64,000 nucleotides of DNA from a virus. Lineage: Duplodnaviria; Heunggongvirae; Uroviricota; Caudoviricetes. This document shows, piece by piece, positions 1-64,000 of this stretch. The notes beneath the pieces were generated by a model, which saw nothing but the letters and a program-made list of their open reading frames with translations, had not been told where the DNA came from and searched no databases. Location of the stretch: IMG/VR virus record IMGVR_UViG_2795385890_000001. One strand, written 5' to 3'. The stretch's first letter is position 1. Every line of letters begins with the position of its first letter. A program made the position numbers and the translations under genes.

Positions 1-37
1 CAGAAGGTTAGGGGTTCGAATCCCTTCGGGCGCACCA
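1..37 (+). tRNA. 3' end of a tRNA gene (T-arm, acceptor 3' strand, CCA), cut by the window edge; probable att core
   Basis: Window begins ...GGTTCGAATCCCTTCGGGCGCACCA: canonical T-loop GGTTCGAATCC, 7-nt acceptor strand, discriminator and CCA. The 5' two-thirds of the tRNA lie outside the window. Confidence 0.55.
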
Positions 38-300
38 TAGGACCGTCATCTTCCGGCGGCTGCTCACCTTCACCCGTGGCTAGCCAACTCGCTGGCACGC
101 CGCAGGCCAACGCCCAAGCGTTGACGACGATCTTCTTCGGCACCGTCCGTCCGCTCTCGCAATTGCCAACCACCGACCGGCCGACTCCCATGAGTTCGGC
201 TAGTTGGTGCTGATCTAGTTGCGCCTCCTCGCGTGCGATCCGTAAGCGGTGTCGCAGGCGGCTCGGGGGGATATTTCCCGATTCGAATGCAGCAGTCATA
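1..300 (-). CDS. XRE-family helix-turn-helix repressor-like protein (C-terminus runs off the window, antisense to the tRNA end)
   Basis: Minus-strand ATG at 300-298 gives MTAAFESGNIPPSRLRHRLRIAREEAQLDQHQLAELMGVGRSVVGNCESGRTVPKK..., a typical XRE/Cro-CI HTH. No stop before position 1, so it is absent from the ORF track. Confidence 0.5.
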
Positions 301-301
301 T

Positions 302-326
302 TGCGCATGGTATGCGCGTACGCGCA
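302..326. promoter_or_regulatory. Operator-like palindromes (TGCGCATGGTATGCGCGTACGCGCA) in the divergent promoter region
   Basis: Perfect 14-bp palindrome TGCGCGTACGCGCA plus inverted GCGCAT/ATGCGC half-sites between the divergent HTH genes. Confidence 0.45.
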
Positions 327-425
327 CGGCCGCAAGTGGGCATAACTGCAACCATCCGCAAACCATGCTTACTTGCTAGCTAAACCCTAAATGGTTCCTA
401 TCTGCACAAATCTCAGACAAGGCAC

Positions 426-695
426 TTGCGTGCAGTTTGCGAATATGCGCAAGATAGGCGCATGCCCGCACGCCCCGATGAGTCGAGCACCACCGCCGAC
501 GAGATCACCGTCAGCAAGGCCGCCACCTTGTATGACGTCTCTAAACGGACTCTCCAGGCACTCGCCGTGTCCGGCCGCATCCCTGCACGGTTGGTCGGCA
601 AGACCTACCTGCTCGACCACCAGGCAGTCCGCCTATACGCACAGGCGCGCCAGGCCACCCGCGACCTCAACGACTACGCCCAGGCCGCGTCATGA
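426..695 (+). CDS. Excisionase/MerR-like HTH_17 DNA-binding protein (Xis- or Cro-like)
   Basis: ITVSKAATLYDVSKRTLQALAVSGRIPARLVGKTYLL matches the excisionase-family winged helix. Transcribed divergently from the XRE gene. Alternative start at 462. Confidence 0.55.
   Translation: MRAVCEYAQDRRMPARPDESSTTADEITVSKAATLYDVSKRTLQALAVSGRIPARLVGKTYLLDHQAVRLYAQARQATRDLNDYAQAAS
444..465. promoter_or_regulatory. Second operator-like inverted repeat ATGCGC-N8-GCGCAT
   Basis: TATGCGCAAGATAGGCGCATGC shares the ATGCGC half-site with the 302-326 palindromes and lies at the 5' end of the excisionase-like gene. Confidence 0.4.
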
Positions 696-1606
696 GCACC
701 GTCGCAGCCACCGCCATGTCCCCGTCGGCCGCCCGTGACCTCACCGAGCGCATCCGCACCACCATTGACCGCGCCTGGGACCTCATCGCCAAGGCATACA
801 CCGACCGCGCCTGGGCTGTCCTCGGATACCCGACCTGGGACGTCTACTGCGAACGCGAGTTCGGGTCCACCTGGTTCAAGCTGCCCCGCGACACCCGCGG
901 CGAGGTAGTGCAGTCCCTGCGCGACCTCGGCCTGTCCACGCGCGCCATCGGCTCCGCGATAGGGGTCGATGACCGCACCGTCCGCCGCGACCTGTCAGGC
1001 GCGGCATCTGCCGCACCTGCGGCTGTCATGGGCACCGACGGCAAGACGTACGCGTCTACCCAGCCTGTCCGCCCTCACCTGGCCGTCGTGCCAGACCTCC
1101 CCACAACCGAAGACCACCCGGAGACCGCCCCGATGTGCGAAGGCGGGACGGCCTCCGGGGTTCCACTGACCCCGTCGCTACTTATCTCTGGCGACGGGTA
1201 CTCAGTCGTGCACAACGCACCCGTGACCGACGGCGTAGAGCCGACCCTCACCTCGTTCGCCATGTGCCCCTGCGGTGCCCGAGCTGAGCTGTACGACAAC
1301 GCCACCCAGGAAGATCGCGAACGCTTCGACGAGTTCGACGACATCCACCGCTACTGCGACGACCCGACAGAACCTGTCGCGGCAGAACCGGAACCCGAGC
1401 CAGCGCCAGCCCCAGCGCGCCGGAAACCGATCACAGACTCCTTCGACGACGCCACCACGGCAGTCACGAAGGCGGTGAAGCGGGTAGAGGCACTGGCGGC
1501 CGACGACCGCTTCGACAAGAACGCGGACCAACTCACCCTTCGCAAGAGCGACCTGGTCCGCGCACGAGACGCGCTGCAACGCGTCATCGAGAAGTTCCCC
1601 TCGTAA
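692..1606 (+). CDS. HTH DNA-binding protein, function unknown
   Basis: ATGA overlap with upstream gene. Internal motif LGLSTRAIGSAIGVDDRTVRRDL resembles an HTH. Acidic C-terminal half. Confidence 0.45.
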   Translation: MSTVAATAMSPSAARDLTERIRTTIDRAWDLIAKAYTDRAWAVLGYPTWDVYCEREFGSTWFKLPRDTRGEVVQSLRDLGLSTRAIGSAIGVDDRTVRRDLSGAASAAPAAVMGTDGKTYASTQPVRPHLAVVPDLPTTEDHPETAPMCEGGTASGVPLTPSLLISGDGYSVVHNAPVTDGVEPTLTSFAMCPCGARAELYDNATQEDRERFDEFDDIHRYCDDPTEPVAAEPEPEPAPAPARRKPITDSFDDATTAVTKAVKRVEALAADDRFDKNADQLTLRKSDLVRARDALQRVIEKFPS

Positions 1607-1626
1607 CCACAACAAGGAGTTGCTTC

Positions 1627-2490
1627 ATGTCGAATGCTATACCGCTGCACCGGCCACCGGCCATCACGACGGACATCGAAACCATCGACGGCCCGACCGC
1701 CGACGCGTACCTCAAGTTCAATACCCACAACCGCCCCCTCAACGAGCGCAAGGTCATCCAGCTGGCCGCCGACATGGAGGCAGGTCGTTGGCAGATGAAC
1801 GGCGAGGCAATCAAATTCGATACCGAGGGCGCTCTGCTGGACGGCCAGCACCGCCTACACGCCGTCTCCTTGTGCGGTGTGTCCATCGACTCGGTCGTAG
1901 TCCGCAACCTGCCGCCCGAAACCCAGATCACCATGGATCAGGGCACCAAACGGTCACCCAGCGACCAACTCAACCTGTCCGGTATCACCGCCTCCAAGTC
2001 TGATGCGTCGGCCGTCAAGACGCTGATCATCTGGGAACGTGGCTGGTTCTACACCGACCGCGCCACAGGCTCCGTCACCAGCGCCGAAATCGTCGAATGG
2101 ACCCTCGCCAACCCCGACACCTTTGAATTGATCAGGCGCGGTACCCACTACACGCGCATCAAGGCACGCCGCGGACTCATCATGGCCGTCTACGCGGGCA
2201 TCGGACGCATCCACGGTGTCGAGGTAACGTCTGAATTCTTCCAACGCACCCTCGACGGCGTCGGCCTCCAAATCGGCTCACCAATCCTTGCACTGCGCAA
2301 CAGGTTCGACCGCGTCCGCGGCGAGGGCTTCAAGATGCCCGACGCCGAGGCCATCGGCTACTTCGTCGCCGCCTTCAACCACTGGCTATCCGACCACCAC
2401 GTGGCCCGGTTGCAGCAGCCCAAGGGAGGCTGGAACAAGACCAACTTCCCGCAGCTCGTCGGCGCACCAGCACAGGAAGTACTCCGGTGA
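1627..2490 (+). CDS. ParB-like nuclease domain protein
   Basis: ParB/Srx N-terminal domain signature (..FDTEGALLDGQHRLHAV..), common in actinophage early regions. RBS AAGGAG upstream. Confidence 0.65.
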   Translation: MSNAIPLHRPPAITTDIETIDGPTADAYLKFNTHNRPLNERKVIQLAADMEAGRWQMNGEAIKFDTEGALLDGQHRLHAVSLCGVSIDSVVVRNLPPETQITMDQGTKRSPSDQLNLSGITASKSDASAVKTLIIWERGWFYTDRATGSVTSAEIVEWTLANPDTFELIRRGTHYTRIKARRGLIMAVYAGIGRIHGVEVTSEFFQRTLDGVGLQIGSPILALRNRFDRVRGEGFKMPDAEAIGYFVAAFNHWLSDHHVARLQQPKGGWNKTNFPQLVGAPAQEVLR

Positions 2491-2586
2491 TCCGCGAGGT
2501 AGTCGTCCCCATGTTTTGGATGCTCCTGTTCGGTGCCTTCATTGGCTTCGTCCTCACGGTCAACGTCATGGCCGCCCGGTGATGGC

Positions 2587-2943
2587 ATGGCGCGCATCCA
2601 CCAACGCCCCGAGTTGCCGATGCACCTCACGGACATCACGAGCGACCAAACCGTCGCCGACGCTGCGCGCCTGCTATCTCTCGACCCGGCAATCGCAGTC
2701 GGCCGCGACCAACTATTCGACGCCATGGCCCGCGAGGAATGGATATTCCGCGGCCGTGACCACCGCTGGATCGCCTACGCCGAATCCGTAACCCTCGGCT
2801 ACCTCGCACTCCACGACGGCGGCGAATACCAAACGCCCACAGGGCAAACCAAAGAACGCCCCAAACAGATCTACCTAACCCCCAACGGCGTCGCCGAAAT
2901 GCACTACCGCCTCGGCGGCAGCCAACAACTAGCGCTCACCTGA
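2587..2943 (+). CDS. Hypothetical protein
   Basis: Protein-like ORF MARIHQRPELPMHLTDITSDQ.... The track ORF starts at 2533, but its first 18 aa are low-complexity, so the ATG at 2587 is preferred. Confidence 0.4.
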   Translation: MARIHQRPELPMHLTDITSDQTVADAARLLSLDPAIAVGRDQLFDAMAREEWIFRGRDHRWIAYAESVTLGYLALHDGGEYQTPTGQTKERPKQIYLTPNGVAEMHYRLGGSQQLALT

Positions 2944-2974
2944 TCAACCACTCACCCAGCACAAGGAGACAGCC

Positions 2975-3124
2975 ATGCCCGTACGCGAAACCAAATGGTG
3001 GCGCCGCGCCCTATTCGGTGTCCAACCGACACCGCCACCGACACCCCCAAGTCCCAACCCAATCTGGGACGAGCTGGCCGCCAAGCACGGCAGCCCCGCC
3101 GAAATCTGGGGTGCAGCAGCATGA
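2975..3124 (+). CDS. Small hypothetical protein (49 aa, Pro-rich)
   Basis: ATG after AAGGAGAC RBS. Stop overlaps the next ATG (ATGA). Below the ORF-track size cut-off. Confidence 0.3.
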   Translation: MPVRETKWWRRALFGVQPTPPPTPPSPNPIWDELAAKHGSPAEIWGAAA

Positions 3125-3735
3125 TTGAGAACACCTCGCAACGCCACCCCATCGAGCACCTAGCTGGCTGCCTGGACGGCAACACCTCCAACTACATCGA
3201 GGGCATGGAGCGGTCCGGGCAACAGCAGCTCCTCAAGTCCGACCTCCTCCCTACCGACGCTGGGCGGGTGTGGTCAGGCGAGGGCGACGCAATGCTCGGC
3301 ATCAACGGCTGGGATGTTCTGGAACAGTGGGGATTCCAACGCGGCGAAATCGTTGAGGGCGACCCGCTGTTCGTCCGCGCCACCCTCCCGGAAGGGTGGT
3401 CACGCAAGGGCAGTGAACACGCCATGCACTCAACCATTGTCGACGACCGCGGCGTTGAACGCGTCAGCGTCTTCTACAAGGCCGCCTTCTACGACCGCCG
3501 CGCCAGCATGTCCGTGATCACCGACCCCGGAGGCAATCTCGGAAGCAACGCGATCTATGGCGACGCCGCCGTGGCCCTGCCGGAGGAATGGGCGGTGCTC
3601 ACCACCGAAGAGCGCGAGGGATTCCGAGGCGCGCTCGATAGCTATCTACGGCGGGCCGAAGAGTATCCAGACATCTACGGGGACCGGGTGCCACGCGTGC
3701 ATAATCTCGTTGCGCTGGTGGAGGCCGCAGCATGA
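3121..3735 (+). CDS. Hypothetical protein
   Basis: MIENTSQRHPIEHLAGCLDGNTSNYIEG...; in-frame part of track ORF 2995..3735, ATGA coupling on both sides. Confidence 0.5.
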   Translation: MIENTSQRHPIEHLAGCLDGNTSNYIEGMERSGQQQLLKSDLLPTDAGRVWSGEGDAMLGINGWDVLEQWGFQRGEIVEGDPLFVRATLPEGWSRKGSEHAMHSTIVDDRGVERVSVFYKAAFYDRRASMSVITDPGGNLGSNAIYGDAAVALPEEWAVLTTEEREGFRGALDSYLRRAEEYPDIYGDRVPRVHNLVALVEAAA

Positions 3736-4033
3736 TGCGCCGACTTCCTACCGTCGCTATGGCTGCCGTGCTGGCGCTCGCTACCGCTGCGCCAGCATCG
3801 GCCGACCGGGTCAACGACGTCGCCAACGACATCGGCGGCGCGGTCTGCGTCATCGTCGGCGCTGACCCAACCTTCCACGGCATCAACAGCATCGGACAGG
3901 CCCTCAACCAGCGCGCGGGTTCACCGACCAGGCCGCCGGACGGGTCATCGCCCTCTCAGTGTCCGCCTACTGCCCGTGGCACCAGCCACTCATCGACCTG
4001 TACACCAAGGCATCTCGCTGGAGGTCAGCGTGA
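3732..4033 (+). pseudogene. Signal-peptide protein gene with an apparent frameshift (frame 0 for residues 1-~62, then +2 frame to TGA 4031-4033)
   Basis: N-terminus MMRRLPTVAMAAVLALATAAPASADRVNDV... is a clean signal peptide. After ~3915 frame 0 becomes P/S/T junk, while the +2 frame reads GFTDQAAGRVIALSVSAYCPWHQPLIDLYTKASRWRSA* and ends coupled to the next gene. Confidence 0.35.
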
Positions 4034-4602
4034 GCCGTGACGTGTGGGTCGTCGACCTGGAAACAACCGGACTGGACCGGAATGTCCACCTCCCTGTTGA
4101 GGTGGCGGCCGTGAACCTCAAGACCGGGCGCGAAATCCGCTTCGTGCCCTTCATTACCGGAGATGAGCTGGGCAAGGCAGACCGGGAAGCCATGCGGATC
4201 AACATGTACTACGAGCAGGGCCTGTACAAGGACCAGCTTGACCGCGACACGTCAATCCGCTGCTACCAAGACGTTTTCGAGCTGCTACAAGGGCAGACCC
4301 TGGCAGGCGCAAACCCCCGATTTGACGCCGACATGCTGCTGATCGGCTACGAGTGGCTACTCCAGCTGGAACCACGGCTACCCGGTGCCAGCACTCGCGT
4401 AGAGGCGCCATGGCATCACCGCCTTGCAGACGTATGCGCCTACGCCGCAGGCACTCTCAACATCCCACCCGACGACATACCCGGCCTCGCTGGGGTGTGC
4501 CAACTACTTGGCGTCACCAACGAGGCCGAGCACACCGCGCTGGGAGACGCCCGCGCGACCGTCGAATGCTTCCGCCGCCTCTACCCCGGGAAGGACCAAT
4601 GA
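4030..4602 (+). CDS. DnaQ-like 3'-5' exonuclease (DEDDh family)
   Basis: Exo motifs VVDLETTGL, FDADML, HTALGDARAT. GTG at 4030 preceded by GGAGGTCAGC RBS. Track ORF starts at 3976. Confidence 0.65.
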   Translation: MSRDVWVVDLETTGLDRNVHLPVEVAAVNLKTGREIRFVPFITGDELGKADREAMRINMYYEQGLYKDQLDRDTSIRCYQDVFELLQGQTLAGANPRFDADMLLIGYEWLLQLEPRLPGASTRVEAPWHHRLADVCAYAAGTLNIPPDDIPGLAGVCQLLGVTNEAEHTALGDARATVECFRRLYPGKDQ

Positions 4603-4853
4603 ACGACCCCGTCGCACGCCACAACCAACTGGTGAGCAAGAACATCGAGATCGCCACGAGCAAGTTGTCTCCCATGGAGCGGCTCCGGAAGCAAGCAGCC
4701 GCCAATTCCAACACCCTCGGGTACGCCGTCTTCCTGGGACTGCAACGACAGGCCAACACCTACGCCGGGGCAGTGCCCGCAGACGAAGTCCAGCGTCGGC
4801 GCCGCCGGAACCGCGCGGCCCGCAAGGCGCGCCGTAGGAACCGCGCGTCATGA
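4599..4853 (+). CDS. Hypothetical protein (basic C-terminus)
   Basis: MNDPVARHNQLVSKNIEIATSK... in frame with track ORF 4353..4853; ATGA overlap with exonuclease stop. Confidence 0.45.
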   Translation: MNDPVARHNQLVSKNIEIATSKLSPMERLRKQAAANSNTLGYAVFLGLQRQANTYAGAVPADEVQRRRRRNRAARKARRRNRAS

Positions 4854-5635
4854 GGAAGGAATGCACCCGGCCCAACTGCACCGAGTTGGTACAGGCCCGC
4901 GGACTGTGCCCGACTCACTACGCCAAGTACCGGCGCCTCGCTGTCTCCGACGGCCGCTGGAGCCCGCTGCACGTACCAGCGGACGACACCCGCGCCCGCG
5001 TCCTCGCCCTCATGGCGGCGGGGGTCGGCATATCCCGGATCGCGGAACTTGCCGGAGTTACCCACCGGGCCATCGACTTCCTGACCCGGGAAGACCAGCG
5101 CCTGGTGAAACGAACCACCCGCGCCGCAATCCTCGCTATCCCGGTGCCCGTGTGTCCGTTTGGGCCACAGATGGCCGCTGGCGCGCGGATAGATGCCACC
5201 GGTTCACGCCGCCGCGTTCTCGCCCTCTCCGCTGTCGGATGGTCGCAACAGCACCTCTCGGTACGCCTCGGGCTACACCCCGGCCGCCTGTCCAAGGTCG
5301 CAACCGGCGCCATCAAGAAGGTCACGGTGTCCCGCGCCCGAGAGATCGACGCCCTGTACCGCGAGTTGCAGGAAGTACCAGGTCCTTCCAATGTCGCGCG
5401 GCGCATCGCCACGCAGAGGGGATGGCCGCCGCCGGTGGCATGGGACGACACCGAAATCGACGACCCCGCCGCAACGGCCCACATCCGCGGAGGACAGGTC
5501 GTATGGATCGACCTCTACCGCGACTACCTCGACCTCGGATTGTCCAACGACCAGATAGCCGAACGCATGGGGGTCACAACGGAATCCGTCGAAGCACGGC
5601 TCAAGCGGCTACGCAAGAAGGGCATAGCGGCATGA
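4850..5635 (+). CDS. DNA-binding protein with N-terminal Cys-rich motif and C-terminal sigma-70 region-4-like HTH
   Basis: CTRPNCTELVQARGLCPTHY at the N-terminus; C-terminal LSNDQIAERMGVTTESVEARLKRLRKKG is HTH-like. Confidence 0.45.
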   Translation: MRKECTRPNCTELVQARGLCPTHYAKYRRLAVSDGRWSPLHVPADDTRARVLALMAAGVGISRIAELAGVTHRAIDFLTREDQRLVKRTTRAAILAIPVPVCPFGPQMAAGARIDATGSRRRVLALSAVGWSQQHLSVRLGLHPGRLSKVATGAIKKVTVSRAREIDALYRELQEVPGPSNVARRIATQRGWPPPVAWDDTEIDDPAATAHIRGGQVVWIDLYRDYLDLGLSNDQIAERMGVTTESVEARLKRLRKKGIAA

Positions 5636-5844
5636 CAGCACGCAAGAAGGCCAAGCCGCTACCGGGTGCCATAACCACCCAGAAACGCAACGACGGCGCC
5701 GGTTGGAGCTGGCGCTGGCTCTCCAACAAGGGCAACGTGCACTTTCACCCGGGACCGTTCCCAACCACCATCGCTGCGCGCGCCGCAGCCCGTAAGTGGG
5801 TACGAGACAAAGTGCTTCGCGAGGCCACTGGTGACGACGAATGA
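5632..5844 (+). CDS. Hypothetical small basic protein
   Basis: MTARKKAKPLPGAITTQKRNDGAGWSWRW...; ATGA coupling at both ends. Confidence 0.4.
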   Translation: MTARKKAKPLPGAITTQKRNDGAGWSWRWLSNKGNVHFHPGPFPTTIAARAAARKWVRDKVLREATGDDE

Positions 5845-6026
5845 GCGCGCGGCGACGCTGCCCAGTGTGCGGTGCAACCGTGTTCCGCACACCCAAGGGC
5901 AACGTCCTCGCACATCACGACCCACATGGCATCGCGCGCTGCCCCATGTCATACGAGAAGTTCGACCTGTGCGAGCCGTGGACCCCACGCGTCAAACACC
6001 TTTGGGAACGGCGCGCCGCAGCGTGA
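5841..6026 (+). CDS. Small zinc-ribbon protein
   Basis: CPVCGATVFRTPKGNVLAHHDPHGIARCP has a CxxC...HxxxC arrangement. Confidence 0.4.
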   Translation: MSARRRCPVCGATVFRTPKGNVLAHHDPHGIARCPMSYEKFDLCEPWTPRVKHLWERRAAA

Positions 6027-6373
6027 CAACAGACGACATCTGGGCAGAGCCGTACATATCCGAGTGGAACGAAGACCTGACCCGTGAGCACGTCAAGGGC
6101 CGGTCAATGGGCTGGTGCGAGTGGTGTGGCAAGCAGCACGGGACTGACATGCACCACCGCCGCAATCGGTCACAGGGCGGCCAGTGGCACCCCGCCAACA
6201 TCGTGCACCTGTGCCGCGACTGCCACCAGTGGGTCACCACCAACCCGGCGGACGCCGAGGCCGTCGGACTCACCCTCACCCACGGCCAGGACCTCTACGA
6301 CACCCCCATAGCGCTGCCTATGCACGACATCTATCTGCACGACAACTACCTACCGAAGGGCCGCAACGCATGA
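6023..6373 (+). CDS. HNH endonuclease
   Basis: CEWCGK...HHRRNRSQGG...NIVHLCRDCH is an HNH/zinc-finger signature. GTG start overlaps the upstream stop (GTGA). Confidence 0.65.
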   Translation: MTTDDIWAEPYISEWNEDLTREHVKGRSMGWCEWCGKQHGTDMHHRRNRSQGGQWHPANIVHLCRDCHQWVTTNPADAEAVGLTLTHGQDLYDTPIALPMHDIYLHDNYLPKGRNA

Positions 6374-7269
6374 CCGCCGCCGATACCAAGCTGATCCCCG
6401 CCGCGGACGGCATGTATGCCGGTATCCCCGACGAGGCATACCACGCCGACCGAGCCAGCCTGTCGTCATCAGGTGCACGCTCCCTGCTGTCACCGTCCTG
6501 CCCCGCGATCTTCCACCACGAGCAGCGGCAGCCACCGAAGCCGAAGAAGCAGTACGACTTCGGACACGCCGCACACAAGTACGTCCTGGGTGAGGGCAGC
6601 GACATCGCAGTCCTGGACCCCGCGGTGCACGGATTGAACAAGGACGGCACACCATCCAAGGCGCCAACACACACCGCCATGTGGCAGCAGGCCGTCGACG
6701 AGGCGCGACAGCGCGGCCAGGTACCAATGAGCGTTGACGAGGACACCAAGGCCCGGGCGATGGCGGCGAAGGTCCGTGAACACCCGCTAGCCGCCGCACT
6801 GCTGGCAGACGGCACCCCGGAGTTGTCCGGGTACTGGCACGACCCAGAAACCGGTGTCCGGCTCCGCTTCCGGCCTGACTGGCTGCCCAACCCCGGCCGC
6901 GGACGTCTCGTCGTCGTCGACTACAAAACCAGCACCAGTGCCAGCCCAGCTCACTTCGCCAAGGCCGCAGCCGAATACGGATACCACCAACAGGTGCCCT
7001 GGTACCTCGACGGACTTGCCGCCGCTGAAATCTCGGACGATGCCGCGTTCGTATTCATCGTCCAGTCGAAGGACGCCCCATATCTGGTGTCCGTCATGGA
7101 ACTTGACCCGCAGGCCGTCGACCTCGGCCGCCGCCGCAACCGCAAGGCCATCGACCTGTACGCCCGATGCGTCGCCAACGACCACTGGCCCGACTACGGC
7201 CAGGGCATCCACCCCGTATCCCTACCCAACTACGCCGTCTACAGCCAAGAAGGAGACCTAGACCAGTGA
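6370..7269 (+). CDS. PD-(D/E)xK exonuclease (RecE/Cas4-like, RecB-nuclease fold)
   Basis: Motifs ...VVVDYKTS... and FIVQSKD...Y fit RecB/Cas4-family nucleases. Lies directly upstream of the annealase, a classic RecE/RecT arrangement. Confidence 0.6.
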   Translation: MTAADTKLIPAADGMYAGIPDEAYHADRASLSSSGARSLLSPSCPAIFHHEQRQPPKPKKQYDFGHAAHKYVLGEGSDIAVLDPAVHGLNKDGTPSKAPTHTAMWQQAVDEARQRGQVPMSVDEDTKARAMAAKVREHPLAAALLADGTPELSGYWHDPETGVRLRFRPDWLPNPGRGRLVVVDYKTSTSASPAHFAKAAAEYGYHQQVPWYLDGLAAAEISDDAAFVFIVQSKDAPYLVSVMELDPQAVDLGRRRNRKAIDLYARCVANDHWPDYGQGIHPVSLPNYAVYSQEGDLDQ

Positions 7270-8471
7270 CCGTCACCGCCTACCAGCCCGTATCCGCTCC
7301 CACCCGTACCGCCACCAGCCAGGCAACGTCTGTGGAGCAGTCCCGCGCAATCGCCGAGGTGCAATCGGCCGTCATTGTCGCGCAACAGATTCCGCGCGAC
7401 CTCAACCGCGCCGAGGCAGAGATGCGGGACGCGTGCAGCCGCTTGGCCATGGCAGTCCAAGCGTTCTACCAGGTACCCAACCGCGGCACCGGCCCATCCG
7501 TCCACCTAATGCGCGAGCTGGCCCGGGTATGGGGCAACGTCCAGTACGGCGTCAACGAATTGCACCGCGACGACACCAGGGGAGAATCAGAGATCCTGGC
7601 CTGGGCGTGGGACGTCCAAACCAACACCCGAGCCACCCGCACCTTCATCGTCCCGCACGCCCGCATGGCCCGCGGTCGGCGCGAAGAGCTGACCGACCTC
7701 GGCGACATCACCAATAACAACAACAACGCTGGCGCACGCGCCGTACGCGAGTGCATCAGCGCGATCCTGCCCAAGTGGTTCACCGAGGAAGCACAAAACC
7801 GGTGCCGCGCCACCCTCGAAAACGGCGAGGGCGTCCCACTCAGTGAGCGCATCGAGAAGATGGTCACCGAGTTCCGTAAGCAGCTGGGCATCACCGAGGC
7901 CCAGATGGAAGCCCGGATCGGAAAGAAGCGCGGGGCCTGGGACGCAGGGGACGTCGCCCAGATGGGCATCACCTACACCTCCATCACCCGCGACGGTCTC
8001 GACAAAAACGAGGCATTCCCGGCCGCGGCATCGTCACTGGCCGACGAAATCACCGCAGCGGCAGCAGAGAAGAAGCAACCAGAAACGGACCCCGAGGCAT
8101 CTACGACCGGTGATCTGGCACCCGACGACCAGCGCGCTACCGAGCGCGAGGGTGCTACAGAGCCCGGGGCCGAGGAGGTCCCCGCGCCGGGCGGTGGTGA
8201 CCCCACGCCGCCGCCCGGCAGCGGCACGTCTGACGGGGACGACCCGGCAGAGGTCAACAGCTGCGGCGATTTCCTGGCCACGAAGAAGGACGTCGGCACT
8301 ATCCGCGGCCTTCTCGCCAACGCCAAGTACTCGTTCCGCACCAAGGAATCCGCTGCCGACGCACTGGCCTACCTCAAGACGGTCATCGGCAGGGACATAT
8401 CGGACATCAACGACCTGTCCGAGTCAGAAGCGGCAGCCATCATCACCGCACTCAACAATAAGGAGAACTAA
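7266..8471 (+). CDS. RecT-like single-strand annealing protein with acidic, disordered C-terminal tail
   Basis: Position after the exonuclease; RecT-family-like N-terminal region; long E/D/P-rich tail. GTG start coupled to the upstream stop. Confidence 0.5.
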   Translation: MTVTAYQPVSAPTRTATSQATSVEQSRAIAEVQSAVIVAQQIPRDLNRAEAEMRDACSRLAMAVQAFYQVPNRGTGPSVHLMRELARVWGNVQYGVNELHRDDTRGESEILAWAWDVQTNTRATRTFIVPHARMARGRREELTDLGDITNNNNNAGARAVRECISAILPKWFTEEAQNRCRATLENGEGVPLSERIEKMVTEFRKQLGITEAQMEARIGKKRGAWDAGDVAQMGITYTSITRDGLDKNEAFPAAASSLADEITAAAAEKKQPETDPEASTTGDLAPDDQRATEREGATEPGAEEVPAPGGGDPTPPPGSGTSDGDDPAEVNSCGDFLATKKDVGTIRGLLANAKYSFRTKESAADALAYLKTVIGRDISDINDLSESEAAAIITALNNKEN

Positions 8472-8475
8472 CCAA

Positions 8476-9363
8476 ATGTCCTGGGAATTCGTAACATTCC
8501 TCATCGTCGGCGGCATCGCACTGCTGCTATTCCTCGGTGGTCTAGGCGTCAAATTCCTAGACCGTGACTCTGAGGGCGCTATCGCCTCGATGGGCACGGG
8601 GCTCATCGGCATCCTGATTGCCTTCGCGGTCCTCCTCATCGGCTGCTTCACGGTCGTCGGTACACGCAAGGTCGGCATCGAGACCGTGTTCGGGCGGCCC
8701 TCCGGCGAAACGCTTTCCAACGGCTTCCATTGGAAGAAGCCGTGGGCGACGGTCGACGAGATGGACGCAGCGGTCCAGATCGACAAGTACGAGGGCAACG
8801 GCCGCATCAAGGTCCGTCTGGGCAACTCGTCCACCGCCGACGCGGACGTGTCCGTGCGCTGGCAGATCAAGCAGGACGCCGCTGACGAGCTGTACGTGCA
8901 ATACCGATCGTTCGACAACGTCCGTACCAACCTGATCACCCGCAACCTCCAGGTCGCACTCAACGATGTGTTCTCCAAGCTGGACCCACTGGCTACCAAG
9001 TGGGCCAACGGATTACCGCTGGAGACATTCGCCAAGGACACCTCCGAGAAGCTGCGGAGGCTCGTCGGAGAACAGGTAGACATCCTCGACGTGGCGGTGC
9101 CCACCATCGACTACGACGACGGCACCGAAGCCCGCATCAATGAGCTGAACGCTGAGCGCGCCAATACAGCGAAAGCGGAGCAGGCGAAGAAGACGGCCAC
9201 TGAACAGGCCGAAGCGAACCGCATCCTCTCGTCATCGGTGTCCAACGACCCCAACGTGATTGTGCAGAACTGCATCACCAAAGCACTCGACAAGGGCATG
9301 TCCCCGTGGGGCTGCTGGCCCGGTACCGGCGCCCTCGCCACGATCCCCGCTCCAACCAAGTAA
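8476..9363 (+). CDS. SPFH / band-7 (stomatin-prohibitin-HflK/C-like) membrane protein
   Basis: Two N-terminal TM helices, then an SPFH core (VGTRKVGIETVFGRP...NGFHWKKPW...VRLGNSSTADADVSVRWQI) and a coiled-coil AKAEQAKK tail. RBS AAGGAGAAC upstream. Confidence 0.65.
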   Translation: MSWEFVTFLIVGGIALLLFLGGLGVKFLDRDSEGAIASMGTGLIGILIAFAVLLIGCFTVVGTRKVGIETVFGRPSGETLSNGFHWKKPWATVDEMDAAVQIDKYEGNGRIKVRLGNSSTADADVSVRWQIKQDAADELYVQYRSFDNVRTNLITRNLQVALNDVFSKLDPLATKWANGLPLETFAKDTSEKLRRLVGEQVDILDVAVPTIDYDDGTEARINELNAERANTAKAEQAKKTATEQAEANRILSSSVSNDPNVIVQNCITKALDKGMSPWGCWPGTGALATIPAPTK

Positions 9364-9390
9364 CACCCAACCCAGAAGGAGAACAGTCCG

Positions 9391-9735
9391 ATGTACGGAA
9401 ACGAACTGCCACCGGGGCTACCGCCCCTATCCGAAACATATGCCAGAGCAGCCAAGTTCGATGTCGCCACCGAACTGATGATCACTACAGTCCTCAAGAT
9501 CGCGGAGAGCGCGGCCGGGAAAATTGAGGCCCTGGCCGAAGAGGGGAAGCTCCCCAAGCGGGCCGCTTACCTGTTGTCCAACGTCGCTGCTAAGGCACAG
9601 GTCGGCGCAGCGTTCGGTGAGAACACGCCGGAGTTCAGGGAAACCATGGTCCGTTTCATGAATGCCGGATGGGTGCCGCCAGTGAAGGATTCAGAGAAGG
9701 GCGCGGCGGACGGAGCGGCGGTGACCCATGGCTGA
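9391..9735 (+). CDS. Hypothetical protein
   Basis: ORF in the + gene train after RBS GAAGGAGAACA. Confidence 0.45.
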   Translation: MYGNELPPGLPPLSETYARAAKFDVATELMITTVLKIAESAAGKIEALAEEGKLPKRAAYLLSNVAAKAQVGAAFGENTPEFRETMVRFMNAGWVPPVKDSEKGAADGAAVTHG

Positions 9736-10102
9736 ACCAGACGAGGACGAGAAGGTAGTTCGCCCCTTCGCCGCCTTCCTACAGGAACTCAACAAGGGCC
9801 GCGTCCATGAAGAGTTGTCCCAAGGTCTCCACGATCTTCTAGCGGCGGTGAAAGCCACCGGCAAGAAGGGCTCCCTCACGCTGACTTTGGTTGTGTCGCA
9901 GGAAAAGAAGACCCCGATGCTGATCATTGACGACGACGTGACGCCCAAGCTCCCGAAGCCGGACCGGACGCGTTCCCTCTGGTTCGTGGACAAGGACGGC
10001 AACCCCACTCGATCCGACCCGAACCAGCTCGATTTCAACTCCATCCAAGCCGTACCCACCCCGGTACCCGCCGAGGACAACACCCGAAAGGAAGCCAACT
10101 AA
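9728..10102 (+). CDS. Hypothetical protein
   Basis: ORF overlaps the upstream stop by 8 nt. Confidence 0.45.
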   Translation: MAEPDEDEKVVRPFAAFLQELNKGRVHEELSQGLHDLLAAVKATGKKGSLTLTLVVSQEKKTPMLIIDDDVTPKLPKPDRTRSLWFVDKDGNPTRSDPNQLDFNSIQAVPTPVPAEDNTRKEAN

Positions 10103-10957
10103 ATGGCATCATTCACCGACACCAGTTCCCGCACGGAGGTCGATGCGACAGCCGACCTCGCCCGGCTGGCCGTTGACCGCGTGGACGCCGTATCACCCGA
10201 TACAGCAGAGGTTTTCACATTCACGGTCCGAAATGACGAGACCCAGCAGTTTCATTCGCTGGAGAAGTACCTGCCGAACCCGCGCCGCCAACGCGGCACC
10301 ACAGCGGTTCTGGATGCGGACAGCCTGAATCTGATCCTGGGTAAGGTCCAGCAGCTCGACGCGCTCGGTTTCGCGGACCGCGCAAGCAACCGGGTGACCG
10401 CGATACTCAATTACGAGGGTTGGGGTGATCACCGGATCGCTCTGCACTTGAAGCACTCTCGTGAGTGGCAGCACTGGTCCCAGCTCGACGGTGAGTTCCT
10501 GCCTCAGGCCAGGTTCGCCGACCACCTCCAGGATGGGCTCTCCGAGATCTACAACCCCCCGGCGGCCGACCTGGTGGAGATTGTGCGGAAGTTTCAGGCC
10601 AAGCGGTCCCTCTCGTTCAAATCGGCACGGGATATCGCCAACGGTGAGGTCCAGTTCGAGTACGTCGAGGAGACCTCGGATGCGGGCGGCGGAACCGCCG
10701 GGACAATCGAGATCCCGCAGGTACTCACGCTGAGGCTCCCGATCTACGAGCGCGGCGCCCGTTACGAACTGCTGGCGCACTTCATGTACCGGCTCGGGCC
10801 GCAGGGCGTCGCGTTCGGATACAAGCTCGACCGGGCACAGGAAGTCGTTGATGCCGCGTTCGACGCCGAGGTCGAGAAAATCACCGACAGCCTGCCCATC
10901 GCGTACGGCCCTGCGCCGGAGCCGGTTCAGCCGTTCAGCAACGAGTACAGCCGGTAG
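10103..10957 (+). CDS. Hypothetical protein (284 aa)
   Basis: Long ORF starting 1 nt after the upstream stop, with protein-like composition. Confidence 0.45.
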   Translation: MASFTDTSSRTEVDATADLARLAVDRVDAVSPDTAEVFTFTVRNDETQQFHSLEKYLPNPRRQRGTTAVLDADSLNLILGKVQQLDALGFADRASNRVTAILNYEGWGDHRIALHLKHSREWQHWSQLDGEFLPQARFADHLQDGLSEIYNPPAADLVEIVRKFQAKRSLSFKSARDIANGEVQFEYVEETSDAGGGTAGTIEIPQVLTLRLPIYERGARYELLAHFMYRLGPQGVAFGYKLDRAQEVVDAAFDAEVEKITDSLPIAYGPAPEPVQPFSNEYSR

Positions 10958-10959
10958 AC

Positions 10960-11172
10960 GTGTCCGCTACCGAACACCATGAGGAAGCCCTGCGTCTCTA
11001 TGAAGAGGCGCAGGGCCTCCCCAAGGCACAGTCCACCCCGCTCATCGCGGAGGCACAGCTCAACGCATCCCTGGCGCTGTACGAGCTGCTAGCGGAATCC
11101 GCGTACAACGCCGGGCCGAACGTCGAGGCCAAAGCCCCGTTCATAGGTGACCCCACATGGAGGACCGAATGA
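10960..11172 (+). CDS. Hypothetical protein
   Basis: GTG-start ORF, alpha-helical composition. Confidence 0.4.
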   Translation: MSATEHHEEALRLYEEAQGLPKAQSTPLIAEAQLNASLALYELLAESAYNAGPNVEAKAPFIGDPTWRTE

Positions 11173-11546
11173 GTCGCCCACGTAAGCAACGGTTCCCGCT
11201 CGCCGCCGTCCTGACCGTCGCCGCCGGGCTACCCGAAGGCGCGCTATGCAAGGTCAGCGAAGTGCAAGCGCTCCTCGGGTTCATGACCGGCGGAACGATC
11301 ACCATCAACCAGGTCCCAAGGGCCAAGGACTTCTGCCAGAAATTCCTCCTAGACCAGCACCGGTTCCTGGACTCGCTCGTACCTGAATCCACCGAAGTGG
11401 AGAAGGTGCGCCGCTGGGGCACCAAGTGTCAGGAGCGCTGGGGCAAGGAAGTGTTGGTAGAAGCGTGCCCCGGGGACGCCTACCAGCATCGCGCCAGCGT
11501 CGATGAACTCCAGCATCTCTGGAGCAGCCGGAAGGCGGCCTCCTGA
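11169..11546 (+). CDS. Hypothetical protein
   Basis: MSRPRKQRFPLAAVLTVAAGLPEG...; ATGA coupling. Confidence 0.45.
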   Translation: MSRPRKQRFPLAAVLTVAAGLPEGALCKVSEVQALLGFMTGGTITINQVPRAKDFCQKFLLDQHRFLDSLVPESTEVEKVRRWGTKCQERWGKEVLVEACPGDAYQHRASVDELQHLWSSRKAAS

Positions 11547-11857
11547 TGCCTGAGTTCGCAGACCTGTTCCCCGGCGCCACCCGCAACGTAGCCAACTACC
11601 GGGGCGACATCGCCGCACACATCCTGGCCGACACCCACCCATTCGGCCCCGACCTACACGGCGCCTACTACGCGCCCGTCTCGGCGGTGTACGACCCGGC
11701 CACCGACCAGACCAAGGTCACGTTCCGCCCGATCCCCCGCCGGCAGCCCACCACCCGGAGACGGGAGCAGCAGCCGTCACCGTTTGGGCTGAACCGGCGC
11801 CAGCGCCGACTACTAGGAGATACCAAGCATGGCAAGCAATCTCGCAGAACTTCTTGA
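11546..11857 (+). CDS. Hypothetical protein
   Basis: ORF start shares one nt with the upstream stop (TGATG). Confidence 0.4.
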   Translation: MPEFADLFPGATRNVANYRGDIAAHILADTHPFGPDLHGAYYAPVSAVYDPATDQTKVTFRPIPRRQPTTRRREQQPSPFGLNRRQRRLLGDTKHGKQSRRTS

Positions 11858-12188
11858 GGTCGGAGCCCGGTACGCGGCGAAAGCTGTCCGCCGCGCCGCA
11901 GACACCATCGAGAACGCCGAGGGCCAGCAGCTCCTCGCGTGGATAACAGGTCTGCGCGCCACCGTCACCCCCGCCGATGAACCGGGAGCCGGGGAGACGA
12001 CGGAGCAGCAGCCAACGGTGGGTGCGGTCATCAAAGTCACCTGCGAGCTGTGCCCTCGCAGCATGGACCAGCTGACCGCCCCGGACACGCTTTGGGTGTG
12101 CCAGGCGTGCGCCATGGGTCATCTGCACTGGGATGGCGTCTCTCGCCATGTGACGCGGACGTACCGGGTGCTGGGGATGTACCCGTGA
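11829..12188 (+). CDS. Hypothetical Cys-rich protein
   Basis: CELCPRS...WVCQACAMGH zinc-ribbon-like motif. Confidence 0.4.
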   Translation: MASNLAELLEVGARYAAKAVRRAADTIENAEGQQLLAWITGLRATVTPADEPGAGETTEQQPTVGAVIKVTCELCPRSMDQLTAPDTLWVCQACAMGHLHWDGVSRHVTRTYRVLGMYP

Positions 12189-12373
12189 AGGTCCAGCTGA
12201 TACGCGGACAAATCACTACCACTGATGGTGTGACCCGCAAGTTCCAGATCGCGCCTCTCGGCTGGATGCAGTGGGGAACCACCGACAAGCAGCTCGGCGA
12301 GACCGTGGATCTGTTGGAGGCGCTGACGCAGGCCGCCGCCGCTCACATCGCCGGGTACGGGGAGCAGCCATGA
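12185..12373 (+). CDS. Hypothetical small protein
   Basis: GTG start overlapping the upstream stop (GTGA); in frame with track ORF 12050..12373. Confidence 0.35.
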   Translation: MKVQLIRGQITTTDGVTRKFQIAPLGWMQWGTTDKQLGETVDLLEALTQAAAAHIAGYGEQP

Positions 12374-12657
12374 ACCCCGAACTGGAAGAAAGGAAATGGG
12401 TCGCCGAGTGCCAGGACTGCCCCACCACCAAGGACGAGGAATACGGCCATGAAGTGAAGGCCACGTGGGAGTTCCCTCGCGGCCGGGAAGGTCTCAAGCA
12501 AGCAGAACGGTTCGCGGTCCGCCACCGCGCTCTGCGCGGGCACAACGTCCAGGTGCTGACTCGCTTGGCCATGACATTCAACCTCTACGACAACCCCGGC
12601 CTGGAGTACCTCCTAGGTCTCGGTGACGCCGGAGACAACATCGGAATCCAGCGATGA
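12370..12657 (+). CDS. Hypothetical protein
   Basis: MNPELEERKWVAECQDCPTTKDEEYGHEVKATWEF...; ATGA coupling. Confidence 0.4.
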   Translation: MNPELEERKWVAECQDCPTTKDEEYGHEVKATWEFPRGREGLKQAERFAVRHRALRGHNVQVLTRLAMTFNLYDNPGLEYLLGLGDAGDNIGIQR

Positions 12658-13127
12658 GCAGCAGCCGCGCGTTCCGCGCCGAGTTTGGCGGCTGGTGCGA
12701 CTACGGCGACGACCCGATCCGGCCCGGCGACGAAGTCCGCTACGACGACGACACCCCTCGTACACACCGCCTGCCCAAACCCAGTAACCCCCACCGACAT
12801 ACGGGACATCTGCCCCAACTGTTGGTGCCAGCACGCAGGAGAATGCGCATGACCGACAGCCCGAAAGTAATAGTGCAGCAGCTCGATTCGAGCATTCTCA
12901 TCGACATCTATCTCGATGGATTCATGACGGGCGCCGCAACCTGCGCGCTCAACTACAGCCAGGACGATGCCGAGGCTGACCGCGTTTCCGAGACTCTCGT
13001 TCGCGCAGTCAAGACAGACCCGGCCGCGATGGAAGAGATACGTCGCGAGGTCCGCGAACGGCTCCTCGGAATCGAAGGTGAGACAAGGAACCTCGACGTA
13101 TTCCACCCGGACTATAAGGAGCGCTGA
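12654..13127 (+). CDS. Hypothetical protein (alternative internal start near 12849)
   Basis: ATGA coupling at the 5' end; an internal ATG (MTDSPKV...) is also preceded by an AGGAG-like RBS. Confidence 0.4.
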   Translation: MSSSRAFRAEFGGWCDYGDDPIRPGDEVRYDDDTPRTHRLPKPSNPHRHTGHLPQLLVPARRRMRMTDSPKVIVQQLDSSILIDIYLDGFMTGAATCALNYSQDDAEADRVSETLVRAVKTDPAAMEEIRREVRERLLGIEGETRNLDVFHPDYKER

Positions 13128-13130
13128 ACA

Positions 13131-13586
13131 ATGGCGACACTCAGAGTGAAACTTGTTCTGGAGGCCGTGATTTGCGACCACTGCGACACGAGCTTCGGTG
13201 TCCCGGTCTGGCTCAGCGGGCACCCGATCCACTGCCCACTCGGGCACCGGAACGAAGGCCGCGAGTTCGAGACGGTGCCGGATACGCCGAACGTTGCTAC
13301 ACCAGAGGGAATCTGGGAAGTGTTGACCGGCGCCGCCGCTGAGGAACTGGAACTGGGCGGCGATGCCGGAAGCGTGGTCGCATGCATTCGAGAGATGTTG
13401 GCCGAGGAAGGGCATGTGGTCGTTCAGGTCCCACGTGTTGCACACAAGGGGCCACGCGATACCGACGCCTCGATGTACGCGGCAGCCGCCGGGCGACTGG
13501 AGCGCGGCTACGGCATAGGTGGCAGCAACCTGACCCGCGCGGTTGCGACACTGCTCAGCTCTGTGGCCGAGGCGGCAGCCCGGTGA
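13131..13586 (+). CDS. Hypothetical zinc-ribbon protein
   Basis: CDHCDTSFG...HCPLGH motif. Confidence 0.4.
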   Translation: MATLRVKLVLEAVICDHCDTSFGVPVWLSGHPIHCPLGHRNEGREFETVPDTPNVATPEGIWEVLTGAAAEELELGGDAGSVVACIREMLAEEGHVVVQVPRVAHKGPRDTDASMYAAAAGRLERGYGIGGSNLTRAVATLLSSVAEAAAR

Positions 13587-13936
13587 GCGCCAACAACTGG
13601 ACTACCTGCTACGCCTGCCAGACCCGGCGTGCCGATGCTAACGACGAACGAATTGCCGAGCAGCGGAAGCTCATCGAAGACGCGTACGGACAGGTGTCAC
13701 AGGAGGAATACGACAGCCTTCGCGGCCGCCTGGAGAGTGCCATTGCAGAGATCGAAGCAGCCCCACTGAGTCAGACCTTCCGCGAAGACTACGAGATCCA
13801 CGGCGCAGAAACCGGTGTCGTAACAGTCAGTTACGGCGGTAGCTGCACCGTATGCGGCTACGGGACAGCGTTCGAGGAACAGCACCCCATCGAGGCCCGC
13901 GAGCTGCACTCCGTGAGAGAGAACCGCCATGGGTGA
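13583..13936 (+). CDS. Hypothetical Cys-rich protein
   Basis: GTG start overlapping the upstream stop. Motifs CYACQ...CTVCGYG. Confidence 0.4.
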   Translation: MSANNWTTCYACQTRRADANDERIAEQRKLIEDAYGQVSQEEYDSLRGRLESAIAEIEAAPLSQTFREDYEIHGAETGVVTVSYGGSCTVCGYGTAFEEQHPIEARELHSVRENRHG

Positions 13937-14867
13937 CAGGACCGGCATCGAATGGACCGATGCCACATGGAATCCCGTAACCGGCTGCGACAAGGTTTCT
14001 CCCGGCTGCGATCACTGCTACGCCGAGACGTTTGCCGAGCGTTGGCGCGGCACGCCGGGGCACTACTTCGAGAGCGGGTTCGATGTGCAGCTGCGACCGG
14101 ACAAGCTCGACTTGCCCCTGCGCTGGACCAAACCGCGCAAGGTGTTCGTCAACTCGATGTCAGACCTGTTCCACGACAAGGTGCCTGACGAGTACATAGC
14201 CCGCGTGTTCGCCGTCATGGCCCTCGCGCCACGACACACTTTCCAGCTGCTAACCAAACGCCACGGCCGCATGCACGCGCTCCTCGGATCTGAGAGGTTC
14301 CCGGGCCTCGTGTACATGGCCATCAACGCACTGCTGGAACACGGTAACCCGCTCCACATCAACGATGTGGCGATCATGGCGGCACTCGACGGCTTCTCTC
14401 GGGGGCGGTTCAAGGTGCTACCCAACGTCTGGTTGGGCGTGAGCGCCGAGGATCAGAAGCGCGCCGACCTACGCATTCCGGCCCTGCTGGATACCTCGGC
14501 AGCCGTGCGGTTCGTCAGCGCCGAGCCGCTCCTCGGGCCGCTGGACATCGCGCGGTTCGCTGAGCACGATGACGCCAAGTACGACGTGCCACCTCTCAGC
14601 TGGGTGATAGTTGGCGGCGAATCCGGTCCTGGCGCAAGGCCGATGCATCCCGAATGGGCTCGCTCGCTACGCGATCAGTGCGTAGCCGCTGGCGTGCCGT
14701 TCCTGTTCAAACAGTGGGGCGAGTGGACACCGAACACAGGACATCAGTACCGGGATTGGGCCAATCTCAGTGATCCCCATGCGTTCGTCATGCGCGTCGG
14801 CAAGAGGCGCGCCGGGCGGGAGCTGGATGGGCGCACATGGGACCAATACCCAGGGGCGGTTGCGTGA
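13929..14867 (+). CDS. Phage Gp37/Gp68-family protein (DUF5131)
   Basis: N-terminus IEWTDATWNPVTGCDKVSPGCDHCYAETF is the hallmark of the Gp37Gp68 family. Confidence 0.6.
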   Translation: MGDRTGIEWTDATWNPVTGCDKVSPGCDHCYAETFAERWRGTPGHYFESGFDVQLRPDKLDLPLRWTKPRKVFVNSMSDLFHDKVPDEYIARVFAVMALAPRHTFQLLTKRHGRMHALLGSERFPGLVYMAINALLEHGNPLHINDVAIMAALDGFSRGRFKVLPNVWLGVSAEDQKRADLRIPALLDTSAAVRFVSAEPLLGPLDIARFAEHDDAKYDVPPLSWVIVGGESGPGARPMHPEWARSLRDQCVAAGVPFLFKQWGEWTPNTGHQYRDWANLSDPHAFVMRVGKRRAGRELDGRTWDQYPGAVA

Positions 14868-15508
14868 TGACGACTGTCTGGTTCGTCTCCGACCTACATA
14901 TCGGGCACGCGCTCGTCGCTGTGATCCGGGCAGAGCGCGCCGGTATCGCCCTGCCGGCCAACCCTGTGGATCGGCAACTCGCGGCTATCGAGTGGCATGA
15001 CCAGACCTTGGCGGAGAAGTGGGATGCCATCGTTCACCCCGGAGACCAGGTATGGGATCTGGGGGACAACAGCTCTGGAACCAACACCGCCCAGATGAAG
15101 TCTCTTGCGTGGCTGTACCAGAGGCCGGGCGAGAAGCACCTGGTTCCGGGTAACCATGACCGGTGCCACCCGATGTACCGCGACGCCCACAAGTGGCAAC
15201 GCGACTACCTCCAGGTGTTTCAGTCGGTGCAGCCGTTCGCGCGGCGCCGTATCGGCGGCCGAACCGTTCTCATGTCGCATCTGCCTTACCTGGGCGACCA
15301 CACCACCGCTGAGCGGTACAACCAGTACCGGCTCCGCGATGAAGGCGCATGGCTTCTCCACGGCCATACCCACAGCACCGCAAGCTATCTGCCGTACGTA
15401 CACCAGCGTCAGCTCCATGTCGGAGTGGATGCCTGGAACCTAGCGCCAGTCGGTATCGACACCCTCGCAGAAGGCATCGAGTTCCTTGAACGGGGTGATG
15501 CGTCGTGA
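14867..15508 (+). CDS. Calcineurin-like metallophosphoesterase
   Basis: Phosphoesterase motifs VSDLHIGH, GDxxD(LGDN), GNHD, GHTHS. ATG shares a base with the upstream TGA. Confidence 0.65.
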   Translation: MTTVWFVSDLHIGHALVAVIRAERAGIALPANPVDRQLAAIEWHDQTLAEKWDAIVHPGDQVWDLGDNSSGTNTAQMKSLAWLYQRPGEKHLVPGNHDRCHPMYRDAHKWQRDYLQVFQSVQPFARRRIGGRTVLMSHLPYLGDHTTAERYNQYRLRDEGAWLLHGHTHSTASYLPYVHQRQLHVGVDAWNLAPVGIDTLAEGIEFLERGDAS

Positions 15509-15990
15509 ACGCCGCCGATGTGCTTGCCGCGCTGCGTAAACACCACCGGGACGCTGCGCTAGTACCCGAAGTGGTGATACACGATGACCACCCAATCTGG
15601 GCTGAGCTGCCCGATGGGCATGGGCAGCCCTACACACGCCGGATAGACGCGCTGATGTTCGACAGCTTGGAACGCACCGCGATTGAGATCAAAGTCTCCA
15701 AAGCCGATGCCGCAAAGGAGACCTGGGAAAAGGTCCAACCGTGGCGCCGGGTGTGCCACAGATTTGTGTATGCGGTACCGGCTGGGCTCATAGAGCATCC
15801 GCCTGTCTACGGGTGCGGGCTGTGGTGGATCCACGACCCGACCCCTTTGTATCCGCATGGTCGCGTCGAGGTGCGCCGCAAAGTCTCGATCAACAAGACA
15901 CCTGAGCAGTTGCCACAGCACGTAATACAGGCCCTCGCGTACCGGGCGGCGGGCGTAGCGAGCATCAAGAGAGCGGGGAATACACCATGA
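15505..15990 (+). CDS. Putative PD-(D/E)xK-fold nuclease-like protein
   Basis: RIDALMFDSLERTAIEIKVSKAD has a D...E-x-K arrangement. GTG start coupled to the upstream stop. Confidence 0.4.
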   Translation: MNAADVLAALRKHHRDAALVPEVVIHDDHPIWAELPDGHGQPYTRRIDALMFDSLERTAIEIKVSKADAAKETWEKVQPWRRVCHRFVYAVPAGLIEHPPVYGCGLWWIHDPTPLYPHGRVEVRRKVSINKTPEQLPQHVIQALAYRAAGVASIKRAGNTP

Positions 15991-16409
15991 CCGACACCCC
16001 TCCAATGCCGGTAAGACTGGATGGCCGCGTGACCGTATCCGAGGGAGAGCTAGCCAACTTGGTTCGGCTGCTGCGCGAGACGGTGGACGACTCATGGCTG
16101 GCGGTCAACTTCAAGCCGGACTACGGCGCTGGCCAGACCAAGAAGATCGATACGAAAGCGGCTCAAGCTCTTGCGATCTCGCTCCTACAGCGGATCAATT
16201 CCACGCGCCTCGGGCACGCCGAGGGCACCGTCGCTACCCATGGGGATGGGCGGCTCGCCCGCCGCTACTACTCGGACGCTGAGCAGCGGTTGACATGGCT
16301 CGTGGTCCAGCCGCCGAGCGACAAGCGGGTGGAAGTCGAAAGTGGTCCCGAGCTCCCCGGCCTCGGCTGGAAAGTCCGCGACGACAAGCCGTGGCAGGTA
16401 GTCCGGTGA
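15987..16409 (+). CDS. Hypothetical protein
   Basis: ATGA-coupled ORF. Confidence 0.45.
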   Translation: MTDTPPMPVRLDGRVTVSEGELANLVRLLRETVDDSWLAVNFKPDYGAGQTKKIDTKAAQALAISLLQRINSTRLGHAEGTVATHGDGRLARRYYSDAEQRLTWLVVQPPSDKRVEVESGPELPGLGWKVRDDKPWQVVR

Positions 16410-17113
16410 CCGCCTACACGTTCAACGTTGAGCCGCCCAAGCACGGCTCGCACATCGAGTTCTACGCGGAGGAGCGGGGGTGCCTGCCGGCCACACCGAA
16501 CCTGGAGCGCGCGAGCCTCCAGAACGCGGTGTTGTTCGGCGGCCCTGCGGTGCGGCGCTGCCTGGAGCAAGCCCCGATTGTCGGTGATCACAAGCACGTG
16601 TTCGTGGACACGAAGGTATCCCTGCTACTGCCGGGTTTCATCCCGGCGATACCGGGCTGGCACACCGATGGCGTTCCACGTCTCCACACCGTGACGGAGA
16701 AGGTCGGTTCACCGTTCAACGCTGGCCCTCCATCTATGAACGCTCAGGGCGCCCAAGAGGCGAAGGGGTACCGGCCCCGGTTCCACACCATCCATGTCGG
16801 AAACCACTGCCCAACAAGGTTCATGCGCAAACCGTGGGTCATTGACCTGGAACATGGCGAGGACTCGGGCCTGTATCGCGAACTGTCTCAAAAGGTTGAG
16901 AGCGCGCCATATTCCGAGCGAGGCGCGTATCTGGATTCTCCGCTGGAGCAGTGGCTTTCGTGGAGTTGGTGGAACGTCCACACCGCGACGCCTGCGGATT
17001 GGCGTGGATGGCGGCTCCTCATCCGGGTGACGGAATCAGACCAGCCCCCGTTGGATTCGGGATTCATCCGGTCCCAGACGCAGGTGTACGTACCCACGGA
17101 GTTCGGCTGGTGA
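16406..17113 (+). CDS. Hypothetical protein with HxD...H motif (possible cupin / 2OG-Fe(II) dioxygenase-like fold)
   Basis: IPGWHTDGVP (HxD) and FHTIHVGNH downstream could form a 2-His-1-carboxylate metal site. GTG start coupled to the upstream stop. Confidence 0.35.
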   Translation: MTAYTFNVEPPKHGSHIEFYAEERGCLPATPNLERASLQNAVLFGGPAVRRCLEQAPIVGDHKHVFVDTKVSLLLPGFIPAIPGWHTDGVPRLHTVTEKVGSPFNAGPPSMNAQGAQEAKGYRPRFHTIHVGNHCPTRFMRKPWVIDLEHGEDSGLYRELSQKVESAPYSERGAYLDSPLEQWLSWSWWNVHTATPADWRGWRLLIRVTESDQPPLDSGFIRSQTQVYVPTEFGW

Positions 17114-17141
17114 ACAACAACAAGACGGAAGGGGAGCGGTA

Positions 17142-18080
17142 GTGCCTCGCGAGTACGGGCGTATGTGGTTCTCGATGTGGACCGATGAGGACTTCTGCGC
17201 GCAGGAGGTGTTCGACAAGCTCCTGTTCTGTGTGCTGATCGCACAACCGGCCATGAACTACGCCGGGGTGCAGCCGATCAACATGCGGCGCTGGCGGAAG
17301 GCCCTTCGCCAGCGCGGGCGCATACCCCAGGAGTCCGCCGTCGAGGAGGCCCTGGTCCGGCTGGAGCGCAGCCGGTACGTGTTCACCGACGAGGACACCG
17401 GGGAGACCTTGGTGCGGTCGTTCATGCGCCGAGACGAGGTCGGAAAGCAGCCCAACGTGATGCTGTCCGCGCTCCGCTCGGCGGCCCATGTGGAGTCGCC
17501 GAAACTCGCGTATGTCCTCGCCGGGGAACTGGAGCGGGTACCGCTGCCCTCCATCGCGGGCGAAAGCCCGAAGGCGTTGAAGCTCCGTGACAACTTGAAG
17601 CGGGCACACGCGGAAGCGTTGGCGCACTTGGGAACCCTTACCCAAGGGTTATCGGAACCCTTTCCTGAACCCTTTGGAGAAGGCTTTGATGAAGGGTTAC
17701 CGGAAGGGTTCACGCCACCTGGGGAAATGGAACCCTTCCCAAAACCCTTTGGAGAAGGGTTCGCGTCAGGGTCGGGTCAGGGTGAGGGTCAGGGTGTTAT
17801 CTCACCTTCCGTAGGTACCTGGTTTGGGGAGCGCTCCGCGCCGCCCCCCGAATTCTGCCCAAAGCACCCCGGCGGCACCGACGACCCGTGCCGCGCATGC
17901 CAGCGCCACCGAGAACGCCGCGAAGCCTGGGACGCCGAACGCCCCGCCCGTGAGAAAGCCGAACGCCGCGCCCGCATCGCCGCCTGCACCGAATGCGGGG
18001 GACGCGGCTGGATCGACAACGACCACGACAGCCTCCGCCGCTGCCAATGCAACCCCGAAGCACCCAAGGAGTCCGCATGA
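17142..18080 (+). CDS. Module protein A1: N-terminal DNA-binding-like domain, repeat-rich linker, C-terminal double CxxC zinc ribbon (paralog of 22296..23240)
   Basis: About 35-40% identical to A2 along its length (DEDTGETLVRSFMRRD / DEDTEELLVRSYIRND; CPKH...CTECGGRGWI / CPKH...CTRCQGGGWI). Linker PFPEPFGEGFDEGLPEGF... encoded by AACCCTT/AAGGGTT repeats. Confidence 0.55.
   Translation: MPREYGRMWFSMWTDEDFCAQEVFDKLLFCVLIAQPAMNYAGVQPINMRRWRKALRQRGRIPQESAVEEALVRLERSRYVFTDEDTGETLVRSFMRRDEVGKQPNVMLSALRSAAHVESPKLAYVLAGELERVPLPSIAGESPKALKLRDNLKRAHAEALAHLGTLTQGLSEPFPEPFGEGFDEGLPEGFTPPGEMEPFPKPFGEGFASGSGQGEGQGVISPSVGTWFGERSAPPPEFCPKHPGGTDDPCRACQRHRERREAWDAERPAREKAERRARIAACTECGGRGWIDNDHDSLRRCQCNPEAPKESA
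17637..17770. repeat. Array of 8 short direct/inverted repeats AACCCTT / AAGGGTT inside gene A1 (iteron-like)
   Basis: GGAACCCTTTCC, TGAACCCTTTGG, GAAGGGTTACC, GGAAGGGTTCAC, GGAACCCTTCCC, AAAACCCTTTGG, GAAGGGTTCGC plus CCAAGGGTTATC within about 130 bp. Confidence 0.5.
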
Positions 18081-18721
18081 CGAGCTACCCCACGAACATG
18101 ACCCTGCGCCCGATCACCGCCTGGCCGCACCAGCTCACCCAGGAACGCCGCCGCTCGAACTTCTCCGCGCAGTGGAGCGAAACCCTCAACCTGCTCGACC
18201 GGGAACTCTGGTATCTCGGGAGCGGCAGGCAGAACGCGTCAGCCGTCCTCCAGATCGCGATGCGTGAGCAAGACTTCCGCATGGACGGGATGCCCCGCGC
18301 CACAGCCAAACCCGAGCACCCCGGCGTCATCCTGAACGTCGAATCCCGCACAGGGCCACTGTCGTTCCCCTGCGACACCTTCACCAACTGGCAGGACAAC
18401 CTCCGCGCCATCGCCCTCGCGCTCGAAGCGCTCCGCAAGGTGGACCGTTACGGCGTCACCCAAACCGGGCAGCAGTACGCCGGGTGGAAGCAACTCCCTT
18501 CCGCAGGAGCTCCAGCCCCCGGAGGCCAATCCGCCGATGACGCTGAACTCCACCTCCGGCTTGCCGCTGGCGACAAAAATTCGCCGCTCGACAAGGTCTA
18601 CCGAGCCGCACGAGCTAGAGCCCACCCGGACCGCAACAGCGGGGACCGTTCCGCGTGGGACGCCGTCGAGGCCGCCGCTGCCGTGCTCCGCGCCTTCGGG
18701 CGCCTCCAGGACCAGCGGTGA
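18077..18721 (+). CDS. J-domain (DnaJ-like) protein
   Basis: C-terminus KVYRAARARAHPDRNSGDRSAWDAVEAAAAVLRAF has the J-domain helix II-HPD-helix III signature. ATGA-coupled. Confidence 0.5.
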   Translation: MTSYPTNMTLRPITAWPHQLTQERRRSNFSAQWSETLNLLDRELWYLGSGRQNASAVLQIAMREQDFRMDGMPRATAKPEHPGVILNVESRTGPLSFPCDTFTNWQDNLRAIALALEALRKVDRYGVTQTGQQYAGWKQLPSAGAPAPGGQSADDAELHLRLAAGDKNSPLDKVYRAARARAHPDRNSGDRSAWDAVEAAAAVLRAFGRLQDQR

Positions 18722-18894
18722 ACGCCCGCGACGAGGTCTGCGCCGGCAGCGGCAAGGTCCCGCTCACCCGACCGCGCAAAGGCCGCGCCTACTGCCCCAC
18801 CTGTCAGCGCTCGTACCGCATCCGCCGCGACGGCGTTATGCCACTCCACCAGAAGCAACGACCCAACCAACCAGCAGCCAAGGAGAACCGATGA
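18718..18894 (+). CDS. Small zinc-ribbon protein (58 aa)
   Basis: CAGSGKV...CPTCQRSY; GTG start coupled to the upstream stop. Confidence 0.35.
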   Translation: MNARDEVCAGSGKVPLTRPRKGRAYCPTCQRSYRIRRDGVMPLHQKQRPNQPAAKENR

Positions 18895-19505
18895 GCACCA
18901 CCACAGGACCGAACAACCACCGATGGCTGCGGAAGTGGCTCCGGCTGGAACCCCACCAGCCCATCGGCGCCGAAGGCGAACCCCCATACCTGCTGCGCTG
19001 GTACGTGATCCCGAGGAACCGCTGGCTGAACGTCTACCTCCACAAGTTCCTACGCGACGACGAAGACCGCGCCCTACACGATCACCCGTGGTGGTTCGTT
19101 TCCATCGTCCTGCGGGGCAGCTACACCGAAATGACACCCACCGGTGAGCGCCGCCGCCGCGCCGGTTCCGTCGCCTTCCGCCCGGCCAAGTGGCGGCACC
19201 GGGTCATCCTCGACAAGACCCTCCAGGAAGTCGGCGAGCTCGAAGCGGGCGGTCGGAGGCCACCGCGCGTGCGGCTATGGAACACCGGGCGCATCCCCTG
19301 CTGGACCCTGATCATCACCGGGCGGCGGAGGCGGCTCTGGGGATTCTGGTGCCGCCGACTGGTTGACACATGGTCAGCGGAAACCTACGACGATCGGGAC
19401 AGGATCGTCGCCTCCACTGACGGTCAGGTCGAGGTCGAACGATTCATCCCGTGGGATGAGTTCGGGGCCGCCGGATGCGGTGAGCCGGTCAGGAGCGACC
19501 GATGA
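18891..19505 (+). CDS. Hypothetical protein with conserved LHDHPWWF motif
   Basis: MSTTTGPNNHRWLRKWLR...LHKFLRDDEDRALHDHPWWFVSIVLRGSYTE; ATGA-coupled. Confidence 0.45.
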   Translation: MSTTTGPNNHRWLRKWLRLEPHQPIGAEGEPPYLLRWYVIPRNRWLNVYLHKFLRDDEDRALHDHPWWFVSIVLRGSYTEMTPTGERRRRAGSVAFRPAKWRHRVILDKTLQEVGELEAGGRRPPRVRLWNTGRIPCWTLIITGRRRRLWGFWCRRLVDTWSAETYDDRDRIVASTDGQVEVERFIPWDEFGAAGCGEPVRSDR

Positions 19506-19735
19506 CCCAGCCGACCCACGAAGGCGCCAGCGCCGCGCCGGAGGCCATACAAACCGCCTTCCAGGAAGGGATCGACCTCGGGCTGCAACTGGCGCGTCTG
19601 TCGCTCTCCGACGTAGCCGACTACGAGGAGACCGCCGAGGACGGCGGACCGGTCATCGCCGACCGGCTGCGCAAGTACGTGACCGTCCTATCCTCGATGC
19701 CCACGACCTACCCGCCCTACGCCGGGGCTCAATGA
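19502..19735 (+). CDS. Hypothetical small acidic protein
   Basis: ATGA-coupled ORF. Confidence 0.4.
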   Translation: MTQPTHEGASAAPEAIQTAFQEGIDLGLQLARLSLSDVADYEETAEDGGPVIADRLRKYVTVLSSMPTTYPPYAGAQ

Positions 19736-20142
19736 TGGTGGAACGGTTGTCGGAGGCTCGGATTCAGGCGCTCATTGCCTCAGAGCTGCCAGAACTGAAC
19801 GGGCAGTTCCAAGGCCATCGAACCGGATGCCAGTGCGCCGCACACTATGACGGACCATGCCCGAACGCCGCCGTCTACGTGATTGAGGCCCACGCGACCG
19901 ATGAATGCAAGGGCGACGGCGTCAACGAGTTCGGCAACTGGGTGATCTTCATGTGCCATGAATGCGCTACCCAAATGGTCATCAAAATCTGCATGGACGT
20001 AGCTTCACGCGGCCTCCACGCGATTCTCACAGGTCGCGATGAATCCCTGCGCTGCGAAACATGCGAAGCGCCGATAAGGAACCACCGGGACATCTTGCGT
20101 TCGGTACGCCCGTACGAGGAGGTGTTCCCTGATGGAGCGTGA
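19732..20142 (+). CDS. Module protein B1 (Cys-rich; paralog of 23434..23838)
   Basis: Shares ..LN.QF.G.R..CQ...H.C..P...V...H..D.C.G....EFGN.V....C..CA.....C..C.AP...I.R.VR.YEEVF with B2. Confidence 0.5.
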   Translation: MMVERLSEARIQALIASELPELNGQFQGHRTGCQCAAHYDGPCPNAAVYVIEAHATDECKGDGVNEFGNWVIFMCHECATQMVIKICMDVASRGLHAILTGRDESLRCETCEAPIRNHRDILRSVRPYEEVFPDGA

Positions 20143-20365
20143 CTGGACACCAGAACAGTTGGGGCTCTGGCGGATACGGAAATCCTTGAAGGGGGAGCGC
20201 CCGCCGTGGCCTGAGCTGCCCCCACTACCCGGCGTCATTCCGACACCCCGTTGGTGGATATGGCGGCCCGGCCAGCTGAAACCCATGGCCGCGTTCGATT
20301 CCCAGCCTGACGCACTCGGCTGCGTCTACGACATCCTGGCGATAGAGAGCAGGAGAAAGACGTGA
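20132..20365 (+). CDS. Module protein C1 (paralog of 23828..24145)
   Basis: RDWTPEQLGLWRIRKSLKGERPPW vs REWTPEQLKRWRIRKAQNGEQTPW in C2. Confidence 0.45.
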   Translation: MERDWTPEQLGLWRIRKSLKGERPPWPELPPLPGVIPTPRWWIWRPGQLKPMAAFDSQPDALGCVYDILAIESRRKT

Positions 20366-21264
20366 CCGCAATGGTATTGGTCGCACTCGCCGCCTTGGCG
20401 CTGGTCGTGTTGTGCAACGTTGCATGGCTCCTCGTCTGGAGCCGGAAGCGTGACAACCCCGGTCCGAACCGGGTTCAGGTGGCTGGCGACAACTCCACAC
20501 AGATATCCGGCACCAACATCACCATCACCGCCGTGAACGGCTCCCTCGCTGCCCACACCATCGACGGCGCCGTCACGATCGGCCAAGGGCAGGCTTCGAC
20601 ATCTCCGCTCAGGGCTGGAATCACGCGGGATGGCCGGTGCTGGGAACAGGCACCCGCATGTGCGTGTGGTTCAGAAGCGTGCCGTGGGCATCCGTCAACG
20701 ATTCAACCTGCCCTCGTTACCAATTTGTACGCCAAGAGCCTCCAGGAGGCTCTCGCCCGAGGCCCGAACGGGCTCGCCAAATCCGACACGATTCGCCCCC
20801 AGACACCGTGGGAACGGCAGCTCGCGGAACAGCAGGAAGGACCCCCGCACTTGGATGACCGCCCCGGACTGGCGGCCATCCTCGCTGGCCTGTACCGAGT
20901 CCAAAGTATCGCGGCCACTTTGAAGATGGGACCAGCCGTCCAGCACGTAGGTGAGCTTCCTGCTGGTCTGTCCTTGAAAGACAAGAACACCTTGTTCTAC
21001 GACGAGACTGAGCGGTGCGGATACCTCTGGACCGGTACACGTTTCGTTATCGAGGGTGCCGAGGCCAGACCTGAGCAACCAGCACCACCCGAGTTCCTAC
21101 TCGGCTACGCCAGCCCCATCCCGGTACGTGAGTTCAAAGCCACCTGCAGCTGCCCTCGCTGCGGCTGGGTGGATGCCCACTACCTCCACACCATAGACCT
21201 GCCCGAAGGCGCCACCATCGGCCGCGAATGCACCAACTGCAAAATGCAGTGGGGTGAGAAATGA
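20362..21264 (+). CDS. Module protein D1: N-terminal TM helix, QISGxNxTITA..GSxAAHTI segment, C-terminal CxCPRCG zinc ribbon (paralog of 24142..24753)
   Basis: Conserved blocks with D2: (V)GDNS.QI.G..ITI.A..GS.AAHTI.G.V and C(S/A)CPRCG....HY....REC..C...W. Confidence 0.5.
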   Translation: MTAMVLVALAALALVVLCNVAWLLVWSRKRDNPGPNRVQVAGDNSTQISGTNITITAVNGSLAAHTIDGAVTIGQGQASTSPLRAGITRDGRCWEQAPACACGSEACRGHPSTIQPALVTNLYAKSLQEALARGPNGLAKSDTIRPQTPWERQLAEQQEGPPHLDDRPGLAAILAGLYRVQSIAATLKMGPAVQHVGELPAGLSLKDKNTLFYDETERCGYLWTGTRFVIEGAEARPEQPAPPEFLLGYASPIPVREFKATCSCPRCGWVDAHYLHTIDLPEGATIGRECTNCKMQWGEK

Positions 21265-21695
21265 TCGCCCACACCCCGGATTCAATCTGGCTGGAACGCA
21301 ACGGGAAACGGTGGCCTATATCCTTCAACCTCTTCTATCAGAAGGATGAACTACCGACTCTCGTCCTGCTTGACACCCTCCACCCCGGAGATCGGATAGA
21401 GCTACCAGGCATCACCACAGAGAGGCCCGCTTGGGTCGATGTTGGAGTTTGGCCCCCTGGTTCTCCTGAGGGTGACAGCGGTTGGTTCATGAGGAAGACG
21501 CATCCATATCGAATCCCGATGGTGTTCAACTCGTTTGACACCTGCCCCGCCTGCGCGACGGAAACAGTCCACCTCATCGAGGTGCCCGAACTCGAAAGAT
21601 TCTGCGACACCGGCTGGGGCGGATGCCCGGTGCGCCGGTATCTCCTTCGCACCTGCATCACCTGTGCCAATTCATGGGAACAGGAGGCCACGTGA
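21261..21695 (+). CDS. Module protein E1 (zinc-binding; paralog of 24750..25202)
   Basis: Shared RNGK(R/K)WPI.F.L......L.DTLHPGD...LP...T......VWPP......W.(M/A)RKTHPYRI....F.(S/A)FDTCP.C......E.P.......RRY.LRTCITC.NSWEQ. Confidence 0.5.
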   Translation: MIAHTPDSIWLERNGKRWPISFNLFYQKDELPTLVLLDTLHPGDRIELPGITTERPAWVDVGVWPPGSPEGDSGWFMRKTHPYRIPMVFNSFDTCPACATETVHLIEVPELERFCDTGWGGCPVRRYLLRTCITCANSWEQEAT

Positions 21696-21916
21696 GCCTT
21701 TCAGTCGATCTAACGGTAAACGGGCTACTGGTCGGTCACGTGGACATCAAGTGCGTTGAGTGGAGCGATTACACGGACACCCGAGGCTACGAATATTCCG
21801 TGACTAGCAGCGACCGAGCGGAACCGGCATCCGGGAGGGTCGATCACTACCACCGCGACGGCGCCCTCGCACTCGTGCACAAGGTGCTCGCCGACTACCT
21901 CGGGGTGAGTAAATGA
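21692..21916 (+). CDS. Hypothetical protein
   Basis: GTG start overlapping the upstream stop; in frame with track ORF 21623..21916. Confidence 0.35.
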   Translation: MSLSVDLTVNGLLVGHVDIKCVEWSDYTDTRGYEYSVTSSDRAEPASGRVDHYHRDGALALVHKVLADYLGVSK

Positions 21917-22293
21917 GCCCACAACGTATCCAGCGGAAACGAGTCAAGGGCTGGAACAAACCAGAAGGCGCCATCATCGTCACCAGGCCGTCCCGATGGG
22001 GCAACCCGTTCAAGGTCGTACCCGCAGGAACAGAGCCCGGCCTATTCAGCCGCCGCCGCGAACGGGTCTGGACCGTCGAGGGTCCCGGAACGTTTTTCCA
22101 GGGCACCGGGACACGTGAATGGGCAGCCGCCTACGCGGTGCGGCTTTACCGCCGCTGGCTCCTCGGCTCCATGAAGCGCGTGGAGGACCTGGTGCCACTT
22201 CTCCGAGGCCACGACCTCTGCTGCTGGTGCCGACTCGACGCCCCCTGCCACGCGGACGTCCTACTAGAACTAGCCAACCAGAAGGAGATATAG
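21913..22293 (+). CDS. DUF4326-family phage protein
   Basis: RPSRWGNPF...LRGHDLCCWCRLDAPCHADVLLEL matches the conserved DUF4326 core. Confidence 0.5.
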   Translation: MSPQRIQRKRVKGWNKPEGAIIVTRPSRWGNPFKVVPAGTEPGLFSRRRERVWTVEGPGTFFQGTGTREWAAAYAVRLYRRWLLGSMKRVEDLVPLLRGHDLCCWCRLDAPCHADVLLELANQKEI

Positions 22294-22295
22294 CT

Positions 22296-23240
22296 GTGCC
22301 GCGCGACCATGGTCGGATTCTGACAATCATATGGCGGGACAAAGACTTTCAGCAGCGATCCGTCGAGGCGCAGCGCATGTACATGCTCCTGTTGTCGCAA
22401 CCGAATGTGAACAATGCCGGTGTCCTGCCGCTGCAACTAAGCAAGTGGGCGAAGGGCTGCGACCAGACCAGCGTCGCCGATGTACGCCGCGCTACAAACG
22501 AACTCGCCGAGCACCTCTATGTGGCATACGACGAGGACACCGAGGAACTGCTGGTCCGCTCGTACATACGCAACGACGGCGTGCTCAAGCACAAATACCT
22601 GTTCGCTAACGCTCTGAAATGCGCCCAGGCCGTCGAATCACCCAGCCTGCGTGCGGTGCTGGCGGCCGAGTTGCGGCGCACCCGTCGTGCCGATGCGGTG
22701 ACGGTCGCCAACCAGATCGACCCATCTGGCCCCGGGCCAGACGGCACCCCGACTGACCCAAGGCCGGACGACGACCCAACGCCCCCAGACAGTGACCTCG
22801 ACGGCATTTCGATGCCATCCGAAACCGACCCCAATGGCATCGAAAACCCATCGCAATCCGATGTGCCATTGGAATGCCATTCCGATGGCATCGCGATCAC
22901 TAGGGGGAAGGGGAAGGGGAGGGGGAAGGGGTCACCTTGGGTAGGTGGTTACGTTGGGGAGGCGCCCACCCGCTGCCCCAAGCACATCAACGACCCGCAC
23001 CCCCCAAACTGCCGCGACTGCATGACAGTCCGACTGGCATCCGAGGCAGCCGCCCAGGAGACAGCTGAACGTCAGAAGTCAGACCGGGCAGCAGCGCTAG
23101 CCCGACGCGAGGCGTGCACCCGCTGCCAGGGCGGCGGCTGGATCGAGGCCGACGACGGTTCCGGCGTCCTGCCCTGCACGTGCCGTAAACCCCTACAGCT
23201 CGTCCCACGACCCACCGACGACCAGAGGGTGGCCGGATGA
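22296..23240 (+). CDS. Module protein A2 (paralog of A1 17142..18080)
   Basis: See A1. GTG start 3 nt after the upstream stop. Linker PSETDPNGIENPSQSDVPLECHSDGIAITRGKGKGRGKG is encoded by ATGCCAT/ATGGCAT repeats. Confidence 0.55.
   Translation: MPRDHGRILTIIWRDKDFQQRSVEAQRMYMLLLSQPNVNNAGVLPLQLSKWAKGCDQTSVADVRRATNELAEHLYVAYDEDTEELLVRSYIRNDGVLKHKYLFANALKCAQAVESPSLRAVLAAELRRTRRADAVTVANQIDPSGPGPDGTPTDPRPDDDPTPPDSDLDGISMPSETDPNGIENPSQSDVPLECHSDGIAITRGKGKGRGKGSPWVGGYVGEAPTRCPKHINDPHPPNCRDCMTVRLASEAAAQETAERQKSDRAAALARREACTRCQGGGWIEADDGSGVLPCTCRKPLQLVPRPTDDQRVAG
22797..22895. repeat. Array of 6 short inverted repeats (A)TGCCAT / ATGGCA(T) inside gene A2 (iteron-like), followed by a GGGGAAGGGGAAGGGGAGGGGGAAGGGG run
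   Basis: ACGGCATTTCGATGCCATCC, CAATGGCATCG, GATGTGCCATTGGAATGCCATTCCGATGGCATCG. The position matches the A1 repeat array, but the repeat sequence is different. Confidence 0.5.
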
Positions 23241-23449
23241 ACGCCAGCGAGAACACGACGGCCCCTCAGCCAGAGATCTTCCACGAGTACGCGCGGCACA
23301 ACATGCTCCGGCAGATCACCCTCGCTGAGATCGACATGAAGCGGGCCACTGTTGCCATCGGAGACAAGGAGGCACAGGACCTGCTCAAGTCGGCGTCCTG
23401 GCACCTGTACGAGGCTTTCAGGGCGATTGGCGGGTGGCAGTGGCCATGA
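23237..23449 (+). CDS. Hypothetical protein
   Basis: ATGA-coupled ORF between A2 and B2. Confidence 0.4.
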   Translation: MNASENTTAPQPEIFHEYARHNMLRQITLAEIDMKRATVAIGDKEAQDLLKSASWHLYEAFRAIGGWQWP

Positions 23450-23838
23450 CCGACGGTCGGCTCACCGACGAGCAGATCGCGGCGCTTGTCGAAACCCAGC
23501 TGGTCGGACTCAATGACCAGTTCATCGGCCGACGCCCCACCTGCCAGCACCCACAACACACGTGCAAGCGGCCGGTCACCGCAGTCGTCTCGGTACACGT
23601 CCTGGACAACTGCGACGGCGAGGAGGCCGACGAGTTCGGCAACGAGGTGTTCCTGTTGTGCACGAATTGCGCACGGGCGCTGTGGATGGCGGCCCAGTGG
23701 GAGGTACGCGACCGCACCGTCGCCGCCACCCGTGCTGGCGTCATACCCATGTGCTCTACCTGCCAGGCGCCGGTGGTCAAGCCATCGCACATCGTCCGCG
23801 ATGTACGCAAATACGAGGAGGTTTTCAATGCACCGTGA
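23434..23838 (+). CDS. Module protein B2
   Basis: Paralog of B1 (see 19732..20142). Confidence 0.5.
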   Translation: MAVAMTDGRLTDEQIAALVETQLVGLNDQFIGRRPTCQHPQHTCKRPVTAVVSVHVLDNCDGEEADEFGNEVFLLCTNCARALWMAAQWEVRDRTVAATRAGVIPMCSTCQAPVVKPSHIVRDVRKYEEVFNAP

Positions 23839-24145
23839 GTGGACCCCGGAGCAGCTAAAGCGTTGGCGCATACGCAAAGCGCAGAACGGCGAACAGACAC
23901 CCTGGCAGCGCCGGGACTGGTCCGCGCTGCCCGACGACGTCCTGACCGCGTCGCCGCAATGGTGCATATGGCGGCCCTGGGAGCAACACCCCATCGCTTG
24001 CGTCGACACCCAGCAAGACGCCATACGGCACGTCATCCTCCAGTTGCAGAGCGCGTACCTACGCGCAGCTGAGCGGGAGCACCTGGAGCGACAGGGCATG
24101 GAGCTAGCACGCATCAACAACCGGCCGCGGGGGTTGGCGTCGTGA
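23828..24145 (+). CDS. Module protein C2
   Basis: Paralog of C1; in frame with track ORF 23486..24145. Confidence 0.45.
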   Translation: MHREWTPEQLKRWRIRKAQNGEQTPWQRRDWSALPDDVLTASPQWCIWRPWEQHPIACVDTQQDAIRHVILQLQSAYLRAAEREHLERQGMELARINNRPRGLAS

Positions 24146-24753
24146 GCGTGCTTCTTGAGGCCCTGGCGCTATTTATTGCGGCTAGTGGCGGATTCACCGC
24201 GTACCTGTTGTCGCTCGGGCATCGCCGACGCGGCAACCAGATCCAGATCTCCGGCGACAATTCCGTCGCGATCCAGACTGGTGGGACCATCACGGTGCAG
24301 GCCAGTAGCGGCAGCATCGCCGCCCACACCATCGTCGGCGACGTGAACGTCGGTGGTGAGCGCTGGGTCGGAGTCGAACCGAACCCACTACGGCGCGCAC
24401 TACTTGCCCGCTCCGGTCCAGGCCAACCGCTGTACATGTTCGGCGAGGTCGACTCCTACGACGAGTTGCCCGGCATGGTCAACGCAGCCACCGACCACAT
24501 CGGCAAGTGGTGGTGGGACCGCACGAGCGAGGTCGCATACCTCTGGCTCGGTCAGGGATACAAAGTCCTAGGTGCACCCGAGATAGCCAAACCGACACGG
24601 CCCGACACCTACCGCTTATCCGAGTTCGTCGCACAATGCGCCTGCCCCCGTTGCGGATTCATCAACACCCACTACATCCAGCCATGCACCCAGGACCCCG
24701 GCTCGGTTACCCGGGAGTGCACGGAGTGTGGACAGACTTGGAGGCAGCAATGA
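24142..24753 (+). CDS. Module protein D2
   Basis: Paralog of D1; shorter central region. Confidence 0.5.
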   Translation: MSVLLEALALFIAASGGFTAYLLSLGHRRRGNQIQISGDNSVAIQTGGTITVQASSGSIAAHTIVGDVNVGGERWVGVEPNPLRRALLARSGPGQPLYMFGEVDSYDELPGMVNAATDHIGKWWWDRTSEVAYLWLGQGYKVLGAPEIAKPTRPDTYRLSEFVAQCACPRCGFINTHYIQPCTQDPGSVTRECTECGQTWRQQ

Positions 24754-25202
24754 CCTATCAGACCGTTCGCCTGGACGATCAGACCACCCCAGTTGCGTTG
24801 CACCGCAACGGTAAGAAGTGGCCAATACCGTTCCGCCTGAACCTCGCACACGACGACTTCATCCGCGCCAGGCTGACCGACACCCTGCACCCCGGCGACA
24901 TCCTGGACCTGCCCTTCAACGTCACCGGCACCATAGTGGAGATCGCCGTATGGCCGCCGAAAGCCCGCGACAACGACGGCCACTGGTTCGCACGCAAGAC
25001 CCACCCATACCGAATCGCCCTGCAATTCCACGCCTTCGATACCTGCCCTCAATGCCACACCCAGGCAGCACACCAGGTCGAGATACCCGAATATGAGACG
25101 TGGTGGGACAGCCCGCTAACCGCCGACTTCCCGCACCGCAGGTACGTCCTCCGCACCTGCATCACATGCCGCAACTCATGGGAACAGGACGAGGCGCAGT
25201 GA
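24750..25202 (+). CDS. Module protein E2
   Basis: Paralog of E1. Confidence 0.5.
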   Translation: MTYQTVRLDDQTTPVALHRNGKKWPIPFRLNLAHDDFIRARLTDTLHPGDILDLPFNVTGTIVEIAVWPPKARDNDGHWFARKTHPYRIALQFHAFDTCPQCHTQAAHQVEIPEYETWWDSPLTADFPHRRYVLRTCITCRNSWEQDEAQ

Positions 25203-25504
25203 GCAGCGCAGGCGCACCGGTCCTATGCGGCTGCGGCCACTACACCCCGGACGTGGCCATGGTGTTGCAAGGCTACGGCTGGACGTGCCCCGGGTGCGGG
25301 CGCCGCTGGGTCAAACACCAGGGCCGCATCTGGTTCCTGGACCCAGGACAAGAGCTGCCCGTAACAGCCTGCCTCAAATGCGGCCAACAGATTGACGACG
25401 ACCAACGATGCATACCCGTCCTAACCGGGCCACCCGTGCCAAACGTCCTCGTACCCAACCACGACTACATCCACCTCTACTGCCTGATAGGAGTAACCCT
25501 GTGA
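25199..25504 (+). CDS. Zinc-ribbon protein
   Basis: CGCGHYTP...CPGCGRRW...CLKCGQQ; GTG start coupled to the upstream stop. Confidence 0.4.
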   Translation: MSSAGAPVLCGCGHYTPDVAMVLQGYGWTCPGCGRRWVKHQGRIWFLDPGQELPVTACLKCGQQIDDDQRCIPVLTGPPVPNVLVPNHDYIHLYCLIGVTL

Positions 25505-26538
25505 CGCAACGTGATCCGCACCGCTGCGCGTTCGGACACCGCTGCGTAAACCACGACTGGTCAACCGTCGTTGACGAAGATGACGCACCCTCCGGCCAAC
25601 TCATTGCCGACGGTGTGATCTGCGGCGGCTGCCTAACCCGCCTCCGGTACGCCGTCAACGGCCTACCCCGGGACTGGGACCGGCTCCACGAAGGCATCGG
25701 GGAACGCGTGTATGTCGACCGAGCACGCGTCACCATGACCTCCACCGCAGCCATCAACCTCAACACCCAACGCGACGCCCTCCAACGCGACATCGTCGAG
25801 ACCGCCGACCGGGCAGCGGAAATGGTGGAACACGCGATGAACCTGACCGGCAGGCAGCGTCACGGCCGCCAGGGCTTCACTGTCCACCAACGTCAGGTAG
25901 TCGCCCGCTCCGTCGCCGTGGTCAGCGAAAACCTGGACGTACTCCTCGCCCAGCCCGCCCAACCCATGCTCGTCTGGGGCCGAGTACCCGACGGCGACGA
26001 GGGCTGGCATCCCCAGCACGGACAACCCCGCCACCTCGTAGACCGCGACGGCGTCGACATCGCCCTCCAACTAATCGAGCTGTCCCGCAACGTCTACCAG
26101 GCCCTCGGACTACCCCGACTACGCCACCACTCCGCCATGCCCTGCCCCGCAGTAAAACGGGACGGCCAGCAGTGCGGCGCCTACACCGTCGGCCGCTGGG
26201 ACGGCACCAGCCAATACGACTGCACCACCTGCGGCCGAACATACGGCGAACGGGAATACCCCTGGCTCCAGCGCGGCGTCATCGACCTCATGCGCGAACT
26301 CGAAGAACGGGAGAAAAACATGCAACTACTCGACCAACTCAAACACCTACTAGCCGAGGCATACTGGCGCCTCGACGGCATCAACGACATGGTCCAGCGT
26401 GTCGCCGACGAGCCACTGCTGGACGAGGCGGGCGCCGGACGACTGGTCGTCGACAAGGTGACCACGATCCTCAACGACGGGCTGGTACCGCACCAGACAC
26501 CCGAGCAGCGGCAGACCACACCGTCGGGCGGCAACTGA
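25501..26538 (+). CDS. Hypothetical protein with N-terminal Cys/His cluster
   Basis: 345-aa ORF, GTG-coupled; HRCAFGHRCVNHDW...CGGCLTRL; C-terminal coiled-coil. Confidence 0.45.
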   Translation: MTQRDPHRCAFGHRCVNHDWSTVVDEDDAPSGQLIADGVICGGCLTRLRYAVNGLPRDWDRLHEGIGERVYVDRARVTMTSTAAINLNTQRDALQRDIVETADRAAEMVEHAMNLTGRQRHGRQGFTVHQRQVVARSVAVVSENLDVLLAQPAQPMLVWGRVPDGDEGWHPQHGQPRHLVDRDGVDIALQLIELSRNVYQALGLPRLRHHSAMPCPAVKRDGQQCGAYTVGRWDGTSQYDCTTCGRTYGEREYPWLQRGVIDLMRELEEREKNMQLLDQLKHLLAEAYWRLDGINDMVQRVADEPLLDEAGAGRLVVDKVTTILNDGLVPHQTPEQRQTTPSGGN

Positions 26539-26894
26539 TGGGCGTGCAGACGGTCGTCAGCACGATCTACAAATGCGACCGGTGCGGGTCCGAGTCCACC
26601 AGCTCCCGGGACTATGAGCGCGGCGCCCACGCAGGCGCCAAGGGTGAGAAGTACTGGTGGTGCGCCGCCTGCTACACCGCCTTCCTCCGTTTCGCCGCCA
26701 ACGAGGGCACCACGCAGGAGGTCTGGCTGGGGTACCAGGGCGACGGCACCGCCCTCCAGGGCGGCTCCCGGCTGCAAGTGGTGTTCGGCGACGAGAGCAC
26801 GGCCCAGGCGTGGTATTCAGGGCTGGAGCCGGGGTCCTGGGACTACCGCAGCATCACCCGGCACAAGGTCGTCAGCGCGGGACAAACCCCGTGA
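26538..26894 (+). CDS. Zinc-ribbon protein
   Basis: YKCDRCGS...WWCAACY; ATG shares a base with the upstream TGA. Confidence 0.45.
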   Translation: MGVQTVVSTIYKCDRCGSESTSSRDYERGAHAGAKGEKYWWCAACYTAFLRFAANEGTTQEVWLGYQGDGTALQGGSRLQVVFGDESTAQAWYSGLEPGSWDYRSITRHKVVSAGQTP

Positions 26895-27244
26895 CCGGCG
26901 CCGCGGTCGAGGACCTGGAGGTCCTGGAGACCCGGGTCTACCGCCGGTACGCCCAGGCAGTCGCCGCCAGCATCCCCGCTATGCCGGACTTCTCCCACTG
27001 GCTGGACATGCTGTCCGCGCCAACCAAGTACACCGTCGACACCGCGCTGGTATGCCCCGGCACCGTCACACAGGTTCCGCAGTTCCCGCCCGAATGCTGG
27101 ATCACGTACCCAGCCCGGCGCCGCGTGTCGCTGATGCTGGCTGACGAGATGCTCAACCGCATCAACGGCGGCAACACCGCGCACGACTGGCTCGCCATGG
27201 CTGGCATCCTGTTGACCTTCGGGGGACGGAGCCGCGAGGCATGA
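26891..27244 (+). CDS. Hypothetical protein
   Basis: GTG-coupled ORF. Confidence 0.4.
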   Translation: MTGAAVEDLEVLETRVYRRYAQAVAASIPAMPDFSHWLDMLSAPTKYTVDTALVCPGTVTQVPQFPPECWITYPARRRVSLMLADEMLNRINGGNTAHDWLAMAGILLTFGGRSREA

Positions 27245-27328
27245 AACCGCGTACCCGGCACCTGCTTCCATGGACCCCAGAGACGGGACATACCAACGTG
27301 TGCCGCAGCCCAGCGATAGGGCACGACT

Positions 27329-27754
27329 ATGACTGATCAGAAGGTTTGGAAGTGGACCGGCGACAGCCGCGAGGACAAGGCGAAACGTGTCGCCCTGTCC
27401 TATCGCCAGCTCCTTGAAGACGTGGCCGCCGGACGCATCACCGACCCCATGCAGGCCCTCATCGAACGCGACAGGTACTGGCAAGACCTCGGCGTCTACT
27501 GGGCGGTGCCATCCGTCGCCCCTGTCGACCAGGAGGCGTGGTTGTCGGCCGCCGACCTCGTCATCCACCTCGCCCACATCGTCCAACTCACCGAGCACCA
27601 GGTCCGAAACTGGGCATACCGGCGACGAAAAGGACTGGGCGACGGCATAACCGAGCGCACCGGACAGGAAGGCAAACCGGAATACAACGTCGCCGACGTG
27701 CTGTCCTACCTGACCCGTCAACGCGTCCGCCGACAGGGAGGCACCAGCGCATGA
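27329..27754 (+). CDS. Putative HTH (Xis/MerR-like) DNA-binding protein
   Basis: LSAADLVIHLAHIVQLTEHQVRNWAYRRRKG resembles an HTH_17 recognition helix region. Confidence 0.4.
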   Translation: MTDQKVWKWTGDSREDKAKRVALSYRQLLEDVAAGRITDPMQALIERDRYWQDLGVYWAVPSVAPVDQEAWLSAADLVIHLAHIVQLTEHQVRNWAYRRRKGLGDGITERTGQEGKPEYNVADVLSYLTRQRVRRQGGTSA

Positions 27755-28095
27755 TCTGGGAACTATGGGCAACCCCGTCCGGCCAGATCTTCTGGCAGCT
27801 CGACAACTGGGGTGGCTTCTACAAATGCGAACCACCCACCGGCGGCCGCGAGACGGTGGATACGCTGCCCGCCGACGCCCGGCCACTGATCAACGACGGC
27901 AGGTGGATCACCGGCGTCATGGACGCCGCCGAAGACGAGGCCCAACGCCGCATCCTGGAGCCCGACTGGCCAACCCAACGTGTAGAACGCCCCTACGAGA
28001 AAGCCCAGCGCCTGCGGTTTGAGCGGTACATGGCAGAGGTCAAGAGCATGACCGCAGCGGCAATCGCCACACCCCAGAATGGCGGAACATCATGA
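27751..28095 (+). CDS. Hypothetical protein
   Basis: ATGA-coupled ORF. Confidence 0.4.
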   Translation: MIWELWATPSGQIFWQLDNWGGFYKCEPPTGGRETVDTLPADARPLINDGRWITGVMDAAEDEAQRRILEPDWPTQRVERPYEKAQRLRFERYMAEVKSMTAAAIATPQNGGTS

Positions 28096-28556
28096 CCGGC
28101 ATCGCCTTCGTTGACGTGACCCTGGCATGGAAACGCATCGAGGATCGTTGGCACAAGGGCCGCTGGTTGTGGGTCGCCCACCACCGCGACGACACCGGTG
28201 GGACGTACACCCTGTTGCCGCGGACAGCGGCGGCGGATACAAGCCCCCGGAGGACCCGGAATGCCCCGAGGGCCAGCACCATCCACCTACAGCTCCGGCA
28301 AGTCATGGCACAGGCGAAACTGGAGGTAACAGCGCTGGTAGCGGGTCTGGCGGTAGCGGTGGGTCCTCGGCGAGTGGAGGGGCTGGCACCGGACGGTGAT
28401 GGTCGCGGCTACCGAGCGGCTATACAGCCAAGCCCCAATCCTGTTGCCGCACCGCTATACCGCGGTATAGCTTCGTTTTCAGACAACAAAACAACGGACG
28501 ACGTGAACAGGATGCAGGTCGGTTATCTCGGGGTACGCCCCCGTAGTTCAAGTTAG
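28092..28556 (+). CDS. Hypothetical protein (only the N-terminal ~70 aa look protein-like; true stop uncertain)
   Basis: ATGA-coupled start. Distal half is low-complexity and overlaps the palindrome/terminator at 28455-28480. Confidence 0.25.
   Translation: MTGIAFVDVTLAWKRIEDRWHKGRWLWVAHHRDDTGGTYTLLPRTAAADTSPRRTRNAPRASTIHLQLRQVMAQAKLEVTALVAGLAVAVGPRRVEGLAPDGDGRGYRAAIQPSPNPVAAPLYRGIASFSDNKTTDDVNRMQVGYLGVRPRSSS
28455..28470. terminator. 16-bp perfect palindrome CTATACCGCGGTATAG followed by TTCGTTTTC (terminator-like; related to the palindrome at 31514)
   Basis: AT-containing perfect palindrome in GC-rich DNA, with a T-run 3' of it, immediately upstream of the tRNA-like repeat array. Confidence 0.4.
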
Positions 28557-28615
28557 AACGCCCCGAGCCAAGCGGGGAAATGGAGCCAAACCCGCCCAGC
28601 GCCAACCACGTTCAC
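28503..28615 (+). ncRNA. Degenerate Y-RNA-like repeat unit 0 (conserved 5'/3' helix elements present, tRNA-like arms decayed)
   Basis: Starts with the conserved block GTGAACAGGATGCAGGTCGGTTATC and ends with CACGTTCAC, which pairs with the 5' GTGAAC. Internal arms are not canonical. Confidence 0.3.
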
Positions 28616-28654
28616 GTCGTACCCCAGACCACAACTACATAGACACCAGATGGT

Positions 28655-28780
28655 GCGAGCAGGACGCAGGTCGGTTACCACTTCTAATGGAGAGGTCGCG
28701 GGTTCGAGTCCCGCCAGCCAGCCCCCGGCTGTAGCTCAGTTGGCAGAGCGCTAAACCCCGGTCAGCACACACACGTTCGC
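28655..28780 (+). ncRNA. Y-RNA-like repeat unit 1 with tRNA-like domain (T-arm GCGGGTTCGAGTCCCGC, acceptor hairpin CAGCCAG/CCGGCTG, D-arm GCTCAGTTGGCAGAGC)
   Basis: Permuted tRNA-like order, no anticodon arm. Outer helix GCGAGC/GTTCGC, inner helix CAGGTCGG/CCGGTCAG. Confidence 0.6.
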
Positions 28781-28817
28781 CCCATCACCCAACACAACTC
28801 CATACACGCATCGGGGT

Positions 28818-28953
28818 GCGACCAGGACGCATGGTCGGTTATCGCATTCGGAGCGGGAGGTCGCAGGTTCAAATCCTGCCCCCGGCATCACATGTCCGGG
28901 GTAGCTCAGCCTGGCAGAGCGCCTAAAACACCGGTCGGCACACACACGGTCGC
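28818..28953 (+). ncRNA. Y-RNA-like repeat unit 2 (T-arm GCAGGTTCAAATCCTGC, acceptor hairpin CCCCGGC/TCCGGGG, D-arm GCTCAGCCTGGCAGAGC)
   Basis: Outer helix GCGACC/GGTCGC compensates relative to unit 1. Confidence 0.6.
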
Positions 28954-28987
28954 GCCCCCTGACACAACTCCATAGACGCAGCACGGT

Positions 28988-29115
28988 GTGAACAGGACGT
29001 CAGTCGGTTAACTCCTTTCACGAGAGAGACGCGGGTTCGAATCCCGTCGACCACGAAAGTGGTTGTAGCTCAGTGGCCTAGAGCGCTTAACCCCGGCAGA
29101 CACCCACACGCTCAC
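28988..29115 (+). ncRNA. Y-RNA-like repeat unit 3 (T-arm GCGGGTTCGAATCCCGT, acceptor hairpin CGACCAC-gaaa-GTGGTTG, D-arm GCTCAGTGGCCTAGAGC)
   Basis: Perfect 7-bp closed acceptor hairpin; outer helix GTGAAC/GCTCAC. Confidence 0.6.
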
Positions 29116-29154
29116 ACCGCCTCAAACGCCAGCAGACGCACGCGCGCAGGCGGT

Positions 29155-29285
29155 GTGGACAGGACGCAGGGCGGTTACCAAAACAGTCAGGTGTGGGTTC
29201 GAGCCCCACCACCTCGATCGCGGGGTGTAGCCCAATTGGTAGAGGCAATTGTCCACATACGCCGGTCAGCACCCCACACGCCCAC
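29155..29285 (+). ncRNA. Y-RNA-like repeat unit 4 (T-arm GTGGGTTCGAGCCCCAC, acceptor hairpin CACCTCG-atcg-CGGGGTG, weakened D-arm)
   Basis: Outer helix GTGGAC/GCCCAC; D-arm TAGCCCAATTGGTAGAGGC is partly degenerate. Confidence 0.5.
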
Positions 29286-29329
29286 ACCACCTACGCGCAC
29301 GCACGACAGACAACCCGATGTGAACAGGA

Positions 29330-29434
29330 CGCTCGGTCGGTTATCACTCAATTGGTTAATGCAGGTTCAAGCCCTGTCGCCCGCACCCAGTGCGGGTGTA
29401 AAAGCGAAATCCCGGTCAGCACAAACACGTTCAC
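29330..29434 (+). ncRNA. Y-RNA-like repeat unit 5 (T-arm GCAGGTTCAAGCCCTGT, acceptor hairpin CGCCCGC/GCGGGTG, D-arm deleted)
   Basis: Outer helix GTGAAC/GTTCAC is perfect; D-arm replaced by TAAAAGCGAAAT. Confidence 0.45.
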
Positions 29435-29464
29435 ATCACCCGCCCAATAGCCCTCGCGGGTGGC

Positions 29465-29537
29465 ACGAGCAGGATCGCAGTCGGTTACCCCACCCCTCGC
29501 AAGGATGACGAACCCCGGCGGCCCTTCACACGTTCGC
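29465..29537 (+). ncRNA. Degenerate terminal repeat remnant (conserved CGAGCAGGATCGCAGTCGGTTACC ... CACACGTTCGCG only)
   Basis: Has the conserved 5' and 3' helix blocks but no T-arm or D-arm. Lies directly before the RBS of the Ro60 gene. Confidence 0.25.
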
Positions 29538-29569
29538 GCCGCCCGCACCCTCTAACAAGGAGATGCACG

Positions 29570-31285
29570 GTGGACGTTCTCACCACTATCGGAACCCGTA
29601 AGACGCCGCAGTCGCAGCAGGCGGACCCCCGGCAGGTGAAGAACTCCGCCGGTGGCTACACCTTCACCATCGACGACGAGGCCCTGCTGCACCGCTTCCT
29701 CACCCTCGGCACCGACGGCGGCACCTACTACACCAACGCCCCCGACCTCACCAAGGACACAGCGGCCGTCGTGCTCCGCGCAGCAGCCGCCGACCCAGTC
29801 CGCCTCGTCCAGCACATCGTCGAGGTGTCCGTGGACGGACGCGCACCCCGGCAGAACCCGGCCCTGTTCGCCCTCGCCATCGCCGCCGCAGCAGAGGACG
29901 TCGACGGCCGCCGCGCCGCAGCAGCCGCCCTGCCCACGGTCGCCCGCACCGGCACTCAGCTCTACACGTTCGTCAAGTACATGGAGCAGTTCCGCGGGTG
30001 GGGCCGCGCCATGCAGCGGGCCGTCGGCGGCTGGTACCTCGACAAGCCCGTCGACCGCCTCGCCTACCAGCTGGTCAAGTACCGGCAGCGCGAAGGCTGG
30101 ATGCACCGGGACCTCCTGCGCCTGTCTGGCCCCGCCACGGCGGACCCGGCCCGCCGCCTCGCCTTCAACTGGGCAGTCGGCAAGGGCCTGAACGACTACA
30201 TCGGCAAGATCCGGCCCCTCACCGCCGAGCAGTTGAAGGCAGGGGAGCGCAACGCCTCCCGGCCCAAGCTGCCGAATGTCGAGCTGTCGGTTGACCACCC
30301 CCTGGCGATCATCGAGGACTTCGAGGACGCCCAGCGCGCCAGCCAACCCAAGGAATGGGTGAGCATCATTCGACGTGGCAACGGCCTTCCGTGGGAAGCG
30401 TTGCCAGACGTCGCGCTCAACTTCACCGCTGTGTGGGAAGCGCTGATTGAGCATGGGCTGCCGCAGACGGCTTTGATGCGCCAACTGCCTCGTCTGACCC
30501 GGCACGGCGTCCTGCATGGTGAATATCTGGATCGTGTCGTTGCTCAGCTCCAGGACGCCGACCGTCTACGCAAGGGCCGCGTCCACCCGGTCAACGTCCT
30601 GATCGCGCAGCGCACCTACGCGTCCGGGCATTCGGCGCGCGGCGACTCCACCTGGACGCCGGAACGCAAGGTCGTGGATGCCCTGGACGCCGCGTTCTAC
30701 AACGCCTACGGAGCGGTAGAGCCGTCGGGCAAGCGCACCCTGCTGGCGCTGGACGTGTCCGGCTCCATGGGCGCCGCGATCTCAGGTATGCCGCTGACAT
30801 GCCGCGAGGCCGCAGCCGCACTCGCACTCGTCACCACCAACGTCGAGCCCAACCACGAGGTCGTCGGCTTCACCGACGGCCGACAGGCCGCGCGCTCGGG
30901 CTACGGCTACCGGTCCCAGCACCACATCACCCCGCTGGACATCACACCGCGCCGCCGTCTCGACGACGTCTGCCGGTACACCGCCGGACTCAGCTTCGGC
31001 GCTACCGACTGCGCACTCCCCATGCTGTGGGCACAGCAGTCCAAGCGCGAGTTCGACACGTTCGTGGTCATCACCGACAACGAGACCTGGTTCGGCGACG
31101 TCCACCCGCACCAGGCGCTCCGCGACTACCGCAACAAGATGGGCATCAACGCCCGCCTGATCGTTGTCGGCATGACGGCAACCCGCTTCACCATCGCCGA
31201 CCCCGCCGACCCCGGCCAGCTCGACGTATCCGGTTTCGACTCAGCTGTCCCGCAGCTGATCTCGGACTTCTCAGCCGGACTGTAG
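29570..31285 (+). CDS. rsr: Ro60-like TROVE-domain protein with C-terminal vWA/MIDAS domain (Rsr ortholog)
   Basis: N-terminus KNSAGGYTFTIDDEALLHRFLTLGTDGGTYYTNAPDLTKDTAAVVLR...GRAPRQNPALFALAIAAA is the Ro60/Rsr TROVE signature. C-terminus LALDVSGSM is a MIDAS DxSxS motif of vWA. RBS AAGGAG before the GTG start. Confidence 0.8.
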   Translation: MDVLTTIGTRKTPQSQQADPRQVKNSAGGYTFTIDDEALLHRFLTLGTDGGTYYTNAPDLTKDTAAVVLRAAAADPVRLVQHIVEVSVDGRAPRQNPALFALAIAAAAEDVDGRRAAAAALPTVARTGTQLYTFVKYMEQFRGWGRAMQRAVGGWYLDKPVDRLAYQLVKYRQREGWMHRDLLRLSGPATADPARRLAFNWAVGKGLNDYIGKIRPLTAEQLKAGERNASRPKLPNVELSVDHPLAIIEDFEDAQRASQPKEWVSIIRRGNGLPWEALPDVALNFTAVWEALIEHGLPQTALMRQLPRLTRHGVLHGEYLDRVVAQLQDADRLRKGRVHPVNVLIAQRTYASGHSARGDSTWTPERKVVDALDAAFYNAYGAVEPSGKRTLLALDVSGSMGAAISGMPLTCREAAAALALVTTNVEPNHEVVGFTDGRQAARSGYGYRSQHHITPLDITPRRRLDDVCRYTAGLSFGATDCALPMLWAQQSKREFDTFVVITDNETWFGDVHPHQALRDYRNKMGINARLIVVGMTATRFTIADPADPGQLDVSGFDSAVPQLISDFSAGL

Positions 31286-31291
31286 GAACGC

Positions 31292-31519
31292 GTGGACCCA
31301 AGGGCACAGCAGGCGCGGGAGCATCATCGGCTATCAGGTGATGCCTCCCGCGTCGGCGCATTGCACCGCGACCAGCGCGATGCCATAGTGCGGAACCTCT
31401 GGGATACGGAGCGTGAGAAGTGGACCTACGCCACCCTTGCCGCGGCGGTCGAATGCTCACCACAACTCATCCAGAAAATCATCGACGGCCGCACTGGAAC
31501 CACTCGACATAGCGTATAG
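31292..31519 (+). CDS. Small putative HTH protein
   Basis: TYATLAAAVECSPQLIQKIIDGRTG is helix-turn-helix-like. Its stop overlaps the 31514 palindrome. Confidence 0.35.
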   Translation: MDPRAQQAREHHRLSGDASRVGALHRDQRDAIVRNLWDTEREKWTYATLAAAVECSPQLIQKIIDGRTGTTRHSV

Positions 31520-31529
31520 CGCGCTATAC
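31514..31529. promoter_or_regulatory. 16-bp perfect palindrome GTATAGCGCGCTATAC in an AT-rich intergenic island (related to 28455-28470)
   Basis: Perfect palindrome with the same TATA(C/G)CGCG(G/C)TATA architecture as the one upstream of the RNA array, followed by ATTAGAAATAT. Confidence 0.4.
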
Positions 31530-31538
31530 ATTAGAAAT

Positions 31539-31790
31539 ATGCGTAAGGCGTCGAAAATCAAATGCTCACAAACTGACTCGATTATCGCCCCCGCCGTCGC
31601 TGACTCGGATTTCTGGTCTTATGTCGTCACGCTCCCTAGCCGCGACGCACGCGGGCCAGCCGTGAAGTACAACGGCTGCCGCCGCTCTACGACCGGCCGG
31701 TGGAATCTGCGAGATCTCGTCACGGGCTCCCCGGTCGGCTGGGGCTATGCCGACGACGAGGTTGTGGTGCTGGAGGTGCTCAGCCGATAA
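31539..31790 (+). CDS. Hypothetical protein
   Basis: ATG after the AT-rich spacer; MRKASKIKCSQTDSIIAPAV... Confidence 0.35.
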   Translation: MRKASKIKCSQTDSIIAPAVADSDFWSYVVTLPSRDARGPAVKYNGCRRSTTGRWNLRDLVTGSPVGWGYADDEVVVLEVLSR

Positions 31791-31834
31791 CCCGCATGCC
31801 CCCGAACGCCATTCGATCAAGGAGACCTAGGCCA

Positions 31835-32164
31835 ATGACCACCACGTACACCGTTACTCGTGAACAGCTCGACGCCTTCCAGGTGACCCTCGACGACCTC
31901 GATGAGGAGGTTAGTGCCCAGGTTCGCGATGACTACAGCGGCCGAGGCATGTACGGCAACACATGCATCGGCGTCGTCATGGGTGACCTTCGATTCCTGC
32001 CCGCGATCACCGCCGAGTTGGCGTACATCGTTGGTGAACTCGCGTCCAGCGACGACGTCATCGCACTGACCGAGTTCCTGTGGGAATTGCCCACCGAGAC
32101 CGACAGCATGGGCCGCAGCACCATCGTCTACTGGCCCAACGTCCGACTCGCCACGGACTACTGA
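31835..32164 (+). CDS. Hypothetical acidic protein
   Basis: RBS AAGGAGACC; MTTTYTVTREQLDAFQVTLDDL... Confidence 0.45.
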   Translation: MTTTYTVTREQLDAFQVTLDDLDEEVSAQVRDDYSGRGMYGNTCIGVVMGDLRFLPAITAELAYIVGELASSDDVIALTEFLWELPTETDSMGRSTIVYWPNVRLATDY

Positions 32165-32169
32165 CCGCG

Positions 32170-32598
32170 ATGGATTTCAAAACTGCTGCCATGGTGACCC
32201 CAACCATCGGAGCCCCTGTGCCCACCCCACGCATGTTCGGCCTAGGCGCTGTCTTGACTGTCACCACGGACGTGTTCCTGGTGGCCGACATTGGCGACAT
32301 CTACGAACTCCTCAACTACATGACCGGCGACAACCTCTTCACCCACCAATTGCCCCGCGCCGCAGGCGAATGCAAGCCAGCACTGCTGGAACAACACCCC
32401 CAGCTGGCCGCCGTCGATGTACCCGAACTGCCAGACGCAGACGCTTATATGGCCCACCTTGCCGATCTGGAGAAGGTGCACGGCGCCGAACTGGCCGTCG
32501 CACCGCTGGCCACGGGCGCGCACAAGCGCATCAATCCGTTGACCGAGCTAGCTGACATGATGCCCGGCAAGCCCGTAATCGCGGTGATCGCACCATGA
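32170..32598 (+). CDS. Hypothetical protein
   Basis: MDFKTAAMVTPTIGAPVP...; in frame with track ORF 32080..32598. Confidence 0.45.
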   Translation: MDFKTAAMVTPTIGAPVPTPRMFGLGAVLTVTTDVFLVADIGDIYELLNYMTGDNLFTHQLPRAAGECKPALLEQHPQLAAVDVPELPDADAYMAHLADLEKVHGAELAVAPLATGAHKRINPLTELADMMPGKPVIAVIAP

Positions 32599-33029
32599 GC
32601 GCCAAGGAGCTGCCGCGCTGGATGCATGTGGGCGCCAACGTAGTCCAGGTGCGACCTGACCGATACCACGGCGACATCGTCAGTTCAGGCACGGTCTCTC
32701 GCATCCTGGCCCGCGACATCGTCGTTGTCGGAACGGGCGGGTCAGAGCTGGTGCGGTTCCACCGTAACGACTACAACCAGGGAGACGACGAGTACTACCG
32801 CTCATCCGGGTACGGCAGTTGGCACGGCATCACGCACAGGATGTATAGGGCCGACGACCCCCGCGCCGTGACAGCCATCTATCGGTCGAAGGTGCGGGGC
32901 GGAGTCAAGCTCCTCAAGAAGGCGGTCGACAGTATCGATGACCCGGCGTCGCCAGAAACTCCGGACGCCCTCGACGCCATAGCGGCCCACGCCACCAAGC
33001 TGGCCCGATTCATCAGGGACGGCCAATGA
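32595..33029 (+). CDS. Hypothetical protein
   Basis: ATGA-coupled ORF. Confidence 0.45.
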   Translation: MSAKELPRWMHVGANVVQVRPDRYHGDIVSSGTVSRILARDIVVVGTGGSELVRFHRNDYNQGDDEYYRSSGYGSWHGITHRMYRADDPRAVTAIYRSKVRGGVKLLKKAVDSIDDPASPETPDALDAIAAHATKLARFIRDGQ

Positions 33030-33331
33030 TCCGGGAGTTGGGCCTACGGCGGTGGCTGGCGTGGCGTCTGGTTCAGCTGGCCCACCGTATTGCCGACACC
33101 ACGGTCACGGAGCGCATTGTGATCGTGGCACCGGATGGAGGCCCCGTCGCTGAGTGGGAGATCGAGGGAGACGCCTACGGCAGCGGCGTGTCCAGCCAGA
33201 CCGGCCTCACCCACTTCGCGCCCGGCTATACCGCGCTGCACATATTCGACGGCGAGCCCACCTACCCGTACGACCTCCACTCGATGACCGCGTGGGCGCG
33301 GCTGTGCGCCTGGGAGGCAGCGAACCGGTGA
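33026..33331 (+). CDS. Hypothetical protein
   Basis: ATGA-coupled ORF. Confidence 0.4.
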   Translation: MIRELGLRRWLAWRLVQLAHRIADTTVTERIVIVAPDGGPVAEWEIEGDAYGSGVSSQTGLTHFAPGYTALHIFDGEPTYPYDLHSMTAWARLCAWEAANR

Positions 33332-34002
33332 GGAACCCGGAGGCCGATGTCGTCGACGCGATAGCCGCGCTTGTCGACAAACAGCTCCAACAAGAGGCGT
33401 CGGGCTACGACCACAACATCAACCAGGACTCCTGCCCGAAGTGCGGCGGCCCCTGGCACGGCCTCGTACGCGGCTCCTGCCCGGGCGCGACCGGCATACG
33501 GGGAAGTGACCCGGAGCGATTACCAGCGCCTCTCCTTGCCCAGCTGACAATTCCTGCCACGCCGCGGCCCTGGACTGAGCAGCGTCACTCGTACCCCGTC
33601 ACTCCCAGCGACGACGAAACGCTCCTATCAGAGTTCATTCTGGTCATCGCTGAGCCGATGCCCATCGAGTTCCGGGCAGTTGAGACGCCCGAGGAGTACC
33701 GGCTACTTCCGAGCCGCCACTGGACAGTCGACATCAGGTGTGAGTCGTCCTACGCCCATGCAACAGACATGCTCTGGCTTCGGATACGGTTCGGCGACCA
33801 ATATCTGAGGCACATCGTTCCGTACGCAGCTGTGTACGGTGCGCGTCCTGGCCTACGCCTGCTCCATACCTCGATTCCGAACCTGGCGGACAGCTACGTG
33901 GAGTTGTTCACCCACCCGACCTACGGGGTTGTCGCATGGTTCCGTATCAAAGGCGGTGCCTTTCAACTGCGTCTACGCTTCGCAGGGTTGGGGCATCCGT
34001 GA
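33328..34002 (+). CDS. Hypothetical protein with CPKCGG zinc-ribbon motif
   Basis: GTG-coupled start; in frame with track ORF 33154..34002. Confidence 0.45.
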   Translation: MRNPEADVVDAIAALVDKQLQQEASGYDHNINQDSCPKCGGPWHGLVRGSCPGATGIRGSDPERLPAPLLAQLTIPATPRPWTEQRHSYPVTPSDDETLLSEFILVIAEPMPIEFRAVETPEEYRLLPSRHWTVDIRCESSYAHATDMLWLRIRFGDQYLRHIVPYAAVYGARPGLRLLHTSIPNLADSYVELFTHPTYGVVAWFRIKGGAFQLRLRFAGLGHP

Positions 34003-34445
34003 CCGACAACCTGCCCGCCCCCGCGTCGCAGTCGGTGATTGCGCGTCGACTGCTCGGCCCTGCCGACTGCTGGTGGCGCCTTGGTCCCAATATCCGTAGC
34101 AGCAGGACTGCGGAGGAGCGCGGCTTGGTCAACGTGGTGCAACACGTCGACTTCGACAGCAAGGGCTTTAGCAAGGGCTTCTACCTCACTATCGAGCTGC
34201 GCGACGGCTACACACAAGACGTCTGGCCGTCCGCCTACAACGTGGTGCTTACCGAGCCAGACAACATCGACTTCTATCCACCGACACGTGTTGTGCCACA
34301 ACGTTTGAAGGCACTAGACCTACTCATCGAACGACCACCACTCCTTCGTATCCCGTTGGAATGGCAGCAGATAACCCGCCGGGGCGACCATGTCCACCCC
34401 GGCGAAGACATGCACAACTGGAGGTACGACAACCCATGGCTTTAG
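33999..34445 (+). CDS. Hypothetical protein
   Basis: GTG-coupled start. Confidence 0.45.
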   Translation: MTDNLPAPASQSVIARRLLGPADCWWRLGPNIRSSRTAEERGLVNVVQHVDFDSKGFSKGFYLTIELRDGYTQDVWPSAYNVVLTEPDNIDFYPPTRVVPQRLKALDLLIERPPLLRIPLEWQQITRRGDHVHPGEDMHNWRYDNPWL

Positions 34446-34984
34446 ACACCGACCGCATGACATCGGCCCGGGACATCCAGGCACTGATCGACTGCACGCA
34501 TCTGGCGCAGATCGAGCACGCGCAGTACATCGAGGGCACCCTGTACATCACCCGGCGGCAGCTGGAGGCTATCGAGGCCACCAGCCCGGGTTTGCCGACG
34601 AACATGACGTCTTACATCGCCCTCGGCTCCATCCCAGTGCGCGTTCTAGACCCTGGCGTACCAGTCCAGCTACCCAGCGGCGACGTGGTCATCTACTTAC
34701 CGGAGCTGCGCTCCCTGTGCGTCGTCAACGCCGCGACCGCACCGGTGTTCACGCAGCACGCCACCCCCCACCCGGAGGGGGTGGCCCGGGTGCGCGACGC
34801 TATCTGGGAGGAGCTGGAGCGGCAGGCCGAACGCTTCGGGCACGTCGACCGCGACCGGTCGGTTGTCGCCATGACTGCCATTGAGCTGGATATGGACCGG
34901 GTTGCGGCCGCAGCGATCAACGCCGTCAACGCGCCACCGGGACCACGCGCTGGTCGGCGCGACCAAGCTGTCGGTGGCAGCTGA
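34436..34984 (+). CDS. Hypothetical protein
   Basis: MALDTDRMTSARDIQALIDCTHLAQIEHAQYIEG...; overlaps the upstream gene by 10 nt. Confidence 0.45.
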   Translation: MALDTDRMTSARDIQALIDCTHLAQIEHAQYIEGTLYITRRQLEAIEATSPGLPTNMTSYIALGSIPVRVLDPGVPVQLPSGDVVIYLPELRSLCVVNAATAPVFTQHATPHPEGVARVRDAIWEELERQAERFGHVDRDRSVVAMTAIELDMDRVAAAAINAVNAPPGPRAGRRDQAVGGS

Positions 34985-34997
34985 TAGAACAGCGGAC

Positions 34998-35402
34998 ATG
35001 GGACGCCGTGTTGAGGCATTGATCAGGCAAGCCATCGCGGGCATACCTAATCTGCTGGGCACTACGCAAACGCGCTTGGGCGACAGCCACCCCACCACGG
35101 TGGTTTACACCCCGGAGGAGGTGGCAGCCCGCATAGCGTCGGTTCTGCCGCCACTTCTCCAGTCGGTTGGCTGTCTGTTGGTGGAGCTGCCAGACGTTGC
35201 TCGGGACGAGTTCGGGTCCGAGTCGGTCCGGGTACCACTGGGCGGTCAACCGTGGGCAGATGGCACTATCCGGCTGCACCGCACGCCGCGTGGCAACCGG
35301 CTAACCCTGTCCGGCATACCGGCGCCGCTCGCGGCCGACGACGCCCCAACCGTTGCCGCCGCGCTCCTTGCGACGCATTTAGCAGCCGTACAGCCGAGCT
35401 AG
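34998..35402 (+). CDS. Hypothetical protein
   Basis: First ATG with protein-like sequence downstream, within track ORF 34881..35402. Confidence 0.4.
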   Translation: MGRRVEALIRQAIAGIPNLLGTTQTRLGDSHPTTVVYTPEEVAARIASVLPPLLQSVGCLLVELPDVARDEFGSESVRVPLGGQPWADGTIRLHRTPRGNRLTLSGIPAPLAADDAPTVAAALLATHLAAVQPS

Positions 35403-35420
35403 GCGTTTCCCCGGTAGGTT

Positions 35421-35720
35421 GTGGCCATGACGGAGGCATACATCGGGATCAAGGTCTACCGCTACGACAACCCGATATACGACCAGTTCGGCACCGGGGC
35501 GCAGTGGCTGATACTCCCGGACGGGAGCCTGCTCGTCCATGACCCCAACGGCACCAAGCAACAACTGATTGACAATCCGCTGGTGCCGCCCAGCCCCACC
35601 CCGAGAACACCGCGCTGGTTCACCTATGCGCCCCGTGACCTGGAGAGAATTGAGGCGGTCGAACCGCCCAGCCCAGACCTCAGGCAGATGGTCGACGAAG
35701 CCCTCAACAGGCCCCGATAG
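35421..35720 (+). CDS. Hypothetical protein
   Basis: ORF with upstream GGTAGG RBS. Confidence 0.4.
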   Translation: MAMTEAYIGIKVYRYDNPIYDQFGTGAQWLILPDGSLLVHDPNGTKQQLIDNPLVPPSPTPRTPRWFTYAPRDLERIEAVEPPSPDLRQMVDEALNRPR

Positions 35721-35726
35721 ATCCCT

Positions 35727-36335
35727 ATGTACGCCGGGTTGGAGAGCGTCACCGCGGTTCTATTCGCAGACGGCCAGGGCGGGAACTCTGAGCTGGGGAT
35801 GCCGTCCTGGCTACAGGTGCTCCTCTATGCAACGTTCGGGGGCGGGCTGGCTGCCACTATCTCCGTGGGCGCGTTCCACGAGGTCGCGAAGCAGCTAGCG
35901 CAGCACTCACGTTTAACCCGGGGCCTATCGACAGCTCTGTTCCTCCTTGGCGCAGCGGCCGTCGTTGTTGGTGGTATCGCGACCCTGGTCCTTGGCCTAA
36001 ATCCTGCCGTTTTCAGCGCCTCGGCCGTATTCGGCAGCTACGCAATGTGGATGGGTCACCGGCTGAGTCGGTTGTCGTTCGACCTGACCGACGGGCACAC
36101 CGCCAAGCTGCTGGCGCAGGAATCACTCAGGGAGAAGACGATTGCCAACGACCGTGCCGAGTTCCAACTGGAGCAGGAGCAGCAGGACGCCGACCTCACT
36201 AGGCGTGAACGGGCTGCGCGCATCATGGCCGAGGAGATCAGGTACCGGCGGGAAGCGTTGGAGCTAGATCAACGACTGCGGGAGCTGCCGGAGCCACCGA
36301 CCGACCCCGACGACGACAATAGGTCCAGCGAGTAA
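35727..36335 (+). CDS. Membrane protein (3-4 predicted TM helices) with C-terminal coiled-coil
   Basis: Hydrophobic segments VLLYATFGGGLAATISVGAF and LFLLGAAAVVVGGIATLVLGL; charged helical tail. Confidence 0.5.
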   Translation: MYAGLESVTAVLFADGQGGNSELGMPSWLQVLLYATFGGGLAATISVGAFHEVAKQLAQHSRLTRGLSTALFLLGAAAVVVGGIATLVLGLNPAVFSASAVFGSYAMWMGHRLSRLSFDLTDGHTAKLLAQESLREKTIANDRAEFQLEQEQQDADLTRRERAARIMAEEIRYRREALELDQRLRELPEPPTDPDDDNRSSE

Positions 36336-36407
36336 TCCCCTGGTCGTAGCCATGTCCCGCCGTCGTGGCTCGGAGACGTCTCGGACACAGTCTGGCACCA
36401 TGTCGGC

Positions 36408-36734
36408 ATGGCGCTGACATGGAATGCAGGGGAGTTGCACGATGCCGCGGAGAAGGTGCTCCAGCTTGAGGCCGAAGTCCGCAGAGACCCCGAATACCAG
36501 GCGTTCGGTCAGCTCGAACGCATCGCCGATTCAGTCGGGGTCAGCAGCCAAGACGGCATGACGGCGTCGCTCGATCAACTGCTGCACACCTACCGGGAAA
36601 CACCTGTACCTGCCGACGTGATCCAGTTCTTCGGCGACGTGCTCTGGAAGGCGGCCCGCGCCGCCGAAGAGACCCAGCTTGAGATCAACCGCCAGTGCGC
36701 CCGGCTGTGGCGGGGATTCCCATATACCGGCTGA
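36408..36734 (+). CDS. Hypothetical protein
   Basis: Last ORF before a strong terminator. Confidence 0.4.
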   Translation: MALTWNAGELHDAAEKVLQLEAEVRRDPEYQAFGQLERIADSVGVSSQDGMTASLDQLLHTYRETPVPADVIQFFGDVLWKAARAAEETQLEINRQCARLWRGFPYTG

Positions 36735-36815
36735 CCGACACACCCGTCTGACCTGCATACGGGGATGCGCCCGTATCACGTGTTATACATATGTCGTTGG
36801 CACCGCTGTGCCTTG

Positions 36816-36852
36816 AACGCCCCCGGACCTCACCCCGGGGGCGTTTCGTTTA
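36816..36852 (+). terminator. Rho-independent terminator (AACGCCCCCGG-ACCTCA-CCGGGGGCGTT + TCGTTTAT)
   Basis: Perfect 11-bp GC stem, 6-nt loop and T-rich tail; ends the early/middle gene train. Confidence 0.6.
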
Positions 36853-37065
36853 TCCGCTTCCCGCCCCGCGCCGCGTCAACCCGGTACCGCTGATACTGCC
36901 GGTAAGCGCGCGACCCCAGGTTCGCCGCGTGCTCGGCGCCAGGGTCACCAGGTACGCCACCACATCGCCGCCCGGCCTGTCGGGCGGGTGGTACGCCGAT
37001 GCCCAGGACGCCCCAACTCCTTGGGGGTGAGGGCGCGCTGCGCCGCGCTGGCGGGAAGCCCCAGG

Positions 37066-37077
37066 CCGGTGCACCGG
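37066..37077. promoter_or_regulatory. 12-bp palindrome CCGGTGCACCGG; second copy of the core (CCCGGTGCACC) at 37145-37155, both upstream of the late operon start
   Basis: Two copies of the GGTGCACC palindrome about 80 bp apart in the 335-bp non-coding gap before the gene at 37188. Confidence 0.35.
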
Positions 37078-37187
37078 GCCGCCATTTGCCCTCGCGTGGA
37101 ACAAGCTGGGCAGCTATCGCGTCACGGCCGAACGGGTAACTAGGCCCGGTGCACCCTAAACATGTTGTTACGCAGGGAGATACACGC

Positions 37188-37493
37188 ATGGACGATTCTT
37201 CGATCCTGCCCGGTCAACGTCCATCAAACACACTGATTGACCGGATGCTGGACAAGCTGATTGACCGAGTACTGGACCGCGTATTCGCGCGAATAGGCGA
37301 GCTGGACGACAAGCTGCCCGTGATCGCCGACGCCGTTACCCGCGCAATCCTGGACCGCACTGGCCTCAACAAGCTCGACGAACTCGCAAAAACCATTGTG
37401 ACAGAGCTACTTTCACGCCTACGCGGTCTCCCGTCCATCCCCTTCAAGAACCTCTTCCCCAACCTAGGAGACCCTGATGGCCGCACGCCTTGA
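37188..37493 (+). CDS. Hypothetical protein (first gene after the non-coding gap)
   Basis: RBS CAGGGAGATACACGC + ATG; helical repeats LIDRMLDKLIDRVLDRVF. Confidence 0.45.
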   Translation: MDDSSILPGQRPSNTLIDRMLDKLIDRVLDRVFARIGELDDKLPVIADAVTRAILDRTGLNKLDELAKTIVTELLSRLRGLPSIPFKNLFPNLGDPDGRTP

Positions 37494-37827
37494 GATCCGC
37501 TTCAACGACCGCGTCATCTACTTGCAGGACGTCGACGAATACACCATCGACACCACCGCGGAGGGCACGGTAACGCTGGCCGCCATCGAGTCCGGGCATC
37601 GCGCCGACCCCGCCGCCCCGACCGGCACCGTCATGGACGGCGTCTTCAGCCTCGACAACCTGCCGCCCGAGTCCGTCGTCATCGCGCCGGACGCCCACCT
37701 CAGCGATGTCGCCAACCAGGACCCCGAGGTGCTGGAGACCGTGCACACCGGTGAGGCGTACACCACTACCGGCGGCGAGGACGACACCCCGGCGGCGGAC
37801 ACCGGTAAGGGCGCCAAGGGCAAGTGA
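37477..37827 (+). CDS. Hypothetical protein
   Basis: Overlapping-start ORF in the gene train. Confidence 0.45.
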   Translation: MAARLEIRFNDRVIYLQDVDEYTIDTTAEGTVTLAAIESGHRADPAAPTGTVMDGVFSLDNLPPESVVIAPDAHLSDVANQDPEVLETVHTGEAYTTTGGEDDTPAADTGKGAKGK

Positions 37828-38306
37828 GCGCTCTGCCAGAGTCGTTCACGGTCAGCTACGACACCTGGGCAGGTGTCACCGACCGCCAGACCGACCCGGA
37901 CAACGAGCCGGACATCCGACCCGTCACCGGCACCATCCTGTTCCGGTACCGGGTGCCGTCCGGCTGGGCGTTCCGCGCCGCCGAGTACGACCCACGCCCC
38001 ACCGACTTCGCGCTCGACACCTTCACCGCCCGTCTCGACGAGGGCCGATTGAAGCAGCTGGATGGCACGGTCAACGTCAAGCTCATCGCCAACACCCCGC
38101 TCCTGGCGTGGGATCAACCGCTGTACATCGACATCAGCTTCTCCAACATCGTGTTCAACCGCGGTGACCGGTCATGGCGGAACTTCGCCATCGTCGCCCC
38201 CACCACCGGTGGTGGGACGGTCAACCTGACCACGGTGCAGCGGTACCCGTTCCTCACGCCGCAGCAGTACGAGGGCTGGTTCCAGAACCACCCGGCGCCC
38301 GTCTGA
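37824..38306 (+). CDS. Hypothetical protein
   Basis: GTG-coupled ORF. Confidence 0.45.
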   Translation: MSALPESFTVSYDTWAGVTDRQTDPDNEPDIRPVTGTILFRYRVPSGWAFRAAEYDPRPTDFALDTFTARLDEGRLKQLDGTVNVKLIANTPLLAWDQPLYIDISFSNIVFNRGDRSWRNFAIVAPTTGGGTVNLTTVQRYPFLTPQQYEGWFQNHPAPV

Positions 38307-38677
38307 TGCGCGCCGGTGTCGTAGTCGCCCGCAGCCGTGAGGACGGGGAGCGGCTGGCCGACCTACTGGACCTGACCGGCTGGCAGATCATCACACCGGG
38401 ACAGTCCAGCCAGGGGCGCCGCTGCAAGCCCGTGGTGATCACCACCGACCCCGACCTCCTCACCCCGGACGTCGTGGCCGCCGTCGTAGGCATGGCGTAT
38501 CCGGCGTCCCAGCCGCTGACCTTCTACACCCTGCTCCTCACACTGCCCACCCCTGCCGCACCGGCACCGCGCGCCCCAGAGGTGTGCGGGCACTGCGGCC
38601 AGCAGCTCGGCGGCACATGCCCCGGCTGCCACCGCCGCCAGCACGACCACACCAAGAAGAAGTGCTACCTGTGCTGA
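38306..38677 (+). CDS. Hypothetical protein with C-terminal Cys cluster
   Basis: CGHCGQQLGGTCPGCHRRQHDHTKKKCYLC; ATG shares a base with the upstream TGA. Confidence 0.4.
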   Translation: MRAGVVVARSREDGERLADLLDLTGWQIITPGQSSQGRRCKPVVITTDPDLLTPDVVAAVVGMAYPASQPLTFYTLLLTLPTPAAPAPRAPEVCGHCGQQLGGTCPGCHRRQHDHTKKKCYLC

Positions 38678-39054
38678 CGCAACCCGCCCTCCACGACCCG
38701 CTGCTGCGAGCAGTGATCGACGAGGCAGGTCTGACCATGACCTGCAACCTATGGCTCCAAGGAGACCCAGCCATGTTCCACAGCACCCCCGCCAGTCACG
38801 CAGACATCGACCACCGGTTCAACTACCACCGACCCGATGCCGACCAGGTCACCCGCCACGAGACCATCCGTGGGAAGTGCAAGGACCTGGCGCACGACCT
38901 CGACTCGATCCTCCCGCCGGGCCGCGAGAAGGCCCTCGCGTTGACCAAGCTGGAGGAAGCGCTGATGTGGGGCAACGCAGCCATCGCCCGCGAGGTCCTG
39001 CGGGAGCCGATCGCTAACGCCCACCAGCTCGTCATCCAGGACCACCACGCATGA
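38671..39054 (+). CDS. Hypothetical protein
   Basis: GTG start overlapping the upstream stop; conserved-looking core HRFNYHRPDADQVTRHETIRGKCKDLAHDLD. Confidence 0.4.
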   Translation: MLTQPALHDPLLRAVIDEAGLTMTCNLWLQGDPAMFHSTPASHADIDHRFNYHRPDADQVTRHETIRGKCKDLAHDLDSILPPGREKALALTKLEEALMWGNAAIAREVLREPIANAHQLVIQDHHA

Positions 39055-39494
39055 CCACCGCGGAGCAGGTCCACCAGGACGCTGTCGCTGGCCCGAAGGT
39101 CACTGTGGTCACCGTCAGCGGCGACCGCCAGCACGGCAAGACGCACATCCTGCTCGACCTCGTCGCCGGTGAGCTTCGGCGCGGCCGGTTCGTGCTGTAC
39201 GAGACGTCGGACTGGCCCGTGGCGCAGGAGCACCACCGCAACCTCGTCGACGCCCATCTCATGCCGGGCATCGACGTGCTGGAGCGGGTCTGCCGAAGTG
39301 CTAACGACCTGTCCGTCCGGCACCGTTCCGGCGGCCGGGTCCAGTTCCTGTCCATCGGCCGGAGCCGCAGCGGTGCGCACTACCGGGCAGACACGTACGT
39401 CTTCGATGACGTCCCGGTGCCGCGGGAGCTGCTGTACGGGCCGCCCGCCCGCATCTACCACGCGCCGCGCGCCGATGATCGGCTGTTCTGGTGA
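39051..39494 (+). CDS. Hypothetical protein
   Basis: ATGA-coupled ORF. Confidence 0.45.
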   Translation: MTTAEQVHQDAVAGPKVTVVTVSGDRQHGKTHILLDLVAGELRRGRFVLYETSDWPVAQEHHRNLVDAHLMPGIDVLERVCRSANDLSVRHRSGGRVQFLSIGRSRSGAHYRADTYVFDDVPVPRELLYGPPARIYHAPRADDRLFW

Positions 39495-39922
39495 GCAACC
39501 AGCGCACGATCCGCGCCGTTATCCCGGTCCTGCCCGACATGGACATGGACCAGGTGCTCTGGCACACCCGCGAGTCGATTGAGACCACCGCGGCGGCCGA
39601 CGGCCTCACCGTCGTCGCGGTCACGTCGGCCGTAATCCCGGTCGACGCCCTCCCGAAGGACCCCAACACCGGGGTACCGCTCGCAGCCGCCAACCTTGAC
39701 CGGCCACTCGCCGAGTACACGTTCTGCGAGTTCGTAGCGACCGTAGAGCGACCCGAGGCTGACACCAGTAACCCCCCATGCGGCTACTGCGGACACCCCT
39801 CCCACGCCGACGGCAAGTGCGAGCATCCTGCCCCGAACTGGTTGGGCGGCCCTGAGGCCCTGTGCACCAGCTGCCCCGGTGACGGCGACGTCCGCGGCCA
39901 CAAGCCCGTGGGTCTCCACTGA
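39491..39922 (+). CDS. Hypothetical protein with C-terminal Cys/His cluster
   Basis: GTG-coupled; CGYCGHPSHADGKCEHP...CTSCPGDG. Confidence 0.45.
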   Translation: MSNQRTIRAVIPVLPDMDMDQVLWHTRESIETTAAADGLTVVAVTSAVIPVDALPKDPNTGVPLAAANLDRPLAEYTFCEFVATVERPEADTSNPPCGYCGHPSHADGKCEHPAPNWLGGPEALCTSCPGDGDVRGHKPVGLH

Positions 39923-40185
39923 TGACCGGCCAGCGCATCGGATATGTCGACATGATCACCGGTGCCGTCTACATCGACCACGTGAGCGGCAAGAAGTATT
40001 CAGGGGTCCATGCCTTCGGCGGACTTACACCTGACTTAGAACCACCCGCCTGCCCGTCGCGCCGGTCACCGGACCCCCTCGCCCGTGCCCTCGCGCTCAT
40101 CACCGACGCTCACGACACGGTCCGCTATCTGACTGCGCCCCGCTGGAAGCGGCCACTGCTGCGCCTGTTGCGCTGGCTCCGCTGA
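39922..40185 (+). CDS. Hypothetical protein
   Basis: Start shares a base with the upstream stop. Confidence 0.4.
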   Translation: MTGQRIGYVDMITGAVYIDHVSGKKYSGVHAFGGLTPDLEPPACPSRRSPDPLARALALITDAHDTVRYLTAPRWKRPLLRLLRWLR

Positions 40186-40400
40186 TGGCCGACAACGTAA
40201 TCCAACTCAACCCGCCGACCACCACCAACCACCGCTGCATCAAATGCGGTAGTGAGTGGTTCCGGCTGGACGGCACCCTGGCCGGACCCGGCGCACCCGC
40301 CCACGGCGCCGTGGTCCTGGCCGCGGACGACCGCATCCGCATCACCGGCTACTGCGGCACACCCCGCTGCCTGGAGTGCGGCCACCTGGTGGCGGTCTAG
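40185..40400 (+). CDS. Zinc-ribbon protein
   Basis: CIKCGSEW...CGTPRCLECGH. Confidence 0.4.
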   Translation: MADNVIQLNPPTTTNHRCIKCGSEWFRLDGTLAGPGAPAHGAVVLAADDRIRITGYCGTPRCLECGHLVAV

Positions 40401-41152
40401 TGCTGTACGTGGTGACTGGCCCGCCTGCCGCAGGCAAGTCCACGTGGATACAGGCCAACGCCCAGCCCGGCGACATCACCATCGACTACGACGCCATCGC
40501 CAACGTCCTCACCCCGCCCCACGGTGACCCCCACACCCACCCCGAGCACGTGAAGGCCGTAACGAAGGCAGCCCGGCAGGCAGCCATAGACGCCGCCGTC
40601 CTACTGATCGCCACCACCGACGTGTACGTCATCCACTCCACCCCCAGCGAGGCCCTGCTCACCAAGTACCGGGCACTGGGCGCAGAGGTCGTAACCATCA
40701 ACCCCGGCAAGGACGTCGTACTCGCCCGCGCCCAGCAGCAGCGGCCCCACAACATCCAGCAGGCAGCACGCCACTGGTACGAGACCCACGACGAAGCGCC
40801 CACCACACCCGTGGACCCCGCCGACGTACCCGGACTGGACGCAGACGGACGCCCACGCTCCCGCGCCTACCGCAAGCTCGTCGCCGACTTCCGCACAGCC
40901 TGCGCCCACCACACCAACGACGACGGCACCACCGGAGCACCCTGCTGGATCTGCCACCGCCCCATCGACTACACCATCACCGACCCCTACCACCCCGACG
41001 TCTTCAACGCCGACCACGCCGCACCCGTCAAGGAACGCCCCGAGCTGGCCATGGACATCAACAACCTCCGGCCCTCCCACCGCGACTGCAACCTCAAACG
41101 CGGCACCGACGACGCCCACATCGACATCGGTTTGCCCTCAGAGCAGTGGTGA
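40400..41152 (+). CDS. P-loop NTPase (kinase-like AAA_33-type) fused to a C-terminal HNH endonuclease
   Basis: Walker A VLYVVTGPPAAGKST at the N-terminus. C-terminus CWICHRPIDY...ADHAAPV...PSHRDCNLKRG is an HNH motif. Sits just upstream of the terminase genes. Confidence 0.55.
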   Translation: MLYVVTGPPAAGKSTWIQANAQPGDITIDYDAIANVLTPPHGDPHTHPEHVKAVTKAARQAAIDAAVLLIATTDVYVIHSTPSEALLTKYRALGAEVVTINPGKDVVLARAQQQRPHNIQQAARHWYETHDEAPTTPVDPADVPGLDADGRPRSRAYRKLVADFRTACAHHTNDDGTTGAPCWICHRPIDYTITDPYHPDVFNADHAAPVKERPELAMDINNLRPSHRDCNLKRGTDDAHIDIGLPSEQW

Positions 41153-41301
41153 CGCTGAAACGCCCTGTACGCCCCCGTGCCACAGAGGACCGATGACACC
41201 CAACTCCCCACAAACGGCCGTCTCAGGGCCAACCAGAGGGGTAAGGGGCCTCCGAAACTTCAAACGCCCAGCCGAGGCCCATGCCGCCCGGCTTGTGTCC
41301 T

Positions 41302-41310
41302 CCCCCCCCC
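41302..41310. repeat. Homopolymeric C9 tract 23 bp upstream of the ParB-methyltransferase ATG (inside the longer in-frame ORF starting at 41177)
   Basis: TCCTCCCCCCCCCGACG; longest mononucleotide run noticed in the window. Confidence 0.5.
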
Positions 41311-41332
41311 GACGAAAGTTGACGGAATCCAC

Positions 41333-42790
41333 ATGGCCATGACCCCCGAGGACCTGGTCGTCCGAGTGTTTGCTGTAACCGACCTGAGGACTTTCGCCGG
41401 CAATCCGCGCCGGGGCCAGGTCGACGCCATCGTCCAGTCGCTGTCCCGTCATGGCCAGTACCGGCCCATTGTCGTCAACGCGGGCACTAAGACAGGTCGC
41501 CCCATGGAGGTGCTGGCGGGCAACCACACCCTCCTGGCGGCCCGCAAGCTGGGCTGGGACACCATCAGCGCCACGTTGCTGGACGTGTCCGAGCAGCAGG
41601 CCAAGGCCATCGTCGCGGCCGACAACCGTTTGTCCGACCTCGGTGACTACGACACCGCAGAACTGCTGGCGCTCCTGGAGGGCTTGGACGAGCTGGACGG
41701 CACCGGATACTCGGCGGCCGACTTGGAAGAGTTGGCGGCCGAGCTGAACCCGGGCGAGGGGGACACCGAGGGCGCCAAGGCGACGCTGGCCGAGCGGTTC
41801 GGTGTGCCGCCGCTGTCGGTGCTGGACGCACGGCAGGGTCCGTGGCGCGACCGCGGCCGGGCATGGAAGGCGTTAGGCATCGCCTCGGTCGAGGGCCGCG
41901 CGGTCGCCGGACAGATGGCCTACCAGGCAGCACAGACGGTCTACAAGAACTGGTACCAGGTCAAGAACACCGCCGAGGCGAAGCTAGGCCGGACCCTGGC
42001 CGACGACGAGATCATCGAGCGGTACGGCGACCAGCTCAAGCAGTACGAGGGCGGCCACGTCTCGGTGTTCGACCCCGTGCTGGCGGAGCTGCTGGTGACC
42101 TGGTTCTCCCCACCTGGCGCCGCGGTGGTCGATCCGTGGGCCGGTGGCAGCGTCCGCGGCATCGTGTCGTCCGCAATCGGCCGCCGGTACCGCGGCATAG
42201 ACCTGTCCGCAGACCAGATCGCAGAGAACGACGAGCAGTGGGCGGCGGTTGAGCCGAACCTGTACAACCCAGGCCCGAGGCCGGAATGGGTGCAGGGCGA
42301 CTCCCGGGAGCTGCTCAAGACCTTCGACGCTGACTCCTTCGACATGATGATCGGCTGCCCTCCGTACTACGACCTGGAGCAGTACTCCAAGGACCCGGCG
42401 GACCTATCCGCCATGTCGACGGCCGAATTCGACCAGGCGTTCATCGAGACCATCGGGGAGGTGGCGCGCGTGCTCATCGATGACTCATTCGCCTGCCTGG
42501 TGGTCGGGTCCGTGCGCGACAAGCGCGGAGACCTGCGGGACATGCGGGCACTCGTGCAGCGCGCCGCCACAGAGGCCGGTATGAAGCTGGCCAACGACGC
42601 TGTGCTCGTGCAGGCAGTCGGCTCCAACCGGTTCACTGCCGCCAAGCAGTTCACGCAGGGCCGCTCACTGGGACGCACCCACCAGGACATCCTCGTGCTG
42701 GTCAAGGGCGACCGGAAACGGGCTGCCCGCCGGTGCGGTGAGGTCCAGATGGTCATCGACCCCCCAGCAGATGAGGACGGCAGCGACTAG
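41333..42790 (+). CDS. ParB-like nuclease domain fused to a DNA (N6-adenine/N4-cytosine) methyltransferase
   Basis: N-terminal ParB/Srx motif LAGNHTLLAARKLGW. MTase motif I DPWAGGS and motif IV GCPPYY. Start at the ATG 23 bp after the C9 tract (track ORF starts at 41177). Confidence 0.65.
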   Translation: MAMTPEDLVVRVFAVTDLRTFAGNPRRGQVDAIVQSLSRHGQYRPIVVNAGTKTGRPMEVLAGNHTLLAARKLGWDTISATLLDVSEQQAKAIVAADNRLSDLGDYDTAELLALLEGLDELDGTGYSAADLEELAAELNPGEGDTEGAKATLAERFGVPPLSVLDARQGPWRDRGRAWKALGIASVEGRAVAGQMAYQAAQTVYKNWYQVKNTAEAKLGRTLADDEIIERYGDQLKQYEGGHVSVFDPVLAELLVTWFSPPGAAVVDPWAGGSVRGIVSSAIGRRYRGIDLSADQIAENDEQWAAVEPNLYNPGPRPEWVQGDSRELLKTFDADSFDMMIGCPPYYDLEQYSKDPADLSAMSTAEFDQAFIETIGEVARVLIDDSFACLVVGSVRDKRGDLRDMRALVQRAATEAGMKLANDAVLVQAVGSNRFTAAKQFTQGRSLGRTHQDILVLVKGDRKRAARRCGEVQMVIDPPADEDGSD

Positions 42791-43239
42791 TGCGCGCCGC
42801 CGAACGCCTGGAGCGGGACATGAAGGCAGTGCGGCTGTTCATCGCCGGTAAGTCCTTCCGCGCCATCCAGGAGGCATGCGGCTACAACACCCTGGCCGCC
42901 TGCCACAAGGCGGTACGCCGCGAGATGGCGAAGTCAGAACGGCGCGACCTGCTCCGCGACAAGGCATTCGACGTCTACCTAGAGCGGCTGGAGGCACTGT
43001 GGGCCGCCCACTATCCGCGGGCGGTCGCTGGGGACACCCGATCTGCTGAACACTGCCGCCGCGTCGCCCAGCAGGAGGCCCGGCTATTCGGGCTTGAGCC
43101 AGCGGCCGGGAGCCGGGTCGGCGGAGACCCGCCGGACCCTGACGGAAACGAAGACGATGAGAGCACCGAGGGCAGCGGCGATGCCAGCGGTGACAACGTG
43201 AGTGACCTCGACGAGTGGCGTTCTCGACAGAACGCTTAG
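42790..43239 (+). CDS. Terminase small subunit (HTH-type)
   Basis: Position directly upstream of TerL; N-terminal HTH LFIAGKSFRAIQEACGY; acidic C-terminus. Confidence 0.5.
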   Translation: MRAAERLERDMKAVRLFIAGKSFRAIQEACGYNTLAACHKAVRREMAKSERRDLLRDKAFDVYLERLEALWAAHYPRAVAGDTRSAEHCRRVAQQEARLFGLEPAAGSRVGGDPPDPDGNEDDESTEGSGDASGDNVSDLDEWRSRQNA

Positions 43240-44812
43240 GGGACACACGGTCCCCAGGCTGTTCACGCCACCCCTAGCTGATCACTGCGACCCCGACCTA
43301 CCCGAGACCTGCGAATGCGGGTGTGGCCTAAACCCCGCTACCTCGTGGGGCTTTGGCTGCATCGACTTTCTCGAAAATGTCGTCAACTGGGAACTTCTGC
43401 CGTACCAGAAGTGGCTCTACATCCACGCCCTGGAGAAGGGCGCCAACGGAACCGGATTCAGGTTCCGCACCGTCTGCATTTTGATCGCCCGCCAGAACGG
43501 CAAAACCCAGTGGCTGCGCGGCCTCGGCCTCTGGCGCCTGTACCTCAACAAGACCGGCCGCCCGATGGTCGGGAAGCCACCGGCGGCGAAAACGGTCCTG
43601 ATCGCCGCGCAGGGCCTGGAGTACGCCGAGGCGACGCTGGGCGAAGTCGTCATCAACGTCGACGAATGCCCAGCTCTCAAGCGGGAATTCGTCAAGCACG
43701 TACAGACGAACGGCAAGCACCGGATGCTGCTGACTGGCCGCCGGTCATGGCGCGCGGTCGCCGCAAACCGCAAGGGCGGCCGTTCCTTCTCCGTCGATCT
43801 GGCGCAGCTGGACGAGCTGCGCGAGCACCACGACTGGCTGGCCTGGGATGCCATCGTCCCGACCACTACTGCCCGGCCAAACAGCCAAGTTGTCTGCGCA
43901 TCCAACGCCGGTGACAAGCGCTCCATGGTGCTTCGTTCTGTCCGGCAGGGCTGCCTAGAGGACATCTACCGGCGGGACACCGACGGCACCAGCACCGGCC
44001 TATTCGAGTGGTCGGCGCCGGACGACGCCGAGCCGAGTAACCGGTCGGTGTGGCCCATGGCCAACCCTGCCCTCGGCTGGCTGCCGGGCCACGACGAGGA
44101 GTCACTGGCCGCCAAGTACGAGGCGAAGCGCGGCGACATCGCCGGATTCAAGACCGAGCACCTATGCCAATGGGTCGACACCTTGTTGCCCGGAATCATC
44201 GAGCCCGAGCACTGGGCGGAAACGATGGACCCGGACTCACGCAGGGCTGAGGGGGCGCCTGTGTGGGCTGCCGTAGACGTCAACTTCCAACGCTCCCGCG
44301 CATATATCGCCATCGCGGCGCGCCGCGCGGACGGCCTTCTACACGTCGAGGTCGTGAAGGCCGGACGCGGAACCGACTGGATCATCCCGTGGTTCACCGA
44401 CTCCACACGCGCCGGAAAGTTCGTCGCAGTGGCTGTACAGGTCCGCGGTGCGCCAGCCTCCGGGCTGATCGAGGGCATGGAAAAGGCCGAAATCCCAGTG
44501 CTGGAGTGGGGCGGCCCGGACCTTGCGAAGGCGTGCGGCGACTTCTACGACGGCCTCGTGCAACGCGGCATCAAGCACCGGCCCCAGGCAGCACTAGATA
44601 CCGCCGCCGCATCCGCCGCAGCGAAATCACTAGGCGACGCATGGGTATTCGACCGCAAGGGAAGCCCAGTCGACGCCTCTCCGCTGGTTGCCTGCGCCGC
44701 GGCGGCGTGGGCCGAATCCAAGGGGGTACCGGAGCCAGACCCGGTACCTGAAATCCATGAATGGCCCGACGACGAGGAGATCGCACGATGGGAACGAGGG
44801 GAGTTTGAGTGA
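43202..44812 (+). CDS. Terminase large subunit
   Basis: Walker A ILIARQNGKTQW; Terminase_6-like ATPase plus C-terminal RNaseH-like nuclease region; 536 aa. Confidence 0.8.
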   Translation: MTSTSGVLDRTLRGHTVPRLFTPPLADHCDPDLPETCECGCGLNPATSWGFGCIDFLENVVNWELLPYQKWLYIHALEKGANGTGFRFRTVCILIARQNGKTQWLRGLGLWRLYLNKTGRPMVGKPPAAKTVLIAAQGLEYAEATLGEVVINVDECPALKREFVKHVQTNGKHRMLLTGRRSWRAVAANRKGGRSFSVDLAQLDELREHHDWLAWDAIVPTTTARPNSQVVCASNAGDKRSMVLRSVRQGCLEDIYRRDTDGTSTGLFEWSAPDDAEPSNRSVWPMANPALGWLPGHDEESLAAKYEAKRGDIAGFKTEHLCQWVDTLLPGIIEPEHWAETMDPDSRRAEGAPVWAAVDVNFQRSRAYIAIAARRADGLLHVEVVKAGRGTDWIIPWFTDSTRAGKFVAVAVQVRGAPASGLIEGMEKAEIPVLEWGGPDLAKACGDFYDGLVQRGIKHRPQAALDTAAASAAAKSLGDAWVFDRKGSPVDASPLVACAAAAWAESKGVPEPDPVPEIHEWPDDEEIARWERGEFE

Positions 44813-44982
44813 TCAGGTTTGCCGTAGCAACGCTCGTTGAGCTGCTAGGAATCTTCGCGATTGTCGCTGGCGTGTGGGTAATTTACCCCCCAGCAGGGCT
44901 AATTGTCACCGGAATAGGTTGTGTAGCAATAGGTTTAGCAATAGACCCGCCTCCTAGCCGTGAGCGGCGGACTGAGCAGTGA
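44809..44982 (+). CDS. Small membrane protein (57 aa, two hydrophobic helices) in a local low-GC island
   Basis: VIRFAVATLVELLGIFAIVAGVWVIYPPAGLIVTGIGCVAIGLAIDPP. About 52% GC vs about 68% around it; AT-rich codons (ATA, TTA, AAT). Coupled to TerL stop and portal start. Confidence 0.35.
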   Translation: MIRFAVATLVELLGIFAIVAGVWVIYPPAGLIVTGIGCVAIGLAIDPPPSRERRTEQ

Positions 44983-46286
44983 GCTTCCTGTCCCGCATCT
45001 TCACCGGCGCACCCGCGGTGGAGGAGCGGGCCATCACCAGCTCGTCATTTGTGCCCACCCCGGCCGAGGACGCCGCGATGAACGGCATGTACGGGTACGG
45101 GTCCATGACGCCGACGGGCACCCGCGAGATGCAGGTCGCCGCCTTCTCCGCCTGCGTAACGCTTCTCGCCGACACCATCGCCGCGCTGCCGCTTGTCGCA
45201 TACCGACGCCAGGGCAAGACCAAGGTGGCCCTCGACCCCCAGCCCGTCATCGTCCAACAGCCTTACGTAGAAAACACGATCTTCGACTGGGTCTGGATGC
45301 TGGTTGAAGCGCTGGCTGTAACTGGAAACGGCTACGGCTACATAACATCCCGCGGACCAGACGACCGGCCACGTGGCATCATGCCCGTCCATCCCGACTG
45401 CATCACAGTGGAGATGCCCGACAAGGACCGGTGGCCCAACCCCAACTATTACGTTGAGGGCAGCAAGGTCGACCGCTCCGACATCCTCCATATCAAGCGT
45501 TACCCCATCGCCGGAGCGGCACTCGGGCTGTCCCCTGTACAACGCGCAGCAGCAGCCGTCGGCATCGCCCTTGCCGCAGAACGATACGGCCTCAACTACT
45601 TCCGCGACTCAGCCAACCCCAGCTCTGTCCTTGAAACAGACCTCGTCCTAGACGCCACGGCAACCAAGAATCTGCAACAGCAATGGATCGCCAGCCATGG
45701 CGGCCGTCGCCGCCCCGCGATCCTGTCCGGCGGGGTGAAGTGGCGTCCAATCGCCATATCACCCAACGAGTCCCAGTTCCTGGAGACGCGCAAGTACCAG
45801 CGCGGCGAGATCGCCATGCTGTTCCGTATCCCGCCCCACATGATCGGCGACACCGAGAAGACGACCTCATGGGGTACCGGCATCGAACAGCAGTCCACCG
45901 GCTTCGTCCGGTACACCCTGCGCCCCTGGCTCACCTGCATTGAGCAGCAACTGTCCACACTGCTCCCGCGCGGCGTCTTCGTGAAGTTCGACGTCAACGA
46001 CCTGCTCCGCGGCGACATCAAGTCCCTATGGACGTCCTACAAGGCCGGTCGCGACGCCGGTGTCTACAGCGTCAACGACATCCGCGAACGCGAGGACATG
46101 GAACCCGTGGAGGGCGGTGACATCCGGCTGCAACCCACCAACATGGCGCCCCTTGGCTGGACGCCCCCGGACCCACCCGGGACGTCCGAGGCAGAGCCAG
46201 CACCCGAGGACGACGAGACCCCCGAAGAAGAACCGGCCGACGAACCCGACGAGGACGAAGAAGGCACGGGACAGGAGGACCAATGA
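44979..46286 (+). CDS. Portal protein (HK97 family)
   Basis: 435 aa between terminase and protease; acidic C-terminus. Confidence 0.75.
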   Translation: MSFLSRIFTGAPAVEERAITSSSFVPTPAEDAAMNGMYGYGSMTPTGTREMQVAAFSACVTLLADTIAALPLVAYRRQGKTKVALDPQPVIVQQPYVENTIFDWVWMLVEALAVTGNGYGYITSRGPDDRPRGIMPVHPDCITVEMPDKDRWPNPNYYVEGSKVDRSDILHIKRYPIAGAALGLSPVQRAAAAVGIALAAERYGLNYFRDSANPSSVLETDLVLDATATKNLQQQWIASHGGRRRPAILSGGVKWRPIAISPNESQFLETRKYQRGEIAMLFRIPPHMIGDTEKTTSWGTGIEQQSTGFVRYTLRPWLTCIEQQLSTLLPRGVFVKFDVNDLLRGDIKSLWTSYKAGRDAGVYSVNDIREREDMEPVEGGDIRLQPTNMAPLGWTPPDPPGTSEAEPAPEDDETPEEEPADEPDEDEEGTGQEDQ

Positions 46287-47167
46287 CCACCAACACCATT
46301 CGCGCCGACCGCGACAACCGCAAGGACGTCTGGGAGCACCGCCGGACATCCTCGTTCGAAGTCCGCGAGGACAGCGACACCATCACCCTCACCGGGTACG
46401 CGTCGACGTTCGAGCCGTACGAGATGTACGGCGGCCCCGACGCTGGCGGCTGGATCGAGCAGCTGGACAGGGCCGCCTTCACCAACACCCTCCGTGAGAA
46501 GCCGGACCTCCACCTGCTGATCAACCACGAGGGCATGCCGCTTGCGCGCACCAAGTCCGACACCCTCCAGCTGAGCGTCGACCGGCACGGCCTCAAGATC
46601 ACAGCCCAGCTCGACCGGTCCGACCCCGACGTACAACGGCTGGAGCCGAAGATGCGCCGCGGGGACATGGACGAGATGTCCTTCGCTTTCCGCGTGAAGG
46701 GCCAGAAGTGGGAGTGCACCGAGGAATTCCCGGAGGACAACTACGCCCTCCGCACCATCACTGAGGTCTCGCTGCACAAGGGAGATGTGTCCGTGGTCAA
46801 CTTCGGCGCCAACCCCACCACCAGCGCCGAACTCAAGTCAGTCGACCAGGCCCTCGCGTTCCTGGCCGACTGCGACCCCGGCGCGCTCGCTGAAATCCGA
46901 TCCGACGGGGAACTTCTCCGCCGAGCACGCGCCGTCTTGAACTCCCTCGGCAGCATCGACAAGGTTGCCGCGGTGCAGGCGGCCCATACCACGGCCCGCG
47001 CCGCCGCAGACGCTGCATCTGCCGCAGCCCAGCTCATGCAATCTCGGTCCGAGGACGACGCCCCCAAGGGCATGTCGCTGCGAGAGGCCATGGCCCGCCA
47101 GGGCTTTGCGTCTGAGGACGGCTCCGTGCTGTCCCTCAACGACGCGCTCGCAGTCATCGACCGGTAA
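46283..47167 (+). CDS. Prohead protease (HK97-family S78)
   Basis: Sits between portal and capsid; C-terminal region can act as scaffold. Confidence 0.7.
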   Translation: MTTNTIRADRDNRKDVWEHRRTSSFEVREDSDTITLTGYASTFEPYEMYGGPDAGGWIEQLDRAAFTNTLREKPDLHLLINHEGMPLARTKSDTLQLSVDRHGLKITAQLDRSDPDVQRLEPKMRRGDMDEMSFAFRVKGQKWECTEEFPEDNYALRTITEVSLHKGDVSVVNFGANPTTSAELKSVDQALAFLADCDPGALAEIRSDGELLRRARAVLNSLGSIDKVAAVQAAHTTARAAADAASAAAQLMQSRSEDDAPKGMSLREAMARQGFASEDGSVLSLNDALAVIDR

Positions 47168-47218
47168 CACCCGGCGCCAGAAGGCGCCCCACAAATTCCA
47201 CCCGACGCATCAACCGCA

Positions 47219-47247
47219 AGGCCCCCGGCACCCCGGGGGCCTTTTTC
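47219..47247 (+). terminator. Rho-independent terminator-like hairpin (GGCCCCCGG-CACC-CCGGGGGCC + TTTTTCG)
   Basis: Perfect 9-bp GC stem with a T5 tail between the protease and capsid genes. Confidence 0.5.
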
Positions 47248-47356
47248 GTGCGCCGGGTCGAACGGCCTGCCCCCGCTCGGGGCCGCCGGTGCCCAGCTCG
47301 GGCCGCCCACCAAATCGAAACGCCCACAAGGGCATACACGAAAGGAACGAACCTCA

Positions 47357-48751
47357 ATGACTGAGTCTGTTGAGGAAGCACGCATCAAGCGGCTGGGTTC
47401 GCTGCGTGCCACGGCCGAGTCCGAGCTGGAGACCCTCGTGGCACAGCGGACGGCCATCACCGAAATCGTCAAGGAAGAGGCCCGTGAGGACCTCACCCCT
47501 GAGGAAGACGTCGATTTCCGCGCGAAGTCGGCCGCGATCAAGGCGAAGCAGGGTGAGATCGCGGGCTACAACGAGCGCATCCAGGAGCTGTCCGACGAGA
47601 TCGAGCGGTCCGGGAAGCTGAACGACGAGGCCGCCAAGGTCCGTCGCGCACAGGCCCGGGTCGAATCGGTCAAGGAAGCAGCCGCCTACGCCAAGGGCAA
47701 CGGCCGGTCCTACCTCCAGGACCTCATGCGGGTCCAGCGGAACATGGACCCCAACGGCAAGAGCCTGGAACGGCTCCAGCGTCACGCCCAGGACGTCGCC
47801 AGCGACTCCGAGTACCGCGACCTGGACCGTACCGACGGCAACGGCGGCTACTTCGTGCCCCCGGCCTGGCTGGTCAACCAGTACGTGCCCCTGGCGCGCG
47901 CTGGCCGCGCCTACGCCAACCTGGTCACCTCCCAGCCGCTGCCGTCCGGCACCGACAGCATCAACATCCCCAAGGTCACCGCGGGGACCGCGACTGCTGT
48001 CCAGACGGCCGATAACGCGGCCGTCGCCGAGCAGGACCTCGACGACAACTTCATCGAGGCCAAGGTGCGGACCGTCGCCGGTCAGCAGGACGTCGCTATC
48101 CAGCTCCTGGATCAGTCGCCCGTCAACTTCGACGAGGTCGTCTTCCAGGATCTGATCGCGGACTTCGGCACCAAGCTAGACCTCCAGGTCCTTGCAGGTT
48201 CCGGGGCCAGTGGCCAGGTGCTGGGTGTCCACGGCACCCCGGGCATCGGAACCATCGCCATTACCGCGCTGACGGTGGCCTCGTTCTACGCGGCCATCGC
48301 AGACGCTATCCAGCGGGTACACACCAGCCGGTTCCTGCCCCCGACGCACATCGTGATGCACCCCCGCCGTTGGGGCTGGCTCACCGCGTCGCTGGACGGC
48401 GACCAGCGCCCGCTCGTGCTGCCTGCGGCCAACGCGCCGCAGAACGCCCTCGCCACCCTGGACGCCGTCGCGTCCCAGCAGGTGGTCGGCCAGCTCCAGG
48501 GCCTGCCGGTGGTGACCGACCCCAACATCGGCACCGCGTACGGCACCGGCACCAACGAGGACGTTGTGTACGTGCAGCGCTCCGCGGACCTGCTGCTGTT
48601 CGAGTCGGGTATCCGTACCCGCACCCTGCCGGAGCCGGGCGCGAAGAACCTGACGGTGTGCCTCCAGGTGTACGGCTACCTGGCCTTCACCGCCGGGCGC
48701 TACCCGCAGTCCGTGGTCGAGATCGGCGGACTGACCCCGCCCGCATTCTGA
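47357..48751 (+). CDS. Major capsid protein (HK97 fold) with N-terminal coiled-coil delta/scaffold domain
   Basis: 464 aa. First ~110 aa charged coiled coil, then a capsid-like body. RBS AAAGGAACGAACC upstream. Confidence 0.75.
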   Translation: MTESVEEARIKRLGSLRATAESELETLVAQRTAITEIVKEEAREDLTPEEDVDFRAKSAAIKAKQGEIAGYNERIQELSDEIERSGKLNDEAAKVRRAQARVESVKEAAAYAKGNGRSYLQDLMRVQRNMDPNGKSLERLQRHAQDVASDSEYRDLDRTDGNGGYFVPPAWLVNQYVPLARAGRAYANLVTSQPLPSGTDSINIPKVTAGTATAVQTADNAAVAEQDLDDNFIEAKVRTVAGQQDVAIQLLDQSPVNFDEVVFQDLIADFGTKLDLQVLAGSGASGQVLGVHGTPGIGTIAITALTVASFYAAIADAIQRVHTSRFLPPTHIVMHPRRWGWLTASLDGDQRPLVLPAANAPQNALATLDAVASQQVVGQLQGLPVVTDPNIGTAYGTGTNEDVVYVQRSADLLLFESGIRTRTLPEPGAKNLTVCLQVYGYLAFTAGRYPQSVVEIGGLTPPAF

Positions 48752-48842
48752 CCCACCGCTAGGGCCACCCACCGCCCCGTAACCCGGGGCGGTGGGTGCG
48801 CCCAGCACCACGACACGACAACAACAGAGGAGCCGAAATCCC

Positions 48843-49184
48843 ATGGCACTAAAGAAGCGCGACGCCGTCGCCGACACCGTCGCCGCACTGGAGACCAAGC
48901 GCGAATTGCTGGCGTCCCTCGGCGAAGACACCTCCGCCATCGACGCCAAGCTCGCCGAGTGGCGCGCAGACATTGACCCGGTCGAGCCCGCCCCGCCGGT
49001 CGAGAACAAGGTCGCCCCCGCGGCGCCGGAGAAGGCAACCCCGCCCGCATCAGAGAACGCCTCCGTCAAGCCCGGCAAGGCCGCGCCCACCAAGGCAACC
49101 GCCGCCAAGTCAGAACCCGCACCGGCACAGGCGAAGACCGAGGAGACCAAGGCCGCTAATGGCGGACCTGGTAACGACAACTGA
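48843..49184 (+). CDS. Hypothetical Ala/Pro/Lys-rich protein
   Basis: MALKKRDAVADTVAALETKRELLASLG... then a low-complexity tail; position after the capsid gene. Confidence 0.4.
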   Translation: MALKKRDAVADTVAALETKRELLASLGEDTSAIDAKLAEWRADIDPVEPAPPVENKVAPAAPEKATPPASENASVKPGKAAPTKATAAKSEPAPAQAKTEETKAANGGPGNDN

Positions 49185-49713
49185 CCTCGGCAAGTTCGAG
49201 GCCGGTGACCCGCAGTGGTTCCTCGACACCGCTGAATCGGCGGTGCGTGACTACTGCGACTGGCACATCGCACCGTCTCGCCGCGAGGTGGATCGCCGAT
49301 GCGAGATAGGGGAGCGCGGCATCATCATGCTGCACTCCCTGCACGTCACCGATGTCGAGTCCGTGAAGGTCGACGGCCAGGTGCTCGAACCAGACGAATA
49401 CGACTGGGACGAGGCGGGATTCATTACACGGACCCGCACCACCTGGCCGCGCGGCCGGTACTGGCCAGTGTTCGGGCTGCCCTCACCGCGCTACGCCTAC
49501 GTCACCTTCACTCACGGCTACCCGGAGGTACCGCTGGCCGTGAAGGCGGTGATCCTGGAGTTGGCCTCCAGCGGCATCGAGCTGCCGTCATCGGTAGCCA
49601 CCGAGGCCACCGGCGGCCCGTTCCGCATCAAATTCAAGGGCACGGCGGGCCTGTCACTCAACAACGACCACCGCTCCCGGCTGGCGGACTACCGCATCCA
49701 GGCCATCGCGTGA
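49159..49713 (+). CDS. Head-tail connector / adaptor protein
   Basis: Size and position after the capsid gene. Overlaps the upstream ORF by 26 nt in another frame. Confidence 0.5.
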   Translation: MADLVTTTDLGKFEAGDPQWFLDTAESAVRDYCDWHIAPSRREVDRRCEIGERGIIMLHSLHVTDVESVKVDGQVLEPDEYDWDEAGFITRTRTTWPRGRYWPVFGLPSPRYAYVTFTHGYPEVPLAVKAVILELASSGIELPSSVATEATGGPFRIKFKGTAGLSLNNDHRSRLADYRIQAIA

Positions 49714-50087
49714 GCATCATCCCCGAGCCCTACGACATCGCGCACTACCCGTACAGCGCGACAACGGGAAATAACGCGCACGGCAACACCATTGGTGGCG
49801 TGGCGCAGACCCCGACAACCCGGCGGGCAATGGCCTTCTACCCCCGCGGTGAACGCGCCGCCGACAGAGTCGAGCCGGTAGCACCGGAGTACGTGGCCCG
49901 GCACATCGCCGAGTTGACGATGCTGGTGAAGGACCCAACCGTCTACAAAACCCAGGACCAGGTCGACATCCACGGCGCCCGCTTCGATGTCGTCGGTATG
50001 GGAGCTGACGGTGACTGGCGCAACGGGCCATGGCGGAAGTACTCGCGGATGTTCGGCGGGGAAATCTCTCTCAAGCGGGTCGGCTAG
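49710..50087 (+). CDS. Head-tail joining (head closure) protein
   Basis: GTG-coupled ORF in the connector region. Confidence 0.45.
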   Translation: MSIIPEPYDIAHYPYSATTGNNAHGNTIGGVAQTPTTRRAMAFYPRGERAADRVEPVAPEYVARHIAELTMLVKDPTVYKTQDQVDIHGARFDVVGMGADGDWRNGPWRKYSRMFGGEISLKRVG

Positions 50088-50335
50088 TGGCCGTACGCAT
50101 CAAGTACAACATGGCAGGGTTCCGCAAGATCCGACACGCATACGGGGAGTACGTCGAGCAGATCGCCCGCCAGGCCGCCGAGGGCCTGCCCGACGGCTAC
50201 GTGATTGTCGTGCAACGTGATCCAAACACGCAGCGTCCACGCATCTTCATCGTCGCCGCATCATATGCAGCCCGCCGCGACGACGCCGCCAACTCGCGGC
50301 TCCTCAAACTGATCGCCGGATTACGGGGCCGCTGA
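50087..50335 (+). CDS. Hypothetical neck/tail completion protein
   Basis: GTG shares a base with the upstream TAG; alternative ATG at 50111. Confidence 0.4.
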   Translation: MAVRIKYNMAGFRKIRHAYGEYVEQIARQAAEGLPDGYVIVVQRDPNTQRPRIFIVAASYAARRDDAANSRLLKLIAGLRGR

Positions 50336-50772
50336 TGCCCGCCCTATACCCGGCCATGCTGCCCGCCGACATGGTGGCCCTTGCCGTCACCTACCTGACA
50401 CCCCAACCCGCCCTGACGGTTCCGGTCGGCTCCAAACTGCCGCCCACCCGCACCGACACCACGCTGCCCGACGGATTCCTGCGAGTCGAGTTCGGCGGCG
50501 GCTCCCGCGCCAACCTCCTCGAATGGGACCTCGACCTCATCCTGTTCGGCTATCACCCCGATGAGGTTGAAGCGTCGACTATCTCGCGGATCGCGACAGC
50601 ACTCATGGACGCCGCGACCGGCCTCACCATCGACACCTGGTACGTCGTCTGGGCACGCGCCACGAGCCTGACACACGAGTCGAAGGACCCGAACGTGGCG
50701 ACACCCCGGTACCGGTCGATGGTCACCTGGCGCGTCCAGGGCCAACCCATCGGCTCACCCATCACCCCATAA
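50335..50772 (+). CDS. Hypothetical tail-terminator-like structural protein
   Basis: Start shares a base with the upstream stop; lies directly before the major tail protein. Confidence 0.4.
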   Translation: MPALYPAMLPADMVALAVTYLTPQPALTVPVGSKLPPTRTDTTLPDGFLRVEFGGGSRANLLEWDLDLILFGYHPDEVEASTISRIATALMDAATGLTIDTWYVVWARATSLTHESKDPNVATPRYRSMVTWRVQGQPIGSPITP

Positions 50773-50848
50773 CTCACCGCCCCCGCGCGGGAGATCAGGC
50801 CGTCCCGTCCGGGGCGGCCTTTCGCATATCACGAGAGGAAAGCCCCGC

Positions 50849-51430
50849 ATGGCTCTCAACAATGTGCTGGAGCTGGCCGCCCCGTCCCCGCGGGTCACCG
50901 GCGGCGTCCTGCGTGCACCGGTCGGCACCACCCTGCCGACCACCGCTATCGGCGCCCCCGCCGTGGCCTTCAACAACCTTGGCCACGTCGGTAAGGACGG
51001 CCTGGAACGCACCGAGGACCGGTCGAACCAGGAGGAGTACAACTGGGGTGGCGACCTAGTCGCGGTGCTCCAGGAAAAGTACGGCCTGGAAATCAAGTTC
51101 AAGCTGCTCCAGGTCAACAACGTCGACGTGCAGAAGGCCGTGCACGGTGCATCCAACGTCACCGTCACCCCGGCCAGCACCACGTCCGGCACCGAGATCA
51201 AGGCCGAACTGAACGCCAAGCTCCTGGACACGGGCGCATGGATTTTCGACGGCTTCTACAACCTGATCTCCATGCGCCTGGTCATCCCGATCGGTCGTAT
51301 CACCGCCGTCGCGCCCATCAAGTGGACGCACTCCGAACTGGCGGCCTACGAGTGCACGCTCAAGCCGTTCCCCGACGCCGACGGTAACCACGGCTACCAG
51401 TACTGGAACGACGGCGTGGTGACGATTTGA
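50849..51430 (+). CDS. Major tail protein
   Basis: 193 aa, beta-rich, strong RBS GAGAGGAAAGCC; located before the tail chaperone and tape measure. Confidence 0.65.
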   Translation: MALNNVLELAAPSPRVTGGVLRAPVGTTLPTTAIGAPAVAFNNLGHVGKDGLERTEDRSNQEEYNWGGDLVAVLQEKYGLEIKFKLLQVNNVDVQKAVHGASNVTVTPASTTSGTEIKAELNAKLLDTGAWIFDGFYNLISMRLVIPIGRITAVAPIKWTHSELAAYECTLKPFPDADGNHGYQYWNDGVVTI

Positions 51431-51825
51431 GCACCACCACCGCGCGCAAGGCATCGCCCCGCAAGGCGGGCGCGAAGAAGGCAACCGCACCAGCGGCAGC
51501 CGACGCACCGGTGGACGAGACGAAGGAGGCCCCCGCTCCAGCGGGGGCACCTTCTCCGTACCCCGACGGAACGGCCCTATTCGAATTCACGACCAGCAGC
51601 GGGTATGTCGTCCAGTTTCCGAAGTACTCGGAGATCACGCCACCTACCCGCCAATTCTGGTGGGCGCTATACCAACTGGACGAGACCTTCCAGGCGTTCG
51701 AGTGGATGGACTGGGCAGGAGTGCCCAAGGAAATCCAGCTCCGCGTCGTCGGCCTCGACGATGACGAATACAAGGCTGTCTTCGACGCCTGGTTCGCCGA
51801 CTCCAAACTGACCGCGGGGGAATAG
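51427..51825 (+). CDS. Tail assembly chaperone (G-like); -1 frame extension (T-like) continues to 52259
   Basis: TTG start overlapping the major tail stop. Ends ...ACC GCG GGG GAA TAG. The -1 frame stays open from about 51813 to 52259 (track ORF 51945..52259), the classic G/GT arrangement upstream of the tape measure. Confidence 0.5.
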   Translation: MSTTTARKASPRKAGAKKATAPAAADAPVDETKEAPAPAGAPSPYPDGTALFEFTTSSGYVVQFPKYSEITPPTRQFWWALYQLDETFQAFEWMDWAGVPKEIQLRVVGLDDDEYKAVFDAWFADSKLTAGE

Positions 51826-52255
51826 GTGCGCTCACCCGGGCCATCGGCCAGCACTGGCACGCGGTCGAGCGCGACCTCATATCGCTAGACAAGGACTCCG
51901 ACTTCGACGACCGGCGGCTGCCTGTTGCCAAGCTCGGGTCCATCGTGCTGGCCGCACCCCCCGGCACCGCGGTCTACCACGCCATCCACGGCGGGTGGAC
52001 CCGGGAATCTCACCTGCTAGCTGCCCAGATGGAGCAGCACGCGGGCCTGGTCACCATGCCCCAGCGCATTGCCCGTGAGGGCGTAGACCCCAACGCCCCT
52101 GTGCCGCAACCTGAGCGGCCGGTGGGGCCACCACCGCCAGGGCTACTCACCTGCGACGAGATGCCACTTGACGAATTCGAGCGGCTACGCGCAGCCAACT
52201 ACGCGCTGGGCGAGTCCCCCGGTCGCGTCATCGGAATGAAGAAAGGAGTAACCGG

Positions 52256-55200
52256 TTGAGTCCAGCAGTCGCCGCCGTTGAACTGGCGCAAGTATGGGTG
52301 CCACTCATGCCCGAGGCGTCCGGCCTCGCCGCGGGCGTCGAACGCATCGGCCGCGACGCGGAACGCCGCTTCGGCCGTGCCACCCGCACCATGGGCGCCG
52401 ACATGGCCCGCAACCTTGCCGCCAGCGGCAAGTCGGCGGTCGACGCACTCCGCCAGGCCGAACGTGCGGAGAAGGCACTCGCGACTGCGAAGAAGGCAGA
52501 CGCGGACGCCACCGGCCGCCTCTCCGTCGCACAGACACGACTCAACGAACTCAACGAGAAGAGCAGGGCCACAGCCACTCAGCGGGCCGCCGCTGAGGAA
52601 GGAGTGGCGCGGGCGCGGCGCGCGCAGGAGCTGTCGACACAGAATCTGACCCGCGCCACCCGGGACCTGGAGCGTGCGCAGAAGGCGCAGTCACAGGCGT
52701 CCAGTCAGGTCAAGATGCCGTTCGGTGCCGGGCTCATCATGCGGGCCGAGGCGTACGGGTCGGACTCCGGCGCCCGCTTCGCGCAGGGCTTCCAGCGCGC
52801 CCTCAACACCGGCGCCGCACTGGCAGCAGGCGGCGGGTTCATTGCCGCCGTCAAAAGTGTTGTAGACACGGGCCTTTCGTTCGACTCGGCACTCAACACC
52901 ATGCAGGGCGTCACCCGCGCACTACCTGAACAGATGGCCGCCGTATCGCGGCGCGCCCGCGAGCTGGGCGCCGACACCCAGCTCGCCGGGGTATCAGCCT
53001 CCGACGCAGCCCAGGCGATGACCGAACTGGCCAAGGGCGGATTCGACGTCGACCAGTCCATGTCAGCGGCCCGCGGCACCCTGCAATTGGCCACCGCCGC
53101 ACAGGTATCCGCAGCAGAAGCGGCCAAGATTCAGGCCAACGCCCTCCACGCCTTCGGAATGGACGCCAACCAGGCGGCCAATATGGCCGACATGTTGGCG
53201 AACGTCGCCAACGCGTCCACCGGCGACATCGGCGACTTTGCGCTCGGGCTCCAGCAGGCCGGTGCCGTCGCCCACGGTTTCGGCCTGACAGCCCAGGACA
53301 CCATCACTGCCCTCGGACTTCTGGCCAACGCCGGTATCCGCGGCTCCGATGCAGGCACCCTCATCAAGACCTCGCTCCAGGCCATCACTGACCAGGGCAA
53401 CCCCGCCCAGGGCGCCATCGAAAGCCTGGGACTGACCCTGTACGACACCACCGGCAAGTTCGTCGGCTACCGCTCCATGCTGGAACAGGTTGCCGCAGCG
53501 TCAAAGAGGATGACCGAAGAGGAGTTCCAGGCCGACACCAACATCCTATTCGGCTCCGACGCCATGCGCGCCGCCATGGTCGCAGCCGGTGGCGGCGTCC
53601 AGATGTTCGACGAGATGTTCCGGGCCGTCGGCCGCGCCGGTGGTGCCAGCGAGATGGCCGCCGCCCAGATGCAGGGCCTACCAGGGGTGGTTGAAGGGCT
53701 CAAGAACACCGCCGAGAGCGCGAAACTTGCTCTTTACGATCTTGTTTCGCCGTCCTTGCAGTCAGCCGGTCGGGGGATGACCAGCTGGCTGGACAAGGCC
53801 GCCGATGCGATGCGTGACCTCCGCACCGGCGGTGGCGGCAGCGGTACCGCGGTCGACCAGATCCGGCAGGGCTGGCGCGACATTTCCAGCGCTGCCAAGG
53901 ACCTGGCACCCTCTCTCGCTGCTGCGTCCAAGGCCATAGCAATGGGCGCCGGAGCAACTGCCGTAGCAGGCTGGCGTGCACTAGGTTTCGCCATGCAGGC
54001 GTTGGAGCCGCCGCTGAAACTGGTAGCCGACATCCTCGGCAACAACCAATGGCTCACCACCGGTCTCGTAGCAGTCCTCACCGCCCTATACCTCAAGTCC
54101 AAGCTGACCGGCCCCGCTCTACAGGTTGCCGCCAAGGCCACCCAGGCATGGGGCACCGCCTTTGCGGGATGGCGTACCCCCGCTGCGCAGGCACAGCAGG
54201 CCATGGAGAACGCGACACGAGCTGCTGGCGAATCGACACGCGCACAACGCGGATGGGTCACGCAGATGCGGGACAGCTATAACCAGGCTGCCGACCGGTC
54301 CCTGTTCTTCTCCCGCACCGCAGGAACCGCCGGGGCAGCCATGACCGGCATGAAGCTCGCCGGGTCCGGGGTCCTGTCCATGCTCGGCGGCCCGTGGGGC
54401 GTCGCCGCCGCCGGTGTCGGCATCGCGATGGGCATGATTGCCGACGCCCACCAGAAGGCCGCGCAGAAGGCGCAGGAGCAGAAGCAGGCCGAGGAGGAAT
54501 TGCGCGCCACCCTGGACCAGGACACCGGGCGCGTCACCGACGAAACCCGTAGGAAGGCCGCCGAGCGGTTCGGCAAGGAAGACCCCTACAAGACCACCGA
54601 CATCGGGCGCGCCAAGGGCCTAGGCATCGACCCAAACATGTTGGTAGACGCCGCAACTGGAACAGGAAACGCGCAGGCGTACGACATCATCAAGAAGCTG
54701 GCGCTAGACAAGGGCGTGCGGGAGGGCTTGGACAAGGTCTCTATCACCGGATCAGGCGGTACGAAGCTGGACTGGAAGGTGATCCAGCAGCAATACCAGG
54801 CGATGGGGGTGTCATCCGACGAGCTGTACAACGCGCTCCTCAAGGAGGGCAACGGCTGGGACACTGTCAACGAGAAGATTGCAAAGTACCGCACGGCCAA
54901 CCCCGGTGACCAAAATCTCGTTGGTCTGCAACAGATTATCGACGCCATGCCCGACGCTAATGAGTCGCTTATCACGCTAACTCAGAACGTCAACGAGCAG
55001 CGACGCGAGACGGACAAGGGCGCACAGTCGTTGCGGGACCGTGCAGAAGCCCAGTACGGCTTGTGGAAGGCGACCGAGGAAGGCACCGCCAGGTTCAAGG
55101 AACTCGGCGCTGCCATCGTGTCGGTGCCCAACAACAAGTCGATAGACCTCAAGGTCGACCCGGCGAAGTACGACGAGACGAAGAAGAAACTCGAAGAACT

Positions 55201-56962
55201 CGGGTACACCGTCACGCAGCTGCCCGGCGGAATCGTAAAGGTCACCGCCGCAACCGATGAGGCGCAGAAGCGTTTCAACGACCTGGTGTACAAGGTCAAT
55301 AACACGACCGCCACCCTTCCTATAGACCTCAAACTGGCCAACTCGCTCGGCGCGATTTTGCCGCCCGGATTGCAGGGGGTATTCAGCGCAGCCACCCTCG
55401 CCGGGCAGGTACCCGGCCGCGCCTCCGGTGGACATGTCGACAGCCGCGGCGTCATCAGCGGCCCTGGGTCGGGCACCAGCGACTCCATCCTCGCCCGCGT
55501 AATAGGCGGCGGTGGTGCTGGGGGATTAATCAAGGTATCCAACCGGGAGTCGATCAACACTGCGCAGTCCACGCGCGACAACATGCCGCTCATCAACGCC
55601 ATGAACCGCGGCTGGGTACCGTCCGCCAACTTCCTGCGAATCCTCACCGGCATACCCGGATACGCGGGCGGAGGCCCCATCTCCATCGAGGACGCAGCCA
55701 ACGACATGGCGGGTGCGCCCTACGTCCGCGGCGGCCACGGCCCATCCGGTACCGACTGCTCCGGCGCCGCATCCGTCCTTGTCAACGCCGCCGTCGGCCA
55801 GCCCCTGTACGGCGAGCGGATGGCGACCGGGAACGCAGCCGATTGGCTCGCGGCACGCGGCGCCATCATGGGCCGCGGACCAGCAGGCACCCTCCGCGTT
55901 GGATGGAAGAACGGCGGCCCCGGAGGCGGCCACATGGCCGTCACGCTGCCCGACGGCCGTAACGCTGAATCCGGTGGCAGCGTAGGCAAGTTCACCGTCG
56001 GTGCGGGCGCCGCGGGCGCCGACGACCCCCAGTTCACCAACCAGGCGTACATCCCCATGAACGCCATGTACCCCGACGGCTGGCCCAGCGGTGCAGCGGG
56101 TGGCGGCTACAGCATGTACGGCTCCGGCAGCGGAGGAGGCGGGGCAGGCGGCTATGGCGGTGGGGGAAGCGGTGGGGGCGGCGCATCCCCGGCCCAGCGA
56201 CGTCAACTGCGGGACGCAGAGCAGAAGGTCCAGGACAAGCAGTTCGACATCGAACAGGCACAGCGCAAGCTCGACGAACTCCAGGGCAAGAAGAACGTCA
56301 AGCCGTCCGAGCAGGCAGCCGCCGAGGAGCGGCTATCCCGGGCGCAGCGCGAGCACAAGGACGCATTGGACGACCTGTCCACGAAGCAAGAACAGGTCAA
56401 CGACGCCGACGCCCGGGGCCGCGATGGACGCGGCCAGCAGCCGGGCAGCGGCCCCGATGGAAAGAGCTTCGCCAAGGACATGATGTCTGGCGCCATGGAG
56501 ATGTTCGGCCTCGACGGCTCCATCTTCTCCAACCCCATGGACTGGGGAATCTTCAAGCTGTTCACCGGAGGCGCCAACGCCATCGGCGGAATGCTCAAGA
56601 ACGCATTCGGCGGCCCGCAGCAGCAGCAGAACCCCTTGGGTACTCAGGCCATGCGCAACAACCGCCATGGCCCAGGCGGCGCCCCCGGCCCCGGCAACGG
56701 AGGCCTCGGAGAGTTCGACTTCGGCGACGGCGGCATGGGCGTAGTCGGCGACGCACTCCAGGCAGCGCTTCCACAGGTCGGCGACTTCCTGCCCAACAGC
56801 CAGAACCCGGGCGGGAACAACTACACGACCAACCAGAACAGCAACAACAGCAACGCCACCGGTGCCGCGTTCTACGGCCCCGTCACCATCAACGACCCAG
56901 GAGGCCTGGTGAAGCCGCCCGACCGGATGAACACCCGGATGACGGGACTGCCTAGGCCGTGA
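52256..56962 (+). CDS. Tape measure protein with embedded NlpC/P60-like peptidase domain and Gly-rich segment
   Basis: 1568 aa, TTG start. About 55690-56000 encodes AGAPYVRGGHGPSGTDCSGAASVLVNAAVGQPLYG...GGGHMAVTLPDG (Cys...His peptidase core), followed by GGGYSMYGSGSGGGGAGGYGGGGSGGGG. Confidence 0.8.
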   Translation: MSPAVAAVELAQVWVPLMPEASGLAAGVERIGRDAERRFGRATRTMGADMARNLAASGKSAVDALRQAERAEKALATAKKADADATGRLSVAQTRLNELNEKSRATATQRAAAEEGVARARRAQELSTQNLTRATRDLERAQKAQSQASSQVKMPFGAGLIMRAEAYGSDSGARFAQGFQRALNTGAALAAGGGFIAAVKSVVDTGLSFDSALNTMQGVTRALPEQMAAVSRRARELGADTQLAGVSASDAAQAMTELAKGGFDVDQSMSAARGTLQLATAAQVSAAEAAKIQANALHAFGMDANQAANMADMLANVANASTGDIGDFALGLQQAGAVAHGFGLTAQDTITALGLLANAGIRGSDAGTLIKTSLQAITDQGNPAQGAIESLGLTLYDTTGKFVGYRSMLEQVAAASKRMTEEEFQADTNILFGSDAMRAAMVAAGGGVQMFDEMFRAVGRAGGASEMAAAQMQGLPGVVEGLKNTAESAKLALYDLVSPSLQSAGRGMTSWLDKAADAMRDLRTGGGGSGTAVDQIRQGWRDISSAAKDLAPSLAAASKAIAMGAGATAVAGWRALGFAMQALEPPLKLVADILGNNQWLTTGLVAVLTALYLKSKLTGPALQVAAKATQAWGTAFAGWRTPAAQAQQAMENATRAAGESTRAQRGWVTQMRDSYNQAADRSLFFSRTAGTAGAAMTGMKLAGSGVLSMLGGPWGVAAAGVGIAMGMIADAHQKAAQKAQEQKQAEEELRATLDQDTGRVTDETRRKAAERFGKEDPYKTTDIGRAKGLGIDPNMLVDAATGTGNAQAYDIIKKLALDKGVREGLDKVSITGSGGTKLDWKVIQQQYQAMGVSSDELYNALLKEGNGWDTVNEKIAKYRTANPGDQNLVGLQQIIDAMPDANESLITLTQNVNEQRRETDKGAQSLRDRAEAQYGLWKATEEGTARFKELGAAIVSVPNNKSIDLKVDPAKYDETKKKLEELGYTVTQLPGGIVKVTAATDEAQKRFNDLVYKVNNTTATLPIDLKLANSLGAILPPGLQGVFSAATLAGQVPGRASGGHVDSRGVISGPGSGTSDSILARVIGGGGAGGLIKVSNRESINTAQSTRDNMPLINAMNRGWVPSANFLRILTGIPGYAGGGPISIEDAANDMAGAPYVRGGHGPSGTDCSGAASVLVNAAVGQPLYGERMATGNAADWLAARGAIMGRGPAGTLRVGWKNGGPGGGHMAVTLPDGRNAESGGSVGKFTVGAGAAGADDPQFTNQAYIPMNAMYPDGWPSGAAGGGYSMYGSGSGGGGAGGYGGGGSGGGGASPAQRRQLRDAEQKVQDKQFDIEQAQRKLDELQGKKNVKPSEQAAAEERLSRAQREHKDALDDLSTKQEQVNDADARGRDGRGQQPGSGPDGKSFAKDMMSGAMEMFGLDGSIFSNPMDWGIFKLFTGGANAIGGMLKNAFGGPQQQQNPLGTQAMRNNRHGPGGAPGPGNGGLGEFDFGDGGMGVVGDALQAALPQVGDFLPNSQNPGGNNYTTNQNSNNSNATGAAFYGPVTINDPGGLVKPPDRMNTRMTGLPRP

Positions 56963-57972
56963 GGTTCATCCGGCAGTCCGAGATCCCCGCCTACGACCAA
57001 TGGGACAAGCTGCCGAAGGCCCTCCAGGGCCTAGACACCCGGATCGTCCACATCTCACCGGACGGCGACTTCACCGACATGTACGGCGGAGTCAACGCCG
57101 GACGTCAAGGCGTGCAGCTGTCCGAAGACATTGAGGGCGAGCACCACTGGCCTTTCGAGCTACTGCTAACCGAGGGCGCCTATGAGCTTGGGGCCACCGT
57201 CGAACGCGCCAACATCCTCAAACGCGAGATCAACTTCACCGTCTCTATCGGTGGTAAGGGAGTGCCGTTCAACAACTTCCAGTACCGGATGGCTGAGGAC
57301 CGCTGGTTCCGCGGCCAGGACGAGAACCGTGACGGATGGCTCGGCATCTACACCCGCTTCTCCGGCTGGCGTTGGATCAGGGTCCGGCCCGCCCAGACCG
57401 TAGGCGGCAGCCAGAAGCGCGACCCTGTAGCCTTCGGCAACAACTTCGCCAAGTGGCCGATGAAGTGGCTGGCGCAGAAGCCGTACTACAGCAAGCCGTC
57501 CATCTGGGCGACGTGGCAGAACAACCCCGCCACCGCAGCACAATTCGGTGGCGACGGCGAAGGCATCATCGTCCTGCCCAACCGTGGCGACCTGGAGTCC
57601 TACACCCAATTCATAGTCCCGCCCGGCCGGTGCTGGGTTGAGGACGGCGACAGCGGACGCATGGTCGAACTACCCCTGATCGCCCCTTCGGACGGATACG
57701 TCCTCGTCGACACCGACCCCAAGGAGCGGACACTCACCGCATCCAACGATCCGGTCGACAACATCTTCTACCAGATCGCCAGGCGCTCAAAGATATTGGA
57801 CTTCCTACTGCACGACCTGGCAGCCACCGGTGAGCCGGTGTGGAAGCGATTTGACAAGCGGTTCCAAGCATCAGTCCCATCCAGGCACGTCGCGCAGATC
57901 CGGGTCAAGCACAGCAACCCCAATGCCAAGATCACCGCGATACTGCCGCAACGCTATAAGAGGTCTCGGTAG
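56959..57972 (+). CDS. Minor tail protein (distal tail/Dit-like position)
   Basis: First gene after the tape measure, GTG-coupled. Confidence 0.55.
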   Translation: MRFIRQSEIPAYDQWDKLPKALQGLDTRIVHISPDGDFTDMYGGVNAGRQGVQLSEDIEGEHHWPFELLLTEGAYELGATVERANILKREINFTVSIGGKGVPFNNFQYRMAEDRWFRGQDENRDGWLGIYTRFSGWRWIRVRPAQTVGGSQKRDPVAFGNNFAKWPMKWLAQKPYYSKPSIWATWQNNPATAAQFGGDGEGIIVLPNRGDLESYTQFIVPPGRCWVEDGDSGRMVELPLIAPSDGYVLVDTDPKERTLTASNDPVDNIFYQIARRSKILDFLLHDLAATGEPVWKRFDKRFQASVPSRHVAQIRVKHSNPNAKITAILPQRYKRSR

Positions 57973-59808
57973 GTGACTAGCGCACTCCTAGATGGCGTAC
58001 AGCACGGATTGACCACAGCGCCACTGGAGTTCACGCGCTGGCTCAACGACGCCCTCGTAGACACGATGAACCGGCCGACCAAGCCGGACCCGGCCACAGA
58101 CCCCATGTCGGCCTACAAGTACCTGCGCGGCCGACGTGACGCCATTGAAGGTGCGGCACGCCAGCGCCCCATGCTGCGCCTCTTCGACAAGAACATGGAC
58201 CCCATCGCCCAGATCGCGGGCGAGCGGCTGGCGTCCGTCGAGGAGATGAGTTCGGACTCTGGTCAGGCGAATGTCGTACTGCGGTACGACAACTGGCTCA
58301 CCGACTTCATCCTCCAACAGACGAAGATTCACGAGGACCTGCACCTCGTCGTCGACCCCATCCCGACACAGCCAACCTGGCGGACCCGGTGGGGCGGGAA
58401 GGTCACCGGCATCAACGCCAAGCGTGACTCGTCCGGCGTCCACACGCTGGAGCTGGAGGCGATCAGCAACCGGCAGCACGCAAAGAACCTGCTCTTCGCC
58501 GCTAACCCCGTGTTTCCTCCCGAGGTACAGCTGCCGAAAATGTGGGTGCTACCAGGCAATACGCGCACCATCTTGTCCGCGTCCATGTTCATCAACCTGG
58601 CGCGCCTGTTCTTCCCGCTCCTGTCCATCCCGACCAACGTCTTCAACCCGTTCGGCTGGCTCAACGGCGGCATCAGCGGACTCGACCCGCTGTCCTGGCC
58701 GCTGCAAGTCGCTTTCGTCAACCCCATCCTCGACCAGTCCCGCCTCTCCGTCATCGGCGCCGCGTGGACCGACTGGCACTCGGCGATGAACGACATGTTG
58801 AAGGACGCTGGCTGCGACTTCCGCGCCTACACCTGGCTCCAGGAAGACAAGGACTCCCCGCACACCGAACTCGTAGACCTGGTGCGCGGCACCGTCGCTG
58901 AGGACGCCGTCAACGACGCCACTCGGCCGCACCGCAACTGCATCGTCTTCGCCATCGAGGACAAGTCGGGCGTTACCGGCCCAACCGGAACGGCCGCCGA
59001 CGGCGTCATCAACCTCATCGGCGCCACGTTGGACGACATGATCACCGAAACCCTCATCAACCTCGATGAGGACGGCGACGGCGAGACCGATCCGGTGTTC
59101 CGAAAGCTGCTCGGCGTCGCACCCGAGAAGCCGAAAACCATATGGTACGACGGCCAATTCAGCGGAATCATCGAGTCAGAGCGCCGACAACACAAGGGGC
59201 CAGTCAAGACGGTGATGACGGGCTCCCGTAGCCCGCAGATTGTCAACCAAGCGCAGACATTTGCTATCAGATACGCGCTGTCGCAACTGGCGCAGGTAAT
59301 CAACTATGCAATAGGCGCCTACCAGCAGCCGGGCACCGAAGGTCTGGACAACCTCTACCAAGGCCAGCTGGACAATACTTTGCTGGCGTGGATGCGCTTC
59401 ACTGATCCGCGCCGCGCTCTCTGGACCGGCGACATGGCCTGGCAGGAGCATTTCGAGAAGGGCGGCGGCACCGCCTACACCCTGTCCGGTGTCGTCACCA
59501 TGCGCGTCGGCCACTACAAAACCCGTGCCTGGCAGGGCTTTACGGTCAAGGTCGTCAACGGCCGACCACACGCCATAGACATCGACATCGGCCTGGGCGA
59601 CCGGGCCGGGTTCGAGCAGGGCGGCATCATCTTCGTCGACCAGATCACCGCCATAAAGCGAACATGGTCCCGAAGTGAGCCAGTCACAGTGCAACTGGCC
59701 ATCGGCGATGACAGCGACAAGGAAGACCCCGCAGCGCGGGGTCTTCGTGCATTGCAGGCCGTTTGGACGACCCTGTCCCAATTCCTCGGCGAAGGGACCA
59801 TCTTCTGA
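57973..59808 (+). CDS. Minor tail protein (tail-associated, Tal-like position)
   Basis: 611 aa, second gene after the tape measure. Confidence 0.55.
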   Translation: MTSALLDGVQHGLTTAPLEFTRWLNDALVDTMNRPTKPDPATDPMSAYKYLRGRRDAIEGAARQRPMLRLFDKNMDPIAQIAGERLASVEEMSSDSGQANVVLRYDNWLTDFILQQTKIHEDLHLVVDPIPTQPTWRTRWGGKVTGINAKRDSSGVHTLELEAISNRQHAKNLLFAANPVFPPEVQLPKMWVLPGNTRTILSASMFINLARLFFPLLSIPTNVFNPFGWLNGGISGLDPLSWPLQVAFVNPILDQSRLSVIGAAWTDWHSAMNDMLKDAGCDFRAYTWLQEDKDSPHTELVDLVRGTVAEDAVNDATRPHRNCIVFAIEDKSGVTGPTGTAADGVINLIGATLDDMITETLINLDEDGDGETDPVFRKLLGVAPEKPKTIWYDGQFSGIIESERRQHKGPVKTVMTGSRSPQIVNQAQTFAIRYALSQLAQVINYAIGAYQQPGTEGLDNLYQGQLDNTLLAWMRFTDPRRALWTGDMAWQEHFEKGGGTAYTLSGVVTMRVGHYKTRAWQGFTVKVVNGRPHAIDIDIGLGDRAGFEQGGIIFVDQITAIKRTWSRSEPVTVQLAIGDDSDKEDPAARGLRALQAVWTTLSQFLGEGTIF

Positions 59809-60419
59809 TGGCCGCCGACCGGCCAGGCAAGGCGCACCGCGTACCGGCAGACCAGACGCCCTCACCGGCGGCCGACACTGCGACGCTGTCCCCGCGCGAC
59901 CTTGCCGTCTGTGTGGCTGCTGACGACGCCGAAAATGGCGACCTCACACCAGATATGCAGGTAGGACTCGACGCCGGACTGGACATCGAGCAGGCGGCGA
60001 AGGTCGCAGAAATGCGTGAGATACAGCGCGCATACCTGGAGCTGCTGGAGGTCATGGAGTACCCGGTCGACCAGAACGGGCGCGTCCACGACCTCAACCA
60101 CATGTCCGCCACCATCCTCGCAATCGCCTGGACCGCAGTGCTGTACGGCTTCCGCCGCACCGCCACCGCGCACATCAAGAAGCGCCGTATGCACGGCCCG
60201 GGCATCTACGAGAACGCGTGCACGTGGGTGGACGTCAACGCTCCCGACGATGCCGAACGAGACCTACAGCCAGGCGATTACAGCGACGACCGACTCCGCC
60301 CGCCCGACGTCCGCGGACTAGCCGCGCGCCGCGACGGCGAGGGGCCGGTCTTGACCGCCGAGTGGCACACGAAGCCAGAGGTCCGCTACACCGACGCACC
60401 CCGTCCCAAGGAGGACTAG
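59808..60419 (+). CDS. Hypothetical tail-region protein
   Basis: ATG shares a base with the upstream TGA; in frame with track ORF 59763..60419. Confidence 0.4.
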   Translation: MAADRPGKAHRVPADQTPSPAADTATLSPRDLAVCVAADDAENGDLTPDMQVGLDAGLDIEQAAKVAEMREIQRAYLELLEVMEYPVDQNGRVHDLNHMSATILAIAWTAVLYGFRRTATAHIKKRRMHGPGIYENACTWVDVNAPDDAERDLQPGDYSDDRLRPPDVRGLAARRDGEGPVLTAEWHTKPEVRYTDAPRPKED

Positions 60420-61823
60420 ATGACTTCACCGGTACCACCCATCGGCCTGATGGTGTACCTCAAGTCGCTGCTGACGAACACCCACATCTACGCCGTGGTG
60501 TCCGATGGCGCGACACCGGACCAGTACGCGGTCACCATGGAAATCCAAGGCGACCAGGCGACTTTGGTGGTTCCCGCTCTCATGGGTCCGCAGGGTCCGG
60601 CCGGTACCAACGCCTTCGCACTGCGCCTCCAGAAGTCGATGATCGATGACCCCGAGGACCTGCCGACCAACCTCCAGGACATCGAGGAGGACATCGGCAA
60701 GTACTGGATCATGAACCACTACGCCACCGTCAACGAGGTCCAGACGGTGACACTCAACGGCAACCCCACTTCCTTCACCATCGCGTACGACGGCCAGCCG
60801 ACCGCATCCATCGCCGGTAACGCCACCGCCCAGGCATTCGAGGACGCGCTGGTTGCCCTGCCCAACGTCTCGACCGGCGACGTCGAGGTCGTCGGCAACC
60901 CCGGCGGCCCCTACACGGTGACCTTCGCCGGTTCCAAGGCCGGTATTGGGCAGCCGCAGATGACCGGCACGCCCACCGGCGGCACCAGCCCTTCCGTGGT
61001 CGTGACAACCGAGCAGGAGGGCGTCACCAACCTCATCGGGTCTCGCGCCTACATCTGGTTCGGCACGGAGTACCGAATCTTGATGATGGGATCGGAAGGC
61101 CCCCCGGGGCCGGTGCCCCAGATCAGCTGGAGCGTTGAGCTTCTCCCGCCGGAGGGCGCCCAGGACTCCTACGTCCACCAGACCGGCTCCCCGTACGCGC
61201 CGTCGTGCCGCCTGTACTTGAAGGTCCCGCGCGGCCCGCAAGGTCCCGCCGCCAGCCTTGGGCAGGCCCCGGACGTCGACATGTCCACCCCGCCACAACA
61301 CCTCCAGGTTCTGGGCTTCGACGAGAACATCGGGGCATCCGGTAAGTGGCGGCCCATGTCCATTGGGTCGATCCTGCCCAGGCCGTTCACGGTGCCCGAG
61401 GCAGCGTTCACCAACTTCCAGGGCTTCTCCACCCGGGCACCCATCGGGTCCTTTGCCATTCCCGCGCAACCGTTCCCGTGGAAGCCGATTGTGTTCGGGA
61501 AAATCAAGGCGACTGGTGTGGAGCTGGATCAGGACCCGCTCATCATCGGCTGCGAGGTGCGGCTGGGACACCCCACCTCCGGCCAGCTCATTGCCCGCGG
61601 CTTCGGTAACACCTCCCAGTGGGCGCACATGTCGCCGCACGCCTCGACACCGTCCGACCCCACCATGGCCATCACGCCGGACAACACCTACGCCCTGGTG
61701 CCCGCCAACCACACCGGCAACCAGGGCACCGTCTACGTCAACCTGTACAACGACGGCCTGGCCGGTGCCTACCTGTTCGACAAGGCCAACGCCCAGCTGT
61801 ACGTCGAGGTCATGCCGGTCTAA
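60420..61823 (+). CDS. Minor tail protein with collagen-like G-x-y triplet patches (fibre-like)
   Basis: MGPQGPAGTNAF, GPPGPVPQ and GPQGPAAS segments; 467 aa. Confidence 0.55.
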   Translation: MTSPVPPIGLMVYLKSLLTNTHIYAVVSDGATPDQYAVTMEIQGDQATLVVPALMGPQGPAGTNAFALRLQKSMIDDPEDLPTNLQDIEEDIGKYWIMNHYATVNEVQTVTLNGNPTSFTIAYDGQPTASIAGNATAQAFEDALVALPNVSTGDVEVVGNPGGPYTVTFAGSKAGIGQPQMTGTPTGGTSPSVVVTTEQEGVTNLIGSRAYIWFGTEYRILMMGSEGPPGPVPQISWSVELLPPEGAQDSYVHQTGSPYAPSCRLYLKVPRGPQGPAASLGQAPDVDMSTPPQHLQVLGFDENIGASGKWRPMSIGSILPRPFTVPEAAFTNFQGFSTRAPIGSFAIPAQPFPWKPIVFGKIKATGVELDQDPLIIGCEVRLGHPTSGQLIARGFGNTSQWAHMSPHASTPSDPTMAITPDNTYALVPANHTGNQGTVYVNLYNDGLAGAYLFDKANAQLYVEVMPV

Positions 61824-64000
61824 TGCCTCGGTCAGTCGATCTGGTCCCGCAGAACTTCAAGACGGAATACGACCCGACCAACCAACTCGCCCAGGACCCG
61901 GCCCTCAAGAAGACGATCACCAACCTCGGCGACGTCCTCAAGCAGCTGCCGGTGATGATCCAGAAGGAGCTCCAGCGGCTCATCGACTCGCTGCTGGGAA
62001 TCGCCACCAACCCCATCCCCGAAATCATCGAGTGGCTGGACGAGCTGAAAAAGGGCATCGCCAACGTCCTGTCGTGGATCAAGCCTGGACTGCTGCCGCT
62101 TATCCCCCTGTCACAGATAGGCGAGTGGTTCCCGAACCTGCTCCTCAACGGCGGCTTCGACACCGACGCCGCGGTGGTCGACAACCCGGATTGGTTGTGG
62201 GACGGCACCATCGGCCGCACCAGCCCTTTGGGATCGGTCAAGGCCGTCATGGCAGGGACCGCAAAATACCTGCACTCCAACGCCATACCGGTGGCCAAGA
62301 AGCAGCACTTGGAACTGGAGGTATTCACCCGCTGGCAGGGCCTCACCGCCGGTGCTGGCACCAACCCCATCCGGCTGGTCGTCACCTCGTACCTGGCGGG
62401 CAACCCCGTCTCGTCGACAGTCGTTGCCCAGCACCAACCGTCGGCGGCCGACAGCAGCGGATGGGTGGAACTGCACGGCACCTACACCGTGCCCGACACC
62501 GGCGTCGACGAAGTCCGCACCACGCTCCTAGTGACCGGCGACGCCACCGCAGGCACCGTATGGTTCGACGACGCCGACACTTGGAAGACCGGAAAGCTCC
62601 CGCAGGACTACGTCCAGGATCTGGTCACCCAGCTGGAACAGTTCGGCACCGACATCGGCAACGCCTTGGAGGAGCTGGCACACAAGGTCGGACTGGACCG
62701 CTTCAAGGAGTTCTTCGACACCGTCGCCGGTCAGGTCAACGCCGAAATCGGCGACATCCAAAACCGTCTCGCGGCAATCACCGCTGACGGCAAGATCGAC
62801 GCCGCAGAGATCTTGGGCTTGCTCGGCCTAGGCAACATCCCGCTACTCCCGCAGACCAAGGTCACCGATCTCCCCGATCTCAACGCCCAGCTGAACCAGA
62901 TACGGGACATCTTCGCCGGGCTCGTTGTCACACCCATCAACTCGACCATCCAGGCAGTCAAGGACTGGTTCGGGCTGAGCAACAACAAGACTCAGAAGCT
63001 CACCGCTGGCGGGACACTGAACGCGGGCGACGTCGTCGGCAATTTCGACATGGGCCGGGTCAACGATCTGGTCAGCAACCTCGGCAACATGCTAACCGGG
63101 GTCAAAACCGGCGCCGACGGAACAGCCACGGGCACAACGGGAACCATCGGCGAGCAGATCAACCAGGCCAAGGACTCACTACTCTCGCTGCTCGGCCTGT
63201 CCCGCGATGCCCTCAAGAGCGCCATCGCGGCACAGACAACGCTCCAAGAGCAGGAAACCGAACAGAACACCGGCGGCGGCAACAGCTACAGCTTCACCTT
63301 CTCCGGTGCCGACGGCGCCGCGCTGAACTCGACAGACTGGACCACCGGACCCAACCCTGGCGATATCACCATCCGCGGGGACTCGGGGTACGCGGGCGTC
63401 AAGAACGGCAACCCAGACGGGTACTTCTTCGCCAGCCCGAACTACACCTACGCCACCGACGGCCAATCAGCCTCATTTGTGTTGGGCGACACACAGAACG
63501 GCAACTACTACTCCGGTGTCTACATCCGATGCGACTCGGGCCGCACCCAGGGCGCCTACTGCCTGGCCAAAGAGGGCGAAATCCGCATCGGCAAGTTCAC
63601 CCGCTCGGGCACCAGCTGGTCATTCAGCGCACCCCTGACCCTGCAAACCGGTCTCTCGGCGGTCAAGCAGGGCGCGCGCATCGAGATCCGCTGCTCCGGC
63701 ACCAACTACTTCGTCCGCGTCAACGGCCGCCAAATCCTCTCGGCCACCGACGCAGGCAACTCCATCAACATCGGTGCCGCATACCGGTATTCGATGTTCA
63801 GTGTGCAGCGGGCAAGTCCGTTCTTCACTTACGACTCCTACCGCATCGCCGCCTTCGCGATGTCCGACTACACCTCAGCGGGAGCGGGATTCTCGATGTC
63901 AAACTCGTGGAGCATCCGACGCGACAGCACCGCCGACGTCACCTACGGCCCCTATTCCTCCGGCGCATTCCCGTCCGGGTTCTTCACATTCAACGACTAC
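61823..64000 (+). CDS. Minor tail protein (large, 3'-partial; continues beyond the window)
   Basis: ATG shares a base with the upstream TAA. At least 726 codons open to the window end; Gly/Thr/Ser-rich beta-type C-terminal region typical of fibre/receptor-binding proteins. Confidence 0.55.
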   Translation, partial: MPRSVDLVPQNFKTEYDPTNQLAQDPALKKTITNLGDVLKQLPVMIQKELQRLIDSLLGIATNPIPEIIEWLDELKKGIANVLSWIKPGLLPLIPLSQIGEWFPNLLLNGGFDTDAAVVDNPDWLWDGTIGRTSPLGSVKAVMAGTAKYLHSNAIPVAKKQHLELEVFTRWQGLTAGAGTNPIRLVVTSYLAGNPVSSTVVAQHQPSAADSSGWVELHGTYTVPDTGVDEVRTTLLVTGDATAGTVWFDDADTWKTGKLPQDYVQDLVTQLEQFGTDIGNALEELAHKVGLDRFKEFFDTVAGQVNAEIGDIQNRLAAITADGKIDAAEILGLLGLGNIPLLPQTKVTDLPDLNAQLNQIRDIFAGLVVTPINSTIQAVKDWFGLSNNKTQKLTAGGTLNAGDVVGNFDMGRVNDLVSNLGNMLTGVKTGADGTATGTTGTIGEQINQAKDSLLSLLGLSRDALKSAIAAQTTLQEQETEQNTGGGNSYSFTFSGADGAALNSTDWTTGPNPGDITIRGDSGYAGVKNGNPDGYFFASPNYTYATDGQSASFVLGDTQNGNYYSGVYIRCDSGRTQGAYCLAKEGEIRIGKFTRSGTSWSFSAPLTLQTGLSAVKQGARIEIRCSGTNYFVRVNGRQILSATDAGNSINIGAAYRYSMFSVQRASPFFTYDSYRIAAFAMSDYTSAGAGFSMSNSWSIRRDSTADVTYGPYSSGAFPSGFFTFNDY

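Follow-up and report, generated by a model that had tools for sequence, protein, structure and literature searches.

The two related palindromes that flank the Ro / Y-RNA module in the DNA analyzed here (the window, a stretch of 64,000 nucleotides), designated P1 and P2, look like ordinary prophage transcription signals and not like the borders of a mobile cassette carrying Ro and Y RNAs. The explanation toward which we lean, with moderate confidence, is that they mark the starts of two transcription units, both rightward and one after the other, in a Cluster MabK prophage; from the observed sequences, geometry, recurrence and conservation of the sites we infer that promoters are active, that mRNAs start leaderless, that a protein binds and that transcription terminates. 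P2 would be an operator-type dyad placed between the -35 and -10 boxes of a SigA-type promoter and overlapping the latter box, and this promoter would start a leaderless mRNA carrying an 83-aa ORF and then the gene-55 block. The same dyad, with its register kept, lies in at least five further predicted promoters of accessory genes in sister genomes (those of brnT, a secreted protein, the small HTH gene encoding gp109, and two right-arm units); a dimeric protein that binds DNA at the invariant half-sites would keep RNA polymerase from all of them. The best candidate for this protein would be gp109, since its own promoter has the dyad, and probably not the small ORF adjacent to Ro. The right arm of P1 would be the conserved -10 region for the operon of Y-RNA array, Ro and small ORF; in transcripts arriving from upstream, P1 would fold to a 7-bp hairpin followed by UUCGUUUUC, and it is probably also a weak terminator of the upstream gene (a secreted-protein 'moron' in sister genomes).

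Position and rarity of the palindromes

The window covers the leftmost 64 kb of a Mycobacterium abscessus prophage that belongs to Cluster MabK, and its DNA is 99.98-100% identical to that of prophage L180 apart from one 1,812-bp deletion in the window, whose junction lies 225 bp upstream of P1 and has only 4 bp of microhomology. The deletion entails loss of five minus-strand genes (including a brnT-type gene beside P2-type sites). Also missing are the 5' part of the secreted-protein ORF and two P2-type sites, and the deletion gives rise to a chimeric ORF, 28092-28556, that spans P1. The region is laid out as follows:

28227..28230, no strand: deletion junction relative to L180 (1,812 bp missing in the window)
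28454..28471, no strand: P1, an 18-bp perfect palindrome, GCTATACCGCGGTATAGC, with TTCGTTTTC directly 3'
28495..29545, + strand: Y RNA array, about seven YrlA-like units that include tRNA-like domains (Rfam, repeats, ARAGORN)
29570..31285, + strand: Ro60/Rsr gene, 571 aa (ORF and L180 counterpart)
31292..31519, + strand: 75-aa small ORF, possibly with a helix-turn-helix at the C terminus of its product, and with its stop inside P2
31514..31529, no strand: P2, a 16-bp perfect palindrome, GTATAGCGCGCTATAC, member of the GTATAG-N4-CTATAC family

The YrlA array gives four sub-threshold Rfam YrlA matches (E 2e-6 to 6e-3), its repeat families are spaced ~150-170 nt, and one unit is called as a tRNA by ARAGORN. 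In L180, where the DNA is 100% identical, the Ro gene has the same length and contains the Pfam domains TROVE and vWA_Ro60, and relatives are annotated at this gene as 'Ro-like RNA binding protein'. The 75-aa ORF matches HTH_31 at E = 0.0013, below the Pfam cut-off; its AlphaFold model (pLDDT 76) has one long and two short helices, and Foldseek returned weak HTH-domain matches only, every one with E > 0.6.

Both palindromes of the original prediction lie where it placed them and are perfect, although P1, which had been given as 16 bp, is really 18 bp long. They bracket the Ro / Y-RNA module in the literal, positional sense: 23 nt separate the end of P1 from the first YrlA-like repeat copy (28495), and the final codons of the small ORF 3' of the Ro gene contain the start of P2. 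The TAG stop of that ORF, whose overlap with P2 had been noted, sits in the P2 left arm. The AT-rich surroundings of P2 were likewise borne out (local G+C 0.49 versus ~0.65 elsewhere), as was the shared, atypical architecture: the window has two TATA-N6-TATA sites and no more, P1 and P2, versus 0.00 in 100 dinucleotide shuffles. What is rare is this architecture and not perfect palindromes of at least 16 bp as such, of which three are observed versus 1.74 expected, with three or more in 25% of shuffles. Of 300 shuffles, 0.7% have two A/T-rich palindromes of at least 16 bp and 2% have a related pair, and GTATAG has only three occurrences in the 64 kb. Published MabK descriptions make no mention of P1 or P2.

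P1 and P2 are identical at 12 of 16 positions, with half-sites swapped (CTATAC..GTATAG in P1, GTATAG..CTATAC in P2). P1 also mismatches the P2-type family at positions 1, 6 and 16, all invariant in the family, which makes it doubtful that one protein serves both.

Promoter elements and the GTATAG-N4-CTATAC family

The elements around the two palindromes and the genes downstream of P2 are:

28444..28449, + strand: possible -35 TTGCCG of a Y-RNA/Ro promoter, followed after 5 nt by the P1 core (16 bp)
28468..28473, + strand: possible -10 TAGCTT (fits TANNNT) on the P1 right arm
28472..28480, + strand: T-rich tract TTCGTTTTC 3' of the P1 hairpin, with none on the minus strand
31504..31509, + strand: -35 hexamer TCGACA of the P2 promoter, kept in the orthologous promoters of relatives
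31527..31532, + strand: -10 hexamer TACATT from the promoter scan, overlapping the P2 right arm
31539..31790, + strand: 83-aa ORF, its ATG 6 nt 3' of the -10 box
31836..32164, + strand: homologue of prophiGD43A-5 gene 55, with its own Shine-Dalgarno AGGAG upstream in the window

P2 lies in the spacer of a predicted SigA-type promoter, TCGACA-17-TACATT (17-nt spacer, 9/12 consensus matches), and extends over its -10 box. This is the only sigma-70-like match in 27.5-32.5 kb, and the orthologous site of prophiGD43A-5 is the only one in its 7-kb scan, in a method whose promoter and terminator match counts are not above shuffle expectation. The 83-aa ORF mRNA is probably leaderless, because the ATG follows only 6 nt after the -10 box; an identical start is called independently in eight public contigs, and the ORF has no match in Pfam, PHROG or phage tblastn. 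In prophiGD43A-5, gene 55 starts directly at the P2-type promoter. An ATG 6-7 nt past the -10 box is found in four of the six P2-type site classes, in agreement with the mycobacterial TANNNT -10 rule, its spacing and the leaderless rule (PMC3898074); the strict sigma-70 scan was passed by class A alone, and the other classes rest on the looser TANNNT rule.

The window has only one P2-type site. Six copies of GTATAG-N4-CTATAC are present in prophiGD43A-5, heading brnT, a secreted-protein ORF, gene 55, gene 109 and two right-arm units, every one intergenic with promoter geometry; fully intergenic 16-nt windows make up 5.5% of that genome and hold all six (p ~3e-8). Among MabK loci of ~14 genomes, 16 distinct core variants (collected via flanks alone and not via the motif) vary solely within positions 7-11, the other 11 positions being without any variation. 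Paralogous sites have no related flanking sequence beyond the -35 and -10 boxes, and the module appears as a conserved island of ~30 bp at a mosaic junction. A search of 50,697 phage records with the 34-nt P2-type promoter-module consensus (a query that does not include P1) found it in the two MabK phages only.

Judged by this pattern of variation, the family looks like an operator family, because the half-sites stay invariant while the center varies. The idea that the palindromes are operators was thus well directed for P2, which is, however, one of at least six promoter-embedded dyads and not half of a Ro-specific pair. The small HTH protein gp109 is the best candidate binder: it matches two PHROGs, 'HTH DNA binding protein' at E = 4e-4 and 'transcriptional repressor' at E = 2e-3, and its own promoter contains site D; its gene is outside the window, and co-occurrence of gp109 with the motif is confounded by phylogeny. 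The immunity repressor was considered as binder and rejected, the immunity region 299-461 having TGCGC/GCGCA dyads and no P2 motif; since these repressor-cro intergenic dyads differ, the P2 family stands apart from them as another set of sites.

P1 likely overlaps the Y-RNA/Ro promoter, because its GGTATAG is kept, as TATAGT, without the palindrome in distant relatives. In these prophages (~75% identical) only the right arm GGTATAG is conserved, and it is invariant; the left arm is non-complementary, and TATAGT has the same distance to the first Y RNA as in P1 loci. The candidate -10 TAGCTT aligns with TATAGT/TAGTTC of these relatives, and whether read as TAGCTT or TATAGC it is poorer than their TATAGT. 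The candidate -35 reads TTGCAG in several relatives, and the layout of -35, 5 nt, dyad and nTT is that of prophiGD43A-5 site F (TTGCCT, 5 nt, palindrome). P1 occurs once per genome and is identical in 15/15 MabK-type loci recovered by flanks; this invariance weighs little, since those loci are 90-100% identical there.

Alternative explanations

That P1 is a plain Rho-independent terminator, closing the secreted-protein gene and insulating the Ro operon, with its likeness to P2 a coincidence or a by-product of overlap with TATA-rich -10 regions, is possible if on balance doubtful. Hairpin and T-rich tract form a terminator-like match on the + strand only (7-bp stem, CGCG loop and TTCGTTTTC tract, all on the transcribed strand), 55 nt past the stop codon of the intact secreted-protein ORF in sister genomes; the T-tract is similar to that of the strong terminator at ~36845 (TTCGTTTAT), and palindrome and T-tract are both missing from the distant relatives L181-L185. 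A promoter-ORF-terminator layout is likewise present in the GD43A-5 right arm. The hairpin is nevertheless weak (3 G-C pairs, ~-10 kcal/mol in context, z = -1.1), clear terminators of the same genome having -21 to -23 kcal/mol, terminator-like matches are not above shuffle expectation, and hairpin-less relatives keep the right arm as a -10-like TATAGT. Moreover, the 23 nt before the Y-RNA array are too short for another promoter candidate, so that a strong terminator at P1 would leave the Ro operon untranscribed. The earlier suggestion of terminators is plausible for P1 only, as a weak one; at P2 there is no U-tract on either strand, and the hairpin is not in the minimum-free-energy fold. We consider it unlikely that GTATAG-N4-CTATAC is a core-promoter variant spreading with accessory genes, or a host-factor site, with no dedicated regulator. 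Its register with the -35 and -10 boxes is always fixed, and similar dyads beside -35-like boxes in unrelated metagenomic phages (L179, L160/L175) suggest that dyads with TATAC readily arise near -10 boxes; RNA polymerase does not, however, need a symmetric spacer, and the left half-site, all of which falls in the spacer, shows no variation, just like the right, while the center varies, a pattern typical of dimer recognition.

Two proposals would tie both palindromes to the Ro module itself. The HTH-like protein of 31292-31519, which had been named the obvious binder, could autoregulate the module from both ends through P1 and P2 as matched operators: its ORF adjoins P2 with the stop codon within it, there is the HTH_31 match and HTH-like C-terminal model, and the palindromes agree at most positions. 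We hold this to be quite improbable. Homologues of the protein (70-72% identity) stand beside Ro in the five contigs L181-L185 and beside RtcB in the Mycolicibacterium prophage L201, with neither palindrome within ~6 kb, and related Ro cassettes that lack both palindromes make the neighboring ORF an unlikely binder. P2-type sites also occur at five further, unrelated promoters, in GD43A-5 the small gene and the site have an extra ORF between them, the overlap of ORF and P2 in the window stems from the recombination junction 31494, and half-site orientation is unlike between P1 and P2. Least probable by far, to the point of being scarcely credible, is that the palindromes are recombination or mobilization sites moving the module as a cassette. 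They do flank it, and homology between the window and prophiGD43A-5 ends 20 bp before P2, a conserved island with unrelated flanks; this mosaic junction is, however, better explained by exchange at shared promoter sequence. P1 is at no homology breakpoint (the nearest indel junction being that of the deletion) and all relatives are colinear through it, P1 and P2 are neither direct nor mutually inverted repeats, no recombinase is present in the module, and the module has the same place in 14/14 MabK genomes. Neither a P1...P2-bounded segment elsewhere nor a single hybrid palindrome was found in IMG/VR (exact P1 and P2, degenerate P2 pattern) or among the 50,697 phage records (34-nt P2-type consensus, not P1). 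A Ro-specific role of the palindromes is contradicted both by the presence of the motif elsewhere in the genome and by Ro cassettes without P1 or P2 in Cluster C1 phages (LinStu) and L181-L185.

Comparison with known systems

Some classical phage and bacterial operators overlap the core promoter as 6-N4-6 dyads bound by dimeric HTH repressors, one example being the mycobacterial LexA box, TCGAAC-N4-GTTCGA. The P2 family is similar in being a dyad of 16 bp, made up of 6-bp half-sites around a variable center of 4 bp, situated between -35 and -10 and over the -10 box at several promoters per genome; unlike classical operators, four of the six site classes start predicted leaderless mRNAs. We know of no operator that the half-site sequence matches. 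BPs-type phages reportedly have integration-dependent immunity operators, and MabK is like them in its integration-dependent immunity.

Cluster O mycobacteriophages carry a 17-bp palindromic repeat, 5'-TGTTCGGNNNCCGAACA, which like the MabK motif is cluster-specific and palindromic with invariant arms and a variable center, in genomes with SigA-like promoters and leaderless mRNAs as proposed for MabK (PMC4351075). Copies of that repeat number more than 30 and are not tied to promoters, many of them being inside ORFs or where ORFs begin (PMC4351075), whereas the MabK motif has ~6, all intergenic and in register with -35 and -10. The stoperators of Cluster A / MabJ are also multiple repressor sites distributed across the genome of a temperate mycobacteriophage, and at least one of them overlaps a promoter, as is predicted for P2, but they are asymmetric, 13-14 bp long, oriented and far more numerous (PMC9934374). 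As in bacterial rsr-Y RNA (YrlA) loci, mycobacteriophage ones included (PMC4201824), YrlA-like RNAs lie immediately 5' of the Ro60 gene on the same strand. The palindromes are no part of that module, LinStu and L181-L185 having Ro with Y RNAs and no such palindromes.

Phage 'morons' are promoter-gene-terminator units inserted between core genes. The P2-type promoters likewise head small units (brnTA, the secreted protein, the 83-aa ORF and a 105-aa ORF), at least one of which closes with a clear terminator, and P1 would terminate one such unit. Unlike morons, the MabK units have one conserved dyad in common, which suggests coordinated control and not independent constitutive promoters.

Palindromes and deletion in the MabK prophage

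The window starts at the exact left end of the prophage and is colinear with Mycobacterium phage prophiGD43A-5 (GD43A-5 below) and prophiT37-1 (T37-1), which belong to Cluster MabK of M. abscessus and use integration-dependent immunity (PMC8092301, PMC9934374). Two related palindromes (P1 and P2) had been picked out on either side of its Ro/Y-RNA module, and both are present. The features needed to follow their analysis are these.

Features around the Ro/Y-RNA segment of the window
28092-28556: chimeric ORF, the N-terminus of the gp48 homologue fused out of frame; spans P1 into the first Y-RNA unit
28227-28230: deletion junction relative to the near-identical prophage L180, with 4-bp microhomology
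28454-28471: P1, 18-bp perfect palindrome GCTATACCGCGGTATAGC, with TTCGTTTTC directly after it
28495-29545: YrlA-like array of ~7 units, none at the Rfam gathering score
Between the palindromes: Ro60 gene, 571 aa, with TROVE and vWA_Ro60 domains in the identical L180 gene
31514-31529: P2, perfect palindrome GTATAGCGCGCTATAC
31539-31790: 83-aa ORF behind the predicted P2 promoter; the same start codon is called in eight public contigs

Long perfect palindromes are not in themselves atypical for this genome, as three of at least 16 bp are observed in the 64-kb window vs 1.74 expected, and three or more arise in 25% of shuffles. What is atypical is the architecture that the two share: TATA-N6-TATA is found in the window at P1 and P2 only (0.00 in 100 shuffles), and shuffling yields two A/T-rich palindromes of such length in 0.7% of 300 cases and a related pair in 2%. 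The palindromes are real and non-random. G+C around P2 falls locally to 0.49. P1 and P2 agree at 12 of 16 positions, with their half-sites swapped (CTATAC..GTATAG in P1, GTATAG..CTATAC in P2).

The segment from P1 to P2 holds Y-RNA units, Ro and a 75-aa ORF only. Y RNAs adjoining rsr, mycobacteriophages included, were already known (PMC4201824). Rfam at its gathering thresholds returns no match in the window; YrlA matches appear only below that score (E from 2e-6 to 6e-3), in an array of ~7 YrlA-like units. The unit number differs from that of GD43A-5 (overlapping BLAST segments), and ARAGORN reports one Y-RNA unit as tRNA-Arg(tct) in the window, where a relative's record has tRNA-Thr.

L180, a public assembly, is 99.98-100% identical to the window on either side of a clean 1,812-bp deletion, which removed from the window five minus-strand genes (among them a brnT-type gene next to sites of the P2 type), two P2-type sites and the 5' end of a secreted-protein ORF, and thereby created the chimeric ORF. 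In GD43A-5 this secreted-protein ORF is unannotated (25416-25754, or 5375-5713 of its segment L001); it encodes 112 aa with a signal-peptide-like N-terminus and a Gly/Ser-rich C-terminus, and is preceded by a putative P2-type leaderless promoter and followed by P1. The window retains its 3' part only, at 28231-28399.

P2-type dyads at predicted leaderless promoters

P2 lies in the spacer of TCGACA-17-TACATT and reaches into its -10 box; with 9 of 12 consensus matches, this is the sole sigma-70-like match between 27.5 and 32.5 kb. The pattern expected of a SigA promoter, a -10 hexamer that fits TANNNT with a -35-like hexamer 16-18 nt upstream, is present here; in mycobacteria 7-12 bp separate the TANNNT box from the start site downstream, and leaderless mRNAs are abundant (PMC3898074). 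Six nucleotides, AGAAAT, separate TACATT from the ATG at 31539, and they contain no Shine-Dalgarno sequence. The predicted P2 promoter and the start of the 83-aa ORF, for which tblastn against phage records gives no match, therefore fit the mycobacterial SigA and leaderless rules.

Gene 55 of GD43A-5 and T37-1 begins directly at the orthologous promoter, TCGACA-17-TACAGT; the gene-55 homologue of the window sits after the 83-aa ORF and has acquired an AGGAG ribosome-binding site. Homology between the window and GD43A-5 stops at 31494 and restarts at 31931, and between these points the two share only a ~30-bp island, TCGACATA(A/G)CGTATAG-N4-CTATACA. Because only this island is shared, P2, at this mosaic junction, appears to be a portable promoter module, and the same junction accounts for the overlap of P2 with the stop codon of the 75-aa ORF.

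Six GTATAG-N4-(C/G/T)TATAC sites occur in GD43A-5, upstream of brnT (minus strand), the 112-aa signal-peptide ORF, gene 55 and gene 109, with two more in the right arm. Fully intergenic 16-nt windows make up 5.5% of the total, and every one of the six sites is located in this fraction (p about 3e-8). A -35-like hexamer stands 4-8 nt left of each site, and the right arm of each contains the start of a -10 box; in four site classes (A-D), an ATG lies 6-7 nt beyond the -10 box. When orthologous copies were taken from ~14 MabK-type genomes by their flanks alone, the 16 distinct cores obtained from six site classes (A-F) varied only at positions 7-11, the other 11 positions being invariant. Invariant half-sites around a tolerant centre, repeated at unrelated promoters, are the signature that recognition by a dimeric protein would be expected to leave.

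The family is narrowly distributed. Among 50,697 phage records only the two MabK phages have the P2-type module, at five places each; exact and degenerate searches of IMG/VR likewise find sites in MabK-type prophages and, apart from isolated chance matches, nowhere else. P2 is the sole P2-type copy in the window, where degenerate copies with up to three mismatches are at chance level (4 vs 4.3 expected); the remaining copies of this phage were either deleted or would lie beyond position 64000.

Several observations concern similar dyads and neighbouring units. The degenerate pattern GTATAGNGCNCTATAC has at least 120 matches in the genome collection, mostly unrelated, with no Mycobacterium among the matches listed and many in Christensenella or Christensenellaceae MAGs. 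Unrelated metagenomic viral contigs of 41-51% G+C carry two or three similar dyads in promoter-like contexts, for example cattatacaGTATAGGGCTCTATACgtcaagg and ttgacaaaGTATAGCGCACTATACagat (positions 951 and 3706 in contig L160, 7859 in L147, 7334 and 10089 in L175, and 3153 and 6033 in L179); these and the Christensenella dyads may be a separate repeated element. Within the window, 36773-36852 contains a degenerate P2-like dyad, GTATCACGTGTTATAC, then ATATG, and ~25 nt further on a very strong terminator (stem ~36812-36844, then TTCGTTTAT); this may represent a small RNA or a short transcription unit within a large gap between genes. In GD43A-5, gene 114, annotated on the minus strand (73200-73671, or 33200-33671 of segment L004), conflicts with a plus-strand ORF at L004 33258-33575 that is preceded by a P2-type promoter and followed by a strong terminator (33592-33622, then TTCTTTTTCT); the gene 114 annotation may be on the wrong strand.

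Roles of P1 and candidate binders

P1 (CTATAC-CGCG-GTATAG) departs from the P2-family consensus at positions 1, 6, 11 and 16, of which 1, 6 and 16 are invariant within that family. Each genome has a single P1, and its sequence is the same in 15 of 15 MabK-type loci, an identity that carries little weight because the genomes are 90-100% identical there. A promoter is suggested by two features. The surroundings of P1 share the layout of P2-type site F, here with TTGCCG, 5 nt, the 16-bp dyad and nTT, giving TTGCCG-18-TAGCTT. The other feature comes from ~75%-identical prophages in which the Y-RNA array, Ro and the small ORF are retained. There GGTATAG, the right arm, does not vary; it reads as TATAGT, close to a consensus -10 box, and its distance from the first Y RNA is unchanged, while the left arm aligns as GCATTACTGA and forms no palindrome. 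What is conserved is thus the right arm, and the palindrome itself is a MabK-specific feature. The palindrome-free relatives (L181, 3040-3056) have a different dyad, ATGCC-N7-GGCAT, after an A-tract and just upstream of the TATAGT -10 box of the Y-RNA array, which may serve as a terminator for the minus strand or as a regulatory site of some other kind.

The original prediction allowed for paired operators, for terminators or insulators delimiting the module, and for recombination sites mobilising it as a cassette. The terminator idea survives in part for P1. On the transcribed strand only, its RNA would form a 7-bp stem (three G-C pairs) with a 4-nt CGCG loop followed by UUCGUUUUC, and in L180 and GD43A-5 it lies 55 nt after the stop codon of the co-oriented 112-aa ORF; the same promoter-ORF-terminator layout recurs, with a clear terminator, in the right arm of GD43A-5. 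But the hairpin is weak, at ~-10 kcal/mol in context (z = -1.1, no different from shuffles), and the obvious terminators at ~36845 and ~47242 are far stronger (-21 to -23 kcal/mol). P2 lacks the features of a Rho-independent terminator, since neither strand has a U-tract after it and the minimum-free-energy fold does not include its hairpin. P1 would, on this reading of the sequence, overlap the Y-RNA/Ro promoter and double as a leaky terminator for upstream transcription.

That the palindromes bracket Ro modules as such does not hold, as the motif recurs elsewhere in MabK genomes and homologous Ro cassettes lack it, outcomes that the original prediction had itself named as refuting it. The YrlA array, Ro and small ORF of three relatives (L181, L183 and L184) align to the window at ~75% identity, and in L181-L185 no P1- or P2-type site lies within ~6 kb of the small ORF with one mismatch allowed; the Ro cassette of the Cluster C1 phage LinStu has no such palindromes either. 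Mobilisation as a cassette is also unsupported: no recombinase or transposase is encoded between P1 and P2, the sequence is colinear through P1, the module occupies the same place in all MabK genomes, and the deletion junction lies 225 bp from P1 and shows microhomology only.

As to what might bind the dyad, the 75-aa ORF beside Ro, originally proposed as a small HTH regulator, is disfavoured. Its HTH_31 match is sub-threshold (E = 0.0013), its AlphaFold model (pLDDT 76) has one long and two short helices, and a fold search with that model gives HTH-domain matches only at non-significant level. Homologues of 70-72% identity adjoin Ro in the viral contigs L181-L185 and follow RtcB in L201, a Mycolicibacterium prophage, and neither palindrome is near any of them. 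The immunity repressor is an unlikely binder, since the P2 motif is missing from the repressor-cro intergenic region (299-461), where the repressor itself would be controlled. That region contains other dyads, namely TGCGC/GCGCA repeats including the 14-bp palindrome TGCGCGTACGCGCA (313-326), which differ from the P1/P2 motif and are likely to be the operators at which this repressor acts in integration-dependent immunity. The BrnA antitoxin is also unlikely, since the window phage lost brnT and its neighbours but keeps P2, and six promoters would be many for an antitoxin. TetR-like gp116 has no HTH support in Pfam or PHROG, and the search of MabK loci turned up a homologue in some of them only, the key locus L006 being truncated. 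There remains gp109 of GD43A-5, 73 aa long, whose PHROG matches are 'HTH DNA binding protein' (E = 4e-4) and 'transcriptional repressor' (E = 2e-3); it is present in MabK contigs with homologues found in M. abscessus only, and has a P2-type dyad in its own predicted leaderless promoter. It is the best remaining candidate for a P2-family binder, proposed with low confidence.

A side observation concerns the small Ro-adjacent protein itself, encoded at 31292-31519 of the window. In L201 (4790-6222; Mycolicibacterium sp. A43C prophage) the 70%-identical homologue comes right after an RtcB RNA-ligase gene, with a 4-nt overlap, in place of Ro; the protein thus travels with RNA-repair genes (Ro or RtcB), which hints at a role in an RNA-repair module rather than as a generic regulator.

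Proposed circuit and comparison with known systems

What remains is a small, previously undescribed family of candidate promoter-operators in a clinically relevant prophage cluster. It could be extended to a second MabK circuit, apart from the immunity repressor, in which a gp109-like HTH protein would bind the 16-bp dyad within leaderless SigA promoters and so co-regulate the BrnT/BrnA toxin-antitoxin genes, the secreted protein, units adjoining the polymorphic-toxin locus and the block of genes that follows Ro, while P1, with its swapped half-sites, would gate the Y-RNA/Ro operon as both DNA operator and RNA terminator. We regard this complete scheme as rather improbable.

Were the dyad an operator, it would mark a small and recognisable regulon of accessory genes in the prophages of a clinically important pathogen, would give a sequence handle for predicting co-regulated prophage genes, and would offer a compact promoter-operator module for reuse as a genetic tool in mycobacteria. 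The outcome for Ro/Y-RNA biology is mostly negative: the palindromes are no conserved part of the Ro module; they indicate the probable transcription starts of the module and of the next unit and are silent on Ro/Y-RNA function.

Two published descriptions of MabK prophages, both from the Hatfull laboratory, mention no palindromes or operators for this cluster. By analogy, the P2 arrangement would work like a classical operator that overlaps a core promoter. Among mycobacteriophages, cluster-specific repeats are represented by the 17-bp palindrome of Cluster O, which has no known binder either (PMC4351075), and by the stoperators of Clusters A and MabJ (PMC9934374); the P2 family resembles these in being cluster-specific and differs from both in its own sequence, its copy number and its strict promoter register.

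Follow-up and report, generated by a model that had tools for sequence, protein, structure and literature searches.

A probable tandem array of YrlA-type Y-RNA genes upstream of the Ro60 (Rsr) gene in a Mycobacterium abscessus-type prophage

Y RNAs that carry a circularly permuted tRNA-like module are established biology. The architecture of YrlA, including a 7-bp acceptor stem that is cleaved by RNase P, has been described by Chen et al. (2014; RNA 20:1715; PMC4201824); Rsr binds YrlA of Mycobacterium smegmatis, which RNase P cleaves and which is tailed with CCA, both halves remaining on Rsr, and YrlA and YrlB derive from one precursor upstream of rsr (Chen 2014, PMC4201824). The crystal structure of the tRNA-like domain from S. 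Typhimurium (PDB 6CU1) is also available, and YrlAs have been likened to circularly permuted tRNAs with closed acceptor stems (Wang 2018, bioRxiv 10.1101/312249). Among phages, the Ro60 protein of Thermus phage phiLo binds two upstream Y-like RNAs (Yrl1/Yrl2) as well as host PNPase (PMC12135203); these were presented as RNAs of stem-bulge-stem form, and the main text of that paper nowhere uses the term "tRNA-like".

Layout of the array and its place in the YrlA class

The 64-kb window (the whole stretch of phage DNA analysed here) holds, at positions 28499-29543 (+), a tandem array of Y-RNA units, U0-U6, which we interpret with high confidence as Y-RNA genes of the YrlA type lying 5′ of the Ro60 (Rsr) gene of an M. 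abscessus-type prophage; the locus is new, and it belongs to a known RNA class, the YrlA-type Y RNAs of bacteria and phages. The covariance model R1, which was built from five units, yields exactly seven matches in the window, all on the + strand. The original prediction had placed the repeats at 28655-29434, a span that takes in U1-U5; the array is bigger, and U0, U5, and U6 are variant units. The rsr gene directly downstream (29570-31285, +) is co-oriented with the array, follows a ribosome-binding site, AAGGAG, read from the sequence at 29557-29562 (+), and encodes a Ro60 orthologue of 571 aa (Pfam TROVE, E=9e-46; vWA_Ro60, E=6.5e-64) that is presumed to be the protein partner of the array's Y RNAs. 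All seven units reside 27-1071 nt upstream of this ORF on the same strand, inside the 4 kb from a same-strand Ro60/Rsr (TROVE) gene within which YrlA RNAs are expected. Relatives carry the annotation "Ro-like RNA binding protein".

Across the window and 48 related loci (L001-L048), all 164 matches are found on the rsr strand, nearly all of them upstream of the gene and mostly as 2-7 tandem units; the number of units differs between related prophages, and seven is among the largest Y-RNA arrays in the loci surveyed here. Just 5′ of the array, a terminator-like hairpin, GCTATACCGCGGTATAGC followed by TTCGTTTTCA (28454-28481, +; a consensus match alone), probably ends the upstream transcription unit, the number of terminator-like sites in the region being not above the shuffled expectation. 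No sigma-70-like promoter upstream of the array was found in a scan not tuned to mycobacteria, and alignment of the spacers returned no general processing signal, the motif ACACAACTCCATAGACGCA being shared by the first three spacers alone.

YrlA (RF02553), with the topology stem, T arm, acceptor hairpin, D arm, and stem, is the sole Rfam family that matches the units. At gathering thresholds Rfam has no match in the whole window, and YrlA emerged only in E-value mode, with 37.6, 36.7, 26.5, and 25.8 bits for U1-U4 (U2 and U4 at full length), all below the threshold of 69 bits. Since the published YrlAs of the phages ET08 and Sparky score 37.4 and 36.6 bits on the same model, the threshold shuts out accepted actinobacterial and phage members, and misses this entire branch. 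On the window-derived models, ET08 YrlA reaches 84.9 and 104.5 bits, while the reverse complement of the M. smegmatis YrlA-5′ probe matches U1 (28675-28697) at 21 of 23 positions and the YrlA-3′ probe region matches the 3′ end of U4 at 17 of 19. The earlier proposal of a Y RNA whose loop mimics a tRNA is thus borne out by the Rsr gene next downstream, the Rfam YrlA topology, and the homology with ET08 and M. smegmatis; the circularly permuted tRNA architecture was also interpreted correctly, but its implied novelty does not stand, since it had already been published in 2014 and 2018.

As in YrlA (RF02553), the units are adjacent to rsr on the same strand and combine an end-paired stem bearing a variant of the Ro-site motif with YUAY, a V loop, a covarying Levitt pair, a T arm, a closed acceptor stem-loop, and a D arm, and their 26-38 bits on the Rfam model (gathering 69) are like the scores of other actinobacterial and phage YrlAs. 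In contrast, the stem motif is GC(A/C)GGA rather than GNCGAA, the acceptor stems have 7 bp rather than the 6 bp of Salmonella YrlA, an anticodon-arm mimic is completed in U1-U3 by an additional hairpin, and seven units occur where YrlA loci have one or two. M. smegmatis YrlA/YrlB (Chen 2014, Fig. 3) shares with the array its genus-level lineage, the 7-bp acceptor stem, the location of Y RNAs upstream of rsr, and a second, reduced Y RNA between YrlA and rsr, but comprises two RNAs against the seven on the prophage. The mycobacteriophages ET08 (cluster C1) and Sparky, and phiLo, likewise encode a phage Ro60 with Y-like RNAs just upstream; ET08 and Sparky have one full and one minimal unit each, the present array being far larger, and its element, unlike all three, is a temperate M. 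abscessus prophage.

Further resemblances extend to Deinococcus radiodurans Yrn1/Yrn2 and metazoan Y RNAs, which are Ro60-bound, have a terminal bulged stem, and carry a GGUC(C)GA-like 5′ strand resembling GGUCGGU of the array; Deinococcus, too, has several Y RNAs encoded ahead of rsr. Unlike the array, Yrn1 has another arm order and a partial tRNA likeness, and metazoan Y RNAs are devoid of a tRNA-like module. Circularly permuted tRNA genes, reportedly described by Soma and colleagues in 2007 in Cyanidioschyzon merolae, and two-piece permuted tmRNA are also alike, in that the acceptor stem starts out as a closed loop, which RNase P can open, and the 5′ end pairs with the 3′ end within or close to the anticodon stem. 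Genes of the former type give rise to functional tRNAs through a splicing endonuclease and a ligase, whereas the terminal stem of the array appears, from its sequence, to be a conserved protein-binding module.

Structure of the units and its covariation

The order of elements once read in every well-preserved unit (Y stem, variable loop, T arm, closed acceptor hairpin, UA, D arm, and Y stem) holds for U1-U4, in which T, acceptor-like, and D stem-loops are enclosed by a stem of the 5′ and 3′ ends, and fails for U5. The array consists of four full YrlA-type units (U1-U4), U5 without a D arm, U0 without a T arm, and U6 with the stem only. In U1 (28651-28786, +; 139.4 bits with R1 and 131 bits with R2), the elements follow one another on the + strand as the P1 5′ strand (28651-28660), the conserved AGGAC (28661-28665), the P2 5′ strand (28666-28674), UUA (28675-28677), an anticodon-like hairpin with the loop CUUCUAA (28678-28690), nt 42-43 (28691-28692), the V loop AGGUC (28693-28697), the T arm (28698-28714), the acceptor hairpin (28715-28731), UA (28732-28733), the D arm (28734-28749), G26 (28750), 27′-28′ (28751-28752), the P2 3′ strand (28758-28766), and the P1 3′ strand (28775-28784).

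U2 (28814-28959, +; R1 122.5 bits, R2 135.8 bits), which is missing from the 6-unit relatives, has the anticodon-like loop AUUCGGA and the acceptor hairpin CCCCGGC-AUCACAUG-UCCGGGG. U3 (28984-29121, +; R1 136.8 bits) has the anticodon-like loop CUUUCAC, a V loop of 4 nt, and a perfect 7-bp acceptor hairpin, CGACCAC-GAAA-GUGGUUG. U4 (29151-29291, +; R1 118.9 bits) is complete and belongs to the canonical (Salmonella-like) YrlA subtype; it is without a local hairpin, its 5-bp anticodon-stem equivalent, ACAGU/AUUGU, being formed by the pre-V-loop and post-D-arm segments, and its Levitt pair is A15:U48. U5 (29316-29440, +; R1 99.8 bits and element lengths) retains the T arm and a 7-bp acceptor hairpin, CGCCCGC-ACCCAGU-GCGGGUG. 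The degenerate unit U0 (28499-28621, +; R1 46.7 bits, E=1.8e-8) has retained both the terminal and the Ro-side helix, together with sub-elements read from the sequence, namely the acceptor-like hairpin CGGGG-UAC-GCCCCCG, then UA, and the D-arm-like hairpin GUUCAAGUUAGAAC. The minimal unit U6 (29461-29543, +; R1 33.8 bits, E=2e-5) consists of the Y stem alone, the tRNA-like module being absent; most actinobacterial and phage relatives, ET08 among them (3160-3235 of locus L049), have such a unit as the last one before rsr.

As had been proposed, the acceptor 5′ strand pairs with the 3′ strand that precedes it, at 6-7 of 7 positions within its own unit versus 2-5 of 7 with the strand of the following unit; pairing is complete (7/7) in U3, U4, and U5, and reaches 6/7 in U1 (one A·C) and U2 (one C·U). 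The terminal helix covaries between units as originally listed, its true length being 9-10 bp. The inner helix exists, although it is interrupted by an A·A mismatch or a bulge and includes two G·U pairs. The flanking internal loop, once described as invariant, is so on its 5′ side, where AGGACG is identical in U1-U5, but varies on its 3′ side (CACACACACG, ACACCCACACG, CACCCCACACG, and CACAAACACG), where ACACG alone is conserved. Its candidacy as the Ro-binding site gains from the alignment of the 5′ side with the position of the published GNCGAAN0-1G motif, although the motif is only approximate: the position reads GCAGGACG in the window and GCCGGA in relatives, and the exact form, GCCGAAGG, occurs in the distant locus L033.

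The claim that covariation reflects selection on RNA structure rather than on coding sequence is sustained by the 18 non-redundant homologues that make up the independent alignment. Once the Levitt pair is included, pairing extends to 94.2% of cells, versus 33-44% when the partners are slid, and both sides have changed in 26 of 34 pairs, a result that none of 500 shuffles matches on any measure. The same five helices are predicted independently by MAFFT and RNAalifold (compensatory pairs, 25/33), and for the 110 distinct sequences of the model-fitted set the figures are 93.8% paired and 32/36 pairs. Compensatory changes affect all seven pairs of the acceptor hairpin and 8/9 to 10/10 pairs of the terminal helix, and the Levitt pair 15:48 covaries as well (G:C, n=14; A:U, n=3; one exception). 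G·U and U·G pairs are common in P2 and the T stem (UG:83, GU:45, and GU:31 in the 110-sequence set), and because they would become A·C mismatches on the opposite strand, they fix the transcribed strand. Single-sequence folding is weakly informative, with z-scores from -0.2 to -2.5 on the + strand and from +1.2 to -1.2 on the - strand; the minimum-energy fold of U2 yields all helices and that of U3 has z = -2.54, and U1, U4, and U6 do not fold with better energies than shuffles. Since these scores do not discriminate, the case rests on covariation and not on thermodynamics.

The invariants of tRNA are found within the module, with U8, A14, G18G19, and the T loop represented in GUAGCUCAGUUGG(C/U)AGAGC and GGUUCGA(G/A)UCC, and YUAY before the V region is UUAC or UUAU in every unit.

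Anticodon-arm mimic and proposed function

The place of the anticodon stem had been assigned to the terminal helix, but U1-U4 keep a 5-bp anticodon-stem equivalent, and a covarying mimic in U1-U3 had been overlooked. In these three units the equivalent bears a 7-nt anticodon-like loop with U33 and R37, and all four arms of the cloverleaf are present. The composite 5-bp stem would be built of two pairs contributed through the post-D-arm segment (27′-28′ with 42-43) and three from the local hairpin (29-31 with 39-41), the former stacked on the latter, and the Ro-binding stem would then branch between nt 28 and 29. Counts for the hairpin come from anchor-based counting and a second covariance model, as MAFFT had placed the length classes out of register there. 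In a grid of loop and V lengths, 66% of pairs form at a 7-nt loop and 5-nt V versus 33-70% elsewhere, a measure that by itself discriminates weakly. Neighbouring grid settings describe the same hairpin helix.

The triplets at the anticodon position are UCU, UCG, and UUC in U1-U3 and UGU, UUU, GUU, UGC, CUG, CGG, UGG, and UCA in relatives; the U1 triplet differs (UCU versus UGU) between near-identical prophages. Actinobacterial and phage YrlAs of the U1-U3 type might be complete permuted cloverleaves with a hypervariable "anticodon", and the array a panel of Rsr-tethered tRNA surrogates, a speculative reading that we consider unlikely. If true, it would tie phage Ro60 to tRNA-targeting defence and counter-defence. 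A YrlA with an anticodon-arm mimic also informs the proposed dimeric-tRNA origin of YrlA and the target of the tRNA-like module.

The unit's own 5′ and 3′ ends are proposed to pair into a long bulged stem that, by homology, would serve as the Rsr-binding module, consisting of P1 (9-10 bp), an asymmetric internal loop with conserved GC(A/C)GGA and ACACG, and P2 with a near-invariant UCGGUUA. At its distal end, the V loop, T arm, acceptor stem with a 3-8-nt closing loop, U8-A9, and D arm are predicted to form an L-shaped tRNA mimic. Transcription, processing, Rsr binding, and the effector are modelled on the published homologues: the array and rsr may be transcribed as a single precursor from which the individual RNAs are then cut out, following the example of M. 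smegmatis, where RNase P cleavage, CCA addition, and Rsr binding have been demonstrated. RNase P could then open the 7-bp acceptor hairpins, and addition of CCA would leave two-piece RNAs on Rsr. Hallmarks of the YrlA class also include modification by TruB and DusA; of the features that such processing calls for, the array shows the 7-bp acceptor stems, complete in U3-U5 and 6/7 paired in U1 and U2. The tRNA-like module may recruit a tRNA-recognising partner or effector, while the stem may act on Rsr as a gate or as a tether, for example to host PNPase. Prophages of M. abscessus have clinical relevance, and a Ro60 ribonucleoprotein system in a lysogen may affect host RNA metabolism or phage defence.

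Alternative readings and the identity of the units

The four cloverleaf arms of U1-U3, with their 7-nt loops, U33, R37, and 7-bp acceptor stems, would also suit true permuted tRNA genes like those of Cyanidioschyzon or some archaea, in which the Y stem would be excised, the ends ligated, and the acceptor loop opened to give functional, chargeable Arg-UCU, Arg-UCG, and Glu-UUC (U1-U3), with Rsr as an auxiliary. Wang 2018 (10.1101/312249) raised this possibility; in vivo, RNase P cuts M. smegmatis YrlA, which also acquires CCA (PMC4201824), and rsr and Y RNAs of Salmonella share an operon with the RtcB ligase. However, bacterial splicing endonucleases are unknown according to Wang 2018 (10.1101/312249), no bulge-helix-bulge motif is evident on inspection of the locus, and the M. 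smegmatis halves both stay on Rsr (PMC4201824). Moreover, the Ro-site-like sequences, which are the best conserved, lie in the Y stem that would be discarded, the units are strictly syntenic with rsr, units of the U4 type, U5, and U6 are conserved despite lacking the anticodon loop or whole arms, and the exchange of UCU for UGU in U1 would be odd for essential decoding. We therefore hold permuted tRNA genes to be very improbable, and retain Y-RNA genes as the reading of the array.

A cluster of ordinary or decaying tRNA genes, in which a T arm followed by the next D arm mimics a permuted molecule, deserves hardly any credence, even though the T arms, D arms, and anticodon-like loops are very tRNA-like, genuine phage tRNAs are 78-95% identical over the T-arm region (BLAST), GenBank labels equivalent units tRNA-Thr or tRNA-Arg, and ARAGORN places a tRNA-Arg(tct) at 28646-28724. 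Such "dimeric tRNA" false positives were the subject of a warning by Chen et al. (2014; PMC4201824). ARAGORN finds no further tRNA in the array, and its single call arises spuriously from the anticodon-arm mimic together with the V loop and T arm. The Rfam tRNA model gives 16.4 bits against a gathering score of 29, the acceptor 5′ strand has its covarying partner only 3-8 nt upstream instead of in the next unit, and the ~95 nt separating each D arm from the T arm that follows it are occupied by the covarying P1/P2 stem, which involves the unit's own 5′ end, and not by a canonical anticodon arm. Canonical tRNA genes were rejected on the 3′-then-5′ order of the acceptor strands in a local hairpin and on the subthreshold Rfam score. 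GenBank records of closely related prophages either leave the region without annotation or wrongly call it a tRNA gene, and tRNA finders mislabel it too, so that confirmation of Y RNAs here mainly corrects annotation.

Action at the level of DNA or protein, as iterons, recombination sites, or repetitive coding sequence with incidental RNA structure, has a negligible probability despite long high-GC ORFs overlapping the array on both strands (e.g., 29059-29508 +, 149 aa) and a copy number that varies among related prophages, as the compensatory substitutions and strand-specific G·U wobbles led to the rejection of both coding and DNA-level repeats, loop indels of many lengths would break any frame, relatives have no annotated CDS at the array, and the upstream ORF overlapping U0 that was tested has no Pfam match.

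Within the Y-RNA array, each unit resembles its positional counterpart in other phages more than its own neighbours. Identity to counterparts in phages with 62-75% identical Rsr is 86-90% for U1, 92% for U5, and 76-82% for U6, whereas neighbouring units are 76% identical or less. The unit types are, judged by these sequence identities, apparently ancient positional paralogues, and their maintenance by position while Rsr diverged to 62-75% argues that they are non-redundant; U5, for example, is 92% identical to the same-position unit in phages whose Rsr is just 75% identical.

An array of seven Y RNA units upstream of rsr

A covariance model built from the five units of the original prediction and run over the 64-kb window gives exactly seven contiguous matches, all on the + strand: U0 (28499–28621), U1 (28651–28786), U2 (28814–28959), U3 (28984–29121), U4 (29151–29291), U5 (29316–29440), and U6 (29461–29543). 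The units are separated by spacers of 20–30 nt each, and the last repeat block stops ~25 nt upstream of rsr, an ORF (29570–31285) that encodes a Ro60/Rsr orthologue (Pfam TROVE, E=9e-46; vWA_Ro60, E=6.5e-64) and is preceded by an AAGGAG ribosome-binding site. A terminator-like hairpin lies upstream of U0 (28454–28481). The element order that had been proposed for every well-preserved unit holds in U1–U4 and fails in U5, which has no D arm. The array contains three variant unit types: U0 keeps the acceptor-like and D-like hairpins without a T arm, U5 carries the T arm and acceptor hairpin, and U6 consists of the stem only.

The first three spacers (28629–28666, 28792–28829, and 28962–28999) share the motif ACACAAC(T/A)(C/A)CATA(G/C)AC(A/G)C, which is absent from the later spacers and may serve in processing or as a promoter. 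The U5 segment 5' of the T arm (29349–29363, CAATTGGTTAATGCA) is similar to the D-loop region of U4 (29233–29247, CAATTGGTAGAGGCA), and may be a relic of a canonically placed D arm or a chance likeness. At ~28230, the window lacks a 1.2–1.3-kb segment found in close prophage relatives (L001, 2518–3828; L004, 493–1659), which in L001 and L002 encodes an RNase toxin–antitoxin pair (a BrnT-like toxin and its antitoxin) directly upstream of the Y RNA array. The window ORF at 28092–28556, which runs into U0, probably represents a remnant, either truncated or fused.

Conserved structure and membership of the YrlA class

The acceptor hairpins are closed, as predicted, with 6/7 pairs in U1 and U2 and 7/7 in U3, U4, and U5, and the acceptor 5' strand forms 6–7 pairs with the 3' strand that precedes it versus 2–5 with that of the next unit. 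The terminal helix (9–10 bp) likewise covaries between units through compensatory changes. The conserved inner helix is present, with an A·A mismatch or bulge and two G·U pairs, while of the internal loop described as invariant, only the 5' strand is constant in the window, the 3' strand being variable. Selection on RNA structure is borne out by changes on both sides in 26 of 34 pairs (Levitt pair included) of the 18-sequence homologue alignment described below, with none of 500 shuffles reaching any measure, and the frequent G·U pairs identify the + strand as the RNA strand; folding of single units yields weak energy z-scores, which are given no weight.

Homologues were collected from 48 loci encoding Rsr relatives in IMG/VR and GTDB genomes. 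In an independent MAFFT alignment of 18 sequences, mostly below 85% mutual identity and fitted to no model, RNAalifold returns five helices (the terminal and inner helices, the T and D arms, and the acceptor hairpin), with compensatory changes in 25 of the 33 pairs; covariation extends to all seven pairs of the acceptor hairpin and to the Levitt 15:48 tertiary pair (G:C 14 times, A:U three times). With the Levitt pair included, 94.2% of the alignment cells are paired, against 33–44% with slid partners. The same picture emerges from 110 distinct sequences aligned by fitting to the model.

The only Rfam match is YrlA (RF02553), whose consensus structure has a topology identical to the one originally deduced. 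U1–U4 score 26–38 bits, below the gathering score of 69; since the published mycobacteriophage ET08 YrlA (Chen 2014, Fig. 1D, PMC4201824) reaches only 37.4 bits and the Sparky YrlA 36.6 bits, the shortfall stems from the Rfam model and its threshold and not from the sequence. The ET08 YrlA matches the two window-derived models over their full length (84.9 and 104.5 bits), and the Northern probes for the experimentally validated Mycobacterium smegmatis YrlA, when reverse-complemented, match U1 at 21/23 and U4 at 17/19 positions (probes from Chen 2014, PMC4201824). The interpretation as a Y RNA with a permuted tRNA mimic is correct and was published before: YrlA RNAs, described beside the rsr gene of 254 bacteria and 22 phages, have T, acceptor-stem, and D stem-loops with Levitt-pair covariation and are modified by TruB and DusA, and the M. 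smegmatis YrlA is bound by Rsr (Chen 2014, PMC4201824); the structure of the tRNA-like domain has also been solved, and the RNAs likened to circularly permuted tRNAs (Wang et al. 2018, bioRxiv 10.1101/312249). The kind of element is known; what this locus adds is a new, so far unannotated member whose structured array is unusually large. The candidate Ro site (the 5' strand of the internal loop) occupies the alignment position of the published GNCGAAN0-1G motif, where the window has GCAGGA, close relatives GCCGGA, and a Fimbriimonas MAG the exact GCCGAAGG; the most conserved 5' sequence, UCGGUUA, lies in the inner helix rather than in this site.

The anticodon-arm mimic and its annotation as tRNA

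The segment between GGUUAY and the variable loop, skipped in the original prediction and containing the hairpin named "V" in Chen 2014 (PMC4201824), completes an anticodon-arm mimic in U1 (28675–28697), U2 (28839–28861), and U3 (29008–29030), all on the + strand, as well as in relatives (e.g., L019, 2352–2489; L028, 2681–2814). Nucleotides 27'–28', which directly follow the D arm and N26, are paired to 42–43, and the pairs 29:41, 30:40, and 31:39, all of which covary, come from a local hairpin. Its 7-nt loop contains U33 in 25 and R37 in 26 of 29 distinct sequences, as well as A38, with variable positions 34–36 (UCU in U1, UCG in U2, and UUC in U3). The hairpin stacks on the two 27'–28'/42–43 pairs, so that the branch point of the Y stem on the anticodon stem falls between nucleotides 28 and 29. 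In the alignment fitted to a second covariance model that includes the mimic pairs, compensatory changes occur at 5/5 of them, pair 33/46 is CG 16, GC 11, AU 9, and UA 8 times, and P3 is 98% paired. In U4-type units the local hairpin is absent and the stem consists simply of 5 bp, all of them made with the post-D-arm segment, the same arrangement as in Salmonella YrlA.

This mimicry accounts for the tRNA-Arg(tct) that ARAGORN calls in U1 (28646–28724) and for similar labels in GenBank. In the nearest records, the Mycobacterium abscessus prophages prophiGD43A-5 and prophiT37-1 (~88% identity), the array region is unannotated except for one "tRNA-Thr" in prophiGD43A-5. In prophiGD43A-5, VanLee, and Magritte, the genes annotated as tRNA-Thr or tRNA-Arg directly before a Ro gene all match the YrlA model (tRNA-Thr at L001 4247–4325, MW584167; tRNA-Arg at L050 375–446, VanLee; tRNA-Arg at L051 2487–2563, Magritte), and neighbor a gene labeled "Ro-like RNA binding protein"; almost certainly, these are Y RNAs under a wrong label. 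Of the features of this locus, the anticodon-arm mimic and the organization of the array are worth pursuing.

Arrays in relatives and a proposed mechanism

Arrays of 2–7 units upstream of rsr are the rule in mycobacterial prophages and Actinomycetota, and near-identical prophages carry five to seven units. The number varies at 97–98% Rsr identity (the window versus L001–L010, L015, and L022): the window, L004, and L005 have seven units, most others have six, with U2 missing, and L006 has five and a partial unit (2455–2579). Unequal recombination between units would fit this polymorphism. In phages whose Rsr is 62–75% identical, the units in matching positions are 86–90% identical to U1, 92% to U5, and 76–82% to U6, above the identity of these units to their own neighbors (76% or less), and this sequence comparison points to the unit types being old, maintained paralogues. 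U5 (29316–29440) is 92% identical to L011 2761–2885, the penultimate unit before rsr in both, and U6 (29461–29543) is 82% identical to L011 2899–2979, the last unit in both, at an Rsr protein identity of only 75%; such retention of position and sequence argues that the defective-looking U5 and U6 are under selection.

Sequence, conserved structure, strand, synteny, and homology are observed directly, and from these we infer the remaining mechanism by analogy. The array and rsr probably form one transcription unit that would be cut into separate RNAs; the M. smegmatis YrlA and YrlB are co-processed from a single precursor upstream of rsr (Chen 2014, PMC4201824). The stem formed by the terminal helix, loop, and inner helix would dock on the phage Rsr ring, leaving the distal tRNA-shaped module to be recognized by tRNA enzymes and a further partner. 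RNase P is predicted to cleave the 7-bp acceptor hairpins, which would leave RNAs in two pieces with CCA tails, as happens in M. smegmatis, where RNase P cleavage was ascribed to the 7-bp acceptor stem and is followed by CCA addition (Chen 2014, PMC4201824). Tethering of Rsr to host PNPase is plausible by analogy with Deinococcus, Salmonella, and the Thermus phage phiLo (PMC12135203).

Outside Actinomycetota, tRNA-like Y units are likewise arrayed, in groups of four to five, for example in the Fimbriimonas MAG (L033, 2035–2593) and in L026 (80–2100). Matches of the Poribacteria loci (L037–L048) to the model are confined to its tRNA-like center (positions 44–102), which suggests that their units have a different stem. 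In Sparky, four genuine tRNA genes (Ser, Pro, Trp, and Tyr; L018, 1994–2552) lie just upstream of the YrlA unit (2613–2751) on the same strand, and in ET08 tRNA-Gln and tRNA-Asn (L049, 310–464) lie ~2.5 kb upstream; both arrangements fit the proposed derivation of YrlA from clustered or dimeric tRNAs.
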